Virus record (IMG/VR): IMGVR_UViG_3300014613_000027
Location: 6,487-70,486 of that record
Reading direction: 5' to 3' (one strand)
DNA from: a virus
Lineage: Duplodnaviria > Caudoviricetes
Length of the DNA stretch: 64,000 nucleotides
Shown: positions 1 through 64,000 of the stretch, piece after piece
How the letters are laid out: every line of letters begins with the position of its first letter
Position numbering within the stretch: position 1 is the stretch's first letter
Notes under the pieces: generated by a model
Told to the model about the DNA's origin: nothing
What the model saw: only the letters and a program-made list of their open reading frames with translations
Databases searched by the model: none
Position numbers and translations under genes: made by a program

Positions 1-495
1 AAGCAGAAGGAATTCGAGGATACTTGGTGTAAGAAATGGTGGGCGCATAACAAGACATACGCTAGATATGTCTTGATAGGATATGGGGATACTAAACCGT
101 CTGTAGAATCAATTAAAGATGTTGTTGTTTCTATCTATAGTGAGGGTACCTCGGAGTGTGAACGAGATAAATTTTTGAGTATTGCATATAATATTGCTCA
201 AAAGAAAGTTAGTGTTGATTATAGTAAAGAAGAATTTAAACAAGATATGTTTAAATATATAGTCTTAGATGCTCCCTGGTATTTTGAATCAGTGATAAGA
301 ACTTTAAACAAACTTGAGGAGGATTATGAAATTGTTAAGATTGTGGCTAAGAATTTGTATGCCAGGTCTTTTCATATCGCAGAGTTAATTAACTTGGTAA
401 AACCAAAAAAATCAAATGAAGGTCCGATGAGTGTATCGGAAAGAGAATTGATGGATTCAACATCGAATTACGGAAGGAAGAAAAATGAAGTATAA
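1..495 (+). CDS. Hypothetical protein, 5'-truncated by the window edge
   Basis: The frame of track ORF 73..495 is open from position 1 (KQKEFEDTWCKKWW...). Its stop overlaps the next start. Confidence 0.7.
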   Translation, partial: KQKEFEDTWCKKWWAHNKTYARYVLIGYGDTKPSVESIKDVVVSIYSEGTSECERDKFLSIAYNIAQKKVSVDYSKEEFKQDMFKYIVLDAPWYFESVIRTLNKLEEDYEIVKIVAKNLYARSFHIAELINLVKPKKSNEGPMSVSERELMDSTSNYGRKKNEV

Positions 496-1840
496 CATGC
501 CGCATAAGCGGGAAAAAGAGATGGATGATGGTGGTGGAGGCAGTGTGAGTACACATGCACATAAACTGTATAGGCCCTTGCCTCTTAAGACTGGAGGGAA
601 AAATAGTAACGAAGTTCATATACCGTTATTCAGTCCTGCTAAATGGAGTATGTTTAATCCTACTCCTGAACAAGTTGCTAAGTATGGTATGGCGGGAGAT
701 GGTACTGGAGTTGTAGGGGTACCTGCGGATATAGGCACTTTCTATTTCAAACTAGCAGTGCATACCGTATCTGATTACAGAAGACCTGATGGTTCGGTAG
801 GGTTTGCATACATATTGTGTCCAATTGGGTTGAATGACTATTTAGTAAAGACTTTAGGGTATGAACCCTTGTTTGAAAATCCTCGATGTGCTCATTGTGA
901 GAAAGAGCAGGAGTGGTGGGGAGATCACAATGCTAGATGGGCTGAACTCGGGTATTCAGAGGAGGACAAAAAGGGGCTGGTTACAGAGGATTATCGTAAG
1001 ATCATAGATGGTGATAGTATCTTGAAGAACACAAGGAAAGTTGCTAGAGGTTATAAATCTAGTGATAGGTATGTGATTGGTATTTTCGATCATGATAAAT
1101 ACACAGGGAAGAGGCCAATGGATGATGGTCAAGAAGCCTTAGCATACCAACTTTGGCTTGCTCCGAAGAGTATCAAGGAGAAGCTTGTTCACATTCATGA
1201 AATCAATGAGAGTAATGTTAGTCAGGGTCTCGATGTTCCTTTCTTTGACACATCATCTCCGCAGGGACTTCATATTCTAACAGTCTCTAAGGACACGACT
1301 GACTGTAAGGGTAATGATCTTCGCTTTACTAAGTATGATGTGACTCCAGGCAAAAAGGCCGTGTATCCTCCAGAGTGGATTGCATACTTTGATAACTTGG
1401 ATGCTATGGTTGATCCTTCTGACTTTGTATTCTTGGCAAATTATGATGATATGATGCATGAATTAGGTGCTGCTAAGAAACCTTCGAGCAATTATCAGCA
1501 GCCTGCTGCTGTACCTCCTAAAATGAATCTGCCTAATGAAGGTAGGGCTCCAGAACCTTCTGTACCAGCACCTCCTGTACAGCCAGTTGCACAAAATGTT
1601 GCTCCAGTACCTCCTGCTTCACCTGCTCCTGTGAGTGTAGGCGGTCCCCCAGTGCCTTCTATACCTGCGTTGAGCAATACTGCTCCTCCAGTTGTACCAG
1701 CACCTCCAGCTCAGGCTGGGCAGTCTCCTGTGGCTCCTCCATCTCAAGCAGGGCCACCCCCTACAGCAGGTCTTCCTGTTACACCTGATAGAACTCCTCC
1801 TGCGGGATCTCTTCCTCCAGGACATAAGGTCAAGTGGTAG
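485..1840 (+). CDS. Putative single-stranded DNA-binding protein (T4 gp32-like) with Pro-rich C-terminal tail
   Basis: H..C..CxxC pattern (VHTV...ILCP...CAHC) and RKVAR..Y segment resemble gp32-type SSBs. It lies directly upstream of recA. The last ~110 aa are Pro/Ala-rich. Confidence 0.55.
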   Translation: MKYNMPHKREKEMDDGGGGSVSTHAHKLYRPLPLKTGGKNSNEVHIPLFSPAKWSMFNPTPEQVAKYGMAGDGTGVVGVPADIGTFYFKLAVHTVSDYRRPDGSVGFAYILCPIGLNDYLVKTLGYEPLFENPRCAHCEKEQEWWGDHNARWAELGYSEEDKKGLVTEDYRKIIDGDSILKNTRKVARGYKSSDRYVIGIFDHDKYTGKRPMDDGQEALAYQLWLAPKSIKEKLVHIHEINESNVSQGLDVPFFDTSSPQGLHILTVSKDTTDCKGNDLRFTKYDVTPGKKAVYPPEWIAYFDNLDAMVDPSDFVFLANYDDMMHELGAAKKPSSNYQQPAAVPPKMNLPNEGRAPEPSVPAPPVQPVAQNVAPVPPASPAPVSVGGPPVPSIPALSNTAPPVVPAPPAQAGQSPVAPPSQAGPPPTAGLPVTPDRTPPAGSLPPGHKVKW

Positions 1841-1843
1841 GCT

Positions 1844-2881
1844 ATGAGCCCTAAGAGCAAACCAAAGGAAGATAAGGTAGTTCTACCTCCTGTAAGTCGA
1901 GAGATGAGCATTGTTGAGGGCTTGAGAAAAATTAATAAGGATCAAGACGGTGGTGCAATGCTTATGTCGGGTGGTGTAGCTGATGACATATCTAAGAGAT
2001 CCAGCGGTATTTTATCTTTAGATATAGTTTTAGGTGGAGGTTACCCCTACGGTAGAATTATAGAGATCTACGGACCTGAAGGAGCGGGTAAAACCACATT
2101 AACTTTACATGCTATTGAGGCTGTTCAGAGAGCTGGTGGTGCATGTATGTTTATAGATGCCGAGCATGCTTTGGTTCCTCAATATGCAGAAGCTCTAGGT
2201 GTGGACTTATCAAAACTTATCTTGGATCAACCATCTTGCGGCGAGGAGGCTCTGGAGTTAATTGAAAATGCGGCCTCCTTAATGAAGCCAGGGGATCTTA
2301 TAGTAGTTGATAGTGTGGCAGCTCTTACTCCACAGGCCGAGATTGACGGTGAAATGGGTGCTTCTCATATGGGGCTTCATGCCAGATTGATGGGTCAAGC
2401 TATGCGAAAATTAGCTGGAGTTCTATCTAGATCTGGTGTGATTGTTATCTTTATCAATCAGACTCGGGATAAGATTGGCATAATGTTTGGTTCACCTGTT
2501 ACTACTACTGGAGGCAATGCGCTTAAGTTTTATGCTTCTATGAGAATTGAGACTAAAAGGTCGGGTGCTGTTAAAAAGGGTGATGTTGTAATTGGCAACG
2601 GGTTGAAACTAAAATGTATAAAAAACAAATTCTACCCACCATTTCGAGAAGCTGAAACTACTCTGAGGTATGGTAAAGGAATTCTTAGAACACTTGATGT
2701 GCTTACTGTTGGCAAACTTGTAGGTATTGTCGAAGCAAGTGGTGCTTGGCTTAGTTATCAAGGTACAAGGCTAGGTCAAGGTTTGGAGAATGCTGCTGAA
2801 GATGTCTCTATAGAGATAATTGACGAGCTAGAACAGAAGATACTGGATATTTACAAAATTAACCGAAACAAGGAAATATAA
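1844..2881 (+). CDS. recA: RecA recombinase
   Basis: SSGILSLDIVLGGGYPYGRIIEIYGPEGAGKTTL (Walker A), IVVDSVAAL (Walker B), FINQTRDKIG, TTGGNALKFYASMR. Confidence 0.97.
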   Translation: MSPKSKPKEDKVVLPPVSREMSIVEGLRKINKDQDGGAMLMSGGVADDISKRSSGILSLDIVLGGGYPYGRIIEIYGPEGAGKTTLTLHAIEAVQRAGGACMFIDAEHALVPQYAEALGVDLSKLILDQPSCGEEALELIENAASLMKPGDLIVVDSVAALTPQAEIDGEMGASHMGLHARLMGQAMRKLAGVLSRSGVIVIFINQTRDKIGIMFGSPVTTTGGNALKFYASMRIETKRSGAVKKGDVVIGNGLKLKCIKNKFYPPFREAETTLRYGKGILRTLDVLTVGKLVGIVEASGAWLSYQGTRLGQGLENAAEDVSIEIIDELEQKILDIYKINRNKEI

Positions 2882-3195
2882 TGAACCCTAAACCTGACAA
2901 CGAGTTATTAAGTGATAGCTATATAGACATCATTAAAGGTAAACTGCATAAACTTGATGACAGTATTCTGAGTGAAGATGTAGATATTTTGTGTAAATAT
3001 ATTGTTATCAGGTTTTTGAAGACTTCTCCTGAGATTGCGGTAGTTACTAAAGAAGATGTACTGAAAAGAATGGAAGAATTCATATCCGAGATATGGCCGT
3101 TCGTACTTACTTTTGTGAGTGTAGTAAATTCTTCTCCTCTGCATCCGTCAAAATCTGAACTGTTTGGTGGATCTGCTGAAGATTCTGAGGCATAG
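2881..3195 (+). CDS. Hypothetical protein
   Basis: 104-aa ORF translationally coupled to recA (TAATG overlap). Confidence 0.7.
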   Translation: MNPKPDNELLSDSYIDIIKGKLHKLDDSILSEDVDILCKYIVIRFLKTSPEIAVVTKEDVLKRMEEFISEIWPFVLTFVSVVNSSPLHPSKSELFGGSAEDSEA

Positions 3196-3197
3196 TT

Positions 3198-4331
3198 ATG
3201 GTTGAGCAAGTTAAGTTTATAGCCTATTCGGATATTCATTATGATCGGCTAGGGGCCAAGTGCCTCACAATTAAAGATTGTGAGGAAATTGAAAGAGCAG
3301 TTCATGAAAGAATGAATGCTGGTTTTGACTTTTCTATATTCTGTGGTGATAGGTTTCTTAAGCGAGAACCTGAAGATGAAGTGAAGACTCGGGCGGATAG
3401 GGTTATGCTTGATATAATAGATAAGCGTGAATATAGAACTTGTTTTCAGTTAATTGGTAATCATGATTGGGTTACACGATCTAAACAATGGCATACTTCT
3501 AAATCTATAAATCGAGTTGGTCATGCTATAGAGGTTTTAAGTCATCCCTGTACACAGAAGTTTGTGCAGTTGTGTGAAGCTGATTACCGACAACAGACTA
3601 ATATCCATGCTCTTCCTGCTGGATTTGAAATGGATATGAGTGTTTACGATATAGATCCGAAAGCCTTAAATCTCTTCATATTTCATGACATGGTTACTGG
3701 ATGTAAGCTGGATGATGACGGTAAGGTTCTGGCTGAGAGTGGTATCAGTCTAGCTAGTATTGATAGGTCGGAATTTGACCTCGTGCTTGGTGGAGATATT
3801 CATGTTCCTCAGAGGTTGCCTTTTAAGAATACTCGTGGGGGTTATGTAGGTGCAGTTCTGCAGAGAACTCGTGCTGATGCTAATTGTGATCGAGGTTGGA
3901 TGGAGGTTACTGCAACCAGGGAAGCTTCCGGTAAGTGGGATTTCGATATAGACTTTGTGCCAGTTAGGGGGTTCTTTACTAAGTTTTCTTTTCAAGTTGA
4001 TGCAAATAGTAAATATGAAGGTCTTAGATTAGATGAAAATAGGATTGCAGATACTCATTGTGAAGTTGAGCTGATCGGTTCTCGGGCTGATGTGGATAGG
4101 ATAGCTAATGATCCACGATGGGAGAACTATAACACTTATTACAATACAAGAAATCTGATGCTAACTCGAAAGTATAAGGTCGAAAAGCAGGAAGCTGTTG
4201 TAGATATGAGTGAATCTCATGGTGTTATGGATGATTTGAATATGTATCTCGATAGTGGTTTTGTGGATATTGGTAATTTACCTAGAGCAGGTATAGTAGG
4301 TGTGGTCAATTCAGTATTGGAGGTTAAGTAA
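3198..4331 (+). CDS. sbcD: SbcD/Mre11-like metallophosphoesterase nuclease
   Basis: Phosphoesterase motifs SDIH, GDRF, GNHD, FHD, GDIH; adjacent to an SMC-type ATPase. Confidence 0.85.
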   Translation: MVEQVKFIAYSDIHYDRLGAKCLTIKDCEEIERAVHERMNAGFDFSIFCGDRFLKREPEDEVKTRADRVMLDIIDKREYRTCFQLIGNHDWVTRSKQWHTSKSINRVGHAIEVLSHPCTQKFVQLCEADYRQQTNIHALPAGFEMDMSVYDIDPKALNLFIFHDMVTGCKLDDDGKVLAESGISLASIDRSEFDLVLGGDIHVPQRLPFKNTRGGYVGAVLQRTRADANCDRGWMEVTATREASGKWDFDIDFVPVRGFFTKFSFQVDANSKYEGLRLDENRIADTHCEVELIGSRADVDRIANDPRWENYNTYYNTRNLMLTRKYKVEKQEAVVDMSESHGVMDDLNMYLDSGFVDIGNLPRAGIVGVVNSVLEVK

Positions 4332-4513
4332 TGAAATTGGTAGGATATAAATGTGAGAAATGCGGTCATGATGACGAAGAACTTTTTAATGATACTGAGG
4401 AGAAGCCAAAAGTGCTTAAGCGTAAATGCAAAAAGTGCAAAGGTAAGCTTGTAATTAACGATATAAAGAATAATTGTCATCGATGGAAGTTTTTGGATCT
4501 TGGTGGTATCTAG
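4331..4513 (+). CDS. Small zinc-ribbon protein (FmdB-like)
   Basis: YKCEKCG...KCKKCKG in 60 aa, located between sbcD and sbcC. Confidence 0.65.
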   Translation: MKLVGYKCEKCGHDDEELFNDTEEKPKVLKRKCKKCKGKLVINDIKNNCHRWKFLDLGGI

Positions 4514-4515
4514 AG

Positions 4516-6558
4516 ATGCTTCAAATTCATTACATCAATCCGAGTGGTTTGTTTAGTTACGGATATTCCGAAGGTGTCTACTTCAGAGATGGAAAGCTTG
4601 TTAATCTAGTTGGAGTAGATGCGGACAATGGAGGTAGCTCTAACGGAGCTGGCAAGAGTTCTCTATTCAACTCTCTATGCGAGCTGTTATTTGGCAGTAA
4701 CCCTACTGATGTAAATGGGCCTAGCATTGTGAATAATATCTGGGGTAAGGGTTGTTGTGCTAGGACAGAGTTTACTTCCTGGGAGAAGATCAGGTATAGA
4801 GTTACACTATGTAGAGACTGGAAAGAAACTTATTATCCAGCAGATAATGACAATCAGGTAGCCTATAAAGGTACTGGGTTATTTCTGGATAAATACGAGA
4901 ATGATATTTGGAAAGACTGTCAAGGTGCTGGGATGCCGGATACCAGGAAAATAATCCTGGAGAAGGTTGGTATTCCTTATAGTAGGTTTCTTTCTATTGC
5001 TTACATGTCTCACAGGGTAGGTAACAAGTTCCTTCTTGGAACCAATAAAGACAGGATGGAGATACTTTCTGGTATTACTGGTGTTGAAGAGTGGGATTCT
5101 ATACGCGATAAATGCCGAGCTAAGAAGAGGGGGCTCCAGGATGAATCTAGTAGTCTAGGTGAGAAGGTATCCCATACAAGAGGTCTCCTGGAGGGTCTCC
5201 AGGCTCAATTAACTGAGTTGTGTAAGACTGACTGGAATGAGGCTCGAAGAAGCTATGAGAAGTCTCTGGAGAGTTCTAAGCGTAATGAGTTGATATATAC
5301 AGCGAAGCTTGTAGAAGTGAAGGAGAAGAAGGAGTTATGTATTGCAGAGTCTTTATATGGACAGGATACTAATGAATATCTGAATAAGGTAAATGAAAAT
5401 AGGCAGAAAATTGTAGAGCTTCAACATACCGAAGTTGAAAGACGTTCAAATCCTGAATTAGAGGAAAAACTAAGGCAAGTGGGGCAGGACATAGAGTATA
5501 CCCGAGGTCAACTATCTACATTTAGAGGCAAGGATGGGGCATTGTTGGAGCTTACGAAATGCCCTACTTGTGATAGTAATATTACAAAAACCAAAAAGGC
5601 TACAATAGAGAAGAATATAAGGTCTTTAACAGACGAGATTGCTGCTTTCGAGGCTGAGCGTGATCGTGTAACAAAGTTAATAAGTGATGAAGCTGAGAAG
5701 GCCAGATCTGAATGGGAGGATTTGAAAGCGAGGAATCAGCAGGAGATAGATAAGTTAGTTAAGAAAAATGATAAGCTCCTGCTTGTACATAACGAAAATA
5801 TGAAGAAACAAAATGCAATTCGATCTGAACTAAGTTTTTTGGAGAGTAGGATAATTGAATTGGAAAAGGATCTTTCTACTACTCAGCAGAATATACAGAA
5901 TATTTTTCAATGGATCGAAATGTGTGATCTTAATATAAGATCAATTGAGGATCTGGGTAAGAAGATTGAAGAGGCTAATAAGAGTTTGAATGTTTTGTTA
6001 GATTCTGCTCAAGAAATCTATAATAGGATGGAAGTTGTTAATTGGTTAATTAGCAATATTCCATTTATAAAATTACATAAGTTATCTACTTCGATGGTTA
6101 CATTATCCGACTATATAAATAGCTTTTTAGCCGATATGGGAGATTCTATCAGAGTTGAGATAAAAGCTTTTAGTGAGAAAAAGAGTGCAAATGCTGCTGG
6201 AGATTTTACCGATTTACTTAAAGGTGAAGTAAACGTAGAGATCGCAGATGGTGAGAAGAAGATAAATTCTAGGTTATACTCAGATGGTGAACTGGGTAGG
6301 ATCTCAAATGCTTTTGTAAGATCGCTTCGAGAAATGGCTTTGAAGTTTGGCTATGGGTGTAACATACTCATGCTAGATGAGATATTCTCTTTTATAGATT
6401 ACTATAATAGCCAAAGGTTGGCGGATAGCTTTGTAAAAAGCAATGCTGGAACTGTGATTATAACGGATAATTCAGAGCGAGCTGGTAATTTAATAGAGTT
6501 CGATGAAGTATGGGTTGCTAGAAAAAATAATAATCTAACTGTACTGGAGGTTAGCTGA
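4516..6558 (+). CDS. sbcC: SbcC/Rad50-like ATPase
   Basis: Walker A GSSNGAGKSS, coiled coils around zinc hook CPTC, signature YSDGE, Walker B LMLDEIF. Start moved to the ATG at 4516. Confidence 0.9.
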   Translation: MLQIHYINPSGLFSYGYSEGVYFRDGKLVNLVGVDADNGGSSNGAGKSSLFNSLCELLFGSNPTDVNGPSIVNNIWGKGCCARTEFTSWEKIRYRVTLCRDWKETYYPADNDNQVAYKGTGLFLDKYENDIWKDCQGAGMPDTRKIILEKVGIPYSRFLSIAYMSHRVGNKFLLGTNKDRMEILSGITGVEEWDSIRDKCRAKKRGLQDESSSLGEKVSHTRGLLEGLQAQLTELCKTDWNEARRSYEKSLESSKRNELIYTAKLVEVKEKKELCIAESLYGQDTNEYLNKVNENRQKIVELQHTEVERRSNPELEEKLRQVGQDIEYTRGQLSTFRGKDGALLELTKCPTCDSNITKTKKATIEKNIRSLTDEIAAFEAERDRVTKLISDEAEKARSEWEDLKARNQQEIDKLVKKNDKLLLVHNENMKKQNAIRSELSFLESRIIELEKDLSTTQQNIQNIFQWIEMCDLNIRSIEDLGKKIEEANKSLNVLLDSAQEIYNRMEVVNWLISNIPFIKLHKLSTSMVTLSDYINSFLADMGDSIRVEIKAFSEKKSANAAGDFTDLLKGEVNVEIADGEKKINSRLYSDGELGRISNAFVRSLREMALKFGYGCNILMLDEIFSFIDYYNSQRLADSFVKSNAGTVIITDNSERAGNLIEFDEVWVARKNNNLTVLEVS

Positions 6559-7103
6559 TGTCTAAGAAAAAGAAAGATACACTCAAGGGTAAAACGGACG
6601 ATATAGCAGAATCGGGTTGTAAGAGCTGCGATGATTATGATGATGTTTGTAAAGAATGTCGAGCGAAGGAGGAGGAGGAGGAGGATGAGGAAAATAATGG
6701 TTGGGGCAAAAAGTTTATTATGAGTTCTGTGAATGATGATGAAGATTTTCCTTTGGTGCTGGTAACAACCCCGACTAAATGTTTTATAGGAGCTTTTGTT
6801 CCTACTGAAGATGAGGATGAGAAGGGGTTATTTGTATGCTCACCTTTGATGATGCTTGAGGTTATGGATGAGCGAGAAAAAAAGATAGGGATAATGTTCC
6901 GTAAATTGTTTCATAACTTGGCTGTGCAGGAGTTTATTCGTGTAAGGTATGAATCCTTTGCATTCCTGAAATCTGCTTCGGTGTCCGACAGAGAGCTAGC
7001 TGTGAGGTACGGAAGAGAAGTTCTAAGTCTTCGGGCACTTGAATCTGGGGTACTAGTTCCTACTGCACAGGATGTAGGTCTGAGTAATATTGGTAAAAAT
7101 TAG
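6558..7103 (+). CDS. Hypothetical protein (acidic N-terminus, CxxC pair)
   Basis: 181-aa ORF with TGATG overlap. Confidence 0.7.
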   Translation: MSKKKKDTLKGKTDDIAESGCKSCDDYDDVCKECRAKEEEEEDEENNGWGKKFIMSSVNDDEDFPLVLVTTPTKCFIGAFVPTEDEDEKGLFVCSPLMMLEVMDEREKKIGIMFRKLFHNLAVQEFIRVRYESFAFLKSASVSDRELAVRYGREVLSLRALESGVLVPTAQDVGLSNIGKN

Positions 7104-7385
7104 ATGAGCAAGTATGCTGACAGAAATAATCAGCAAAATGTAATGCTGCGAAAAGAGAAAGCTGGTGAGAAGGCTGCTTCTACAACTAGAAAGTTTGATT
7201 TTATAAAGTATGAAGTGCTTCAAGCTGGTAGTGATATTACAATATTAAGTGGACTCTATGTTAATAGGAGTGTGAGAGAGCTTTGGAGTATTGGTCCTGC
7301 GGAGAGAGACTATATAATAGAGAAGCTCTGGTCTACTGGAGATGAAAAAGTGGTTCAGTTTATAAACAGTTTGGTGTGTGATTGA
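7104..7385 (+). CDS. Hypothetical protein
   Basis: 93-aa ORF abutting both neighbours. Confidence 0.65.
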   Translation: MSKYADRNNQQNVMLRKEKAGEKAASTTRKFDFIKYEVLQAGSDITILSGLYVNRSVRELWSIGPAERDYIIEKLWSTGDEKVVQFINSLVCD

Positions 7386-7816
7386 AATTTGTAGTTAACC
7401 ATATTCCGAAAGTTCAAAAGAATGATTTGATGATCAAGAAGTTTAAAAAGAATGGTCAGTGGATACGAGCAATAGGCCATTCGAAGAGGTTAGAGGAAGC
7501 TCGGCAGTATGCAGCAGTGGAGATATACAAGCAGTATAGAGATCAAGGTTTTTTAAAACCTATTGATTATTTATTCTGGGTACATTTTGTATTCTATGCA
7601 AAAAAGGTGCATGAACCAGATCTTGATAATCTGCCATCTATGTATTTGGATGCCATGCAGGGCGTTAAGCTTAACGGGTTGGTAGTTGCCAAAATATTGG
7701 TAGATGATAAGTTAAACAGACATGAAGACAGTAGGAAAATCATAGAAGGAGATAAGATATACAATGGAAATCCAAGAGTCGAAATTGAAATCGGACGATA
7801 CGAAGATGCCTGGTAG
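7382..7816 (+). CDS. rusA: RusA-like Holliday junction resolvase
   Basis: PDLDNL...LDAMQG...VDD acidic catalytic pattern and C-terminal PRVEIEI typical of RusA; located in the recombination cluster. Confidence 0.75.
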   Translation: MKFVVNHIPKVQKNDLMIKKFKKNGQWIRAIGHSKRLEEARQYAAVEIYKQYRDQGFLKPIDYLFWVHFVFYAKKVHEPDLDNLPSMYLDAMQGVKLNGLVVAKILVDDKLNRHEDSRKIIEGDKIYNGNPRVEIEIGRYEDAW

Positions 7817-9020
7817 CACCGTATCTGTTTCACCTCTAGCGCAACAGCATCAGGCTGTAATTACTATACCTTACGAGGAGTTAAGGACTCGTTTTGATAA
7901 GTACTGGAAGGAGCATTCCAAGGCTCTAGTAGATAGATTTAATGTTAAGCTGGAGAGAAAGAAGGAAGGTCGGGTTGATTTTAGTAAAGCCCAGAAAATT
8001 CTGGAGAAGACTATAAAGCCCAACAAACTATACAGGGAAACGCTTATAGATATTTTTATGGAGAAGCTGGATGAATTCAGCGGACAAAAGGGGAGTGTTC
8101 TCTTTCTGGAGAGTATAAGACTATCGGGTTTTGATAACAGCGACCAAGACTCTTTTTTGGTTGGGATGTTTTATTATGCTCCTGAATTGGAGTTGTTAGA
8201 AGAGATAGATTTTGTAGCGGAGAAACCCTTCAAAGAGAATTGGGGTGAGATTTGGGGTAAGAAGATTGAGAATCTCCAGCATAAACATAGGATTACAGCA
8301 CCTTGCGAAGAAGATGTTTATATTTCGGAGAGCATGCATGTTTTGATAGATATTCATGCGAGCAGTGATGGTAAGCCAGATCCTAATCTTTCACTTAAGC
8401 TCAAATGGTTGGAAGTGTCTCGTATAGAATCGAATACGTTTAAGACTGAGCTTTGTAAACATAAGAAGGGTGATACCTTCGATGTTATCTACGAAGTGGG
8501 TGATGATGGAGAGAAAGAAGCTTCTGCTCAAGTTAAAATCCATGAGATGGAGCACATAACTTATCCTGAAATAACTGATGAGTTAATAAAGAAATCGGAG
8601 CTTAGTTTTGGAGATAAGAACTTCGAAACTCTTGATGAGTATATGCAAAGTGAACTAAAACGGTATAGAGAATATTTGGATTCTGTACTAGCGAATGCTG
8701 CTACATCTCATATTTTGAACCAGATTGCTACGAAGTCAAAAATACCTCCAGCTCCAATGGGTTGGATAAATAATGTAGCTAAGCAGGGTATGGAAAAGCA
8801 TGTTAGTCAGAGTGGTGGAGATACTAATAAAGCTATGAAGTCTATTGGTGCAGCCAGCGAGTCTGATATGCTTAACTTATTCTGTGATCAGGCAAATAAC
8901 GAGTATGTTCGGCATTTGGCTACCAGGAAGTATGCATCTATGTATGATATGGAATATACTGACAGTGATGCATTAGTGGCTGATATGGCGAGTAAAATGA
9001 AATGGAAGGTAACGGCATAG
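7764..9020 (+). CDS. Trigger-factor-like chaperone (diverged)
   Basis: 418 aa with trigger-factor order: N-domain (VSVSPL..QAVITIPYEEL), FKBP-like core (VLIDIHASSDGK...KHKKGDTFDV...VKIHEMEHITYPEITDELIKK), then helical C-domain (FETLDEY...ILNQIATKSKIP). Confidence 0.65.
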   Translation: MEIQESKLKSDDTKMPGSTVSVSPLAQQHQAVITIPYEELRTRFDKYWKEHSKALVDRFNVKLERKKEGRVDFSKAQKILEKTIKPNKLYRETLIDIFMEKLDEFSGQKGSVLFLESIRLSGFDNSDQDSFLVGMFYYAPELELLEEIDFVAEKPFKENWGEIWGKKIENLQHKHRITAPCEEDVYISESMHVLIDIHASSDGKPDPNLSLKLKWLEVSRIESNTFKTELCKHKKGDTFDVIYEVGDDGEKEASAQVKIHEMEHITYPEITDELIKKSELSFGDKNFETLDEYMQSELKRYREYLDSVLANAATSHILNQIATKSKIPPAPMGWINNVAKQGMEKHVSQSGGDTNKAMKSIGAASESDMLNLFCDQANNEYVRHLATRKYASMYDMEYTDSDALVADMASKMKWKVTA

Positions 9021-9072
9021 TAAATAAAAGGAGCATTGTTAATGAAAGTTAGCAAGAAAGGATCGGAAAAAG

Positions 9073-9510
9073 ATGTCTAGGGAGAGAACGTGGCAAGACT
9101 GGGTTGTAGATTATATTATTAAGACAGGTGAGTGTCCTGGTGATATTCCTTCGTTTGGCTCACCCACGGATATGCTGACAAAGGAGAACTTTGATAAGTG
9201 CATTGCTCCGATGAAGAAGCATCGGCACAAGGATTGTCATTTTGTTCCTGAGATTTTGGGTATTGATAAAGCTATTGCGGGTATGAGGGAAATTAAAGTT
9301 GTCGAAGGAGATTATGAAAAGCGGGCAAGTTCCTTCAGTGGAGATATAAAAGAAGTTAAAGAATCCAAGAGGTTAGTTAAGTTGAAGGAAAACCTGCACC
9401 TTTATGTAGAGCGGATTCATTTTAAGTCAAATGGTTCTTTATCTGTCCCTACTCCTTTATTAGAAATTAATAGTTATATCAATAAATCCTTTTCAACTGA
9501 AAATGGCTAG
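9073..9510 (+). CDS. Hypothetical protein
   Basis: 145-aa ORF overlapping the next gene. Confidence 0.7.
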   Translation: MSRERTWQDWVVDYIIKTGECPGDIPSFGSPTDMLTKENFDKCIAPMKKHRHKDCHFVPEILGIDKAIAGMREIKVVEGDYEKRASSFSGDIKEVKESKRLVKLKENLHLYVERIHFKSNGSLSVPTPLLEINSYINKSFSTENG

Positions 9511-10081
9511 GGAGTTAATAGTTTGCAGTACTCCAGGGTGTAATAATAGAATCTGGAGTAATCTTAGTCCTAGAATGGGGAAGGAGTTTATTTTTTGTAA
9601 GATCTGTAGACATGCCCATTCATCCCATGCACTAATAATACAGGCGAAACACGGTAAATCAATTGCAGAAGTTATCGAGGAGGCTAAGATTTTTGCATCT
9701 GCTTCTCGGATGGCTGATTATATTGGTGTTAGCTTTGTAACAATGTATAACTGGATTCGTAAGTACTACGGAATGACGTTTCAAGAATTTCGGCGTAGGT
9801 ACATCTGTAAATCTGATAAGTGTTACTTACTTAATATTCGAAGATCATCTTATAGCAGGCATGATTATATACTAAAGAAAATACGAGATAAGAGGTATTG
9901 TGCTTGTATTAATGCTCTTGAAAAAGACCATATTATGACTGATGCTCCTATTAAGATAATTTCGTCTATATTGGTCGGACGCCCCCAAATTTCAAGGATT
10001 TCTGATAATACTTTTACTATTGTCCCGAGTCCTATTAGGTTCCCCCACAAGTTATTTCCTATATATAATCTTTATGACTGA
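9503..10081 (+). CDS. Zn-finger plus helix-turn-helix DNA-binding protein
   Basis: CSTPGC...CKIC followed by ASRMADYIGVSFVTMYNWIRK (HTH). Confidence 0.6.
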   Translation: MARELIVCSTPGCNNRIWSNLSPRMGKEFIFCKICRHAHSSHALIIQAKHGKSIAEVIEEAKIFASASRMADYIGVSFVTMYNWIRKYYGMTFQEFRRRYICKSDKCYLLNIRRSSYSRHDYILKKIRDKRYCACINALEKDHIMTDAPIKIISSILVGRPQISRISDNTFTIVPSPIRFPHKLFPIYNLYD

Positions 10082-10155
10082 TAGTTATAAATTATATCTA
10101 ACTAGAGTTAATGAAAATTAAAAGCCCCAATATAATGTAGTATATTGTATGTACT

Positions 10156-10467
10156 ATGAAGCGTGCAGAAAAAGAATATTTGAGGCAGGTTGTAGGCAAA
10201 GATGTTATGCATAGGCTAGAGAAATATTCTAGAATGAATAAGGCTTCTAACATACTAGATAATACTATGTGGTCCAATATGATCGACGGAGCTTTGAAGG
10301 CTCTGGAAATCATCTCAATTGCTACATTTGACTGGAAGCTGATAGCTATAGTAAAATTGCTACAGAGTTGGTTGAAAGATCAGCGAGAGGAAAAGAAGCA
10401 AGAGGAAATGCAATCACAATCGTACAGTGACACCAACTACGATCCTTGGGCAGGGACGACGTATTGA
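10156..10467 (+). CDS. Hypothetical protein
   Basis: 103-aa ORF after an AT-rich gap. Confidence 0.65.
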   Translation: MKRAEKEYLRQVVGKDVMHRLEKYSRMNKASNILDNTMWSNMIDGALKALEIISIATFDWKLIAIVKLLQSWLKDQREEKKQEEMQSQSYSDTNYDPWAGTTY

Positions 10468-10488
10468 ATTTAACAGTGGAGGTATCTA

Positions 10489-11307
10489 ATGGGTACTAAA
10501 AATAAAAATTATACTCGGAACGCTCATCATCTATGGTCTGCACATAGCGATGAGGGCGGGAAAGTTAAGTTAGTGAGGAGCAAAATGGAACCCGAAAACT
10601 TTGAAGACCTAGAGGGTACTGAGAAAGAAGCCGCTAGAGAGGTCTCTAATGCATATTGGGGTTTATGGGGTGCTTCTTTAACAGATAATGAATTGCTGTC
10701 TAGTGATATACCTGCTGGTATTGTAGATAGGCTTAATATAGTTGCGGGTGAAATGTCTCGTAAGCAGGCATCTGCTCGTGTTTATAACTGGAATGAGCTT
10801 AGGACAGCATTCGGTAGTACTACTGTGGATGAAATACGAAAAAGTATATCTGATGGTATGAAGATTAGAATGATTTCTAAACATTTGGATGTACCTTTTA
10901 TTATAACTGCTGAACTTATAGATCATTTTGGAGATACTGATAAGCAAGAGCTTAAGGATATTGTTGATCTAATTAGAAATGGAAATAGTAAAAGAGCAGT
11001 TAAAGAATTTGGTAGTAAAGCTCAAAAGGTTAAGAAAATCTGTGATCATTATGTAAGGACTGGTTCTACTAAGTTGGCTGTTGATGAGAAGGCTAAAAGT
11101 TACTGGGAAAATTTTTATGGCCCATACGGGAAAGAGTTAACTAGGGAAATTAAAAGACGAGTAAGAGCTGACTTACTAGGTTCTTGGATGCATAAAAATG
11201 GAGTAGATGATAGTGCCAAAGATTATTGGAGTTCCTATTATTCTGAGGGTTATGGGGAAGAAATGGTTAAGGATTTAGCTAAAAAGTTGTCTCCAGTTAA
11301 AGGCTAG
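10489..11307 (+). CDS. Putative virion/head-associated protein with two YWxxY modules
   Basis: GGAGG RBS. DEKAKSYWENFYGPYGKEL and DDSAKDYWSSYYSEGYGEEM modules are shared with the 1438-aa protein. Confidence 0.5.
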   Translation: MGTKNKNYTRNAHHLWSAHSDEGGKVKLVRSKMEPENFEDLEGTEKEAAREVSNAYWGLWGASLTDNELLSSDIPAGIVDRLNIVAGEMSRKQASARVYNWNELRTAFGSTTVDEIRKSISDGMKIRMISKHLDVPFIITAELIDHFGDTDKQELKDIVDLIRNGNSKRAVKEFGSKAQKVKKICDHYVRTGSTKLAVDEKAKSYWENFYGPYGKELTREIKRRVRADLLGSWMHKNGVDDSAKDYWSSYYSEGYGEEMVKDLAKKLSPVKG

Positions 11308-11315
11308 TAAGAAGA

Positions 11316-12437
11316 ATGGTTTCTACCACTTTCATTTATGGATTGAAAGATCCTCTTACAGATGAAATTAGATATGTTGGCAAGTCAAATAAGCCTGTAT
11401 ACAGGTTAAGTGCTCATATTACTGATGCACTTAAAAATAAGGTTGAAGAGAATCTGCATAGAATCAATTGGATAAAGGGGCTCTTATTGGTGGGTGAAAA
11501 ACCTACCCTAGAGATATTAGAAGAGGTCTCTATAAATGAGTGGGAAGAAAGAGAATGTTACCATATTAGTAAATACTCCAATCTAACTAATGTGCTTCCT
11601 GGAGGTAGTAGTCCTCCTTCAAAGCTGGGTAAGCCTATGTCTCAGGAGTGTAAGGACAAAATAGGTCAAGCTCAAATTGGGAATTTTTTGGATAAGGATC
11701 ATAAAGATAAAATAAGAAAATCTTGTTCTGGTGAAGCTAACTCTATGTATGGTAAAAAACGTTCTTTATCTTCTAATGCTAAAAGTGCTAAAGCTCATTT
11801 TATTAAAGTAGCTGTGTATGATGCTGAAGGTGTTTTTATTAGAATTTGTGAAGGTAGAGGAGAAGCTGCTAAACTAGCTGGTTGTTCTGTTGCTTCGGTG
11901 TCTATTGTATTAGCAGGGAATGCTAATACAATAAAAGGCTTTATTTTCCGACGTTTTGAGGGAGGTAGCTCTCCGGCGAAAAAAATAAGTAAGCCTTTAG
12001 ATAAAAGATTTAAGGTTAATGTTAACAATAACAATCGATTAAGGAAACCCAAACTGATAGGGCAGTATGACCTTGATGGAAATTTGATTAAGGTGTGGCC
12101 TAGTCTTAATGCTGCCGCTAGGGGTATGAAAATAAATTCGGGCACTCTTTCTCAAGCTATTAATAATAAAGGTTCTTTAACTGTACATGGTTTTATTTGG
12201 AAGCACAATAAAGACGGAGAATTTCCAAAAAGTATAGAGCCTCAACTCAGAACTCCGAATGGTTATAGCGTTAAGAAAAAACCTGTAAAGCAATTTAGTT
12301 TGGCTGGTCAGTTTATCAAAGTGTGGGATAGTGTGGGAGAAGCTGCCGAATCTATAGAAGTCGGTGTACCTACAATGACAAATTGTTTACGCGGTAGGCA
12401 GAAAACTTCTGGTGGATTTTATTGGGAGTATGTTTAA
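11316..12437 (+). CDS. Free-standing GIY-YIG homing endonuclease with NUMOD-type DNA-binding repeats
   Basis: FIYGLKDP...RYVGKS...R catalytic domain; three V.QYDLDG..IKVW.S..AA-type repeats. Confidence 0.85.
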   Translation: MVSTTFIYGLKDPLTDEIRYVGKSNKPVYRLSAHITDALKNKVEENLHRINWIKGLLLVGEKPTLEILEEVSINEWEERECYHISKYSNLTNVLPGGSSPPSKLGKPMSQECKDKIGQAQIGNFLDKDHKDKIRKSCSGEANSMYGKKRSLSSNAKSAKAHFIKVAVYDAEGVFIRICEGRGEAAKLAGCSVASVSIVLAGNANTIKGFIFRRFEGGSSPAKKISKPLDKRFKVNVNNNNRLRKPKLIGQYDLDGNLIKVWPSLNAAARGMKINSGTLSQAINNKGSLTVHGFIWKHNKDGEFPKSIEPQLRTPNGYSVKKKPVKQFSLAGQFIKVWDSVGEAAESIEVGVPTMTNCLRGRQKTSGGFYWEYV

Positions 12438-12685
12438 TGAATTCAATTTCTCCATTTAGTTCTTTGACAGATATGGTAGATACTGGAGACCGAGATAACA
12501 AATTTGGGGAGTTCTTTAAGAGAATGAAGAGAAAAAATGAAGACTGTCCAGAAGATGATGGTTGCGGCGAAATGACAAGCCCTTGTTGCGATATTAAAGT
12601 TGAAATTATATTTGGGTCTTATCCCTTACAAGTTAGGTGTACAAAATGTGGAAGTAACTATTCACTTAGAGAGACTTTGCTTTAG
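12437..12685 (+). CDS. Small Cys-rich (Zn-binding) hypothetical protein
   Basis: SPCC...RCTKCG; ATG overlaps the endonuclease stop codon. Confidence 0.55.
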   Translation: MNSISPFSSLTDMVDTGDRDNKFGEFFKRMKRKNEDCPEDDGCGEMTSPCCDIKVEIIFGSYPLQVRCTKCGSNYSLRETLL

Positions 12686-12702
12686 ATTGCCCTAACTGGT
12701 TT

Positions 12703-13359
12703 GTGTTACAAAGGTTGAAGGATAGTTCAGAAAGGACATATAAAATGCTCAAAAATTTAGGTTATCGAGATTACGAAAATATAAGCGGTATTGATGGGTT
12801 AGGTATGGGTAGGCTGGCTCAAGCATACTCCAAAACTATAAATAAGAGGAAAGCTTCTGAAGTTAACCTAAATCAAGAAGTTGAAGTTAGTATTCCTCAT
12901 CTTGAGGCTTTGAAGAAGAAGTTAGCCCAGAAGATTGAGGCAGACTTTAATGATGAGAGTGGACATCTTCCTATAACATCTGTCTTTGATGCTTTACAGA
13001 TTATTAAGTCTAAGAAGGATGCCAGTAAGAATATTGGCCTCCGAGCTTTAGGTGCCCATCTTAATACTATGTGGAAAAAAGACAGAACTGCCAATCTGTC
13101 GGCCAATACCTTTCTGAATCTAAAAGATCATTATACTAGAAATTATCCTAAATCTGGTATGGACAGCGTATTTGATGAAATCTCTAATAAGGGGTATTTC
13201 ACATTGCCTTTGTCCGATTTGATGCATATCGCTTCCCAGATTAGAAACCAAAAAGACTTTAACTATATGATGGAGGAGCATGGGTTGAATGGTATGCATC
13301 CTCATCAAGTAAAAGCCAGAAATTTTATAATAGCCACGTTGAACGGTGAAGCTAACTAG
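12703..13359 (+). CDS. Hypothetical protein (probable head module)
   Basis: 218-aa ORF with GTG start; contains RLAQ and KRKAS motifs like its neighbours. Confidence 0.6.
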   Translation: MLQRLKDSSERTYKMLKNLGYRDYENISGIDGLGMGRLAQAYSKTINKRKASEVNLNQEVEVSIPHLEALKKKLAQKIEADFNDESGHLPITSVFDALQIIKSKKDASKNIGLRALGAHLNTMWKKDRTANLSANTFLNLKDHYTRNYPKSGMDSVFDEISNKGYFTLPLSDLMHIASQIRNQKDFNYMMEEHGLNGMHPHQVKARNFIIATLNGEAN

Positions 13360-13380
13360 CCTTCAATAAGGAGAATAAGG

Positions 13381-16300
13381 ATGCTGAATCATCATAGGGA
13401 AATTAAAACTGCGATTCTCGAAGGCGATACTATTGAAGCCGAGGGTTGGACGATACATATCAATGCCAAGGATGAAGTAGAGGTATGGCCACCCAAAGGT
13501 GCTGGCTTCGCAGCAGGTCTAGCGAATCTTGATAAGGCTGTTACGGACTTCTGTAAGAAGGCTGATATACCTATTCCTGGTGTGAATGAAACTCAGCCAG
13601 ATGCAGTAAAGTTACCGAAGGATATGTTAGATCCTGATTCCGAGACTGAGGATCTGATTAAAGAACCCAAGGTTAATCCTCAACCTGTGCCAAGCGGTAG
13701 TTCCTCGGATACTAATTTGACTAAGGACACCGAGCAGAATAATCCTAGTGGCTCAGATCCTGCAATTGATAAGCGCCCTAAACCTAGAGATTTCGGAATG
13801 GGTGATCCTAATCTAGATCCTGATACATCCACTAGGTTGATGAAGGGTAAACGAAAGAGGGTAAGAAGGGCTCAGGAAACAGATATTTGGGAACAAATAG
13901 ATAGGTTAAATAGTATTATTAAAGTTGAAAGTGAAACTGCTGTACTGGATGCAATTAAAAAATACCTAGATGCTGGTACAGTTATACTTGATTCAGATGG
14001 GGGTGTTTTTTATCAATCTGAAGAGGTTTCTGAATATCTTGTTAGTGATGATGACTGGGAAGAGTTGAAAGGCTGGGAGTTTGAGGAGGTTCTTGAGTGT
14101 CTTGCTGAAGATTTTGGGATGGGTGATCCTAATCGATACCCCGAGGTTCATAAAAAACATAGGTCTTTGAAGGGTAAACGAAAGAGGGTAAGAAGGGCTC
14201 AAGAGAAAAGCAGAGATGACTATCCTTATCTTGCAGCTTGGTTACACGATAAATCTGATATGAAGGTTCCTTGGAACAGAGAGGAATACTCAGAATTTCC
14301 AGAAGATCATGTACTGAAAGGATACCTTTTCGGTTTTGTCGAGAACAGTACTTTTGGTGCAGGGGAACAAATGATAGACGATCCTACAGTAGGGGATCTT
14401 CCTCTCTTGGACGAGGTATTTCCAGAGACTAATAGCGATGATGATGAATATGATGATGAATATGATGAGAGGGAAGCTCGAAGATTTTCAAAAAGACTAT
14501 CTCAAAAACGTAGAACTCCAAAGAGATCCTTCAAAAAATCTAAGATTGTTGACACCTTCTCAAACCGAGAAGCTACTCCCGCTATTTATAGAGAGCTGAA
14601 AGCCAAACGTCCAAGCGAAGCACTGCTAGACGGCATTATGGACCCTGAAGGTTGGGCTGCACAGCGTCTTTTCAAAGGTGCTGGAGACATAGATTATGAT
14701 CCCAAAATAAATGAGCAGCAATCTGATGGTTTTAATGTTGAGGATGGTGAAGATGTTGCTGGAACTTATGATCGTAAAAAAGAGCTGGATGAAAAAGCTC
14801 TTCCAGAATATAAAAATTCTAGACGAAGGGCTGGAGGCAAAAAAAGTGAAAAACGTACTTACGGTGTATGGGATGAGGTAAAATCTATTGGTTCGGAAAT
14901 AAAGAATGATCTTTTAAATCTTGGTGGTCTTTTTGGTATTGGCCCAGGTGGTTTGAGCGGGGCTACTCAGGACATGTATGATGTTCTAGAAACAAATCAA
15001 TCTTATTTAGTTGATTTATATAATAGTATGGGGGGAGATTATAATTCTTTTGCTTCAGAATTATATAATCAATTTGGTGGGGTGGATGACCCTGATATTG
15101 ATTGGGATGCTATTTCAACTGAAATTTATAATCAACTTGATGCCGCCTCTGCAGAGGAGACGGGAAATAATGTTATAAATGCTTCTAAAAGGCAAAGACG
15201 CTCTCTTCGAGACCAGGAACTTGGCGAAGACATCTATGATGTAAACGTTCAAGAAGAGCCTGGTAAGAACTTGAATGTAGGTGAAGATCCTTCCAGTCCT
15301 GAAAACTTCGTAGAGCACAAAGAGAAGATGAAAGCTCGCCGTATCCGAAGAGCACAGGAAATGCCGGATGAGCTTTATGATGCTATGGGTGATGATCCTG
15401 CTCCTGATGATCCTGCTGCTTCTGAGTTAGCAGAATTGGCCGCTTCTTTGAGTGGCGGTTATAATTCTTCCGAGTGGCCTTCAAAAAAAGATCTTCAAAA
15501 TGCTATTTCTATTATAGAGAGAGTGGAAGCTCCTTGGGCTCCTGATTTGCTGGCTCATGCGAATGACATTCTTTCTACTGCAAGCGCACCTTTTGGGGGA
15601 GTGTCTAAGGGTGAAATACATGCTTTCTTTTCAAGGGTAGATCAAGCTCTTCATTATGATGACTATTTGAATGAAGATGAAGAAGCTTTACCGAGCTATG
15701 CAGGGTCTCGCCGAAGAGCTGGCCCAAAACTCCGTGAAAAATGGCTACAAGATGGCGGTTATTCTCGCGATATAGAGGCCGAATCTCCCGAGGAGCTTCA
15801 TAATCTAACAAGAGCTTTTGGTGGTGATGAAGTTGATTGGGCATCTATGGCACCTAAGCTTCCAGAAGAGCAAGAGGCTGAAGAGCGTGTGGAAGCTAGA
15901 AGTAAGCGGGTTAGAAGAGGTCAAGAAGAAATGCCTAGGGCTACACCTAATGATGAAGCTGTAGATGATAAGATTGTAGAAGGTATGGAGCGTGCTGTTT
16001 TTGTAGAGAGCTGGGCAAGTGATTGGGAACGTTTACACGAGGACTATGAAGAAGAACAACTCATAGAAGCTTGTGAGGCAGTTGGTGTTGAGTATGAGGA
16101 TATGAGTTGGTCTGGTATGAACCTGATGGATTTGGCACCTTCAAGTGAACCTGCAGCATATGAAAAAGCAAAAGACTTATACACTCAGATTGAGCAAAAG
16201 AATGGTATAAAGTTGATTGACTATATACCTCCTGAGGAAACTGAAGATTATGATAGGTCAGATTTTGGGCATTATTTGATGATGGAAGCTTTGGGTCACG

Positions 16301-17697
16301 GAGTTTCGTGGGCAGATAGCCATGAAGATCATGGGCTTGAGCTTCCTTATACAGATAATATTGAGACTGATGATGCAACCAAAGTTATGAACTATCTTTA
16401 TGATGAGTACGGAGATCCTGAAAGCAGGCAAGGTTCTAGAAAAGCCCAAGATGATCCCGACAAAGAAGCTGTAGATGATAAGGCCAAGGATTATTGGTCT
16501 GACTACATGGGCGATTATGGGAAGAGTTTGACTAAGGGCGATGTAACCAAGAAAAAGAAAAAAGACGATAAGAAGGATAAGGAAGCTCGAAGAAGGTCTC
16601 AAGAAATAGTTCAAGGAAATCTTCTTACTCTTGAAGAGAAGGGTGATAAATTAATCATAACTCCTACACCTGAAGGTATTGAGGAAGCAAAGGACTCAGA
16701 CGATTACGCAGATATTTTTAATTTCTTCGAGGATATTATAGCAAATAGCAGTATGGACTGGGTGAGACCTGAAGAAGTGGGTGCTCTTACAGATGGCCTT
16801 CTACTTGCTACAGATCTAGAGCGGGATGATCACGGTGATTTGGTATGGGTAGGCAACATTTACTGGGAGTCTAACTATGCTGTTGAAGACGCAGTAGCAG
16901 AGTGGGCTCAGGGTAATTCTGTAACTTGGGAAATTGTGCGTGAAGATAAGCAAGGTTCTAGAAGGGCTCAAGCTGTAGAAGAACAAGCTCCTGCTGCACC
17001 TGCGGCTCCAGCAGCCCCCGCTCCAGCTCCTGCTGCACCAGCAACCCCTAAAGCGCCAGCAGCACCTCAGAAGCCTGCTCCAGGAGCGCCCGCAGCTCCA
17101 AAGGCTCCTACACCAGCAGCGCCAGGTACAGGAGATTCTGGTCTTCTGGCTTTGGGTTGGACTCAAGAGGATGTTCAGGGAATGTCTCCAGAGGATAAGC
17201 AAAAGGTTCTCCAAATTAAATTAAATAAACCTGGAACTCAAGCTCTACAACCTGCTGCTCCTAAAGCTCCTAAAGCTCCTACAGCGCCAGCACCAGGAGG
17301 TCCTGCTGCACCTGCTCCAGCTCCGAAGACTCCACAACCTACTCCTACTATGCCTGATCAGCAAAAGCAGCCTCCTGCGGCTCCTGTAGCTTCGAGGAGA
17401 AGGTCTTACAAAAGATCTCAAATGGAAGCTCCAGTTGAACAAGCTCCTGTTGTTCCTGCAGCTCCTGTTGCTCCTGCAGCTCCTGCATCAGATGAAGAAA
17501 AAGCATTTAGTATATTGAAAGAAGTGCAGCAAATGGTGGTGGAGGCTTCTTCTCCAGAACAAATTGCTCCAATGAAAGCATCCATTCTTTCTGAACGATT
17601 GTTAAAAGAAGTTGGTATGACTATGGCAGATGCCAAGAAGATTTATGGTACTGAGGGAAATAACTTAATGAAACTTTTAGCTAGGAGAGGAAAATAG
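13381..17697 (+). CDS. Large acidic modular protein (1438 aa), putative internal head/scaffold polyprotein
   Basis: AGGAG RBS. Acidic modules are separated by about ten basic RRAQ-like motifs, with Pro/Ala-rich stretches near the C-terminus. Confidence 0.55.
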   Translation: MLNHHREIKTAILEGDTIEAEGWTIHINAKDEVEVWPPKGAGFAAGLANLDKAVTDFCKKADIPIPGVNETQPDAVKLPKDMLDPDSETEDLIKEPKVNPQPVPSGSSSDTNLTKDTEQNNPSGSDPAIDKRPKPRDFGMGDPNLDPDTSTRLMKGKRKRVRRAQETDIWEQIDRLNSIIKVESETAVLDAIKKYLDAGTVILDSDGGVFYQSEEVSEYLVSDDDWEELKGWEFEEVLECLAEDFGMGDPNRYPEVHKKHRSLKGKRKRVRRAQEKSRDDYPYLAAWLHDKSDMKVPWNREEYSEFPEDHVLKGYLFGFVENSTFGAGEQMIDDPTVGDLPLLDEVFPETNSDDDEYDDEYDEREARRFSKRLSQKRRTPKRSFKKSKIVDTFSNREATPAIYRELKAKRPSEALLDGIMDPEGWAAQRLFKGAGDIDYDPKINEQQSDGFNVEDGEDVAGTYDRKKELDEKALPEYKNSRRRAGGKKSEKRTYGVWDEVKSIGSEIKNDLLNLGGLFGIGPGGLSGATQDMYDVLETNQSYLVDLYNSMGGDYNSFASELYNQFGGVDDPDIDWDAISTEIYNQLDAASAEETGNNVINASKRQRRSLRDQELGEDIYDVNVQEEPGKNLNVGEDPSSPENFVEHKEKMKARRIRRAQEMPDELYDAMGDDPAPDDPAASELAELAASLSGGYNSSEWPSKKDLQNAISIIERVEAPWAPDLLAHANDILSTASAPFGGVSKGEIHAFFSRVDQALHYDDYLNEDEEALPSYAGSRRRAGPKLREKWLQDGGYSRDIEAESPEELHNLTRAFGGDEVDWASMAPKLPEEQEAEERVEARSKRVRRGQEEMPRATPNDEAVDDKIVEGMERAVFVESWASDWERLHEDYEEEQLIEACEAVGVEYEDMSWSGMNLMDLAPSSEPAAYEKAKDLYTQIEQKNGIKLIDYIPPEETEDYDRSDFGHYLMMEALGHGVSWADSHEDHGLELPYTDNIETDDATKVMNYLYDEYGDPESRQGSRKAQDDPDKEAVDDKAKDYWSDYMGDYGKSLTKGDVTKKKKKDDKKDKEARRRSQEIVQGNLLTLEEKGDKLIITPTPEGIEEAKDSDDYADIFNFFEDIIANSSMDWVRPEEVGALTDGLLLATDLERDDHGDLVWVGNIYWESNYAVEDAVAEWAQGNSVTWEIVREDKQGSRRAQAVEEQAPAAPAAPAAPAPAPAAPATPKAPAAPQKPAPGAPAAPKAPTPAAPGTGDSGLLALGWTQEDVQGMSPEDKQKVLQIKLNKPGTQALQPAAPKAPKAPTAPAPGGPAAPAPAPKTPQPTPTMPDQQKQPPAAPVASRRRSYKRSQMEAPVEQAPVVPAAPVAPAAPASDEEKAFSILKEVQQMVVEASSPEQIAPMKASILSERLLKEVGMTMADAKKIYGTEGNNLMKLLARRGK

Positions 17698-17699
17698 CA

Positions 17700-18140
17700 A
17701 TGACAGAAAAATACGAAGTGATGAATGCTACTCGTGGAGCTGTTTCATTCCGAGTACACCCAGATCAAAGTGTTGAAGATTTGAATGCAATGGCAGGGCA
17801 TCATCGGCGTAAGGCTATAAGGTCTGCTGCTGTAAATGTAACTATTCCGCATGGGATAGCTTATGATCTGGTTGAGAAGACTGGGCTCACGATTAAGGAG
17901 CTTAAGAACAGTCCTGAGCTTCATAAGTTATTGAAGGGTGGCAGTTTATCCTTGTTGAAGAGTGTTGAAATAATCGTAGAAGATCCTCCTGTAGTAGAGG
18001 AATCTGTAGTAGAGGAACCACCTCTTCCTCCAGTGGTTGATGAGTCTCCCCCACTACCTTCAATGGTAGTAGAGATTCCTGTAGTAGATGAGCCTGAACC
18101 TGAAAAGAAAAAGATATCTAAAAAGAAAACAAAGAGGTAG
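17700..18140 (+). CDS. Hypothetical protein with Pro/Glu-rich, Lys-ended tail
   Basis: 146-aa ORF coupled to the upstream gene. Confidence 0.7.
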   Translation: MTEKYEVMNATRGAVSFRVHPDQSVEDLNAMAGHHRRKAIRSAAVNVTIPHGIAYDLVEKTGLTIKELKNSPELHKLLKGGSLSLLKSVEIIVEDPPVVEESVVEEPPLPPVVDESPPLPSMVVEIPVVDEPEPEKKKISKKKTKR

Positions 18141-18151
18141 GGTTATTAATC

Positions 18152-18712
18152 ATGCTCGTAAAGTCTCATTCTAACGAATTCATGGACGAAATAGGTCTTA
18201 TTTCGAGAGATGAGAAGCGTGTGCATTTTATGGGTGGCGATGTAGTAAATAACACTCAACGGTTGAAGTTATCTTCTGTTATTAGAGTTAGTGCTCGCTG
18301 GATGTATAAAGATATTAAAATCAAATGTAAGATAGCGGATACTATTTCCAAGAAGAGGATCGGACTTCAGGGTTGTAGTAGTTTGGAACAAGATGAAGGA
18401 ATGTATTTTCCTTATACAGATTATACAGATGTAACATTTCATCAAGGGATGGTGCCTTATAGTCTGGATATTATATTTTTGAGAGATTTCCGTGTTGTAG
18501 GGATAAAGGAATTAACAAAAGTAGGATCTTCTGAAAAATGGAAATGCAGTAATTGTGATGGAGTTATCGAGGTAAACGGTGGTTTCTGTAAGCAGAATGA
18601 TGCTTGCCGAGATGATGAAGTTCTAATCAATGGTGTTTCGGAGCTGGATGTTAGAGAATTGGAACAACAGCGAGAATACGATTGTCTACTGCAGGCTGCA
18701 CAAGGAGTTTGA
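18152..18712 (+). CDS. DUF192-family protein
   Basis: RIGLQG..SL...EGMYF...VTFH...YSLDIIF...VIEVNGGF matches the DUF192 pattern. Confidence 0.7.
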   Translation: MLVKSHSNEFMDEIGLISRDEKRVHFMGGDVVNNTQRLKLSSVIRVSARWMYKDIKIKCKIADTISKKRIGLQGCSSLEQDEGMYFPYTDYTDVTFHQGMVPYSLDIIFLRDFRVVGIKELTKVGSSEKWKCSNCDGVIEVNGGFCKQNDACRDDEVLINGVSELDVRELEQQREYDCLLQAAQGV

Positions 18713-18714
18713 TA

Positions 18715-19089
18715 ATGTCTGAAGAAGCTCTTTACAAATATCGATTGTTCACTGGGACAGGGAATGTGTTTAATGTATTTTGTAAGCTAGATACAAAAGA
18801 GAAACTGTGGAAGGCTCTAACCAGTACCAAAAAAGATGAGCCTATTGAAGAAGAGCTTTATCATATGGACAAGATCGAGAATGCGCGAGTTGGTATAATT
18901 ATTCGACCTTCAGTGATAGTCGCTATTGATACACCATTTGGAACTGAGCCTGTTGTACCTGTAAAAGAAGAAGATAAACAAAGGATAACATCTCGTGCTA
19001 TTCCTAATAGGGTAGTTATAGATAGCCGACCTAATCCCGAGAAGAGTAGGTCGAAAAACCTTCTTTCTAAGCGTAAAATTAAGAGGTGA
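18715..19089 (+). CDS. Hypothetical protein
   Basis: Start moved to ATG 18715, just after the DUF192 stop codon. Confidence 0.65.
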   Translation: MSEEALYKYRLFTGTGNVFNVFCKLDTKEKLWKALTSTKKDEPIEEELYHMDKIENARVGIIIRPSVIVAIDTPFGTEPVVPVKEEDKQRITSRAIPNRVVIDSRPNPEKSRSKNLLSKRKIKR

Positions 19090-19092
19090 GTT

Positions 19093-21170
<2,078 letters not shown>

Positions 21171-21171
<1 letters not shown>

Positions 21172-22550
21172 TGGACGGTGAAACTCACATCCTTATCAAA
21201 GGATTTGATGCTATTGTCTATGTCTCCGAAGAGGAGGGTGACAACTTCGAAGTAATTCTTGCGGAGGGTGGTAACGAGGTTTTTCAAATTACGATACCTA
21301 TTCCTGTGGATGAAGACAGTGATGCGGCATACTCGGAAGATCTTATCCAATATGCCGCCGAAGCAGCGGTTGATCTATATGAGGCAGCTAGAGGAACGCT
21401 TGGAGAGGGGGCTGGAGTAACTATGAAACAATCTAAACGGAAACGAGCTTATATAACTTCTCAGTGGGAAGACTGGTACATGCAGCTAAAAGGTACGCCC
21501 TTTGAGGAGCAAGCTACTCAATTGTTAGAGCAGTACATCGAGCTTGAGTATCCTGATACTGGAGTTGAGGATGAGTTTAACAGTCTTTATGAGCAACAAA
21601 GAGCTATAGAGAAGGACTTAGATCTACTCAATCTACAGCGATTGAAGTCTGCAAACCCCAAGCAAACTGTAATTATAATCAATGCTTCTAGGAAGAAGGC
21701 TTCTTTCTACAGGGCCTCGGATATTCAAACATATCTTGAGAAATTCAAGAATTGCGGTGCTCTAGAGATTCAAGCTATTGCAGGTATCCAGGAACTCTTG
21801 ATTATTAAGACGAAGATCAAAAATTTAGAAGGCTCTCTTGATGATACTTGGGAGCAGCAGCGTGATTTAGAGTCTGCAATGGAAGAGCTGCTTCTCCAGC
21901 ATATCCAGCAGGGAGCTATAGAGGCACTTCCAGATACTGGCATGGATGCCGCTCCTGCTATGGCTGCTGATATAGCAGAATTGATGCAGACGGTGGATTT
22001 GGATACTCCTGTAGAGCCGATGATCGCTAGGAGAAGGGCTCAAGAAGAATCGAAATTCTATCAAAACATGATAGATGCGCTTGACTACGGATCTAACTAT
22101 GAAGCATCTGGCAGGCATCATACAAAAGAAGATGTTGATGAATGGATAGAAGAGAATGGCCGAGAAACTGCTAAAGACCTTTTAGACTGGTATAAAAATG
22201 AGACATTCGATCAAGATGTATTTGGGGGTACCCAGCATGAGGCTAGTAAATTAAAAGTTGCTAAGAGAAAAGCTTTTGAAGAAGTAGAAGAGTATCTGAC
22301 TGAGCTTGGCGAGCAACACGAAGGTTTAGATCCTGCTGAGGTCTCCTTGGATGACCAAAAATTCGAAATAGGTGATAAGGTAACCTTTAGCAAGAAGTTT
22401 GAAGATATTGGTCATGCTGGAGTTATGGACGAGATCTCAAGTGGGACTTCTGCAATAGTAGAATCGCTATGGGATGGTCAAGGAGACTGTTTTCTAGTCG
22501 CTCTCGAATCTGGAAGAGTCGTTAAAGCTCCTGTCTCAGTACTGAAATAA
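21171..22550 (+). CDS. Acidic modular protein with RRRAQ motif (probable head protein)
   Basis: KRKRAY, RKKASF, RRRAQE and KRKAFE motifs; TAGTG overlap. Confidence 0.55.
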
Positions 22551-22552
22551 TC

Positions 22553-22753
22553 TTGAAATTTCTAATCCTCAGTATATTTATTTTACTTTCCTCCTGTGCT
22601 CCAGATGCTCTAACTGCTGTGATCAATAGGAAATATCCTAATTGTAGTATTATAAAAATTGAAGAAGATCAGTGGTCCGATAACCATCTGGTTACTTTGC
22701 AGTGTCCTCCAGCTTTGATTAAAGTTATTAAAATTAAGATTAAAAAGAAGTAG
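22553..22753 (+). CDS. Small lipoprotein
   Basis: MKFLILSIFILLSS-C signal peptide with lipobox. Confidence 0.6.
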   Translation: MKFLILSIFILLSSCAPDALTAVINRKYPNCSIIKIEEDQWSDNHLVTLQCPPALIKVIKIKIKKK

Positions 22754-22789
22754 TTTCTCTCCTCCCAGTAATTTCATTAAAGAAGCAGT

Positions 22790-22840
22790 TTTTTTACCTC
22801 GATATATTGACAGGCTCTAAAGGCTGTGTTACATATTTGG
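22790..22840 (+). promoter_or_regulatory. Sigma70-type early promoter, copy 1
   Basis: TTGACA 22807-22812, 17-nt spacer, TACATA 22830-22835; context shared with four other copies. Confidence 0.8.
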
Positions 22841-22944
22841 GTAAGGGTTGGTTGATTGAAAAAGGAGAAAGCAATGCTTTGTATACTGACAGCACTTATG
22901 ATTATTCTTTTGGCTGTTGATTACTATAACTAGGGAGGATCTGA

Positions 22945-23184
22945 ATGTCTCAAAGAAAAATAAAACCGAAGTCCAAGAGTCTTAAGAACATAACTAAGAA
23001 TTCCATCTCCGAATTGGAGGGGTTCAAGGATGCTTTTCAAAAGCTCCTGGGAGAGAACAAGCTCCTGAATGGTGAGGCATCTGATGTGCTCGAAGAGATA
23101 CTTGGGAAGATAAAGAGGTTGGAGGAGAGGGTTGGTAAATTAGAAGAATTGAAGGGAGATGAAAAATGTCGGAGAAATCTGTAG
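22945..23184 (+). CDS. Hypothetical coiled-coil protein
   Basis: GGAGG RBS, 79 aa. Confidence 0.65.
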   Translation: MSQRKIKPKSKSLKNITKNSISELEGFKDAFQKLLGENKLLNGEASDVLEEILGKIKRLEERVGKLEELKGDEKCRRNL

Positions 23185-24005
23185 TAGGTAGAATTCTCGA
23201 AATGCGAGCTAAACATGTTCAAAAATTGGAGAATTTAAAAAACCAAGTAAAAATTTTGAATGAACGTTCAAAAGAAATTGAGGGTAGAATAAAGTTTCTT
23301 GATGAGCTTTTGGAGGGGGCTGAAAGTGAAGTAGTAGTCGAGGATGTACTTCAAGATGGAGAAGAGTACATTGGTATACGAGAAGCTGCTAACCTATTTG
23401 AATGTACATATCCTAATATGCATGCTCATATTAAAAGAGGCAATCTAAAAAGGCTAAGAATAGAAGGTAAGACGGTTGTTAGGAAGGCTGATGTACTGGA
23501 GTTGAAGAGTCAGAAGGGTAGGAGGAAGAGAAGGAAAGTTGGGGAAGTAGCTAAGATAGCCTCTTCAAGGGTACAAAAAGATTCTGGTTGGAGGACGAAA
23601 AAGAGTAATCAAGAAATAGTTTCAGAAATAGTTAAGAGTGATCCTACTAGATGGTGGGCTATTAATGATATTATGGCGGAAGCTGAGGCAAGAGGTTATT
23701 TTACTGAAGTTTTAGTAAACGATAAGAGTGTAAAAAGTGGTTTTCGTGGTGCTTTGTCTAAAATGAAATCAGAATTTGTGCATAAGGTAGATAAACATCC
23801 TACTCTTCCTGAAAAATTTCCTTCTATTTCTTTTTTCAAAGTAAAACCCCCTAGTGTGGAATCCTTTCAGCCTGTAGTAGATTGGGATAAACAACCTTTC
23901 GGGGAAGTGTCGGATCGTTCTTTAGCTAGAAAGTTAGGTAGATGCCAGACTACAGTAAGAGAGCAACGAGTCAAAAGGGGTATTCCTGCATATAAAGGAG
24001 TGTAA
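23166..24005 (+). CDS. Multi-HTH DNA-binding protein
   Basis: Excisionase-like HTH (IGIREAANLFECTYPNM...RGNL) and C-terminal WDKQP-HTH module. Confidence 0.6.
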   Translation: MSEKSVVGRILEMRAKHVQKLENLKNQVKILNERSKEIEGRIKFLDELLEGAESEVVVEDVLQDGEEYIGIREAANLFECTYPNMHAHIKRGNLKRLRIEGKTVVRKADVLELKSQKGRRKRRKVGEVAKIASSRVQKDSGWRTKKSNQEIVSEIVKSDPTRWWAINDIMAEAEARGYFTEVLVNDKSVKSGFRGALSKMKSEFVHKVDKHPTLPEKFPSISFFKVKPPSVESFQPVVDWDKQPFGEVSDRSLARKLGRCQTTVREQRVKRGIPAYKGV

Positions 24006-24010
24006 ATAAA

Positions 24011-24736
24011 ATGTCTGAGCAGTCTTTCATAACTGTATTAGAAGAGTTACGAGATAAATATGTTCGTGAGATAAAGGTTCTTATGCTTAAGGTAGAGGCT
24101 ATGGATGATCTCATTGAAGAGTTTTTGGATAATGTGGCGAAAGAAGCAGAAATTATTGAAGAAGTGGACTTAGCTAAAAGAAAAAAATCTCTTAGAGAAA
24201 TTGTTAATGAAATTATTGATAAGGACCAAACTAAAATATGGACTTCAGGAGAAGTAACTGATGAAGCTATTAGGCTCGGATATTTCCATCCTAGATCAAC
24301 ACCTCGGTATAAAATTCAAAGTAGAATTAATGATATTATGCGGACTTCAAAGAAGCTTGAGTACACAAAGGGTATTAGTCCTATAAGTCTTAAACAGGCT
24401 AATCTTTATAAGTTCTGTGATGCTTTAAAGAAAAATGATAATTTAGATTCGGATGAAATGTACGAGGAACCAATAGTAGTCTTTAACTGGGATGAGCAGC
24501 CTTTTGGAGCGGTTACTGATGCTGCTATAGCTAGGAAACTAGGAGTATCAAGAGAAGCAGTTCGGTGCCAAAGGGCTAAAAGAGGCATTCCAGTATACAA
24601 AAAGAACCCTGCTGCAGTGACTCTAGGTCGTCTTGGTGGAAAGAAGGGTGGTCTAGCTAGGGCTGAGAAACTATCTCCTGAGAGACGTAGCGAGATAGCT
24701 CAGAAAGCTGCTGAAGCCAGATGGGGAGATAAATAA
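24011..24736 (+). CDS. DNA-binding protein with WDEQP-HTH and C-terminal basic KGG-type module
   Basis: DAAIARKLGVSREAVR HTH; NPAAVTLGRLGGKKGGLARAEKLSPERRSEIAQKAAEARW. Confidence 0.6.
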   Translation: MSEQSFITVLEELRDKYVREIKVLMLKVEAMDDLIEEFLDNVAKEAEIIEEVDLAKRKKSLREIVNEIIDKDQTKIWTSGEVTDEAIRLGYFHPRSTPRYKIQSRINDIMRTSKKLEYTKGISPISLKQANLYKFCDALKKNDNLDSDEMYEEPIVVFNWDEQPFGAVTDAAIARKLGVSREAVRCQRAKRGIPVYKKNPAAVTLGRLGGKKGGLARAEKLSPERRSEIAQKAAEARWGDK

Positions 24737-24737
24737 A

Positions 24738-24935
24738 ATGCCTCAACATATTATTGAAAATTGTAAGATTATAAAAGAAACAGAGAAAGCAATTTTGGTT
24801 GAATCTGATGAATTTGATGAGCCAGAGTGGGTTCCTCAGAGCCAAATCCACGAGGATTCAGAGATTTGGAAAGAGGGTGACGAGGGAGATCTGGTAGTCT
24901 CTGAATGGATTGCCGAGCAAAAGGGTTGGATTTAA
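24738..24935 (+). CDS. Small acidic phage protein
   Basis: ETEKAILV...WVPQSQI...VSEWIA pattern common in phage small proteins. Confidence 0.65.
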   Translation: MPQHIIENCKIIKETEKAILVESDEFDEPEWVPQSQIHEDSEIWKEGDEGDLVVSEWIAEQKGWI

Positions 24936-24936
24936 A

Positions 24937-25659
24937 ATGAATGAAATAGAAGCCAGAGATTTCATCCCTAATTTGGAAGAGCAATTCACTCACCAAGAGT
25001 TGAAGAAAGCTTTCAGGTCACAATCATTTTTAGTGCATCCGGATATGGGTGGAAGTGATCATGAGTTCAACTTACTCAAGGAAGCTTATGAATTCCTTCA
25101 AAGTAGGGCTGTTCATACATTAGGAGAGAATGTACACGAGTTTCAAACAGTATGTGGAACTCCTCTGGCTGATCTTGGAAAGGGTCTCCCTTTGACTGTA
25201 TCAGCTCGGGAGTGCGATATATGTAATGGGCTTGGATACAAGGGTTTTAGTGATGAGATGAGAGAAGTTAAGTGTCCTGACTGCGAAGGTGAAGGAGTCT
25301 TCTTTCTGCCATGTAAGAAATGTGGGGGAACTGGTGATTATAAGCATCCAAGATCTGGTAAAGTTGTAGGTAAATGTAATCTCTGTGGGGGAAATGGTAG
25401 GTTCTATCCTAGACATGTAGGAAAAGCATTTGGAACAATGGGGTGGTTTTCTGATCCATTTGGAGTCGGTGTAACTTTACCGAACGGGCAAGAAAGACGG
25501 GCTCATAAGTGTAAAAGATGTAGAGGTAGCGGTACTGTTTGTGTTGAGGATGTAAGAGTTTTGAAATATTTGAAGTGTTTAAAGTGTGAAGGTACAGGAG
25601 AAGAGCAGATTTTCAATCCTGTACTCCCGAGGGGTTATCTAACAGGGCAAAGGAAGTAG
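24937..25659 (+). CDS. DnaJ-like protein (J domain plus CxxCxGxG zinc fingers)
   Basis: LKKAFR...VHPDMGG..F..LKEAYE (HPD motif); six CxxCxGxG repeats. Confidence 0.8.
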   Translation: MNEIEARDFIPNLEEQFTHQELKKAFRSQSFLVHPDMGGSDHEFNLLKEAYEFLQSRAVHTLGENVHEFQTVCGTPLADLGKGLPLTVSARECDICNGLGYKGFSDEMREVKCPDCEGEGVFFLPCKKCGGTGDYKHPRSGKVVGKCNLCGGNGRFYPRHVGKAFGTMGWFSDPFGVGVTLPNGQERRAHKCKRCRGSGTVCVEDVRVLKYLKCLKCEGTGEEQIFNPVLPRGYLTGQRK

Positions 25660-25664
25660 TTCGA

Positions 25665-25922
25665 ATGCTTAAAGAATTAAAGGATTTTGGAAAGGGCTAT
25701 CCAACTAGAGCTGTAGTAGAGGTTTCAGTATTAAAAGAACCTACTCTTATGGTTGAAGAAGAGGTAAGGCTTTTTAGAGGATTTACTGAGTTTGAAAGAA
25801 TAAAATATCTGAAAAGAATTTTAGAAGCTAAGAAACGAACTGCCGATGTTGCTACATTGGATGGCAGATATTTAAAATGGTTCGAGTATATGAAGGAACG
25901 AGAGACAAATGGAGATAGTTAA
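25665..25922 (+). CDS. Hypothetical protein
   Basis: 85-aa ORF. Confidence 0.6.
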   Translation: MLKELKDFGKGYPTRAVVEVSVLKEPTLMVEEEVRLFRGFTEFERIKYLKRILEAKKRTADVATLDGRYLKWFEYMKERETNGDS

Positions 25923-26064
25923 ATGAATAAAGAAGATGCACCATATCCTTGTTGCAATTGTTCACTTTTTGAATCTACGGAGGATGAAAATATGAACCCT
26001 TGCATAATGGGCCGATATATAAGTAGTCAGCATTGTCCAGATTTTGACGAAGACGAGGAAAAAG

Positions 26065-26691
26065 ATGAGTAAAATACAACGATGGTACATAAAACCAAAT
26101 GGAGTGCTTATTCACTGTGATGACTACAATAAGGTTGAAGAAAATTTAGAAGAACAGATCTGCAAGTCCTCCGATGTTGCCGCACTCGAAGCCCGCGCTC
26201 TAGCAGCCGAGGCTGAGAACATGTGCGATGCTTGTATGGGTACAGGTGAACCGACATCAGGCAAGCCTTGTATGTGTGGGGGTACTGGCAAGATGTCCGA
26301 TGCTGCAATTTACCTAAGAGAGCAATTGAATAAAGATGATGTCGAGATCGAGCGGTTGATAATAAGTAGGGCAGCCATTGCCGATGAGCTAGTAATTTTG
26401 CGAAAAGACCTAGACGAAGCCCAGCGCCACTGGGATAAGTCTAACCGACAAGTCGAGCCACTCAAGGCCGAAAACCTGCAATTAAAACTAGAGATAGCTG
26501 CGGGGCGCACCAAGGATGACAAGTTAGAAAAAGAAAACGAGCACCTTAAATGCTGCGGGAATTGTGAACACTATCATTGTGATAGTTATTCCAACCGCTG
26601 TATTATAGCCATAGGCGGAAACAACACTAGGGCGCGAAAGCCTTGTCATGTTTGCGACGACTGGCAGCCCACAGAAAGCAGGGGGGAGTGA
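26065..26691 (+). CDS. Cassette gene 1: Zn-finger/coiled-coil hypothetical protein ending TESRGE
   Basis: CDACMGTG, coiled coil, CCGNCEHY; ends in the conserved junction repeat. Confidence 0.7.
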   Translation: MSKIQRWYIKPNGVLIHCDDYNKVEENLEEQICKSSDVAALEARALAAEAENMCDACMGTGEPTSGKPCMCGGTGKMSDAAIYLREQLNKDDVEIERLIISRAAIADELVILRKDLDEAQRHWDKSNRQVEPLKAENLQLKLEIAAGRTKDDKLEKENEHLKCCGNCEHYHCDSYSNRCIIAIGGNNTRARKPCHVCDDWQPTESRGE

Positions 26692-26694
26692 TGA
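26671..26694 (+). repeat. Gene-junction repeat ACAGAAA(G/C)CAGGGGGGAGTGATGA (copies at 26671, 26919, 27657; partial near 27387)
   Basis: 24-nt direct repeat read from the sequence; contains RBS, stop and start. Confidence 0.9.
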
Positions 26695-26939
26695 TTAGCA
26701 AGAAACAATTGATTGAATTTATTGAATCGCTTGATATTGGATACGCCGAAATAGTTGAGGAGCAAATAGCTCCCGTGCCTAATTTTGACATAACAACAGG
26801 AGAGCGCCTGGGTCCATTTATTCACGATAGAAAACACAGTATTCCACAGCCTCAAAAGCGTTGCTTCTGTTTGGCGATAACCAACACCCCACTGGGAGTG
26901 AGCGAGAGGAAACAAGTAACAGAAAGCAGGGGGGAGTGA
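26691..26939 (+). CDS. Cassette gene 2: hypothetical protein ending TESRGE
   Basis: ATG lies in the TGATG of the junction repeat, after a GGGGGAG RBS. Confidence 0.7.
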   Translation: MISKKQLIEFIESLDIGYAEIVEEQIAPVPNFDITTGERLGPFIHDRKHSIPQPQKRCFCLAITNTPLGVSERKQVTESRGE

Positions 26940-27385
26940 TGAATAAAATAAACCCACGGTACGAAGATGGCGAGCCAATGTGTATTATCGAATGTTGTGT
27001 CGAATGGCCCGGTTATTGCAATTATTATAACCCAAGGGGCATGTGTATTCCCGCTCTAAGACGAGACAGGGATGCGCTTAAAATCGAAAACGAGCGCCTT
27101 AACCGACAAGTCGAGCCACTCAAGGCCGAAAACCTGCAATTAAAACTAGAGATAGCAGCGGGACGAACAAAGGACGATAAGCTTGAAAAAGAAAACGAGC
27201 AGTCGAAAAAGCTCGTGAATAGCCTTGAAGCTCTTTGTAAAAATTGGCAATGGAAAAATGAACAGCTTGAAAAGAGGGTTGAGGAGTTGGAGAAACCCCA
27301 AAAATGTAAATGCCCAAAATGTTCTGGATATGCTCTTTTAGAGTGTGGCCATTATCCAGAGGATTACTGTGATTGTAAAGACTAA
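26939..27385 (+). CDS. Cassette gene 3: Cys-rich/coiled-coil hypothetical protein
   Basis: ATG in the junction repeat; shares a 33-aa block with cassette gene 1. Confidence 0.7.
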   Translation: MNKINPRYEDGEPMCIIECCVEWPGYCNYYNPRGMCIPALRRDRDALKIENERLNRQVEPLKAENLQLKLEIAAGRTKDDKLEKENEQSKKLVNSLEALCKNWQWKNEQLEKRVEELEKPQKCKCPKCSGYALLECGHYPEDYCDCKD

Positions 27386-27410
27386 CCAGGAAAGCAGGTA
27401 GGGGAATGAA

Positions 27411-27677
27411 ATGGAAGAAGAGTGGAGAATATATCTAAAGGAACACGCGCCTGAACTGTACCAGTCTATGCTCGTGTCTATTAGCTGGGCCGCAGAATGG
27501 AGAGATAAACGGATAAAGAAACTCCTCAACAGTGTTGAAGAGATGAAATGTTGCGCTAATTGTGAACACTATGACATAAATGATTGTGGAAAAAATGGGA
27601 GAGACGGGCAGTATGCTGGCCTCGAACATTGCCCAAAGTGGGACACACGTAGGCCCACAGAAACCAGGGGGGAGTGA
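27411..27677 (+). CDS. Cassette gene 4: hypothetical protein ending TETRGE
   Basis: CCANCEHY motif as in cassette gene 1; ends in the junction repeat. Confidence 0.7.
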   Translation: MEEEWRIYLKEHAPELYQSMLVSISWAAEWRDKRIKKLLNSVEEMKCCANCEHYDINDCGKNGRDGQYAGLEHCPKWDTRRPTETRGE

Positions 27678-28408
27678 TGAGGCGGTATATTATAGAATTA
27701 GAGCCTGGTGTATGGCTTGCTAGAGGACAGGGAGATCCTTGCAGAACATTGGTTAGAGCAAAAGCTCGAAAGTATGGCCGCTGGCAAGATGCAAAGACTG
27801 GATTGACTTGGGCACGTAAGTATAGACCGTTCAAGAATGCACAGATTCTAGAGGTTTATGATTTTCTGAAGTGGTTCAATTTAAGACTAGAGGGCTATAA
27901 AAGTCAGATTTTTCCAGCAGCCCTTCAGGAAGCTATGATTAAGAAGTATGAGAAGGAGGGCTCAATACCAGAGTTGGGGGTTAAACCCGAAAATCCGTAT
28001 GGAGGGCACTATGAGGAGGTTGATGAAGCTTATATTGATTATGGTGGGATGTGTTTTACTAATATGAGTATTGCTGAGTTTAAACTTCCTGGAGGTAAGT
28101 TATCTATACCTACAAGGGATATAGAATGCTTTCTTAATAGCCTTAAGAAGGCTGAAATTTGTAATGATTTGAATATTCCTTATTACAAGTTTTATAGTAA
28201 ATGGACTTGTGTTTGTCTATTGCCAGAGCATCGAGATCATTTGATTCCTATATTGGAGGGAGTACTGGAAGAGTCAAAGGAACTCGCCCGTAAAGAGTGG
28301 GATGGTATTTTAGAAGGGATAGAGAGAGTTAACAAGAAGCTGGGTCGGAAGGCTGTTCTTCCGCCAGTTAGAGCGGAGAAGGTACCTTCGGCTTCGGAGA
28401 TGAATTAG
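27677..28408 (+). CDS. Hypothetical protein
   Basis: ORF starts in the junction repeat. Confidence 0.7.
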   Translation: MRRYIIELEPGVWLARGQGDPCRTLVRAKARKYGRWQDAKTGLTWARKYRPFKNAQILEVYDFLKWFNLRLEGYKSQIFPAALQEAMIKKYEKEGSIPELGVKPENPYGGHYEEVDEAYIDYGGMCFTNMSIAEFKLPGGKLSIPTRDIECFLNSLKKAEICNDLNIPYYKFYSKWTCVCLLPEHRDHLIPILEGVLEESKELARKEWDGILEGIERVNKKLGRKAVLPPVRAEKVPSASEMN

Positions 28409-28506
28409 AGGTGGAGTGATGAACTACATCATTTGTAGCAAATGTGGCGATAAAACATACTATAGAGATATGCAAATAGTCATACAAGATGGATGGGTGT
28501 CTGTAA

Positions 28507-28950
28507 TTGATAAAGAGGGAAAGCCTTGTTATCTGTGTCCAGATTGTGCAGACAGTATACTCAAAAAGGGTAAAAGGGGGAAGTAAGGTGGTTAAGTATA
28601 CTGAGTGGATAATGACTAATGTACCCTATAATTGTTATGGGCAATGTAGGGAACGAGTTACTGAAATGCAAAAAATCTTTAACGAGTTAACTGCTGTGCG
28701 GGGGCATTATTATTGTCCTGTATGGGGTAAACGTGAACATTGGTGGTTGGTGGATAAAGATAATGAAATTATTGATCCTACAGCTATGCAATTTCCTAGT
28801 AAAGGTCTTGGAATATATGAGCCTTTTAAAGAAGGTAGTGCTGAGCCTACTGGTATTTGTATGAATTGTGGAGAGTATTGTTATGAAGGTAGGAGTAGTG
28901 CGTGCAGTGAAGTTTGTGATGCTGAGATTAAAGAGTATTATGGGATTTAA
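28507..28950 (+). CDS. Hypothetical protein, possible transglutaminase/papain-like Cys-His-Asp fold (start uncertain)
   Basis: YGQC...EHWWL...IIDPTA spacing. Confidence 0.4.
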   Translation: MIKRESLVICVQIVQTVYSKRVKGGSKVVKYTEWIMTNVPYNCYGQCRERVTEMQKIFNELTAVRGHYYCPVWGKREHWWLVDKDNEIIDPTAMQFPSKGLGIYEPFKEGSAEPTGICMNCGEYCYEGRSSACSEVCDAEIKEYYGI

Positions 28951-29259
28951 TTGAAATCTGGAGGTGAAGTGGTGAAAATTACAATAGATGTTGATATAGA
29001 AAATAATGAAGGAACGGACAGTCCTTGGTGGATTATTATAGATCCCAAACAGAATTTTAATACTAATGAGAGAGGTGTTTATAGTATAGCTGGCATGATT
29101 ACTGGGCCTTTCTTCTCAAGGGTTAAAGCTCAAGCATTCCTTGAAAGAACACGATACAATTTTAGTCAGCATGCGAAGGTTTATTGTCATAGTGGTTGTT
29201 ATTCTCAAGAGTACCGAAATGCAATAAAACAAAACAAACCACCCCAGGAGGTGAAATGA
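28951..29259 (+). CDS. Hypothetical protein
   Basis: 102-aa ORF. Confidence 0.6.
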   Translation: MKSGGEVVKITIDVDIENNEGTDSPWWIIIDPKQNFNTNERGVYSIAGMITGPFFSRVKAQAFLERTRYNFSQHAKVYCHSGCYSQEYRNAIKQNKPPQEVK

Positions 29260-29924
29260 TGGCTGGAAAGAATGATAACTACGAGACGCCGAGATACTTA
29301 GCTGATTGGGCGGTGAAGTATGCTAAGTCGCAGATCTACTCACATAATGAGAAGAGTCTGAGTATCCTGGAGCCAGGTTGTGGAGCAAAGGCACCATTTG
29401 CTAATGCAGGTTTAATAAGGGGTTGTTCAGCAGTAGCGGTAGAGAATAGAGAGGTGATTGAGAGTGAGGTTACTCCCTTTGATGAACTCTTACAGAGGGA
29501 AGGTTCATATTTCTCATTTTATCAAAAGACTGATTTCTTAGAGTCTGATTCTTGGAGGGGTCCTGCTACGAAGTTTGATATAATAGCTACGAATCCCCCA
29601 TTCTCGAAGGCGCTTCCATTTATATGGAAGTCATTAGATTTACTTCAACCCAATGGAGTAATGATTTATCTTTTAAGGTTATCATTTCTATCTTCTAAAC
29701 AAAGGATGCCTTTATATGCTGAGCGACCTCCTGCAGAAGTACATATTTTACAACGTAGACCTTCGTTTAGTTATGATGGGAAGACAGATATGTCGGAGTA
29801 TGCGTTTTTTGTTTGGTTTGGAGAAGAAGCAATGAAGTATATGAGATGTGTTGGTCATACTAATACAGCTTTGAAATGGCTTGATAATGGGACGTTAGAG
29901 AAAGAGTGGAATTCAGTTCCTTAA
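29256..29924 (+). CDS. SAM-dependent amino-type (N6-A/N4-C) DNA methyltransferase
   Basis: DNYETP, ILEPGCG (motif I), IIATNPPF (motif IV), RPSF..DG.TD..EYAFFVW. Confidence 0.8.
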   Translation: MMAGKNDNYETPRYLADWAVKYAKSQIYSHNEKSLSILEPGCGAKAPFANAGLIRGCSAVAVENREVIESEVTPFDELLQREGSYFSFYQKTDFLESDSWRGPATKFDIIATNPPFSKALPFIWKSLDLLQPNGVMIYLLRLSFLSSKQRMPLYAERPPAEVHILQRRPSFSYDGKTDMSEYAFFVWFGEEAMKYMRCVGHTNTALKWLDNGTLEKEWNSVP

Positions 29925-30018
29925 GATCCCATAAAAAAGTATGTTATAGTCCAGGGTACATCAACAATTATTTTGTAGTGACTGAAAGTAATTGTTGAAG
30001 GTTTAACCAGGAGGATAG

Positions 30019-31020
30019 ATGATGAAAGAAGATTGGGTAAAAGTTCCAGCAGGTCTGATGATTTTGACACTGATAGCGTTAGTCCTAGCGGCGGTTACTG
30101 CGTGGGGTAGTAGCCCAGGAAAGACAACAGCAGACATCATTTTTGACGGAGCACAGATAGAAATACGTGAAAAGGCTCAAAAGGAGGTCAAGGATGTAGA
30201 TCTCAGATCTATTATTGATCTGGACAATCTCTGGGAGAAGGATAGCGAAGATACCGAGCTTTGGATACGGTTTGTGCGGGGCATTTTACGTTCTCGTCAG
30301 CAGAAACTAATCAACGGAACAAAAATAATCAAATGGGAAGTCTGTGGAAAGGATGTTCCCGAGGAGGAATATTACTCTAGAGCTACTACATGGGCAATTT
30401 CTTATGTTAAATCTTTAGAGGAGATTGAAAAACAAGAAGGGGTTAAGATTAATCCTTGGGGTGCCTTTGCTACATCGGCTAATGAAGGTGGTTTTAATGA
30501 GTGTTCTCTTAATTATGCTGCTCGAAGATGGGCTTCTAAGCATGTTGGACGTGAGTTAATAACCGAGACTTGGAAAGGTAAAACAGTCAGGCGTAAGGTT
30601 GATAAAAAAGTAGTACCCAAATTCCGACTTACTTATGATAAGGAGACCGTTTGGAGGATTATTAACCATCCTGATTATGCAAAAGGATCTGTAGTAATAA
30701 CGAACAAATGGGGAGTAAAAGAGACAGTTCACATGCATAATAAGTTTGATGGTGGACCTTATCAATTAAGGTTGAAGGTTAAGAATGTAAGCAGGGAACG
30801 TTTTGATTACTTAATGTCCATCCATCCAGGTGTTTATTTAGGTGTAAGAGAGATGGCTAGAAGAGCGTTGGAAGCTCAGAGGTGGCTCAGACTGGATGAA
30901 CCCCATGGGAGACCTTGGTCATTATGGCCTGGATATGGGTCGGCATCTGTTAGTGCCAACTATGACAGAAAGATGATTTCAGTAGCTAGGTGGTTAGGGG
31001 CTAGAAGAGGGGAAATTTAG
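30019..31020 (+). CDS. Signal/membrane-anchored protein, possibly lytic-transglycosylase-like
   Basis: N-terminal hydrophobic helix; ANEGGFNECS, GGPYQL and GVYLGVREM resemble the three SLT motifs. Confidence 0.4.
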   Translation: MMKEDWVKVPAGLMILTLIALVLAAVTAWGSSPGKTTADIIFDGAQIEIREKAQKEVKDVDLRSIIDLDNLWEKDSEDTELWIRFVRGILRSRQQKLINGTKIIKWEVCGKDVPEEEYYSRATTWAISYVKSLEEIEKQEGVKINPWGAFATSANEGGFNECSLNYAARRWASKHVGRELITETWKGKTVRRKVDKKVVPKFRLTYDKETVWRIINHPDYAKGSVVITNKWGVKETVHMHNKFDGGPYQLRLKVKNVSRERFDYLMSIHPGVYLGVREMARRALEAQRWLRLDEPHGRPWSLWPGYGSASVSANYDRKMISVARWLGARRGEI

Positions 31021-31025
31021 CTACC

Positions 31026-31135
31026 CACCTTTCCCTACATTATCCCACTTAAATTAAACTAAATGCATTTATTTCACCTCGGTATATTGACAGGTTCTTA
31101 AAGGTGTCTTATATTCTGAGTATGAGATGCGAAGC
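31026..31135 (+). promoter_or_regulatory. Sigma70-type early promoter with long upstream element, copy 2
   Basis: TTGACA 31087-31092, 17 nt, TATATT 31110-31115; near-identical over ~110 nt to the copy at 36112. Confidence 0.85.
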
Positions 31136-31151
31136 ACAAAAAGAGGCTAAA

Positions 31152-32960
31152 ATGAACCATTCACAAAAATTACATCTTAAAGAATCCTTAGAAAAAACTG
31201 ACAGAGCTGGTATATATAGTTTAACTACAAAAGAACAAAGAGAAGCATTACAATTTAGAACAAAAAGAGAAGCCTCGTCTTTTTCAAAAATTGTTGGATG
31301 GAATGCTAATGATGTAATACGTAGAGATATTATGGGCTTTATTATATGGGTTATAAGTGATCCACATTTGAATATGTTAACAGCAAGAGGTGCTCTTAGG
31401 TGTCTTTTGCAAAAAGGAATAGATCCTTCAATAATGGAGGTAAAGTAATGGGATCTTTTCTAAAAGCATCTACTGAGTTTATTAAATCCGTTCATTGTGA
31501 AGACGATGGTTTTTGTAGTTTTCATGACTATAAGACTGATGAAGAAATAATAATTGATGGTTTCATAGAAGATAAGCACGGTGAGGGTTGGTTAGCTGTT
31601 GTCAGAAGAAACGGAGAAGAGCAAATTTCTAAGGTTCTACATTTTTCTAAGATTATAGAATTTATTAAATTATATGAAGAAGAGCTTGCATATGAAGAAA
31701 ACAAGGGTGATTCCGAGCATAATTGTTTAGTTCATGATGAAGCTCAAGCGGAAATAGATAAGAATATTTGTCCATCATGCGGTTACGCTGGTGAGTACAT
31801 AAGTGGTGATGACGTATATTTTGGTTATGTGGGTTGGCCAATTTGCCCTGAGTGTCGGGTAAGCTAAGGAGGAATAAATGTCTGATTGGTATAAGAAGGG
31901 TTTTGATGAGGGTCACGGACGAGAAAGCCGGGAGCCAGATAATGACTATTTTAAACATGACGGCGATCAATATGATTACAACAAAGGGCGCGAAGACGGG
32001 GAACGGCGTCAACGCATTAATGAAGAGTTAGAAAAGGAGGGTTATTAAAATGGGGTTACCTGCAAGATTACTAAATACTTTTATTTCTAGGGAAGATCTT
32101 TTAAAGGAGTCAACTTGTAGTGTTTTTCTTATGTGTGAATTTCTTGAACTTTTTCTTCCTACTGAGACTGTAGTTACAAAACCTCAGATTGTAACTCCTC
32201 TTACAGCCCGAGTGTATAGGACTATGCAGTATTTAGTAGAACCTCCAAGGCATCCTATGAGATCTCTTTTATGTTATGAGGAATTAATTAAGAAAGGGGA
32301 TTTTCAAGGTACTGGAAATGAGGTTGAAGTTTACTTATGGGAGGTTTGGACTGATAGTGGAGAGGATGGTCATATTGGTTATGAGCATCGCGGGTATGTC
32401 TTAAGTACTCTTGAACCAGAAGGTGAATGTTATCCTGTAGACATTTTTCTTCCTTGGAATTGGCCAAAAGAAGATTTAGTGTTTTAAAATAAGGGATATG
32501 GAGGACTAAATGATAAAAGGTGTTGTGTATTTCTGCTCATTCTGTGATTATTTTTGTTTTAGTGTTTCGGAGATGGAAGAACATGAGGTGGATTGTAGTT
32601 CTAAGTCAAAAAAGAGTTGGCTTGATTGTGGAGAAGATAACTGTCGTAGACATACAAATAGGGTAGACCAGAAGTACTGTAGGAAATGCCTAGAAATATT
32701 GAACAAGGAGACTAAGTAGAATGGATGAAAGACAGTTTAGAAAATGGTTTTTACTGGCTATGGAAGATCTTATAGAAGACAGAGAAACAATTTCGTTTAT
32801 GGGCGGTGCTACAGCGGATGATATGCAGAATAAACTTGAAAATGAAGAGTGGAGAGAAGAGTTTATTAAGAAGGGGAACCAGGGTATCTATCTCGGAGAA
32901 ACTGGTGTTCTATATTTTAATGGCATACCTATTAGTGAATTGAGAAAAGACGAAGATTAG
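31152..32960 (+). other. Run of small hypothetical CDSs: 31152-31448, 31448-31867, 32050-32487, 32510-32719 (CxxC..HxxxC Zn finger), 32721-32960
   Basis: Tightly packed + strand ORFs, most with GGAG-type RBSs, downstream of promoter copy 2. Confidence 0.65.
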
Positions 32961-34260
32961 ATCAATTTTACAAGATCGTCTTTAGATTTCCCGTAGTGGG
33001 TTGGGTTAGGATTACTAGTTAGTTGAAGTTTAGCAAAAGTATTTAGTAAGGAAGAGATGATCAAGGCCCATAAAATCAGATTGTACCCTAATAATAAGCA
33101 GGAGACTTATTTTAGGAATGCCTGTGGAGTTAAGAGATTTGCTTATAATTGGGCTTTGTCTGAATCTCGTAGACTTTATGAAGAGGGGGTTAAGACCTCG
33201 GGGTATGATCTTTCTAAAAGACTGAATGCTATTAAGCGAGAAGAATTTCCTTGGATGTATGATGTTTCTAAGTGGGCCTCCCAAAAAGCTGTTCACGATG
33301 CATTTGAGTCTTTGAAAAAGTGGTGGAACCCTAAGTTGGGGAATCAAGCTCCCCGTTTTAAGAAAAAAGGAAAGTGCAAGGATTCTTTTTATTTAGGTTC
33401 TTCTCACATTAAAGAGAGAGGTGATCGTTTTTATATTCCGAAGTTAGGATGGGTCAAAATGGCCCAAGAACTTCGTTTTGAAGGGAAGATATTATCTGCT
33501 ACTGTGAGTAGGGTAGCAGATATGTGGTTCGTATCAATTTCTATTGATACACTTATAAATCCAATACCTTCTGATAGTCCTAATATTATAGGTATTGATG
33601 TCGGCATAAAATCTCTTGCTATTACTTCTGACGGAGAAGTTTTTGAAAACCCTAAAGCACTAAAGAAGAATGAAAAAAGGCTTAGACTCTTACAAAAATC
33701 AGTATCCCGTAAGAAAAAAGGTTCTAACAATAGAAAGAAAGCAGTTTTTAAACTAGCTAAACAACATTATAAAGTTTCTAATATCCGCAAAGATGCCTTG
33801 CACAAGGCCAGTACTGCGATAACCAAGAGTGCAGGTACTATATGTATAGAGGATCTTAATGTAAGTGGGATGTTAAGAAATAGAAAATTATCTAAGTCAA
33901 TCTCAGATGCTTCTATGTCTGAATTCCTTAGACAAATTGAATACAAATCTAAATGGAATGGTTCCATTGTATTTAAAGCAGATAGATTTTATCCCAGTTC
34001 TAAGATGTGTTCTTGTTGTGGAACTATTAAACATGATTTGAAATTATCAGATCGTGTTTATAAGTGTTCTTCTTGTGGACTAGAACTAGATAGAGATCTG
34101 AATGCTGCTATTAATTTGAAACAACTCGCTGTGAGTTACACAGAGAGTATAAACGCTTGTGGAGATGTAAGCTCTGGCTCTAATTTTATTGGGGTGAAAC
34201 TATTATCTATGAAGCAAGAAAAGGGCCGCTATGTTTGATTTTTATCAGGATAGTTCAAGT
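32960..34260 (+). mobile_element. Solo-TnpB IS element (no tnpA); probable omegaRNA overlapping the tnpB 3' end (~34120-34260)
   Basis: TnpB has no adjacent transposase. The 3' sequence AACGCTTGTGGAG...ATGAAGCAAGAA resembles the conserved omegaRNA region. Element ends are not firmly defined. Confidence 0.55.
33057..34238 (+). CDS. tnpB: RNA-guided endonuclease TnpB (IS200/IS605/IS607-type)
   Basis: HKIRLYP N-terminal HTH, RuvC IGIDVGI / IEDLNV / DRDLNAAINL, Zn finger CSCCG..CSSCG. Confidence 0.92.
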   Translation: MIKAHKIRLYPNNKQETYFRNACGVKRFAYNWALSESRRLYEEGVKTSGYDLSKRLNAIKREEFPWMYDVSKWASQKAVHDAFESLKKWWNPKLGNQAPRFKKKGKCKDSFYLGSSHIKERGDRFYIPKLGWVKMAQELRFEGKILSATVSRVADMWFVSISIDTLINPIPSDSPNIIGIDVGIKSLAITSDGEVFENPKALKKNEKRLRLLQKSVSRKKKGSNNRKKAVFKLAKQHYKVSNIRKDALHKASTAITKSAGTICIEDLNVSGMLRNRKLSKSISDASMSEFLRQIEYKSKWNGSIVFKADRFYPSSKMCSCCGTIKHDLKLSDRVYKCSSCGLELDRDLNAAINLKQLAVSYTESINACGDVSSGSNFIGVKLLSMKQEKGRYV

Positions 34261-34309
34261 CCCTTGTTCCTATTTAATTCAACCTTATCCAATATAAAGA
34301 GGTCATCGC

Positions 34310-35575
34310 ATGGAATTTGATTCAATATTATCAAACGTAAAGAGAGCCAGTGGAGCAAGGAGGACTGCCATTTCTTCAGTATTCATGAGTATAGCCGATG
34401 AGTATGCCAAGACTGCCCAGGAGCAGATTGACCCCAATCAGCTCCAGGTAGGCCAGTCAGTATTTAATAATACTGGAGCGGAGTTTATAGTAGTAGATGA
34501 TCCCGAGGGAACTACTAATAAGGTTTTGATGCCCGCTGAGCAGCAAGGACAGCCTGTTCCAGCGGTAGAAACTGTAGAGGACACTGAGCTTCAAACATCA
34601 TATAGTATCACTTCTCCGAGCACGAGTGGCACCTCCATGCCTGAAATGCCTGAGATGGCACAGACAGCAGCTAAGAGGGCTCAATATGAAGATGATGATG
34701 TAGACTGGGATGAGATTGAATCTATTGTTATTGATATGAAAGCTTTTACCAGGCGAAAAGATATGCAAGGTTTAACAGCGGCAGTAGAGGAGATGACCAA
34801 TTTTATATTATCTCATATGGAGATGCCTGATGATATGAGCATGCCTCCAATGTTTGCTCGGATGGTAGGTAAGTGTATAGTAAAGAGGGCCAAAAATGCC
34901 AAGAAAGCTAAGGAAATGAAAATATTACCAGAATTCAGGACAGCTCAGTATGATGATGAGTATGAAGAAGAAGATACAGAGAGCTATAAGAAAGCAATGA
35001 TAAAAGGTGTAGTATATTTCTGCTCATTCTGTGATTATTTTTGTTTTAGTGTTTCGGAGATGGAAGCTCACGAGGAGAAATGCAGCCACAATCCTCAGTT
35101 GTTAGAAGATGATGAATATGAAGATGATATAAAGAAAGCAAAAAGGTCTTGTCCTTCCACGGCTCCCTCGACCCGAACAAGGGTTGCCAACCCTCCCCCC
35201 AAGGCCAAGGAGGGGGCTGTGGAAGTTCTTCCTGAGTTTAAACACCTTGAAAAAAATTCCAGTCAACTTAAAACTGTTAAGGTCAGTTCGAGATATGCTC
35301 AAATCCCTGATACCAGCACGTATCCTGATGTTCAGTCGTTTCATGACCCTGTAAAAGGGCCTTCTGACGAGGTTGACTTAAATAGTGGCCTTAAAAAAGA
35401 TGATCCTGAGTTGGTGATAGGTGATTCTGGCTTTGTAGACATTATGAATGATATTAAAAAAATGACAGACAAGGGCTGTGCAGTCGTTGATGTTATATTA
35501 ACAGTAGGTGAAAAGTATCCTCGGGAGCAGGGTGCGAGAGTATTAGAAGAAGCTCGGAAAGAAGGAGTTCTATAA
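34310..35575 (+). CDS. Acidic protein with KxAQ/RxAQ motifs (head-protein type) carrying an inserted Zn-finger module
   Basis: KTAQ, KRAQ, RTAQ and RYAQ motifs; internal MIKGVVYFCSFCDY...HEEKC module. Confidence 0.6.
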   Translation: MEFDSILSNVKRASGARRTAISSVFMSIADEYAKTAQEQIDPNQLQVGQSVFNNTGAEFIVVDDPEGTTNKVLMPAEQQGQPVPAVETVEDTELQTSYSITSPSTSGTSMPEMPEMAQTAAKRAQYEDDDVDWDEIESIVIDMKAFTRRKDMQGLTAAVEEMTNFILSHMEMPDDMSMPPMFARMVGKCIVKRAKNAKKAKEMKILPEFRTAQYDDEYEEEDTESYKKAMIKGVVYFCSFCDYFCFSVSEMEAHEEKCSHNPQLLEDDEYEDDIKKAKRSCPSTAPSTRTRVANPPPKAKEGAVEVLPEFKHLEKNSSQLKTVKVSSRYAQIPDTSTYPDVQSFHDPVKGPSDEVDLNSGLKKDDPELVIGDSGFVDIMNDIKKMTDKGCAVVDVILTVGEKYPREQGARVLEEARKEGVL

Positions 35576-35679
35576 TAAAACTAGGAATACCAGATGCAGG
35601 ATTCAGTAGGTTAGCTCAAGAGTATGAGCAACAGGAAACTTTAACTGAAGATCAGGTATTACAAATAACGTACAAACTG

Positions 35680-36093
35680 ATGGATTACGAAAACAAAGGT
35701 TATGCATTCAGATTTCAGCCAAAAGGTTCTGATATAGAAGGATATGAATCCATGGGTTACACTCATGATATTGAGGTGTCTGGGGGTGTATGGGCTTTTA
35801 ATGGAGTTATGAATGCTGTTCGTAATATGTATGATCCAATGGAAAGCTATGCATCTGAGTTGGAGGATCAGGGAAATACTCCAGAACTAGTGGTATTACG
35901 TGGAAATATAGAGGATGGCCCCGAAGATTTTGTGCGGGTACATTCTCCTCAAATAGTAGATCGAATTTCAGTTACGCTTTTGCGGCAAGAGACAGATCTA
36001 TTTTATGACGAGGACGAAGAAGAATTAAGCGATCAATTTCTAGATTTCCTCTCTGGAATTACTTCAACACCCTGGAATGTAGATGAACTTTGA
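35680..36093 (+). CDS. Acidic hypothetical protein (may start near 35575)
   Basis: The frame is open upstream and contains RLAQE. Confidence 0.6.
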   Translation: MDYENKGYAFRFQPKGSDIEGYESMGYTHDIEVSGGVWAFNGVMNAVRNMYDPMESYASELEDQGNTPELVVLRGNIEDGPEDFVRVHSPQIVDRISVTLLRQETDLFYDEDEEELSDQFLDFLSGITSTPWNVDEL

Positions 36094-36111
36094 AGGAAAT
36101 TAGTACAAACT

Positions 36112-36221
36112 CACCTTTCCCTACACTATCCCACTTAATTTAATCTAAATTCACTTATTTCACCTCGGTATATTGACAGGTGCTGAAAGGTGTCTTATAT
36201 TCTGAGTATGAGATGCGAAAC
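36112..36221 (+). promoter_or_regulatory. Sigma70-type early promoter with long upstream element, copy 3
   Basis: TTGACA 36173-36178, 17 nt, TATATT 36196-36201. Confidence 0.85.
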
Positions 36222-36237
36222 ACAAGGAGCTAAGGAA

Positions 36238-36432
36238 ATGAAAAAACAGAATCTCTATAATTCAATTTGGACTTCGGAAGAGAATGTTTTTGTAGACATT
36301 TATGTAGGGGGAATTCTAGAGGTACTGAGAAAAGCTCGTGTTGATTATCCTGAACTCAAAGAAATGAATCTTCGAGTTATAGGTGAGGGTCAAGCCCGAG
36401 AGAAGCATGTAAATAGTTATTCAACAAATTGA
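36238..36432 (+). CDS. Hypothetical protein
   Basis: ATG follows an AAGGA RBS; the track N-terminus is promoter sequence. Confidence 0.6.
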   Translation: MKKQNLYNSIWTSEENVFVDIYVGGILEVLRKARVDYPELKEMNLRVIGEGQAREKHVNSYSTN

Positions 36433-36454
36433 TTTGAATACAAGGAGAAGTAAA

Positions 36455-36829
36455 ATGACAAACGAAATGCACCTTATGCCTGTTTTAGTAGAAGCAGAGA
36501 TAAAAGAAATCAAAGCTGGTTATAGAGCGGATGCCATAAAGCTCTATAGGGAAAGATGTGGAACAACTCTTAAAGAGGCGCATACTGCTATTCATAATTG
36601 GATTGACCAAAATGAGCAGGGAATGACAGTTGCGCAAATACAGACGTTTATTTCTGGAATGATTCTAGGGGGTATTGGAGTTGAGAATAAACCGGCAGCG
36701 GTAGTATTAAGAGAGGCTCTTTTCTCATGTGCAGTTGTAGACTGGCACAAGCTTGAAAACACAATTCGTAGGGAGTATCCAGAGATCAATTTTGATTTAA
36801 AAGGTAAGCTAGATGACATCCAAGACTAA
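36455..36829 (+). CDS. Protein with ribosomal L7/L12 C-terminal-like motif
   Basis: ADAIKLYRERCGTTLKEAHTAI resembles the L7/L12 KI.AIK..R..TG.GLKEAK motif. Confidence 0.55.
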   Translation: MTNEMHLMPVLVEAEIKEIKAGYRADAIKLYRERCGTTLKEAHTAIHNWIDQNEQGMTVAQIQTFISGMILGGIGVENKPAAVVLREALFSCAVVDWHKLENTIRREYPEINFDLKGKLDDIQD

Positions 36830-37556
36830 AACACTTTTTGGTTATCCTGTTGAGGTAGAGGAAGAGCAGCTCTTGGACACCTCTCATGAGGCGCTGGAGG
36901 AGTTTTATAAGGATCATGATGTACTCACTAAGGAAGTAAACGAAGACGGTTCTATAGTCGCCTATGGCCGCAAGAAGCGTAAGTGTAAACATTGTGTATC
37001 CTGGATTTCTATAGGAGATCCAAGAATAGGTGCCTGCGGAGATGAGGACCATAATCGTAGGATTCGAGAAGAGGCTGTTCAATTCCACAAATGGGAATTA
37101 GATGATCCTGATGTTATGGTAATAAAAATGATGAAACCAGATGAGAGTTGTGTTTTTTTCAGAAGTAAACGTAGGACATGGGGAGGCCGACCATTAGATG
37201 AGCGCAAATCTGCTCTTTTAGATGAGAAGCATCATGTAATACTAGAGAGGGAGACTAAGATGAAATCAAAGGTAGAAGATCAATTAGAGGGTTGGGCTGA
37301 AGTTGCTCAAAAGGCGGCTGAAGATAGACGTAGAGAGCAAACAGAGTTCAATGAGAAGCTTCGAGAGCCTGATGTAGTATTTGAGCAATCTGAAGGTTAC
37401 AAATATGGGTACTGGCATCTTCCAGGTAATGAAGTTGGTAGAATGCGTTTGTTGAATAATGGACAATATGATCATCATTCATTGAGAATCTTTGGAACGA
37501 CAGAACTTGAACTACTCAGTGCAGTTCAACAGGTGAAGCCTAAGGATTATATTTAG
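36813..37556 (+). CDS. Hypothetical protein
   Basis: 247-aa ORF. Confidence 0.7.
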   Translation: MTSKTKTLFGYPVEVEEEQLLDTSHEALEEFYKDHDVLTKEVNEDGSIVAYGRKKRKCKHCVSWISIGDPRIGACGDEDHNRRIREEAVQFHKWELDDPDVMVIKMMKPDESCVFFRSKRRTWGGRPLDERKSALLDEKHHVILERETKMKSKVEDQLEGWAEVAQKAAEDRRREQTEFNEKLREPDVVFEQSEGYKYGYWHLPGNEVGRMRLLNNGQYDHHSLRIFGTTELELLSAVQQVKPKDYI

Positions 37557-37579
37557 GGAGGAGAAAGTAATTTATATAT

Positions 37580-37760
37580 GGGCAAGTGGTGGAATGATTG
37601 GACCATCTACAATACTGGATACGAAGACAATAGTCTTTAAAGCGTGATGGCTAGTCCAGATCCAATTTTGGCAGACACTGCGGCTGAATGACATGGGTAA
37701 CCATGCAATCTGTAAATATATCAGCTTAAGTAGATGTGGGTTCGAGTCCCATCTTGTCCA
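37580..37760 (+). ncRNA. tRNA-like RNA with acceptor stem and T arm but a ~120-nt domain in place of the anticodon arm
   Basis: GGGCAAG (37580-86) pairs with CTTGTCC-A (37753-60); T arm GTGGG-TTCGAGT-CCCAT; CATCTAC/GTAGATG closes the inner domain. Confidence 0.5.
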
Positions 37761-37762
37761 CA

Positions 37763-37928
37763 GGCCTCTTGACGGAAATGGTATGGGTCGCACCCCGTTA
37801 CAGGTTCAATTCCTGTCCCTGGTGGTTCCGCGTGTGTAGGTTCGAATCCTACTGCCGTCTTAACTGTGAAGGGACACAGAGAGGCCATTTTTTAGAAGAA
37901 AGCAGGTTCGAATCCTGTCTTGTCCACA
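37763..37928 (+). tRNA. Nested/degenerate tRNA-like structures (possible Leu-CAA-like core at 37771-37860)
   Basis: Three more GGTTCRAWTCC hairpins; GGCCTCT/AGAGGCC and GACGGAA/TGCCGTC stems; CTTGTCCACA 3' end repeated at 37919. Confidence 0.35.
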
Positions 37929-37945
37929 ATAGAGGAGGTAGTAAA

Positions 37946-38203
37946 ATGAAAATTAAACATAAAACGGTATGTGTAGCCAGTGATGGCACAGAGTTTGATT
38001 TACAGGCAGATTGTGAACTTCATGAGGAGCTTCTATACATAGCTGAGATGATAGAGGCGGATGTTAACTATCACGATTCTCATGGTGGTTGTTTAGAGGG
38101 AACTCCTTATGAGATAGCTGTTATCTTCAAGGGTATCTTAGATAAGATATTGAAGAAGAAGCATGAAGAAAATATGAGACAGTGGGGAAATTCTGATGGG
38201 TAA
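37946..38203 (+). CDS. Hypothetical protein
   Basis: ATG 37946 follows a GGAGG RBS; the track N-terminus overlaps the tRNA-like RNA. Confidence 0.65.
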   Translation: MKIKHKTVCVASDGTEFDLQADCELHEELLYIAEMIEADVNYHDSHGGCLEGTPYEIAVIFKGILDKILKKKHEENMRQWGNSDG

Positions 38204-38747
38204 GATTAATTGGGATGAACAGCCTCTTGGGAGGGTTACTGACAGGAAACTAGCTAAGAAGCTTGGAGTATCCCACCAGGCAGTGCAGCAACAAAGGCTT
38301 AAGAGAGATATTCCACGTTGTCGGTGGCAGGATAAGGTAAAAAGTTTAGTGGGTATGAGATTTGGTAAACTAATAGTTCTTGAGCTTCAATCTAAAAGGT
38401 TGAAAGACATCTATCCTCAATGGTTATGTAGGTGTGATTGTGGAAAGGAAGTTACTGTTCAGGGATCAAGTTTAAACTATGGTGTAACAAAAAGTTGTGG
38501 ATGTTTACATGCAGAAAGAGTTAAGGAGTTACAGTTAATAGATCTTACAGGTAAGAGATTTGGTAGGTTGGAAGTTTTAGAATTGTGGCCAGTAAGAGAT
38601 AAACATAAGAATAGGAAGTGGCTTTGTCGGTGTGATTGCGGAGAGCTAACTGTAGTTTATGGGATTAATTTAAAGCGAGGTACTGCACAATCTTGTGGGT
38701 GTCTACGGAGAGGTCTGAAGTATAAGAAGGAGAAATCCAATGTCTAA
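38196..38747 (+). CDS. WDEQP-HTH protein with two DLTGKRFG...CxCDCG...SCGC repeats (HNH/AP2-endonuclease-associated repeat; no nuclease domain seen)
   Basis: The repeat occurs twice; the N-terminal HTH is shared with the 23166 and 24011 proteins. Confidence 0.65.
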   Translation: MGKINWDEQPLGRVTDRKLAKKLGVSHQAVQQQRLKRDIPRCRWQDKVKSLVGMRFGKLIVLELQSKRLKDIYPQWLCRCDCGKEVTVQGSSLNYGVTKSCGCLHAERVKELQLIDLTGKRFGRLEVLELWPVRDKHKNRKWLCRCDCGELTVVYGINLKRGTAQSCGCLRRGLKYKKEKSNV

Positions 38748-40598
38748 AAATCAAGTATCAATCAAAGAAGAAAAGCTGAGTGATGGTTCTATAGCTTATA
38801 ACGTTATAGTTATATCTGATGACAATGATTTCGAGATGGTAATTTACTGTGTGGATAAGAAGGCTGCGGAGAATATAAGCATGGCTTTATTCAATGGAGC
38901 ATTGAACTACGAGATAAGTAAACTTTAAAAGGAGAAAGACAATGGCTGAGAGAAGTAAAGGAACTTGGACAGAAGATGAGCATCGAGAACTGGTGAGACT
39001 GTGGAATCATCAATTAACTAGTGAAACTGAAGCTGAAAAGCTAAATTCAAAGTTTAAGAGAGATATGGGGTCTCGTTCATGGGATGTTCGAATAGTGAAA
39101 GCAGTAGGCCGCGAGGAGTATGATGTTATTATGAAGAGGAAGAAGAAAAACCCGCAACCAGATCTTCCTAATGTTGAGAAAATTGAAGTACCTGATGATA
39201 GGTGGAATTCTATGGAGGCAAAACAACAGAAAAAAATTGAGGCAAATCCAACTAGGTTAGCTATAGATTTTAATAGAATAGTTGAAGTGTCTCTCACTGC
39301 TGGAGTTGATCGTTATGTAGAAAAATATATTATGCTTTCAGAATACACTAAGATCCTAACCGAGAATGAGAGCCTCCAGAGGAAGCTTGAGAAATTTGAG
39401 GAGATGGAGAGTTTTATGGAAGGCTATAAAAAGTTTTTAAGAAAACTTGGGTCAGTGGAGGAGTTTAGTCCTAAAGTAGTAGAGGGATAGCTGATGACTA
39501 AATTCGAAGAATGGAAAATTCAATTCGAATCTACTAAGGTTATAGTTCGAAGTAATGAGAATGAGCAATTCGAGGTAGGTGAGCTTATAGGTTATGAAAC
39601 TATAGGCAGTAATGAATTTCCTTTAGTATTAATTAATGGGAAGCCTTTTGTATCTTTGGGTATAGTTATACCCTGGTCGAGGGAGATGGAGTTCTTTTTG
39701 AATTCTTTAGAACCTAAGAAGCAATGGGAGATACTCAGTAGTATAGTGATAGCTATTGGGATTAATAGGGAGTAGAGAAATGAAACTTTGGTTAATATTT
39801 CAGGATGAGAACGATGATTATGACACTTTTGATTCTGCTGTAGTCGCAGCAGAGACCGAGGAGCAGGCTAAATCTATTCACCCTTATGGTAGTGATGCCT
39901 GGTCTTCCAGGAATTCAGATACCTGGGCTTCTTCTCCAGATAAAGTTACAGCCAAGTATCTCGGTGAAGCATACGGAGATATAAAGAAACCAGGAGTTAT
40001 TCTTGGATCTTTCAATGCAGGTTAAGAGGTAAAGATGGAAATTAGAACAAAGGTAAAACTTTCACCTATGAGAAAAGAATCGGAAAATCTTAATATTCTA
40101 GTGGGTTTTGATATGGGTTGGGGTAATGGTTATATAGGAGTTCCTAAAGAGCATCCTTGGTATGAAAAGTATTATATGGATATAGAAAATGAATATGATG
40201 TGGATATTCATGGCGGCCTTACATACAGTGGTTTTGAAAATGGTGATAAGGGTTTTTGGTGGGTAGGCTTTGATACAAGTCATGTTGGGGATACTTTAAG
40301 AGATTGGCCTAGAAGTAGAGTTGAAGAAGAAGCACAGCGTCTTCAAAGAATAGCTATAAGTGTAATTAAGGAATAAGGTTAACTAATGTTCAACTGGCTT
40401 CTAAATAAGCTTCGAGGTAATTTTACTATTGAGTGGCCTTCAGATGAGGAGTGGTCATGCAAGAGGAAGATTTGGTATCGGACAAGGTTAGCTGCCGAGA
40501 AAGCTTATATAGAGATGAGAAAGAGAGGAACTCTCGATCATGAAGTTGAAGCTTATAAATGTAGATATTGTGGTAGGTGGCATTTAGGAGGAATCTAA
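38740..40598 (+). other. Run of small hypothetical CDSs: 38740-38928, 38942-39490, 39494-39775, 39780-40025, 40035-40376, 40386-40598
   Basis: Packed + strand ORFs. 39780 (YDTFDSAVVAAE) and 40035 (GNGYIGVP..HGGLTYS..WWVGFDT) look like widespread phage families. Confidence 0.65.
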
Positions 40599-40600
40599 AA

Positions 40601-41827
40601 ATGAAGATTGAAAAATTAACAGAAGAGCAAATAGCTAAGTTTCCTGAGTATCGGGATAAATGGTTAAAAATAGGACTTCAAACATCTGAATCTTTTGATT
40701 TCAAATTAGCTAAGCAGGCAGCAATTGAAGTATATAAATGTGTTGGAATGAAGGAACCTGAGATATTTATTAATTTAGGTAGTCCTTTAGAAGGTTGCAT
40801 CGGATCTTATTTATTAAATCAAGTAGGGAATCAAGTATGGAATCAAGTAGAGGATCAAGTATGGAATCAAGTAGGGAATCAAGTAGGGAATCAAGTAGGG
40901 AATCAAGTATGGAATCAAGTAGGGAATCAAGTAAGGGATCAAGTAGGGAATCAAGTAGGGAATCAAGTAAGGAATCAAGTAGGGAATCAAGTAAGGGATC
41001 AAGTATGGAATCAAGTAAGGAATCAAGTAAGGGATCAAGTAGGGAATCAAGTAGGGAATCAAGTAAGGAATCAAGTAGGGAATCAAGTAAGGGATCAAGT
41101 ATGGAATCAAGTAGGGAATCAAGTAAGGGATCAAGTATGGAATCAAGTAAGGAATCAAGTAAGGAATCAAGTAGGGAATCAAGTAAGGGATCAAGTAGAG
41201 GATCAAGTTTATAAATGTGGTTATGGTTTACAGGATTCTAGTTGGTTATCATTCTATGATTTCTTTAAAAATGAGCTACACTTAGAATGTTGTAATAAAC
41301 TTAATGGACTAATGGAGCTTTCTAAACATTCTGGTTGGTGGTGGCCTTTTGAGAATGCTGTTATATTAACACCATTTCCAACTATATTAGTACGAGATGA
41401 TGAATTTAGATTACATTGCGAAAATGGTCCGGCTTTGAAATATCCGAGTGACTTTGCAATTTATTCTTGGCATGGTGTAAGAGTTCCTTCTGAGTGGATA
41501 GAAAATCCGGAGGATCTAGATCCTAGTAAAGCATTAGAATGGGAAAACCAGGAGCAGAGAAGGGCTTTATGTGAAATAATAGGATGGGATAGAGTATTAA
41601 ATACTCTTGAATGTAAAACAATACATACTGATGAGAAGGGAGAATTAATCGAAACTTCTAACATAGATGATGGTGATGATGTAGCTAGGTTTGTTAAAGT
41701 TATAGATCCCAGCACAGATAGAAGGTATGCTCTTAGGGTGCCCCCAGAAATAAATACAGCAACTAGCGCGGTTGCATGGACATTTGGAGTAGAAGAAGAT
41801 ACCTATCAACCAACACAGGAGAGTTAA
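40601..41827 (+). CDS. DUF6745-like phage protein with (N/D)QV(G/R/W) tetrapeptide repeats
   Basis: [16 protein letters not shown]-terminus; C-terminal [10 protein letters not shown]...[10 protein letters not shown]...WHGVRVP...[12 protein letters not shown]. Confidence 0.7.
40817..41212 (+). repeat. Coding tandem repeat, 33 x 12 bp (consensus AATCAAGTARGG)
   Basis: 33 xQVx units counted in the protein. Confidence 0.95.
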
Positions 41828-41828
41828 A

Positions 41829-42122
41829 ATGATACGACAAGGCGATTTATTGTTTGTAAAAACGGATGAAATTCCTCAAGAAGCTAAAGAGGATAAAACC
41901 GGCATAATAGCTAGAGGTGAAGCTACTGGGCATACTCATAGGATTAGACCAGGACAGCAGGCAGCTTTGTTAATTGCTGCTGGAATGGCATACATTAACG
42001 CTATGAGGGAATGTGCTATTGATCATCAGGAGCATAGTACAGTTGTTCTTCCTCCAGGAGAGTGGGAAGTGAAGAGGCAACGAGAGTATGTTCCAGATGG
42101 TTGGAGAATGGTGGCTGATTAA
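41829..42122 (+). CDS. Small partner protein of DUF6745-like genes
   Basis: RQGDLL...GEATGHTH...HQEH....LPPG.WEVKRQREY. Confidence 0.7.
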   Translation: MIRQGDLLFVKTDEIPQEAKEDKTGIIARGEATGHTHRIRPGQQAALLIAAGMAYINAMRECAIDHQEHSTVVLPPGEWEVKRQREYVPDGWRMVAD

Positions 42123-42167
42123 AATAGTTACAGTCGGGAGAGGGAGATGGGGAGTAAGGTTTAAAAG

Positions 42168-43445
42168 ATGTCTGCTGAACTAGAAAAAATAAGAAAGATA
42201 GTTGATTTTAATCAGAGTATGCTTTTCTTATTTTTTGGGTTTATCTTATCTGGAGTTCTGATTAATAGTTGTGAAAACAAAGAGCGTCATCGAGATGTTC
42301 TTCAACAACTCGAACATATAGAGAAATGTGTGTGCAAGGAGAAAGTAGATGAAAAATAAAGACTATCACGAGATACCGTGGGTCAAAGAGCGTGTTGATA
42401 GAGTAAAAAAGATGTTAGTCAGTAAGGATGAAAAAGAGCAAAAAGATGCCAAAATAATGTTTATAAAGGAAGGCAGGGAGCTTCTTCTGAGAGTTACTGT
42501 TACTGATCCTTATTTATTTCGACTTGTTACATTTTCAATATTTGATGAATTCGATGAAGAAGAAATTCTTTCTATACCTGGAGCTACGTTAACAGTAGTT
42601 GACTTTGACCTTGATAAATTTGAACCTAGAAAGAAAATAAAACAATGGCTCCAGGAGCAGTTAAAGAGTTTTGAGGATGTGGAGGAGAACCAATGAGCCA
42701 AACATATTCAATAGGATGTAAAGATTGCCAGGTTCATTTATGGATAGGCCAGAGAAGACATATTTATCGAGGTGATGTTTATATAGAAGCTCTTGAGAAA
42801 TTTTTATATAAACATCGGAACCATAGTTTAATATTTGGTGACAACTGTGAAAATGAACTATCCGAGTGGAAAGAATTAGAACCTGAAGATATTAACAAGG
42901 ATGAGGAATACCTATGAATCCTTTAACACCATTTTTAATGTTAGTTTTAGCTTTCTCAGCATTCCTTATTGGCTGGCTGATAGTGTATGAGATTAAAGAA
43001 GCTAAGAAGAAAAGTAAACATAAGTTAAGGTTTAAGTAATGAAATTTCCTAAACACATTTGTCATCATTGTGTTAGATCCTTCTGCGAGGAAGGAAGAGC
43101 TAAATGACTAAAGATAAAATTGACTTTGTTATAGAATGTCCAAGATGTGCGAAATACATAAAACCTCGATGGGATTGTTTTATTTGTTATGGTTCAGGTG
43201 AGGTATATGCTCCGCAACGAGGTGTAATGTCTAGAATTGATTCTTTAGCCGAAGATGTAGCTAGGATGCATGAAGCTCTTGCGGGAAAGAAGATTACTGC
43301 AGTTGAATTAGATGTACATCAAGGGTCTAAAACAGATATTCATGTATGCGTACACGTTGAAGGAGGTTCATCAATAGTATATGACATGAATGAAGTTAAT
43401 CTTCACTTTTTAGCTGCTGAAGAGAAGCATGCAGACGACGCTTAA
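42168..43445 (+). other. Run of small hypothetical CDSs: 42168-42359, 42349-42696, 42693-42917, 43104-43445
   Basis: Packed + strand ORFs. Confidence 0.6.
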
Positions 43446-43473
43446 TCTTCAACTAAACACTACACCCACATCA

Positions 43474-43575
43474 TCCTACAGTATCCCACTTAATTTAAAC
43501 TAAATGCATTTATTTCACCTGAGTATATTGACAGGTGTCTGATGGTGGGTTACATATTGAGTATGAGATGCGCAA
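43474..43575 (+). promoter_or_regulatory. Sigma70-type early promoter with long upstream element, copy 4
   Basis: TTGACA 43528-43533, 17 nt, TACATA 43551-43556; same upstream element and GAGTATGAGATGCG leader. Confidence 0.85.
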
Positions 43576-43595
43576 CACAAACAAAGGGGAATGAG

Positions 43596-44655
43596 ATGAA
43601 AAAAGAAACAATAATAAACGAAATCAGTGAAATGAAAATCGGGCACACTGGCAGCAAATGGGGCGTGATAGTTTCGAGACACGGCGCAGATTGTTTCGAA
43701 CTTGGTACGTGGGGTGTAGCAGAGAACCGGTACACTGCAAAAGAGGCGGCGGAAAAAATAATTGATGTAAATGGAAGGTAGGCGATAATGAGATGGGAAG
43801 ATATAAGTATGCCTTTATTAGACAGACCTCTTGAGTCTCAGTTACATCTTTCCCAGAAAGATGCCAAGGTCCTCTCTAAGGCTTGTGCAGTTCTGGAGAG
43901 TATGAAGAAGCATCTGGAGGAAGAATGGGGTGAGGATGATGCCTACGATGTACCAGAAGCGCAACCTTGGATAATGGCTGCATGCTATTTAGGTGAAGCT
44001 CTTGAGGATCTTAATGTACGATATACTGGTAGGAAGCCTTATGCATTTATCAAGTTTCCTCCGAGAGAGGATAAGGAGAAGTAAAATGAAGTGTGAATAC
44101 TGTGATCAAAGGCCAGCGAACAACACGCACTCCAGTATTGAGGATGCCCATTTCTGCGATTCCTGTTTTGAGGGTGTTTTAACTAACTACTATCATGTTG
44201 GAACCGTTGAAGAAGCTTTAGTTCTTCAAGAGAAAGAGAATGATGCATGGTGGGGGTCTTATAATCAGACTGAGGAGAAGTAAAATGAAAATTTGTATAA
44301 TCGCAGGTGTAATGATATTCGGTTGGCTTCTTCCTGAAGTAGCTAAGGTTATGTCTCCTCATAAAGTAGAGGTACCAATTCTAGTGAGTATTCTAACTTT
44401 TTTAGGTTCGGGCCTGATTGCAACTGGAATACTTTATAGTTAGGGGAAGTAATGAGATTAGTAACAGTAGAAATCAAGGTAGCTCGGGAGCTGATAATTT
44501 ATAAACTGAACGCTTCGGACAACGAAAGCTCGGACTCCATTAAGTCCAGGGCTTTATGTAAGATGGCAAAGAGGTTCGGTGAGGCTGGAGGCCAGATGAT
44601 CATGTTTAACAAGGGAGTTGAGATTACAGATGATGTGCCAGTAGATATTGGCTAG
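43596..44655 (+). other. Run of small hypothetical CDSs: 43596-43781, 43788-44084, 44086-44283, 44285-44443, 44452-44655
   Basis: Packed ORFs downstream of promoter copy 4. Confidence 0.6.
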
Positions 44656-44718
44656 AGGAGTAGAGGGAAATCCTCATAAAGTAATTTACAGACAAACAAC
44701 AAAGAGGAGAATAAAACA

Positions 44719-45318
44719 ATGCCATCAGGATACACAGATTATATTAACAAGGGAGTTTCGTTTGACGATTTTGTTTTGATCTGCGCCAGGGCTTTCGGAG
44801 CGCTTATCAATATGAAGGAGGATTCTTTTGATAAACCAATACCGAAGCGTTTGGAACCTTCGAGTTATCATAAAGATGAGTTAGAAAAGGAAGAGGTTCG
44901 ACTAGAATCCTTGTTAAAGATGAGTAATGAACAAGGGGCTATTGAAGCAAAGGCCGAGTGGAAAGAAGCTATGGCTTATTATGAGGAGCGATTAATAGAG
45001 AACAAGAAACAAAAAGAAGGTTATGAATCTATGCTAGCAAAGGTTCGAGATTGGACTCCTCCAACGGAGGATCATCGAGGACTTAAGCAATTTATGATTG
45101 AGCAGATTACTCAGTCTATCAGTTTTGATTGTAGTTATGAACCCGATAAACCTTCTTCGGAACCTTCGAGCGGTGCCGAGTGGTTAAAACTAAAAATTAA
45201 AAATGCTAAAGAGGATATTAAATATCATTCAGAAAATTATACTGAAGAAGTTGCTAGGATTGAAGAGCGGAATAAGTGGATAGAGGATCTGAGGGGTAGT
45301 TTATACAAAGAAAGTTAA
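44719..45318 (+). CDS. Conserved-looking phage hypothetical protein (helical/coiled coil)
   Basis: MPSGYT...FVLICARAFGALI N-terminus; AGGAG RBS. Confidence 0.7.
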   Translation: MPSGYTDYINKGVSFDDFVLICARAFGALINMKEDSFDKPIPKRLEPSSYHKDELEKEEVRLESLLKMSNEQGAIEAKAEWKEAMAYYEERLIENKKQKEGYESMLAKVRDWTPPTEDHRGLKQFMIEQITQSISFDCSYEPDKPSSEPSSGAEWLKLKIKNAKEDIKYHSENYTEEVARIEERNKWIEDLRGSLYKES

Positions 45319-45350
45319 GGTTGTCAATAACCAAAAGAAAGGTAAAGGAT

Positions 45351-45974
45351 ATGAAAACTGTAAAAGCGAAATGTAAGTTAATTAGGGAGATGTTGGGAAC
45401 TGCTGCTGCAGATCCTGAAGTGCATGAGAAATTTATTGCCAGCAAGAGTGCAGACAAGAATAAGATTAAGGAGGAGATGGCTGCTCTTTCTGCCGCAGAG
45501 CTTATTGAGAAGTCTTTGACTGTTTTTCCACGGGATGAAGACGGCGATCCTTTTATTTATGATTATCAGGTGAGGGGTCATATCAAGGATTTCTTAGGTG
45601 GTGAAGTAGAGTTTCAAGATCTTTATATTAAGGTAGGGACGAAGGAATATAAGTTTAGTAAGTGGACTTATAAGCGTCTTGTAGATAACTTTATCTTTGT
45701 TACTCCCCGAAAGATAAAGTTGAGGCTACCTGAAGGGAAGGACATGGGTCTTTGTACAAGACCTTTAAGAGCAGAGACTCAACAAGGTCCAAGGATAGCT
45801 CTAGCTACTAGTGAGACAATTCCTGAAGGGACTGAATTTGAATTTGAAGTCCATTGTCGTCAACCAGAATTATTTGATTTGATACCAAAAGCTCTAGATT
45901 ATGGAGCTTTAAATGGACTTCTTCAGTGGAGGAATTCGGGAAAGGGTACTTTTACCTGGGAAGAGCGAAGTTAA
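45351..45974 (+). CDS. Stand-alone Cas7/RAMP-like protein
   Basis: RAMP pattern: beta1 VKAKCKLIREMLGT, PFIYDYQVRGHIKD (cf. P.IPGSSLKG..R), SETIPEGTEFEFEV, and Gly-rich loop DYGALNGLLQWRNSGKGTF. No other cas genes nearby. Confidence 0.7.
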   Translation: MKTVKAKCKLIREMLGTAAADPEVHEKFIASKSADKNKIKEEMAALSAAELIEKSLTVFPRDEDGDPFIYDYQVRGHIKDFLGGEVEFQDLYIKVGTKEYKFSKWTYKRLVDNFIFVTPRKIKLRLPEGKDMGLCTRPLRAETQQGPRIALATSETIPEGTEFEFEVHCRQPELFDLIPKALDYGALNGLLQWRNSGKGTFTWEERS

Positions 45975-46478
45975 GGTAAAGTTTGGTAAAGTTAGGGTAA
46001 AGTTATGTTTTGGTTTCGTACGGTAGAGTTATGTTTTGGTTTCGTATCGGTACGGTATGGTTCAGTGAGGGTATTGCCTAGTGTAGTCCTGTTCTGGTTA
46101 TGTGAAGTGAAGTCTTGGTAGAGTACTGTCGGGTGATGTGGCGGTAAAGTCACGTACGGTAACGGTAAAGTACTGTGAAGTGAGGTCCAGGTTGAGTCTG
46201 GTAACGTGATGTGGAGGTATAGTTTTGTGGAGTATGGTCCAGGTTGAGTGAAGTTTTGTGATGGTAAAGTCCGGTAACGTGATGTGTGGTGTTGGTAGAG
46301 TTATGTGGTGTCAAGTTTTGGTCTCTGTAACGTGAGGTGAGGTAGAGTAAGGGTAAAGTGCGGTTATGTCTCGTACTGTCTTGGTGAGGTGAAGTTCTGC
46401 ACGGTAATGTTTGGGTAAAGTGAGGTAGAGCTACGTTTGGTAAAGGTGTGGTTCAGTGAAGTTTTGTGAAGGCAAAGT
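45967..46478 (+). ncRNA. Non-coding periodic NNNGY array, putative guide-RNA array for the adjacent RAMP protein
   Basis: Parsed by hand into 98 contiguous units all ending GT (94) or GC (4): 76 pentamers and 22 hexamers. No track ORF covers it on either strand. Confidence 0.7.
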
Positions 46479-46660
46479 ATATTAAAGGATATGAGGATAA
46501 AAAATGAAACTAACAGATGAACAACAAAGGAAGATAAACAACAAAAAGGAGAATGAGATGAAGACGATTAAAGAAGATGGCGAGATGATTTTTTTAGAAT
46601 CAATAATAGCAGGAAGACCGACAACGTAAATTATCAAGGATTCAATAGGAGGAAAAGGAA

Positions 46661-47354
46661 ATGAAAAATGTAATATCAAGATGGTGGCATGAATGGAATG
46701 ATCTTTTTATAGCTTTAGCCATTGCGTGTATAGTTGTGGGAATTATTATATGGCTTGGAATTGGGTCTTCCGGCAACCTGAATTATGTAAAAGAGCGCTC
46801 TGAAATAAGATTTCAGGAATTGAACTATGAAATCATTGGCTATGAAGGATACCGGTTTGGCTTCTGGGGCTACAATGATTTCGGCGGTGCCCATGTTTGG
46901 TATCTATTAAAGAAAAATCCAGATAATGGAATTATCTACAAGGGTTCACTGCAGCGATGGGGTGATGAGATACACCTAATGCAGCTTAAGGCAGTAGACG
47001 CTATTAAGCCATAACGAAAGATAAGGTAAGGGAAACATAATGAATAAATTTCTAAAAGGGCTAGGTATTTTATTTTTGGGTGCTGTAGTTATTGTTTGGG
47101 GTGGTTTTGTTTTACAAATTCTTTGGAGTTGGTTTGTTTCTTCTCCGTGGGACATTAGACAGATTACTTTAACAGAAGCAGTGGGTATAGATTTAATCAT
47201 TTCGTTTTTGACTCAACAATTCAATTGGGGTAATTGGGATGAAAGTGTTGAGCTTTCTGATAATTTAACTAAGACGGAAGTACGTATTATACACATGATT
47301 ATTCAACCTGCATTATTTTTATTTGTTGGGTGGGTTGTAACATTCTTTATGTAA
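46661..47354 (+). other. Two small membrane-protein CDSs: 46661-47014, 47040-47354
   Basis: Both contain hydrophobic helices. Confidence 0.6.
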
Positions 47355-47392
47355 AAAGTTTATACCTAGATACTCAAAAGAAAGTTAAGTTT

Positions 47393-48871
47393 ATGAAATT
47401 AACAGATGAACAACAAGCGATAATTGACGCTACTCCTCCAGAAGGTGGATCTCTCCTCGTTACAGCTTTCGCTGGTACGGGGAAGACCTTCACCTTAGAG
47501 AAGTATGCTGAAGCTCGCTCAACTAATAGAATTTTATACGTAGCTTTTAACAAGGCTATACAGCTCGAAGCCGAGAGGAAGATGCCTTCTAATGTAATGA
47601 GTCGAACTACTCATTCTTTAGCTTATAGAGTCTTCGGTGCGAAGTATCAGAAGGCTGGGCTCTTCCAGTTTAGTGTACCTCTTTGGAGGATTTCTAAACT
47701 ATTAGGCTTGTGGAATAATATAGTTGTAGCAAACTTTGTTGATACTATACTAAAAAAGTTCTTATCATCTCCTGATAGAGATATTACTGAAGCTCATTTT
47801 ACTCAGGATATTCTCGATTATTATGAAGGGGCTCTGAGACCTCCTCCACTTATCCAGATGGCTAAGAGAGTATGGGAGGATATGAAGAGTATGCAATCGA
47901 AGTCTTTACCAATGACTCACGATGGGTACTTAAAGTTATATCAACTATCAGAGCCAGTGTTAGATTTTGACTATATTATGCTCGATGAAGCTCAGGATAC
48001 TACTCCTTGTGTCTGGGACATTATGAAGAAGCAGAAGTGTAGAAAAATTGTTGTAGGCGATCCTTTTCAAGCTATCTATGAATGGCGAGGAAGTATAGAT
48101 GCCTTAAGTAAGGTTGAAGATGCCGAGAGCTTGTATCTCTCCAAGAGCTTCAGGTTCGGCCCAGAGGTCGCCAAACTAGCAACTACCCTCCTGCAAAGGT
48201 TCTTGGGTGAGAAGAGAGCGGTGAGCGGCCTGGAGTCGTTGAGCACAGAAATACATACAACAGGGTATCCTGAGAGCCCGACTATAATAGCCAGGGGTAA
48301 TAACTTTATCTTCAGATCTGCTGCTTCCGAGTGTGGGAATGGCGAAAGGACCTTTGGCTTTGTCGGTGGAGATCATACTAACTATAGATTTCAATCGGTT
48401 CTCGATGTATATCATGTTTATAATGATGAGCCAGATATGGCCAAGGATTCTCTCATTAAGTCTTTCAAGAGTTATGAAGAGCTTATAGAATACTCGGGGA
48501 AGGTTCATAGTTATGAATTAGAGAGTGCTATTCAACTGGTTGATGAGTATGGATCGAGGATACCTAATATTATTAAAGAAGTTAAAAAAAGAGATGTAGG
48601 CGCTCAGTATTCCGACTTAACTTATACAACAGGACATAAAGCCAAGGGTTTAGAATTTCCAGTGGTTCAATTAGCTCCTGATTTTTCAGGAATGATTGAG
48701 GCACATAAGGATGATCCTGGTGCAGGGATTATTAACTCTAGTGAAATGAATTTGCTCTATGTAGCTATTACTCGGGGTACTGAGAAGCTCTTCATTTCAC
48801 CTACTATTAAAGATTTCATTGAAAATGGGTATTGTACTGGTAATTTTCCAATATGGAAGGAAGTGAAGTGA
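47393..48871 (+). CDS. UvrD/Rep-like superfamily 1 helicase
   Basis: LTDEQQ Q motif, AFAGTGKT (Walker A), MLDEAQD (Walker B), VGDPFQAIY, SFRFG, TGHKAKGLEF, LYVAITRG. Confidence 0.9.
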   Translation: MKLTDEQQAIIDATPPEGGSLLVTAFAGTGKTFTLEKYAEARSTNRILYVAFNKAIQLEAERKMPSNVMSRTTHSLAYRVFGAKYQKAGLFQFSVPLWRISKLLGLWNNIVVANFVDTILKKFLSSPDRDITEAHFTQDILDYYEGALRPPPLIQMAKRVWEDMKSMQSKSLPMTHDGYLKLYQLSEPVLDFDYIMLDEAQDTTPCVWDIMKKQKCRKIVVGDPFQAIYEWRGSIDALSKVEDAESLYLSKSFRFGPEVAKLATTLLQRFLGEKRAVSGLESLSTEIHTTGYPESPTIIARGNNFIFRSAASECGNGERTFGFVGGDHTNYRFQSVLDVYHVYNDEPDMAKDSLIKSFKSYEELIEYSGKVHSYELESAIQLVDEYGSRIPNIIKEVKKRDVGAQYSDLTYTTGHKAKGLEFPVVQLAPDFSGMIEAHKDDPGAGIINSSEMNLLYVAITRGTEKLFISPTIKDFIENGYCTGNFPIWKEVK

Positions 48872-49508
48872 TGAAGTATAACAAAAAAGAATGGGAGCCT
48901 TGGATTCGGTTAGTTAAATACAATGATGTTCAGTGGGCTATCGGATATACACCAGAGAAATATAAACCTTTGGTGGCGCTTGCTCTTAGTGTAGCTAAGT
49001 GGTCCCGAGAAGTAAGTATGAACGAAGGTTCAGATACTAAGCTTTGTGGTTTGTGTGTCTTGTATTCAGGCGGAGATAATTATTGTTATAGATCTGGTGG
49101 GGTGGAGTGTAAATGTCCCTTAATCGCTATGGGTGAAGGGTGCTTTAGTCTAGGAAGTAAGTTTAGTGATTGGGCTAGTGTTACTGATCGGGCTACAGAA
49201 CCCCAGCTTGTTCCATCGATGCGTAACCTTCTTCTCCAGGTCTACGAGGCTGAGTATAAGAAAGTTATAGGTTAAGGTTAAAGGAGAAATACAACGTGGG
49301 TCGGTTAAAAAAGTTTAGTGAAAGTTTTGTGATAGAAGGATGTTGCGAGTGTCCTGCTTATGATCCCAATGTTGAGAAGTGTGGGCATTCTTCGTTCGAG
49401 GAGCCTAAAGAGATACCGAGTTATACAGCAGCCAGTACAGAGTTCTTTGGATTCGCGGAATTCTGCCCCTTGAAGGACTACAGATATTCGCGGGAGGGTA
49501 ATGAATAA
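48871..49508 (+). other. Small hypothetical CDSs: 48871-49275, 49296-49508
   Basis: Cys-rich ORFs. Confidence 0.6.
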
Positions 49509-49509
49509 A

Positions 49510-49560
49510 ATCACTTTGGTATATTGACAGGTGCTTAAAGGTGGGTTACATATTAAGTGT
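49510..49560 (+). promoter_or_regulatory. Sigma70-type early promoter, copy 5 (core only)
   Basis: TTGACA 49524-49529, 17 nt, TACATA 49547-49552. Confidence 0.8.
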
Positions 49561-49592
49561 AGGTTGGAATTTTTAATGAAGGGAGTTGAGTA

Positions 49593-50251
49593 ATGAAGTC
49601 CTGTAAAATATGTGGAAGCTTTGCGATAAATCCGCATCTTCATGACAGGGTGCCTGGTGAGGACTTGGACCTCTGTGATGTGTGCTACTGGCGAGCTAGG
49701 GCTAATGAAGCCAGGATGGAAATAATATGTAACAGTGTTTTCACAACCAAGGGTGATATACGGCTAATAGAATTAAAAAAAGCCTATGCCAAAAAGAGAA
49801 AATGGCGTGGTCTGTTCGAAGGGGAGGGAGATGAATAATGAACAAGATAAATCCAAAAATAGTGAAGGGTGAGCCAGAGTGTAGCGAAGAATGCCCATAT
49901 TTTAAAAGGATAGGGTTTGGAAATAAGGATACTCTCTCAAAGAGTTATTATTGGTGTGATGAAATGAAAGACAAAACCAATGATGAACTTCCTTGCATTC
50001 CTGGTCTGCGCCAGCAAAGGGATGGTAAGGAAGATGAACTTATCGAGTTAACGGGTAGGTTCAATACCGCCCTAGCAGCGAAGAAAGAAGCAGAGAAGGA
50101 ACGAGACAGGTTTATCGAAGACTGCGATTCACTTAAGCGTTCAGTTACTAAGTTAAATTCTGAGAAGCTTACTCTAGTGAATACATTGGAAAAGGTGCAG
50201 CAGGAACTAGGTGAAGTATTTGATTCTCTACATATTGAAGTGGTACGATGA
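49593..50251 (+). other. Hypothetical CDSs 49593-49838 and 49838-50251 (the latter a paralog of cassette gene 3)
   Basis: MNKINP....GEP.C...C...C.P.LR..RD is shared with 26939-27385. Confidence 0.65.
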
Positions 50252-51213
50252 AAGACTTAGCAGACATAGGTTTCTATACTTTATCGAATGATCGAGCAGC
50301 TAGAGTGTCTGCTTCAACTCGCTTAGAGCGTTGTGAGCTTCTCCTCACGGATGCTTGTAATTTTAAGTGTCCTTATTGTCGTGGAGCTAGAGAGGGCTAC
50401 GAGGGCACGATGCCTTTCTCTGAAGCTTCTCGAATAGTAAAGCTTTGGACGGACGATAATCTTAGAAACATTAGATTCTCTGGAGGTGAGCCTACTCTAT
50501 ATAAAAATCTTGTTAAGTTAGTAGCTCAGGCCAAAGACGGAGGAGTTGAGCGTTGTGCTATCTCTACTAATGGTTCTGCTGATTGGGAACTCTACAAGGA
50601 GTTAATAGAAGCTGGAGTTGATGATTTTTCAGTATCTTTAGATGGCGGTTGTTGCGCTACAGGTCAGAAGATGAATGGTGGTATTTCTGGAGTCTGGGAT
50701 AAGGTTATAAGTAATATTGCGAGAATAAGTAAGTTAACATACTGCACCGTAGGAATGGTATTTACAGAAGATAATGTTAATGAATGTTTAGATGCCGTTA
50801 GATTTGCTGTAGGTTTGGGAGTATCAGATATTCGAGTAATACCTTCAGCTCAATATAATAAGGCTTTGACAATGCTTGCCGATCTGGAAGGGTTGAATAG
50901 TTTTCCAATACTCAAGTATCGAATTAATAATATAAGAAATGGAAGACATGTTCGAGGTATTGAGAAAGATGATAAGACTAGGTGTAGGTTAGCTCTAGAT
51001 GATATGGCTGTTATTAAAGATGAACATTTTCCTTGTATTATCTACTTAAGAGAAGGCGGTGATCCTATAGGTGAGGTAGGACCTAATATGCGAGCTGAAA
51101 GACTAGAGTGGGTAGAAAATCATATTCCAGCAGAAGATTCTATTTGTAGTAAGAATTGTTTGGATGTCTGTGTTGATTACAACCACGTTGCTGGAAGAGG
51201 AGGATCTATATAA
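50248..51213 (+). CDS. Radical SAM enzyme (MoaA/NirJ-like)
   Basis: CNFKCPYC (CxxxCxxC), RFSGGEPTL, ISTNG, SVSLDG, C-terminal Cys cluster. Confidence 0.9.
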   Translation: MKDLADIGFYTLSNDRAARVSASTRLERCELLLTDACNFKCPYCRGAREGYEGTMPFSEASRIVKLWTDDNLRNIRFSGGEPTLYKNLVKLVAQAKDGGVERCAISTNGSADWELYKELIEAGVDDFSVSLDGGCCATGQKMNGGISGVWDKVISNIARISKLTYCTVGMVFTEDNVNECLDAVRFAVGLGVSDIRVIPSAQYNKALTMLADLEGLNSFPILKYRINNIRNGRHVRGIEKDDKTRCRLALDDMAVIKDEHFPCIIYLREGGDPIGEVGPNMRAERLEWVENHIPAEDSICSKNCLDVCVDYNHVAGRGGSI

Positions 51214-51253
51214 TGATCGATAAACAGTTTAAAGTATCTTACATATAGAAAGA

Positions 51254-51375
51254 GCTTTTAGAGGTACACATTATATAAATTTTTAACCCTTCAACACGAA
51301 AGGAGAAACTGAGTAGGCTAAAATCGGTTGGGCACGTACAAGTTTTGATAAGATATAGTGTGTACCTCTAAAAGC
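51254..51375. repeat. 17-bp perfect inverted repeat enclosing 88 nt
   Basis: GCTTTTAGAGGTACACA (51254-70) and TGTGTACCTCTAAAAGC (51359-75); pairing extends about 6 bp inward. Confidence 0.85.
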
Positions 51376-51391
51376 GGAAAGGGCGGATTAA

Positions 51392-54300
51392 ATGAATGAT
51401 CCAGTGTCAATTAATAAAGTTAGAGAATCCAATGAAAAGAAAAGTTTCTTGCATAAAGAAGCTACTCGGCTGGTGAAAGAGCAGGCAACACAAATTTCTG
51501 ATATTCTTCAGACAATTTCTGGAGTTGCTCCTACTATGCAGGATGTAATCTTAGAGTCGAAGGAGTTGAAGTTAATTCAATACCTTATTAATCAGATGCT
51601 TGATCCTCATGCTTCAATTTATACAAAAGGTAAATAGGGAGAACTAAATGAACTGGTGGCAAACAACAATATTAATAGCTGCTTTAGGATTTCTTATATC
51701 GCCTTTTATCATTTTTGGTATCTTACATATGGTGGATGTTTGGAAAGAAGCATTAGAGAGGTTGTTGAAATGAAAGAACACGATCTACCAAGTTGTAAAA
51801 GTTGTGAGTTCTATATTTTTGGATGGGCTAATACTTATGAATGTCGTAGGTATCCCCCTTTAGATAACAATGGAGCATGGCCACCCGTAAGAGAGAATGA
51901 CTGGTGTGGTGAGTGGAAAGAATCAACAACTGTTTATGCAAAAGGTGAAGAGAACAAGGACGACACTACTAGGATAACTCTACCGAAGAAGGAGGGTAGA
52001 CCTCCATATCATTGTAAACCTGTTGAAGAGTTAATAACTGAGGATGATGTTATAAAAGCTATTGCGTATGATGAGAATTCTCAGAATCCTAAAGAAGTAA
52101 ATATTCCTATAGTGTCTGGACCTCCAGCAGACTTTGTGACTGCTGTTGTAGGTAAACATGACATAGAGAATGAACCTTTAATAGATGTTAAAAATAAGGG
52201 TGAAGTTATAATGAGTATTGATTGGTCTATTAAATGTACTAAGTGTAAAAAAGTGTTTGATAATTCTAATGACATGTTAGTAAACATATCTGTCTTGTGT
52301 CCTGAATGTATGCCAAAGAAGGGAGATTAATGCCACGTCCAATTGAAAGAGATACAAATATATATAATAGTAATGGATATGATGAAAATGGTAAACGAAA
52401 GGATACTCTTGTTTCTGCTTTTATGGAACATGGAGAAGAGATAGCAAGACGAAGGAATCCAAATATTAAAAGACTCGGGAGCAGAAATATAGAATCTCCA
52501 ACACTGCGTCTTGCGGCTAGTTTACTTAACCAGGCTGCAGATCATTTGGATTGCAATGAGTACAATGAATATTTCGAAACCCTGCAACATGCTCGTTCTA
52601 CATTGTCCACGATAACAGATATAATATATAAGGTATCTAAGGAAATGAAGGTTAAAGAGTAATGAATATTGAAGAAAAGAAAGAACTAATAGATAATGCC
52701 ACATATTATGAGTTGGAAAAAATCTGGTTTAATGATGGAAATTATATAACTGGTGAATTTCCAGATGAAAAATTCTTCGATTCCGAAGAGATTATGGATT
52801 ATTACAAAGACCAAATTAAAAAGAAAGAGTTTATAGGTGAACACGGTAGTACCAGAGAGGAAGAAGCTGCTGGTAGGCAGCGAATGACAGTACTTAGAAT
52901 TCTCCTTGCGTATGCTGGAGGCGGTAAAACCAAAGCAACCACTCTCAAGCAGGAAGCACTCGACTTGTCATGTCCTTGCTGCTGTGAACCAATGGAGAAA
53001 CCAGAAATCATAGGGATGGAAGAAAATCGTTTTACTAGAGAAGATGGATCATTTGAACATGGTGTTCAGATTCAGTGTAATAAATGTAACACAGTTGGAA
53101 TTTATCCAATAAGAGATTTGTAAAGGGTAAAAATAATGAGGGATAAGGCAGAAGTTAATAATAAATGTAGTCAATGCAGACCACATAGATGTCCGATTTG
53201 TGGTGGGAAGGGGTCTGTTCCATCTACAACTCGTTCAGTAAATAATGAAGGAAGATCATATCAAAAGGATGAAACAGAGATATGTGGTGGTTGTTGTGGC
53301 GCAAAGATTGTGTGGCCTCCTTGTAGTATGAGTTTAGATAAATGAGAACCTCAGACGAAACTGATGCTGTAGTGGCTAAGATTGAACAAGGCATCTGCCC
53401 AGCTTGCGGAGGTAAGTTAAAAGCTAAAGAGATAATCGAAGGTCCCTATATTTCCAGTCTCGGTTGTAAACCAAGTTGTGGTTTTGTAATGTGGAGTTCG
53501 AAGCTTCATACTGAGTGGTTTGTAGAAAAGAAGGCGAGCTAAGATGACTAAACTAACAATAACTAAAGAACCTTCAGTTACCTATAAAGTAAGAGGTGTT
53601 GCATCTATAGGAGGTTGGGCAGATATAACAATCCGTGAGTGGGAAGGCGGAGGATCATTCTCCTGCCAATCTGATTATGGAGATTATGCTTATACCTGGG
53701 GTTCTATAGGACAAGGGAACTTAAGAGAATTCCTTTGCTGGGTTGATAAAGATTATTTCTTGAAGAAGACTAGGCCGAAGGATTACCGAGTCTTCGATTC
53801 AGAAGCAACTCATACAGCAGTTAGAGAAGAAATTCTTCTTAAGCGCAGAGACCGGATTCTTACTAGAGAAGAAGCTAGAGCATGCTGGTATGAATATGAA
53901 GAAATTATCAATGGAGGAAATTATATTTCTACTGATTCATTCTTTTATCACTTAAGACATTTAGAGTTATTAGATATACTTTGGGAAAATGATTATGAGT
54001 ATGTGCCTACAAGAGAAAAGTATAACCCTGAGTGTGATGCATTCTGGGAGAACATCTGGCCGTATATTATAGAGTATTGGAAGGAAGAGTTGAAATAAGA
54101 AAGGATACGAGAGGAATAAAAATGAATGAAATAGAATTAAAGAATCAAGTTGATATGATGCTAAATGTTATATCTGCATGTATGTCTTTTCGAGGAGGTT
54201 TTGTTTTACCTGAAGAATTAGGAAAAAGTAATGTTAGAGAATTTTTAAAAGTCTGTAAACAAAATAGTGTTGAAATTATTGTTCGTACTGATGGTGGGGA

Positions 54301-57251
54301 GCATGTACTGTAATGACTAAGATATGTTTAGAAATTGGTAAGCCTGTAGATTGGAATGAAAAGGATAAGTATACTTTTGCTTCTGTAACAGATTGGTGTG
54401 AGGACTGTTTTTTAGACAAGAATATGTATAAGTGTCATATAGCAATTGGGCGTCCTGATGTTGTGTATCTGGATGATGATATTAAATACATACGTCCTGC
54501 TGAATGTAAGAAGTTGGAAGTGAAAAAGGATAAATAATGTATGGACCTCCAGATGATGTAGAAGGAAAGTGTAATGCTCGTCTTTATCTCGGTGATGATA
54601 TGGGAGATAATTATTCTACTTTCATATGTTTACTAGAGCTAGGTCATAAAGGCCCACATGAAGAAACCTTTAATAGGAGTCCTGGTGAGTGTACTGTTAG
54701 CTGGGAGAAGGATGAGAGTGCATTGTGCTCAAATTGTAGAAAAAGAGTAGATGCAAGTTATTTATTCGGGAAAAATAAAATTTGTTTCTGGTGCAGAGAA
54801 CAAATTAAACATAATAGTTGGAATGCCTTTGGGGTAATTTATGGGTGTCCTTATCCAGAAGGTAGTTGGCAATACAAAGAGTGGATGTGTGGATATAAGT
54901 TTATGGTGAAGCGTGAGCGAGATAAAAGAGCGAAAGAGAAAAAGAAGAACAAAAGGAGTAACAATGGACGAAGTAAAAGAAATAGTTAAATTTGATCCAA
55001 CCAAGCTAGCAGACCACCTGAAAGACAAAATCAGGCTGGACATTGCCGAGCTTATGCCAGAGGAAATGTGGCAGGGGCTGCTTAAGAATGAAATCGAGAA
55101 GTTTATAACTGAACAACCGGCAGGCAATGGGTATAGTAATCGCACAACATCAAGCGATTTGAGTAAACTAACAAAGGAAATCCTTAAAAAAGAACTTGAA
55201 AAAAAGATAGGTGAATACTTCGCTGGCGAGGAGTGGGCTGGCAAATGGGAATCCAGGGGGACAGGCGGACCACAGGCCCTACTTGGCAAAGCAGTTAAAG
55301 AGATAATTGTAGATAATGCAGACATCATGTTTGAGAATATGATTGCTGGGGCAGTGTCAAGCGTATTGAGGCAACTCAAAGATACAGCATCAAACAACTA
55401 TTAGGAAAGAGATAATGTTTGGTAAAAAGAAGAAAGAAATCAAAGAAATAATGCCTAAATCTTTTCCTTTGGTTGGAAGAGTTTATGATCATCGAGAGCA
55501 GAATCTGACGCTTGTACATATTACTCATATTCATGATTATCTTGTTGTCTACGATATTTATAAAGATGGTATTATGGAAACCAAAGGTCGGTTGAGATCA
55601 TTCTGCGACTTCGAAAAATCCTATGATACTTCCCAAGTAGTGTGCTTTTTCAAAAATGTTAAAGATCACTTCGAGGCATCGGCTACTCGGGCTGAGATGA
55701 AAGAAAAAATAGATCAGTTGAAAAGGAGGGTTATTCAGTTAGAACAAGATAAAGCGTTTTTAGAGGGTAAAACAATTTCCACAGAAATGGAGTAAAACAA
55801 TGTCTGATAAACCAAAAACGCTAGGAAACACTGATGTCAATGGAGCTAAGAAGAATGTTGAAGATTTGGTAGTTTTCGGGAATGGAGATATGTTCAAACT
55901 ATTATCGAAAGCATCTTCACAAGCTGAGGGGTGGATGAAATCCACCAAGGCTATGGAGATTCCAAATGTTGGTTGTATAGTCCAGATAACTACTCAACAG
56001 GGTGATAATGTAGCTGAAGCTGCAGTATTTGTACCTGGAGTTAAGATTAAAGAGATCAATGCAGGAACTCCGTCTATACGTAGGGAGTTAGTTTCCTTCA
56101 CTAGTTAGATGTGGAGAAGCTAATCACAGCAGTCTACCATTGTATAGAATGTTCTCATATATTTATAGAAATCTGGCATGATAAAGGTAAGTTATATCCA
56201 CCTGTGAGCGCAGAAGCTTTAGAGGTTCCAACAGAATCTCCTTTTCATCCTCCATGTCCAAAATGCGGTTCTCTATATTATAAACGCACAAAGTAATTTA
56301 TAGTAGGATATAAAAGGAGCATAAAAGGAGAAATAAAATGCAAGAAATTAAAAGTAAAGGAATTACTCAAATAGTTCAGTGGATGTCAGTAGAACAACTT
56401 ACTAAAAAAGGTTGGAATATTATCGGTATGTATCAAGAAACTGGTAACGAGCCTTGTAATGATACAATTCCAGATTCAAACGGAGGTTATCAAGGAGCTA
56501 TATTGTCTGTTACTAAGCATCTGCCACATACAGAGACTTTTTTCATATTGGAGCTAGATGCAGAATCTTCTTTAGTTGATATGAATGCTACGATAAAAAA
56601 ACAAGAAGAGGAAATTAAAGGAGCCCTTATAATTCAGAAAGCTCAAACTGAGAAGGTAGCTGAGTTGACGGAAGAACGAGATAAATTCCAAGGTATAGCA
56701 AACCACAAAGAGGATCAACGAGAGGAATATGCTAAAAAGTATAGCAATACTCTTACTATCAAAAACAATATGGAAGCTGATATAGGTAAGATTGAAAAGG
56801 CTATTGGAACTCAGAAGATGAAGGAGATACTAGAGGAGAAGTAATGACGATTCTTAAAATACTTGAGGTACAATCGAGTGCAGCCGATGGAATGTTAGAT
56901 AAGGCTATCCAAATAAATTCAAGCGTAATTATGCTTCAAGAAGATAGTCCTCCATCTGCTAGAACAGTGTATGAAATAGCTTGTGGAATAGAAGAGTTAA
57001 TTGAAGAGCGAGATAGGTATAAAAAGTTAGCTGAAGAATGTGGTAATTGGGATTGTTGTGGACTTCTTGTAGGGAGTTATCCGTTGAAACCTGATGCAAA
57101 GCAATGCTGGGAAGTTAATATTGGTACAGATGCTTGGTGTCCAATATGTTTAGCTCATGCTATGTTATACCCAGATAGAGAACCTGGTAAAGCAGCAGCA
57201 AGACAAGGAGGAATCCCCGATGAATACAAACAAAAAACCTCTACTAAGTAA
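51392..57251 (+). other. Run of small hypothetical CDSs: 51392-51637, 51770-52330, 52330-52662, 52662-53123, 53136-53345, 53342-53542, 53544-54098, 54122-54313, 54313-54537, 54537-54989, 54964-55404, 55415-55795, 55800-56108, 56111-56296, 56338-56844, 56844-57251
   Basis: Packed + strand ORFs, many with CxxC pairs and stop/start overlaps. Confidence 0.65.
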
Positions 57252-57702
57252 AATTTTCGCAATTTTAGGAGCAGTCATAGGCTTACTAGCAGCAGCTACT
57301 CCAGGTGTAGTAGAGTACCTGGATAAGTCCGAGTATCACGCCCAGGCACAAGCTCAAAAGTCTGAAGAGATGACTGAACTTGCCTATGAGAAGATTAGGT
57401 TAGAGTTGGTGTATATTCACGAGCAGGTCAAAGAACTCAAGGAGAATGATAGAGCCAAGAACAAACTCCTGGCCGAGATGCTCCTGGAACGAGCGAGGAC
57501 GGCTCCTGGCAGGGCTCCAGCATCTGTTGTGCGTAGTCATAGGTTTCGGCAAGTACATGGCGAGGAGGGCGATCTAGAGGGTTTAACATTGGATGAGCCT
57601 CAAGAGGCTGCGGATGCATTTATGGGTGAAGCTGAAGAATTGGAACCTCCTGTTCAACAACTTCCAATAAATTTAGAAAAAGAATGGAAAATGAGGAAAT
57701 AA
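57220..57702 (+). CDS. Membrane-anchored coiled-coil protein
   Basis: IFAILGAVIGLLAAA transmembrane helix followed by heptad repeats. Confidence 0.6.
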   Translation: MNTNKKPLLSKIFAILGAVIGLLAAATPGVVEYLDKSEYHAQAQAQKSEEMTELAYEKIRLELVYIHEQVKELKENDRAKNKLLAEMLLERARTAPGRAPASVVRSHRFRQVHGEEGDLEGLTLDEPQEAADAFMGEAEELEPPVQQLPINLEKEWKMRK

Positions 57703-57703
57703 A

Positions 57704-60700
57704 ATGACTTTCTATGATGATCTAAAATCTAAAATTGAAGCTTTAATGAAACCAGAGATCTTCGAGGAGCTATCTCCTGCTGAAGTCCAATATGTAGAAG
57801 CTGCACACGAGTTGATGATAAATAATAGAAAAATCTTTCAAACTCAGATGGATGTTATCCTTGATTTATATTCTAAGTATATAAAGAAAAACTCTTCCAA
57901 GTAATTTAACATTAACCTTAATGAGGAAACCAATGGGCGATAAAATAGAATTGAATGTAGGAGATGCACTTACAGTGCTGGAGATGGCCAATGATCTGGA
58001 AGCATATTATAGAAGTGAGATCTATATAAAATATAACGATTTGGCTACCGTAGGTAGCAAGATGAGAAATGTGCAGAAAGTTAGAAAGCTCCTTAAGGTT
58101 GTGGAACCTGAGAAGAAAATGAATAAATGATAGTTGAAGTTATAACTAAGCAATTTATTTTATGTCCTTATTGTGGCAAGAGCGAACATTGTATTCAACA
58201 TTTATTGATTAAAAAGGAAAGTCCTTCTTGGGGTCCTTGGTTATGTCGTGAGTGTAATCATGAATTTAGCTTTCAGTTTAAAGATGGAGAAATTTTTATA
58301 ACTAAAGTAGAGAAGAGAAAAGCTATACCCATGCTGAGTCTTCTTAAGTTTAGAGACTTATATGTAGTTGTAGAAAGATTCTCAAAAATAGAAGATAAAG
58401 AAGATTGGTATGACTATCTATTTCATAGTCATCAATGTCCTACTAATATTATGGGTGATGTTATAGAGGTTTTTGATAAAGACGAAGTAGACCCACATGG
58501 TTTGTTTAGGTTTATTGCCGCTTTAGAAGATACTGAATACAATAGATCAAAGTTGGAAGAGGTATTTAAGAAGGAAGATCTTTTTGAATTGTTTGAAACA
58601 GATGGTAGTGAAGCTCCTACAGCTTGGCCTGAAGAAGATAAAGGTGTTTTATCTTTTATTGCTGAAGCAAGGTATAAAAAGGAAAAAGATAAATGAATGA
58701 AGTAATTGATTACGATAATATCTGGTGCTCCTGTCCTGAATGCAACGGGGTTGTTCAAATAGGTTCACAACAGAAGCATAAATTAGGGGGATCTTATGAT
58801 GCTAAATGTCCTGGATGTGGGCATAGCTTTCAATATATGTATGAGGAAACTACAGAAGAAATTATAGATAAAACTGTAGTGAATTTCGAGAAGCTCAAAC
58901 GTAAGAAGAAGATAGGCCAGTTAATCAAACAACTCAAACTAAAAGGTTATATTGAGTAAAGGAGAAAATGATGGATTTTGTAATAGGAAATGGACAAGGT
59001 TTTGAGGAGAAGGATGTAATTTTAGCTATTTTACAACTGGATTTAGAGTCCAAGGTTCAGGTAGTTGAGGTTATAGTTAATGATTTGGTGGGGATGATTG
59101 ATAAGGGTGACAGCGCATTGGCTTCTGCCGATGATAAAGAAGTCGGCGTATTTGCTGAGATTAGCCTTAAGGAAATCATGCAGAGTATAGTGAAGGCAAT
59201 TTCGAATAAGGGGTAGGTTTTATGTCTAGGCTAAGGGATTTTAAGATTGAAGTAAAAGAGCAAGGTGCTCCAATAGTTGGACAAGGTTACATTTTTAAGA
59301 AGTACGAGGATCTTGTGGCTGTTGGTATAAATATGGAAAGTAAGTATTGTATAATCGATAGTATTGGTGGAAGCAGTAATGGTATTCCGCAGATAATAAT
59401 AGGAACTAATAGAAGTTCTGTAGGGTTGGATTCTAGTAAGAATCGAGGAGATCTTACTATTATAGATTTTCCTGATTTTAAACATTGGGTTCTTTGGTCT
59501 GCTCATATTAGTAAATATGTGTTGTCTGTTTGCCTGGTGAAATGATGAAAAGAATAAATTGCGGTAAAGCTTACGATATAACTTTAGCAGTTATAGTAGT
59601 ATTATTTTTGCTTTTTGTATTCAAAGTGGAGGGTTTAATATGAGTGAAGAATCAGAGAAAAGATTTAAGTATAAATGTCGTCTTTGCGGGAACATTTTTA
59701 GCATATCGGCAGATGATATGCCTAATCCAGAAGCTGTATTAGAGTCTTTTATGAGGGTGCCTTCAGCTTTAACTCTGATTCATAAAGCTTGTCCTTACGG
59801 TTTAGGTATAGGTGATCTGGAAGGTTTATTTTTTAAGAAAGAAAAATAGAACGAAGATGCAAAACAAAAAAGTTTACAGCGAGAAGAAACTGAAAGCTAA
59901 AAATATTTATATTGTTCCGGCTATTTCTTTTGAAGTTAATACTAATATTGGATCTTTAATTTCTTTATCTTGGCTAGATGGTCAAGTAGGCGTGTTTCCA
60001 GTTTTCACAAATAAGAAAAAGGCTTTGAAGTATCTTAAATCTGTAGGACTTGATAAAGAAGAATTGCTTACAGGTGTTAAAAGGAGTTAGGTTATGAGCT
60101 GCTCATGCGCGATAGATATGGATCATGATGAAGGTCCCGAGGTCTGCAGTGAAACAAGACCAAAAGCTAGAAAAGAGCACAGGTGCTGCGAGTGTAGAAG
60201 AATTATCAAAAAGGGAGAGCAGTACAATAATACTTCAGGTCTTTGGGACGGTGGTTGGGATACTTATAAGACTTGTACTGATTGCGAATCTATCAGAGAT
60301 GCTTTGTTTTGTTCTTTTATCTATGAAACTCTTTGGGGGCAGTTAAGTGAGACTTTTAGTGATAGTCCTGAAGTTCCTTCGGCAGAATGTATGATGAAGT
60401 TAACTAAACCTGCCAGAGATAAAGTCTGTGATTTGATAGAGAAGTATTGGGAAGAGGAGTAAACTAAGGAGAGATTTGATATGACTGAACAGTGTTTATT
60501 TTGGGAAGCTGTAGAATCTCATTTTGATGATTTATGGATTCCTTTTATGCGAAAACGGCTTGGAGGAGTGTGGATAGGACTTCTAGTTTGTCCGTGGACG
60601 AAAGAATATAGAGTTACACATGAAGGTGTTGATGCTTATCGGGGTACAAATCGTGAAGAGATAGAAAAAGCTTTGAATGATTTACAGTATGAAGAGGAGG

Positions 60701-60989
60701 AGTAGCTATGGAAGTCAACGGAGTACAAGCTTATACTAATGCAGAAATTCGTGAAATCTGGGTAAAGGGCAGGAAGGTAACTTTTCAGAGATGTGATGAA
60801 CTAGCAAAACAAGGTTATGTTTTTGTGGTTAATAATAATCAAAATTTTGGATATTCTGCGAAGTGGGAACCTTATCAGCCGATTAAAGTAACACAATCGA
60901 AAAATAATAACCCTAATACTTTGTGGGCGATTAAGCCAGAGCCGACAGGGGATTTGACATATTATTACAACAATGTAGCTTGGAGGTGA
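57704..60989 (+). other. Run of small hypothetical CDSs: 57704-57904, 57921-58130, 58127-58696, 58693-58959, 58968-59216, 59222-59545, 59640-59849, 59857-60090, 60094-60462, 60481-60705, 60708-60989
   Basis: Packed + strand ORFs; several Zn-ribbon types (e.g. KARKEHRCCEC). Confidence 0.65.
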
Positions 60990-60990
60990 G

Positions 60991-62598
60991 ATGGTGGATA
61001 AAGAAAAATCGGAATATTGGCAACCCTGGGTTGTGAGTAAAGATTTAAAAGGACAGGAATTTCCTTGTGCTCAAGATGGTTGTAAAACAGTACTCAAAGC
61101 AGGTGATCCATATTGGGGAGTACCTTATAGATCAGCAATGTTTTGTCCTTCTTGCTATAAAACCCATGTATTAGGTAAAAATGACACTGAAGAAACACAC
61201 TGGGTTAATAATCTTACTCTATGGAATTGGGATCAGTTGATTGGCAGGAAGCTTCAAGGATTTGGTGTTGACTTTGATCACCTCAAATCTGTTGAAGTTA
61301 CAGGAGTATTAGATAAAGATACAATACTACCTAGTTTAGTACTTAAAGGTAGTGCTGATGAGGACTCCTTACCTTTATCTGAGATAAAAGGAAATTTCAA
61401 GTTGATTGGTACTCCACCTCCAGCGCCGAAGAGAATTGAAGAATGGGATGATAGCTTAGCTGGGAAGTCGGCAGTTTGTATACCTTTACAAGGAAGGCCA
61501 GAAACTGGTGGAGAAATTGTTACTCTTCTGCGGGGAGATCCTAATGATAGTACACTGGTTTATATTAGAAAGTCTAATGGGGAAGAACCAAGTGAAAGTT
61601 TTGGTATTTATCACTATATGTTGAAGGAGGGGGAGCCTACCTTAGATGCAGCCTACTATACAAAAACCAAAGCATCCTTTATAGGAACTGTTACTGGGGT
61701 TAAGGTTATACCCAGGGTTTTCAATGAAACTGAAATAGTTGAGAATTGGAAAACATATAAATATTCAGCAGTATCTAAAGGTGGATATTTAACCATTGAG
61801 GGAACAACTGGAGATACATCTATTTGGATTAATGGTGAAGAAATTACTGATCCCTTGACTAAGCTTTATATGACAAATTCAGCTTTTAGATCAGTTTGTG
61901 ATAGGGTAGCTGCAAGCATAGGTGAATCTCTAGAGACTATTAAGCGTGCATTTAACTCTCTACTTAAAGCTTTTGGACCTCCTCTTAATGAGTGGGCAAA
62001 TAGAATAGGAGAAATTTGTGAACAGCTTAATCGTTTTGAAGTAACTCATAGTTGTGTTTTCCAATTCCCAGATGATAAAGGAAATCCGGGAGAGACTATC
62101 AGGATTCCTTCTCCTGAAGGTCCTGAGTGGCTTTCTGAAACTATTTATGATGAATGGGCAAAGAGAAGGAAAGGCCAGAGATCTCCTCAGATATATGTTT
62201 TTGAAGAGGACCAATTTCAAATATGCTTTCCAGGATTTGACGTAGGTTCTTTCGATGAGGATTATCTTGCTGGAGTAACACACGATTCTGCAAGGATGTT
62301 AGGTCATGAATATTCTATTAGAATTGATGATGAGGAGCCCAGACTTCTTTCTCTTACGAGGCATTACAGAATTAGACCTCCAGGTACATTTATAGATCCT
62401 TCACTAGGACTTCCTTTATTTAGTCCTCTATTGACCTCGAAGCCTCTCTCTGGCTTCTGGGTGGAAGATCATCAGCTTGTGTACGCCAAGAAGCACCAGG
62501 AGTCTTCTGAGTATCCTGGAGCCGATAAGCGGGCTCCTGAGAAGAAATGGTCGGGTGTGTGGTTAGAAGGTCATGCTCCGAAGATGGGGGAGTATTAG
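60991..62598 (+). CDS. Multi-domain hypothetical protein (535 aa)
   Basis: Long ORF with N-terminal CAQDGC..CPSC. Confidence 0.7.
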   Translation: MVDKEKSEYWQPWVVSKDLKGQEFPCAQDGCKTVLKAGDPYWGVPYRSAMFCPSCYKTHVLGKNDTEETHWVNNLTLWNWDQLIGRKLQGFGVDFDHLKSVEVTGVLDKDTILPSLVLKGSADEDSLPLSEIKGNFKLIGTPPPAPKRIEEWDDSLAGKSAVCIPLQGRPETGGEIVTLLRGDPNDSTLVYIRKSNGEEPSESFGIYHYMLKEGEPTLDAAYYTKTKASFIGTVTGVKVIPRVFNETEIVENWKTYKYSAVSKGGYLTIEGTTGDTSIWINGEEITDPLTKLYMTNSAFRSVCDRVAASIGESLETIKRAFNSLLKAFGPPLNEWANRIGEICEQLNRFEVTHSCVFQFPDDKGNPGETIRIPSPEGPEWLSETIYDEWAKRRKGQRSPQIYVFEEDQFQICFPGFDVGSFDEDYLAGVTHDSARMLGHEYSIRIDDEEPRLLSLTRHYRIRPPGTFIDPSLGLPLFSPLLTSKPLSGFWVEDHQLVYAKKHQESSEYPGADKRAPEKKWSGVWLEGHAPKMGEY

Positions 62599-62979
62599 AT
62601 GAGATTTATTCCTAAAACATGTGAAAAATGCGGGAAGACTTATAGATATATGCTTTCAGGATCTTCTTCTCCGAGTGACTGGAACAGGGCTCAAGGAGTT
62701 ACCTGGAAATATTGTAAGGTGTGTTCCGAGAAGACTTTTATGTCCCCAGAGTTCCAATGTCCTCCTGTAGAAAGGTTTGTAGTCAAGCTGAGGACTCTCT
62801 ATCATAATTGGATGATGAAGTATAGTTGGAGGTACAGAAAGGAGTGGAGGTGCGGTAGAGTGCCTGATAGGATGATTGATATGGGACCGTTAACAATTAA
62901 ACCATTTCCAAAGGTAGACCACCCTTCAAGCATTTATTTTTTGGAATTCGATATAGATAATAAAAAAGATATAGAGTAG
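62599..62979 (+). CDS. Hypothetical Zn-binding protein
   Basis: CEKC...CKVC. Confidence 0.6.
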   Translation: MRFIPKTCEKCGKTYRYMLSGSSSPSDWNRAQGVTWKYCKVCSEKTFMSPEFQCPPVERFVVKLRTLYHNWMMKYSWRYRKEWRCGRVPDRMIDMGPLTIKPFPKVDHPSSIYFLEFDIDNKKDIE

Positions 62980-63277
62980 AGAATATCATAAGGAATTTAA
63001 CCTTAACCAAATTTTCCAACAAAATCAATAACAAACCCAACTTTATAACCTTAACCCATGTATAATTTTACCTTAAGATCTTACTTTTTCCTACAAAGTA
63101 TTTTACACTATAGAAATGGGTTGCTTAAAAGTCTTTAGAAATTGTTTAGTTATTCTTCTTTGAGTTTTTTAGGGTTTACTGCGCTGGAGGGAGCTAGGAA
63201 TTTTTTTGAGAAAAAGTAAAATGAAATTATAATAGTCTGAGAAAAAAATAACAAAGGGAAAAAGGCTAAGGATCAAA

Positions 63278-64000
63278 ATGGGTAGTGGCGAATTATTTAA
63301 CGGTGACTGCTTCGAAGTGCTTAAACTAATGCCTGACAATTCGATTGATTCAGTAGTTACAGATCCTCCAGCGGGTATCTCATTCATGGGTAAGAAATGG
63401 GATAGTAACAAGGGCAACCGAGACAAGTGGATTGCTTGGTTGCGAGACATAATGATTGAGGCTTTGCGAGTTATGAAACCAGGGGCGCATGGGTTTGTTT
63501 GGGCGTTACCTCGCACTTCTCACTGGACGGCTATGGCTTTGGAGGACGCAGGTTTTGAAATTAGGGATTGTGTTTATCAAATATTTGGGACGGGATTCCC
63601 GAAAAGTAGGGATATCGGAAAAGCTATCGATTCAGAGGCGGGGGTTGAACGTGAGGTTATAGGGGTGCATAGGCGACATGGGGGTGGGCAACAAACAAAA
63701 GTACCCGATAGCCACTCGGACGCGCACAATATGTGTCGATTGGGTACTGATAGTGAGTTACCATTAACCGCCCCCGCAACCCCCGAAGCCGAACAATGGC
63801 AAGGATGGGGCACTGCGTTAAAACCGAGCGTTGAATGCTGGTGGCTGATCCGTAAACCACTATCCGAAAAAACCGTAGCGGCTAACGTGCTCAAATGGGG
63901 AACCGGCGCGATTAATATAGATGGGTGTAGGGTTGGAACTGACACACTACCTGAACATGTTTCAAGTGCGACGGCGGGGGGGGGGGGGGGGTTTTTTGGG
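63278..64000 (+). CDS. Site-specific DNA methyltransferase (N6_N4_Mtase type), 3'-truncated; not in the ORF track
   Basis: Own translation: MGSGELFNGDCFEVLKLMPDNSIDSVVTDPPAGISFMGKKWD...LRVMKPGAH...GTGFPKS...WGTALKPSVE...RKPL. Confidence 0.88.
   Translation, partial: MGSGELFNGDCFEVLKLMPDNSIDSVVTDPPAGISFMGKKWDSNKGNRDKWIAWLRDIMIEALRVMKPGAHGFVWALPRTSHWTAMALEDAGFEIRDCVYQIFGTGFPKSRDIGKAIDSEAGVEREVIGVHRRHGGGQQTKVPDSHSDAHNMCRLGTDSELPLTAPATPEAEQWQGWGTALKPSVECWWLIRKPLSEKTVAANVLKWGTGAINIDGCRVGTDTLPEHVSSATAGGGGGFFG

What the first reader, a model, noticed from the sequence alone, without database searches (positions are those of the whole stretch)
45351..46478. Stand-alone Cas7/RAMP-like gene fused to a periodic GY-array: candidate non-CRISPR RNA-guided phage system (VIPR-like)
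Seen: a 207-aa ORF with RAMP-style motifs (PFIYDYQVRGHIKD, ETIPEGTEFEFEV, C-terminal GLLQWRNSGKG loop). Its stop codon is already part of a 512-nt non-coding array of NNN-GY units. No Cas1/2/3/5/6 genes or repeat-spacer array are present in the window. Established: Cas7-family RAMPs polymerise along a guide RNA with a fixed nucleotide step. Inference: the invariant GY positions are protein-binding scaffold and the variable bases between them form a discontinuous guide that reads a gapped DNA target, possibly against competing phages or to silence genes. From memory, not verified here, this matches the architecture reported for phage VIPR systems (RAMP protein plus GGY/NN-repeat RNA). This array uses a relaxed NGY-NN unit. 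The nearest upstream promoter copy (43528) lies ~1.8 kb before the gene, so the locus is probably expressed early.
Basis: partly seen in the sequence, partly recalled or inferred. Interest (0 to 1): 0.97.

Follow-up and report, generated by a model that had tools for sequence, protein, structure and literature searches.

The report
Phage VIPR locus: RAMP plus guide array
An uncultured groundwater phage carries a small Cas7-like protein gene followed directly by a 512-base array of five-letter RNA repeats. It is a new member of the VIPR family of phage RNA-guided DNA-binding systems published in 2026, not a new kind of system.

Summary

- **The gene.** ORF 45351-45974 (207 aa) folds as a single-RRM Cas7-type RAMP. 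Its best solved-structure matches are Csm3, Cmr4 and type VII Cas7 (E about 1e-7).
- **Link to a tested Vipr.** It has the same order of structural elements as the experimentally studied Vipr of phage SUSP1. It also has a homologous G-loop (QWR against DWR; profile-profile E 1.5e-5).
- **The array.** Its stop codon lies inside an array (45967-46478) of about 98 units on the gene strand. There are 78 NNNGT pentamers and 22 mostly NNNGGT hexamers, giving a 5.2-nt period. The array is C-poor and unstructured, with no tail and no ribozyme.
- **Family.** The family is very large (1,913 clusters at 50% identity). In about 70 of 80 homologous viral loci an equivalent array sits directly beside the gene and nowhere else nearby.
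- **What is absent.** I found no vap accessory gene, no other cas genes and no CRISPR array.
- **Open questions.** Targets and the exact reading rule remain unresolved. One metatranscriptome holds only part of the array from this locus, which is a weak hint of a stable RNA.

VIPR was published in 2026 preprints, and this scan has already filed VIPR loci on at least 16 other genomes. This is therefore a new member of a known kind. The part not yet characterised in the text I could read is its branch grammar: two fixed bases per unit and periodic GGY hexamers.

The parts
45351..45974 (+). vipr gene: a 207-aa single-RRM RAMP (Cas7-like). It has an N-terminal helical insertion (about residues 20-56), a thumb hairpin (about 133-157) and a G-loop, GLLQWRNSGKG (189-199).
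   Evidence: ORF and translation. AlphaFold2 model with pLDDT 82 and pTM 0.76. Foldseek against PDB gives only Cas7-family top hits, E 2e-7 to 1e-5. hhalign to the SUSP1 Vipr family.
45967..46478 (+). vrRNA array: about 98 tandem units on the gene strand. There are 78 NNNGT pentamers and 22 mostly NNNGGT hexamers. The mean period is 5.2 nt and blocks are commonly 26 nt. It fills the whole gap between the vipr stop codon and the ribosome-binding site of the next gene.
   Evidence: No Rfam family. No fold beyond shuffles (z = -0.9). No inverted repeats.
46272..46423 (+). The part of the array found at depth about 12 in contigs of a groundwater metatranscriptome library. The vipr ORF and most neighbouring genes had no cover in that run.
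   Evidence: run X7. These are contigs only, so this is a weak hint of a stable RNA. The contigs carry two 'go back 130 nt' joints: 46410 to 46281, and 46423 to 46294.
43524..43556 (+). Nearest upstream copy of a five-copy promoter-like repeat (TTGACA, 17-nt spacer, TACATA). It is the candidate promoter of the + strand gene run that contains vipr and the array.
   Evidence: No convincing terminator lies between it and the array. Function is inferred.

Best explanation
This is a VIPR (Viral Interference Programmable Repeat) system of an uncultured groundwater phage. It consists of a stand-alone vipr gene and one long, tail-less vrRNA array.

**Shown here**
- The protein has the Cas7-type RAMP fold, with a G-loop and a thumb.
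- It is a distant homolog of the SUSP1 Vipr.
- The gene and a G-anchored array of about 5.2-nt period are linked throughout a very large family found largely in virus contigs (548 matches in IMG/VR).

**Inferred by homology with the SUSP1 system (preprints)**
- The array is transcribed with the gene, probably from the promoter-like site at 43528.
- One Vipr protomer binds each unit and flips out the constant G-Y.
- In this branch W193 and R194 replace SUSP1's W178 and R179, which hold G2 and Y3. SUSP1's G1 readers H17 and D177 are T17 and Q192 here, which fits the first G being free to vary.
- The filament presents the variable bases for gapped pairing with double-stranded DNA.
- Binding silences genes of competing phages, satellites or prophages.

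**Not known**
- Whether two or three variable bases per unit are read.
- What the periodic GGY hexamers do. They may be a once-per-turn register or nucleation unit, or a boundary between guides.
- What the targets are.
For: **Fold**
- The AlphaFold2 model has pLDDT 82.
- Every top PDB match is a Cas7-family subunit: type VII Cas7 8z4j_J at E 2e-7, Csm3 9ash_F and 6xn3_F, Cmr4 6s6b_I, all at probability 1.0.
- The best sequence hit in the PDB is a Cmr4 RAMP.
- The top BFVD match is a 39%-identical phage protein that its depositors named 'Cas system-associated RAMP superfamily protein'.

**Link to an experimentally characterised Vipr**
- I located the SUSP1 Vipr at KT454805.2 28474-29061(-). Its residues H17, K33, R138, D177, W178 and R179 match the cryo-EM paper.
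- hhalign of a 72-sequence profile of this family against the SUSP1-family profile gives probability 79.5% and E 1.5e-5. The aligned part covers the last strand, helix, G-loop and strand.
- A full-length alignment to the SUSP1 protein also lines up the N-terminal helical segment.
- The predicted secondary-structure elements occur in the same order in both proteins.
- The same five viral proteins are the top five BFVD neighbours of both models.

**Array**
- The constant G-Y and three variable positions are shown.
- SUSP1's own vrRNAs contain AGT and TGT units among the GGT units.
- The paper lists YNNNG, NNNGG and NNNNG variants and 'staggered' arrays.

**Linkage**
- About 70 of 80 IMG/VR homolog loci have a G-periodic array of period 5.05-5.3 abutting the gene, upstream, downstream or both. 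Within the +-4 kb flanks such arrays lie only at or near the gene (two loci, L011 and L019, have theirs 1-3 kb away). Four GenBank gut-phage loci show the same.
- Between related arrays the anchor G changes at 0.027 per site, against 0.07-0.10 for the other positions.
- A related strain (run X6) carries a different cassette inside the array.

**Context**
- The source is an IMG/VR virus record. No cas operon or CRISPR array was found.

**Expression hint**
- Metatranscriptome contigs cover 46272-46423 but not the ORF.
Against: - Sequence similarity to the tested type II Vipr is weak. A narrower profile gave only 38% probability, and the supported alignment covers 47 residues.
- The thumb arginine R138 has no clear counterpart in the alignment.
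- No vap gene is present or conserved.
- No 3' tail or pseudoknot and no ribozyme were found. How the array is cut into guides is therefore unknown.
- The 6-nt units break the strict 5-nt register of the characterised system.
- I could not assign a VIPR type, because the paper's figures and tables were not available.
Confidence: 0.88

Rival explanations
1. The locus is a Vipr-like protein-RNA particle, but with a different output. It may read RNA rather than DNA. Or the long tail-less array may act as a sponge or decoy that soaks up the Vipr of competing phages, rather than guiding its own protein to targets.
For: - The closest solved structural relatives (Csm3, Cmr4, type VII Cas7) are RNA-targeting backbones.
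- No DNA target was found.
- The October 2026 preprint describes solo vrRNAs used as decoys or redirectors.
Against: - The array sits beside an intact gene that keeps every family-invariant residue.
- The only members tested experimentally bind double-stranded DNA.
- My target searches had very little power, so a blank says little.
Confidence: 0.07
2. The array works as DNA, not RNA. A G every 5.2 bp is half a B-DNA helical turn, so it could be a bent or protein-coated structural element, an origin, or a packaging site. On this view the RAMP gene is a neighbour for other reasons.
For: - The period of 5.2 nt equals half of 10.4 bp.
- There is no RNA secondary structure and no Rfam family.
- RNA evidence is limited to contigs from one library.
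Against: - The periodicity is strand-specific: G+T-rich and C-poor on the gene strand. The same holds in SUSP1, where the RNAs were sequenced.
- The array moves with the RAMP gene across about 70 of 80 otherwise unrelated phage loci, on either side of it.
- The partner protein is an RNA-binding fold.
Confidence: 0.03
3. The locus is a decaying remnant of a CRISPR type III or type VII locus captured by a phage, with no present function.
For: - The fold resembles Cas7.
- A TnpB/Cas12f-like gene lies elsewhere in the window.
Against: - There is no second RAMP, Cas10, Cas6 or repeat-spacer array.
- The protein keeps all 25 columns that are invariant in the 40-sequence alignment.
- The anchor G is present in 77 of the 78 pentamers and, at the matching position before Y, in all 22 hexamers.
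- The family has 1,913 clusters with the same architecture.
Confidence: 0.02

Closest known systems
VIPR type II system of Escherichia phage SUSP1 (Vipr, Vap1 and vrRNAs; bioRxiv 10.64898/2026.04.26.720920, 10.64898/2026.04.26.720927, 10.64898/2026.10.15.759431)
   Same: - It is phage-borne.
- The RAMP is about 200 aa, with one RRM, an N-terminal helical insertion, a thumb hairpin and a G-loop carrying an aromatic-Arg pair (DWR against QWR).
- Non-coding arrays of tandem units of about 5 nt lie on the gene strand, directly beside the gene, with a constant G-pyrimidine and variable bases.
- There are no cas genes and no CRISPR array.
   Different: - Only G-Y is fixed here, not G-G-Y. The two SUSP1 residues that read the first G (H17, D177) are T17 and Q192 in this branch.
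- About every fifth unit is a 6-nt NNNGGT, so the period is 5.2 rather than 5.0.
- There is one continuous array of about 98 units, with no conserved 3' tail or pseudoknot and no separate RNAs of about 100 nt visible in the DNA.
- There is no vap1 or any other conserved neighbour.
- Sequence similarity is detectable only profile against profile.
VIPR variants with YNNNG / NNNNG repeats and 'staggered' arrays (named in the methods and supplementary legends of 10.64898/2026.04.26.720920)
   Same: The pentamer T-NNN-G read in the other register is the YNNNG variant. The hexamers shift the 5-nt register by one base, which may be what 'staggered' describes.
   Different: The relevant figures and tables were not available to me. 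I could not check whether this clade, its hexamer punctuation or its type number is covered there.
Cas7-family backbone subunits of class 1 CRISPR effectors (Csm3, Cmr4, type VII Cas7)
   Same: They share the RRM core, G-loop and thumb. They are the best structural matches (E 2e-7 to 1e-5, TM about 0.5-0.57). They polymerise along a guide RNA with a fixed step.
   Different: - Those subunits use a 6-nt step with 5 paired bases, inside multi-protein effectors (Cas10 or Cas8, Cas5, Cas6, small subunit).
- They are encoded next to repeat-spacer arrays and adaptation genes. None of these is present here.

Membership tests
VIPR (Vipr protein plus vrRNA) | A minimal single-RRM RAMP protein of about 20 kDa with a G-loop and a thumb | tested here: met
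   The model has pLDDT 82. Its elements are b1, helical insertion, b, helix-1, a hairpin, a helix, a thumb hairpin at 133-157, helix, G-loop at 189-199 and a final strand. All top PDB matches are Cas7-family.
VIPR (Vipr protein plus vrRNA) | Homology to an experimentally characterised Vipr (SUSP1) | tested here: met
   hhalign of A4 against A2 gives probability 79.5% and E 1.5e-5 over the C-terminal 47 residues including the G-loop. The full-length alignment has E 0.013. The order of elements is the same. The top five BFVD neighbours are the same for both models. Support is moderate, not strong: the narrower profile gave 38%.
VIPR (Vipr protein plus vrRNA) | An adjacent non-coding array of tandem pentanucleotide repeats with constant GGY (or a related consensus) and hypervariable positions | tested here: met
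   There are 78 NNNGT and 22 mostly NNNGGT units at 45967-46478. Between related arrays the G changes three to four times less often than the N positions. The consensus is the relaxed YNNNG kind, not GGY/NN.
VIPR (Vipr protein plus vrRNA) | Gene-array association conserved among homologs, mostly in viral genomes and outside CRISPR loci | tested here: met
   About 70 of 80 IMG/VR loci carry an abutting array. The source record is viral. No cas operon or CRISPR array was found.
VIPR (Vipr protein plus vrRNA) | A vap accessory gene next to vipr (typical; the paper also reports stand-alone vipr genes) | tested here: not met
   Clustering of same-strand neighbour ORFs across 90 loci found no gene shared with the window's neighbours. 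No neighbour cluster was present in more than 27 of about 85 loci. The UvrD-like helicase at 47330-48868 is not conserved next to homologs.
VIPR (Vipr protein plus vrRNA) | The array is transcribed and processed into vrRNAs that bind Vipr | tested here: inconclusive
   Contigs of one metatranscriptome library cover 46272-46423 at depth about 12, while the ORF has none. Contigs cannot show RNA ends or strand, and binding is not testable here.
VIPR (Vipr protein plus vrRNA) | Gapped (1-nt skip) recognition of DNA targets in competing mobile elements | tested here: inconclusive
   Nine skip models gave no excess over shuffled arrays in 0.7 Mb of own and related DNA. Exact 9-10-unit NNx scans of IMG/VR, GTDB genomes and JGI metagenomes gave 10 hits in all, and their flanking units matched at chance level.
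VIPR type II (SUSP1 clade) | vrRNAs of 9-16 YNNGG repeats, each capped by a conserved structured 3' tail, plus vap1 | tested here: not met
   There are no inverted repeats, no structure beyond shuffles, no repeated tail motif and no vap1 homolog.
Class 1 CRISPR-Cas effector (type III or type VII Cas7) | Encoded in a cas operon with other effector subunits and a repeat-spacer array | tested here: not met
   Pfam and PADLOC scans of 64 window ORFs listed no Cas10, Cas5, Cas6, Cas1 or Cas2. Tandem Repeats Finder listed no CRISPR-like array. Only 40% of the genome is estimated to be in hand.

The most novel reading that the evidence does not exclude
This very large Vipr branch may use a guide grammar different from the published GGY/NN code. 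On this reading the guides are modules of one canonical NNNGGY hexamer followed by four to five relaxed NNNGY pentamers, roughly one filament turn of 26-31 nt. Three free bases per unit might then be read by a rule other than 'two bases, skip one'. The 130-nt (5 x 26) go-back joints seen in the RNA library could then reflect module-wise processing or permuted RNAs rather than strain variation.
Probability: 0.25. Interest if true: 0.65.

Novelty: new member of a known kind. Interest (0 to 1): 0.38.

Why it matters
VIPR is a recently described RNA-guided DNA-recognition system proposed to predate CRISPR. Only type II has been dissected in detail in the papers I read.

This locus belongs to a branch with 1,913 clusters at 50% identity. 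It fixes only G-Y, leaves three bases per unit free, inserts a GGY hexamer about once per five units, and lacks both a tail and an accessory gene. Working out how such an array is cut and read would show whether the 'two bases, skip one' code is general. It would also give a protein-only minimal platform.

The pairing of T17/Q192 with a free first base gives a direct, testable structure-to-code prediction: these replace SUSP1's G1 readers H17 and D177.

As a discovery in itself it is not new. The kind of system is published, and this scan has met it repeatedly.

Tried and rejected
- **Pfam and PHROGs on the protein.** Nothing meaningful came up.
- **Rfam on 44500-47500.** No family matched, so there is no hammerhead-punctuated array.
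- **Consensus promoter and terminator scan.** Counts were at shuffle level.
- **vap search.** No conserved neighbour was found. The commonest neighbour clusters in other loci look like ordinary phage replication or recombination genes (SSB-like, SMC/Rad50-like ATPase, XRE HTH) and have no counterpart in the window.
- **Self and nearby targets.** Nine reading models (NN with 0-3 skips, NNN with 0-2 skips, N2N3, N1N3) were run against the own genome and all fetched loci. All were at shuffled-control level. The period-5 models were inflated only by leftover array-to-array homology.
- **Exact NNx scans.** Three IMG/VR scans gave 0, 2 and 1 hits. One GTDB scan gave 5 hits, all in gut or rumen MAGs. 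One JGI metagenome scan gave 2 hits. Flanking units matched at 12-50%.
- **The best case, L089:5280-5305.** It matched 25 of 30 guide bases over 15 units, in frame, with the skipped base at the wobble position, in a baseplate-like ORF. I rejected it as a finding. It is marginal after selection (roughly p 0.05), the contig has no second site, and it is unrelated to this phage.
- **Complex prediction with three copies of the protein.** The tool returned no verdict. This counts neither for nor against oligomerisation.
- **Reaching the SUSP1 family through the 1.84-billion-protein search.** The 150 listed hits were all close family members, so the tail of the list could not be inspected.
- **VIPR type number.** The supplementary figures and tables are not held.
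- **RNA run X7.** Parts of the locus without cover say nothing either way.

Full report
**1. What is in the sequence**

Homologs start at the same methionine, and AAGGA lies just upstream, so the ATG is the start.

The stop codon TAA is the first three bases of the unit TAAGGT. From 45967 to 46478 a dynamic-programming parse gives about 98 units:
- 78 pentamers NNN-G-T, with G in 77 of 78 and T in 74 of 78;
- 22 hexamers, 21 of them NNN-GG-T;
- usually 3-5 pentamers between hexamers, which gives blocks of 21, 26 or 31 nt.

The Fourier peak is at 5.23 nt, and autocorrelation reaches 0.55 at lag 26. This is the strongest approximately 5-nt periodicity in the window: 5.9 against a 99th percentile of 2.85. 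It is the only such region in the 70-kb record.

The strand is G+T-rich with 9% C. It has no inverted repeats, no Rfam match, and folds no better than shuffled sequence (z = -0.9). The array ends at the ribosome-binding site of the next + strand gene.

**2. The protein is a Cas7-type RAMP**

Pfam and PHROGs give nothing. The best sequence hit in the PDB is a Cmr4 RAMP at E 0.22, aligned over the first conserved block.

An AlphaFold2 model built on 40 homologs has pLDDT 82 and pTM 0.76. Every leading Foldseek match in the PDB is a Cas7-family backbone subunit: type VII Cas7, Csm3, Cmr4 and Cas7-11 domains, at E 2e-7 to 1e-5 and probability 1.0. In BFVD the top hit is a 39%-identical phage protein already labelled 'Cas system-associated RAMP superfamily protein'.

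**3. VIPR is a published system, and this protein is related to its type example**

Three 2026 preprints describe VIPR. Their main points:
- A Vipr RAMP of about 20 kDa polymerises on vrRNAs made of GGY/NN pentamers.
- The filament reads double-stranded DNA by a 'two bases, skip one' rule.
- It silences competing phages and satellites.
- Seven types exist. The authors name repeat variants (NNNGG, YNNNG, NNNNG), staggered arrays, ribozyme-punctuated arrays, and six vap genes.

I located the SUSP1 locus in KT454805.2. The 195-aa protein at 28474-29061(-) has exactly the residues named in the cryo-EM paper (H17, K33, R138, D177, W178, R179). GGT-NN arrays flank it.

Comparison of the two families gave the following:
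- hhalign of a 72-sequence profile of the window's family against a 30-sequence SUSP1-family profile gives probability 79.5% and E 1.5e-5. The aligned part covers the last strand, helix, G-loop and strand.
- A narrower profile gave 38%.
- A full-length alignment to the single SUSP1 protein (E 0.013) also lines up the N-terminal helical segment.
- A model of the SUSP1-type Vipr (pLDDT 94) has the same order of elements as the window's protein.
- Its top five BFVD neighbours are the same five viral proteins as for the window's model. They include the 39%-identical member of this family, at TM 0.63 and E 3e-8.

In the G-loop, SUSP1's D177-W178-R179 aligns with Q192-W193-R194. SUSP1's H17 aligns with T17. 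In SUSP1, W178 and R179 hold G2 and Y3, while H17 and D177 read G1. This branch therefore keeps the residues for the two bases that are constant in its array, and has replaced those for the base that is free. That is an inference from an alignment, not a test. The thumb arginine R138 has no clear counterpart.

**4. The gene-array pair is a family trait**

The family has more than 250 proteins in the word-indexed search.

Of the 80 fetched viral loci, about 70 have a G-periodic array (period 5.05-5.3) abutting the gene. It may lie upstream, downstream or on both sides. Within the +-4 kb flanks such arrays lie only at or near the gene; two loci, L011 and L019, have theirs 1-3 kb away. Four GenBank gut-phage records show the same.

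Across 71 distinct arrays there are 4,919 pentamers to 1,084 hexamers, most often with 4-5 pentamers between hexamers. Hexamers favour GG before the pyrimidine. In several nearer relatives the hexamer is a near-constant AAAGGC.

Between related arrays the anchor G changes at 0.027 per site, against 0.07-0.10 for all three N positions and the pyrimidine. SUSP1's own vrRNAs already contain AGT and TGT units.

**5. Context**

The window is 64 kb of a 70.5-kb IMG/VR virus record estimated to be 40% complete. Its DNA occurs in groundwater metagenomes.

Pfam and PADLOC scans of 64 ORFs show RecA, a TnpB/Cas12f-like protein (33057-34235), a radical-SAM viperin-like protein, a UvrD/GajB-like helicase (47330-48868), methylase, homing endonucleases and RusA. 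They list no Cas1/2/3/5/6/10. Tandem Repeats Finder listed no repeat-spacer array.

No neighbour of vipr is conserved across homolog loci, and none of the window's neighbours resembles the commonest neighbour clusters. This is a stand-alone vipr. The paper notes that some Vipr genes stand alone.

There are five exact copies of a 12-mer against 0.01 expected, with TTGACA, a 17-nt spacer and TACATA at 43528-43556. No convincing terminator lies before the array. Co-transcription is plausible but inferred.

**6. Expression hint and strain variation**

Within 44000-48000, contigs of one groundwater metatranscriptome library (X7) cover only two places: 44000-44223, and 46272-46423 inside the array (depth about 12, identical sequence). 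The vipr ORF is not covered. This fits a stable array-derived RNA. However, contigs cannot show ends or strand, and DNA carry-over cannot be excluded.

Those contigs contain two joints that both go back 130 nt (5 x 26), 46410 to 46281 and 46423 to 46294. They also contain one strand-switch chimera. Possible causes are a strain with a duplicated block, reverse-transcriptase template switching on an abundant repeat RNA, or permuted RNA. I cannot tell which.

A 90-95% related strain (X6) replaces 112 nt of the array (46137-46248) with 33 nt of other NNNGT units. Array content therefore turns over by cassettes.

**7. Targets and code**

These remain unresolved. Nine reading models gave no excess over shuffled arrays in the own genome and all fetched loci.

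Exact 9-10-unit NNx patterns also cover an NNN rule with no skip. They gave 3 hits in IMG/VR, 5 in GTDB genomes and 2 in JGI metagenomes, with flanking units at chance level. The one marginal case (L089) has no second site and no relation to this phage.

Three questions stay open:
- whether the third variable base is read;
- whether target spacing changes at hexamers;
- whether the hexamers mark guide boundaries, or a once-per-turn register. The SUSP1 filament has 5-6 protomers per turn.

**8. Verdict**

The kind of system is published, and this scan has already filed VIPR loci on at least 16 other genomes. Several of those show the same G-Y plus three-variable-base grammar.

This locus is a new member of a known kind. 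The residual interest is the uncharacterised grammar of its branch:
- two fixed bases per unit;
- periodic GGY hexamers;
- no tail;
- no accessory gene.

Noticed in passing
window 33057-34235 (+): A 393-aa TnpB/Cas12f-like protein: PADLOC Cas12u4 at 8e-80 and Cas12f at 5e-79. A window ORF also matched Pfam OrfB_IS605 and Cas12f1-like TNB; that ORF was not identified individually but is presumably this one. This is a second, unrelated RNA-guided-nuclease-type gene in the same phage, 12 kb upstream of vipr.
   Followed up: partly
window 46272-46423 (RNA run X7): Metatranscriptome contigs carry two 'go back 130 nt' joints inside the array (46410 to 46281, and 46423 to 46294; 130 = 5 x 26), plus a strand-switch chimera. 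Strain duplication, template switching and permuted RNA were not distinguished.
   Followed up: partly
window 46137-46248 (DNA run X6): A 90-95% related groundwater strain replaces 112 nt of the array with 33 nt of different NNNGT units, while the flanks stay alignable at 90-99% identity. This is cassette-like turnover of array content.
   Followed up: no
L009:1040-1640, L012:3650-4000, L014:4580-4884: In nearer relatives the periodic hexamer is a near-constant AAAGGC (or AATGGC), recurring every 5-7 units. It looks like punctuation between short variable modules. In the window the hexamers keep only GGT.
   Followed up: partly
window 22803, 31083, 36169, 43524, 49520 (+): There are five exact copies of TATATTGACAGG (0.01 expected) within a longer conserved promoter-like block: TTGACA, a 17-nt spacer and TACATA or TATATT. 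Three copies also share about 60 nt upstream and a common leader.
   Followed up: partly
window 40817-41208 (+), inside ORF 40577-41827: A 12-nt tandem repeat of 32.7 copies at 89% match (unit AATCAAGTAGGG), in frame. It encodes a long tetrapeptide repeat in a 416-aa protein with no PADLOC hit at E <= 1e-8.
   Followed up: no
window 50248-51210 (+) and 47330-48868 (+): A radical-SAM protein with weak similarity to prokaryotic viperins (PADLOC pVip at 4e-15), and a UvrD/GajB-like SF1 helicase, both just downstream of the VIPR locus. Neither is conserved next to vipr homologs.
   Followed up: partly
window 44160-44223 (RNA run X7): The only other RNA-library cover in the 4-kb stretch is 44000-44223. 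It includes a snap-back contig that switches strand at 44160, which may mark an RNA end or a hairpin.
   Followed up: no
L089:5280-5305 (+) (IMGVR_UViG_3300010885_008762): This was the best gapped match to array units 76-90: 25 of 30 guide bases, in frame, with the skipped base at the wobble position, in a baseplate-like ORF. I judged it a chance hit after selection.
   Followed up: yes

Follow-up and report, generated by a model that had tools for sequence, protein, structure and literature searches.

The window analysed here is a stretch of 64,000 nucleotides (nt) from a 70.5-kb IMG/VR virus record that is about 40% complete; the phage it represents recurs across groundwater metagenomes. Between 45351 and 46629 of the window lie a gene for a small protein with a predicted Cas7-like RAMP fold, a long tract of short repeated units that begins at the stop codon of this gene (45351-45974, + strand), and a small ORF. 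As detailed below, the gene and tract resemble the components of VIPR, a CRISPR-related, RNA-guided DNA silencer made up of a minimal RAMP protein, Vipr, and of vrRNAs composed of GGY/NN pentamers (10.64898/2026.04.26.720920). The features of the locus are as follows.

45351-45974, + strand: vipr gene, encoding a predicted minimal Cas7-like RAMP of 207 aa whose C-terminal G-loop reads GLLQWRNSGKGTF
45967-46478, + strand: probable vrRNA-encoding array of 98 units NNN-G-Y, in the VIPR register x-G-Y-N-N (from the parse and shuffles)
45972, 45993, 46009, 46035, 46046, 46067, 46093, 46114, 46140, 46161, 46187, + strand: starts of hexamers 1-11 (from the parse)
46213, 46239, 46260, 46291, 46317, 46323, 46349, 46380, 46411, 46442, 46468, + strand: starts of hexamers 12-22 (from the parse)
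46001-46046, + strand: tandem duplicate of one 26-nt block, with a shared 20-mer at 46001 and 46027
46184-46286, + strand: two 14-nt repeats in the unit register, with copies 52 nt apart (46184/46236) and 73 nt apart (46200/46273)
46479-46629, + strand: 3' end of the array and 41-aa ORF, with a ribosome-binding site directly after the array and an ATG at 46504

The array abuts the ribosome-binding site of the next gene, with no structured 3' tail or pseudoknot after it. No conserved 3' sequence was found after the array across the loci compared, and a search from 45974 to 46504 found no terminator-like site. Helicase accessory genes occur in some VIPR types. Here, an all-against-all BLASTP comparison of the ORFs of 13 loci revealed no conserved accessory (vap) gene by vipr, since only vipr itself clustered across at least three loci. 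On either side of vipr and its array, the window encodes a phrog_8905 protein (upstream) and a UvrD-like helicase (downstream), neither of which is conserved. The helicase gene (PF00580, E 9.5e-18; 47330-48871, + strand) starts 850 nt 3' of the array and is not kept beside vipr in related loci; beyond it, a radical SAM enzyme is encoded at 50248-51213 (+ strand). Upstream of vipr, a 416-aa ORF (40577-41827, + strand) contains about 33 tandem tetrapeptides, [N/D]-Q-V-[G/W/R/E], followed by a C-terminal DUF6745 domain (E 3.7e-47). The tetrapeptide stretch arises from a 12-nt repeat at 40817-41208 (32.7 copies, 89% match), and its fourth residue changes from copy to copy.

The array is 512 bases long and is built on a rhythm of five-base units. 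A dynamic-programming parse of 45969-46478, with units ending in G plus a pyrimidine, resolves it into 75 pentamers, 22 hexamers, and one 3-nt start, giving 98 units. An initial annotation of this DNA had held that every unit ends in GY, and this is so for 98 of 98 (94 GT and 4 GC). Within the pentamers, G occupies position 4 without exception (75 of 75) and T occupies position 5 in 72 of 75, while positions 1, 2, and 3 have near-maximal entropies of 1.88, 1.82, and 1.88 bits, respectively. The claim that the first two bases vary freely is therefore correct as far as it goes, but the third pentamer base (A29 G19 T19 C8) is just as variable, leaving only two of the five positions fixed. The variable positions are depleted of C and rich in A, indicating that they are not fully free. 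Overall, the array is 35% G, 34% T, 22% A, and 9% C.

The periodicity of the array was judged against 1000 dinucleotide-preserving shuffles; the initial annotation had named a comparison with composition-matched shuffles. Autocorrelation stands well above that of the shuffled sequences at lags 5 (0.475, z 8.7), 21 (0.477, z 8.7), and 26 (0.547, z 12.1). From one GT to the next, the spacing is 5 nt in 64 cases and 6 nt in 20, and the share of spacings of either length is 0.86, versus 0.20 in shuffles (shuffle maximum 0.35). All but one of the 22 hexamers fit NNNGGY, the sole exception being CTCTGT at 46323, and their placement is regular: 18 of the 21 hexamer-to-hexamer gaps contain 3-5 pentamers, and the gap variance is 1.58, compared to 12.6 when the order of the units is permuted (0/5000 permutations as low). 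Thus, hexamers recur every 4-6 units, as the first inspection had suggested, and mark off about 22 blocks of 21-31 nt.

When read in the VIPR register (x-G-Y-N-N), a hexamer amounts to a complete GGY unit preceded by one additional nucleotide, and the base after it is usually A. In the window, A is the first base in 14 of the 21 units that come after a hexamer and in 15 of the 54 remaining pentamers (p 0.003), an enrichment also seen in both sets of related arrays described below, those found by pattern and those found through the protein. A pyrimidine before the GGY of hexamers was considered as a further rule and discarded, with p values of 4e-10 in the pattern-found arrays, 0.6 in the window, and 0.09 in the protein-found arrays. 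The motif GGTA[AG]AGT, of which more than ten copies had been claimed, is present in 12 copies inside the array and 3 in the remaining 63.5 kb of the window. The exact repeats at 46001/46027, 46184/46236, and 46200/46273 also lie where they had been placed. The first consists of 3 identical units in a row at an offset of 5 units, and shuffled arrays average 0.04 such runs. The two 14-nt repeats cover 2-3 units each and may reflect a shared constraint or chance.

Several other types of element were considered for the tract and rejected. A repeated peptide does not fit, because the tract lies outside every + strand ORF of at least 40 aa and codons cannot repeat with a period of 5 nt. When the variable triplets of 1314 units are translated as codons, 66 stops are observed versus 81.5 expected, a slight depletion with no clear in-frame coding signal. 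An Rfam search of the array gave no match at E <= 1, which argues against a known RNA family, and its predicted RNA fold is no better than that of shuffles (z -1.23), which argues against a structured RNA and is expected of a single strand coated with protein. Finally, Tandem Repeats Finder detected no 25-40-nt repeat-spacer array in the window, and the RAMP gene stands alone with no cas genes, contrary to a CRISPR-Cas locus.

The 207-aa protein has no match in a Pfam search. Its AlphaFold2 model (mean pLDDT 88.9) comprises strand 1, a two-helix insert (residues 22 to 44), helix-1 (residues 71 to 88), a long β-hairpin (residues 133 to 157), and the C-terminal G-loop. The best Foldseek matches of this model in the PDB are Cas7-family RAMPs, namely the type VII Cas7 8z4j_J (E 1.5e-7), Csm3 6xn3_F, and Cmr4 6s6b_I, and also Cas7-11; the top folds have a probability of 1.00 and a TM of about 0.5. 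The effector of the window is thus predicted to be a minimal single-RRM RAMP with a G-loop, a thumb, and an α-helical bundle. The protein belongs to a large family: HMMER retrieved 1508 cluster representatives at E <= 0.001 from a set holding one representative per 50%-identity cluster.

The experimentally characterised relative used for comparison is the Vipr of phage SUSP1. Its gene was identified in KT454805 from 13 residues specified in the structure paper, 12 of which agree; at residue 175 the gene product has V, and the paper gives T. Pairwise BLASTP between the two proteins is not significant (E 0.92), and their kinship is therefore remote. Alignment of the window family (A1) to the SUSP1 Vipr family (A2) by hhalign extends end to end over 182 columns with an E of 1.6e-5 and a probability of 79%. 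This full-length match supports homology of the window protein to the characterised Vipr, and its moderate strength is a point against the assignment.

The residues that contact the repeat are informative in this respect. In the SUSP1 complex, one Vipr protomer binds each repeat; H17 and D177 hold G1, R138 and W178 hold G2, and R179 is part of the pocket for Y3 (10.64898/2026.04.26.720927). In an alignment of 60 members of the window family, W193 is invariant and R194 is present in at least 90%, and this pair aligns with the W178/R179 pair that holds G2 and Y3 in SUSP1. Similarly, the products of the genes upstream of the pattern-found arrays end in G-[LF]-[GL]-Q-W-R-x-x-G-x-G. The contacts to G1 differ from those of SUSP1, in that the window protein has Q192 in place of D177 and an alignment gap at the H17 loop. 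A fixed G2/Y3 and a free G1 position in the array thus match the retained Trp-Arg pair, the lost Asp, and the absent His loop in the protein, and the relaxation of the first anchor base from GGY/NN to NGY/NN would fit the change from Asp to Gln at the G1 contact together with the missing His-bearing loop. Since the published repeat lists include types without a fixed G1, the missing G1 contacts and free G1 are a difference between clades and not grounds for exclusion from VIPR.

The tract is counted as VIPR because of the Cas7/RAMP fold, the full-length profile match, and the position of the array after a Vipr-family gene. The locus thus appears, from sequence and predicted fold, to belong to a divergent clade of VIPR systems; its repeat is of the relaxed NGY/NN ("YNNNG") type, and it lacks both a 3' tail and a conserved accessory gene. 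The view of the initial annotation that the tract is no simple microsatellite is upheld, and a guide-type array that belongs to the Cas7-like gene directly upstream is indicated in its place.

The locus shares much with the type II VIPR of SUSP1. Both are encoded by a phage and have a single small RAMP with an α-bundle, a thumb, and a Trp-Arg G-loop, and in both, the repeats lie beside vipr on its strand and consist of 5-nt units that combine a fixed G-Y with hypervariable bases. SUSP1 specifies four separate vrRNAs, each about 100 nt long and made up of 11-15 strict GGY/NN pentamers and a conserved pseudoknot tail, along with vap1 (10.64898/2026.04.26.720920, 10.64898/2026.04.26.720927). In contrast, the window has one uninterrupted tract of 98 NGY/NN units, punctuated by a hexamer every 4-6 units, and lacks a tail and a conserved vap gene. 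These two absences set it apart from the characterised type II systems and count against the assignment, as does the failure of the searches described below to find a natural target. In SUSP1 (locus L017), within 27499-28030 and 29062-29510 of the minus strand, three of the four guide tracts close with a hexamer in GGGT, either GTGGGT or ATGGGT, directly ahead of the tail, indicating that a hexamer is also present at the 3' boundary of most of the reference guides.

Other counterparts have been reported. "YNNNG" is listed as an alternative VIPR repeat (10.64898/2026.04.26.720920), tail-less 'staggered' arrays, with each vrRNA beginning where the previous one finishes, are described in the legend of fig. 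S18 of that paper, and non-canonical WGT/NN variants have been reported beside a Vipr-like fold (10.64898/2026.10.21.760802). As far as the accessible text of these papers describes them, these clusters resemble the window in their relaxed first anchor base, their tail-less arrays, and their position beside a Vipr-like fold. The text of the YNNNG and WGT/NN papers contains no 6-nt step, 21-31-nt superperiod, or block length, whereas the window has such steps and superperiods, and 6-nt steps are likewise missing from what can be searched of the VIPR literature as a whole. Published VIPR array callers demand units exactly 5 nt apart. One may guess, going by the figure legend, that the hexamers of the window correspond to the published staggered arrays. 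The array is a further example of a kind of VIPR already described in the 2026 preprints, to which it adds a measured example and a clade-wide rule but no new mechanism. The Cas7 backbone of Class 1 CRISPR (Csm3, Cmr4, type VII Cas7) is a more distant likeness: it has the same fold, one protomer per fixed step of RNA, and a thumb that periodically breaks the pairing between guide and target. However, the 6-nt step with 5 paired bases, the repeat-spacer arrays, the Cas6 or Cas5 handles, and the adaptation genes of Class 1 systems are all absent from the window locus.

The grammar of the array is conserved beyond the window. A search for a pattern of two consecutive 26-nt superperiods identified such arrays in nine other viral contigs, the shortest array being about 120 nt and the longest about 2.9 kb. 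Although the pattern itself selected these arrays for the hexamer grammar, five loci reached through the protein alone (L020, L065, L066, L061, and L062) show the same grammar, with hexamers every 4-6 units; none of 5000 permutations is as regular as L020, and at most 2 of 2000 are as regular as the other four. Overall, regular GGY hexamers are present in 14 of the 14 arrays parsed, 5 of which were reached via the protein alone, and they make up 16-23% of the units, or one per 4.4-6.1 units. In each locus with upstream DNA (the window, L008, L010, L011, L012, L014, L015, L020, L065, and L066), the array directly follows a Vipr-family gene. The presence of the grammar in the nine pattern-found arrays and the five protein-found loci makes its two levels, pentamer and hexamer, a clade-wide trait. 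In the lineage of L066-L068, the hexamer is near-constant, AAAGGC or AATGGC.

Two relatives depart from this arrangement. In L018 (5790-6300), the second-closest relative (Vipr 69% identical), the array looks decayed: many units no longer have the G-Y anchor, and no more than short runs of 10-14 units remain. This may be an eroding VIPR locus. In L016 (41% identity; 3313-3658), no array lies 3' of vipr, where a small ORF and an SSB gene are found instead. Upstream of the L016 gene is a chain of 5/6-nt steps anchored on GA, not GY, which may be an array with a different anchor on the gene's other side.

Comparisons among close relatives reveal how the arrays change. L067 and L068 encode Vipr proteins that are 97% identical (genes, 93% identical in nucleotide sequence), and the arrays have in common one block that runs exactly from hexamer to hexamer and, elsewhere, one adjacent pair of blocks; they are otherwise unrelated. 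The common blocks start just after one hexamer and finish with the next, and their order is reversed between the two arrays. Such reordering would ruin a long contiguous guide but not independent short guides. The comparison of modules among related phages that had been proposed at the outset thus finds whole hexamer-bounded blocks in a different order, and the proposal that hexamers delimit blocks receives indirect support for the blocks of evolution; for guides, the hexamers are putative boundaries.

Changes within units were seen in L068 and L069, in which the vipr genes are the same (0/597 differences) and the arrays differ at 3 of 256 positions, all three of them at unit positions 1 or 2, which supports the idea that arrays diversify at the variable positions. 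In these two loci, the cassette of vipr and array is near-identical (2001-2853 of L068 and 116-968 of L069), while the flanks differ by 9% (a downstream YqaJ-like gene) to 20% (the upstream 115 nt), which suggests that the cassette moves between phages by recombination. The proposal that arrays grow by duplication fared less well. The window has one 3-unit tandem copy (26-nt offset) and L011 one 13-unit copy (62-nt offset), but duplicated runs of at least 3 units are absent from six other arrays, and duplication thus appears to be a minor source of array content. Blocks common to the window and other arrays were limited to matches of 13-17 nt, in line with the biased composition, and the near-identical Vipr loci L070, L071, and L072 have identical arrays, which are uninformative about turnover.

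By homology with SUSP1, a working model for the locus can be proposed. The array would be transcribed together with vipr just upstream, and each 5-nt unit would be bound by one Vipr protomer, with the fixed G and pyrimidine clamped by the Trp and Arg of the G-loop and by the thumb. In the characterised system, the NN bases of the vrRNA pair with DNA, and every third target base is skipped (10.64898/2026.04.26.720920). Likewise, the two bases after the pyrimidine would be exposed here and would pair with the double-stranded DNA of a rival element, again skipping every third base of the target, and the bound Vipr filament would silence transcription. The hexamers would split the array into its 21-31-nt blocks, about 22 in number, acting separately, most likely as short guides or as separately nucleated segments of filament. 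A turn of the SUSP1 filament takes 6 protomers in the free state and 5 (about 25 nt of RNA) on DNA (10.64898/2026.04.26.720927), and the frequency of hexamers, about one per such turn of 5-6 protomers, may be linked to it. Taken as a whole, the tract is very probably a vrRNA array of a phage VIPR system that is divided by its hexamers, as seems likely, into short guides or filament segments.

A stronger form of this model holds that the hexamer-bounded blocks of 4-6 units are autonomous mini-guides of one filament turn each, which are gained, lost, and reordered like CRISPR spacers, in a clade with modular turnover and possibly with three bases read per unit so as to be specific enough. This is a tentative idea and, on balance, a doubtful one. 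A point against the main model as well is that blocks of 4-6 units are shorter than the validated vrRNAs, which hold 9-16 repeats, and would carry 8-12 informative bases if just two bases per unit are read.

An RNA library bears on whether the array is expressed and cut. In one groundwater metatranscriptome, contigs are present only on 46272-46423 of the locus, at a depth of 4-12, and none cover the flanking genes; the contigs are devoid of strand or end information, and carry-over of DNA is possible. Their confinement to the array is a weak hint of a stable RNA. The contigs reach 160 nt and span several hexamers, indicating that the RNA is not fully cut at each hexamer. Some contigs (run X7) join 46423 to 46294 and 46410 to 46281, each 130 nt back, at short shared motifs. 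These junctions may come from a strain with a variant array, in which a block of 25 units is duplicated, or may be assembly artefacts in repetitive sequence, and they were left out of the evidence.

Searches for targets gave results at the level of chance. The scans of public collections take only exact seeds with at least 14 specified bases, more than a single block of 4-6 units can supply, so that negative results say little. Locally, all 10-unit windows of the array were compared with 211 kb of phage DNA under skip rules of 0-3 nt, and the best match, 17/20, equalled that of a swapped-base control. Three seeds of 8-9 units with a 1-nt skip rule had 18, 22, and 18 matches in public collections, about the number expected by chance. 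Units in the flanks of these matches agree at 26% for the two IMG/VR seeds; those of the metagenome seed, when the most favourable of four hexamer offsets is chosen, agree at 11/32 on average and at 14 at most. Exact searches with three longer patterns (9-11 units) found no match in the metagenome and genome collections.

Other explanations must be weighed against a VIPR array that is divided by its hexamers. One retains the VIPR array but has it specify a single continuous Vipr filament, or long parts of one, with the extra nucleotide of each hexamer serving as a phase correction or hinge about once per turn; long filaments would need such a device, and the 12-unit guides of SUSP1 would not. 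One hexamer per 4.4-6.1 units is comparable to the SUSP1 turn of 6 protomers (free) or 5 (DNA-bound, about 25 nt), the strongest autocorrelation is at 26 nt, and the contigs of up to 160 nt cross several hexamers, all of which this explanation accommodates. It is nonetheless unlikely, given that the blocks of L067 and L068 keep their identity yet change order, a process that would wreck a long guide. The absence of matches to two 11-unit patterns (in metagenome contigs and in genome contigs) and the failure of 8-9-unit seeds to extend across hexamers beyond chance also count against it, although these are weak negatives. Another explanation, that the array is a decoy or sponge for the Vipr of a rival or of the phage itself, with variable bases that have no targets, is highly improbable. 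Near-maximal entropy at the variable positions and units that are nearly all different are not needed by a decoy, and the array and its own vipr form one cassette that is near-identical in L068 and L069 while the flanks differ by 9-20%. What such a decoy does explain is the lack of a target in the local and public searches, and the C-depleted, A-rich variable positions, which are not fully free.

The tract might also act as double-stranded DNA, as binding sites phased at half a helical turn in a partition, packaging, or origin element, with its link to the RAMP incidental. The mean unit of 5.2 nt makes two units equal to 10.3-10.5 bp, near the repeat of B-DNA. Yet the fraction of hexamers ranges from 0.16 to 0.23 between arrays, leaving the match to 10.5 bp loose, and it is treated as a coincidence; canonical VIPR arrays of the same family hold a strict 5.0-nt period and have been published as RNAs bound by Vipr. 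Moreover, the strong strand asymmetry (9% C, 35% G) and the constant location on the coding strand right after the RAMP gene are at odds with a DNA element, and this explanation is extremely improbable. The VIPR array divided by hexamers is the preferred reading of the locus.

VIPR is a class of RNA-guided DNA binders that is only months old and has been proposed as an ancestor of CRISPR. Its detailed dissection so far covers only the type II systems, with their guides of 9-16 units and a tail. The window locus represents a large uncharacterised clade, that of the 1508 cluster representatives, with arrays that are long, tail-less, and regularly punctuated. If the blocks of 21-31 nt are working guides, they would set a new lower limit for guide length, make it possible to test if reading extends to the freed first anchor base, and offer a way into how the content of VIPR arrays changes.
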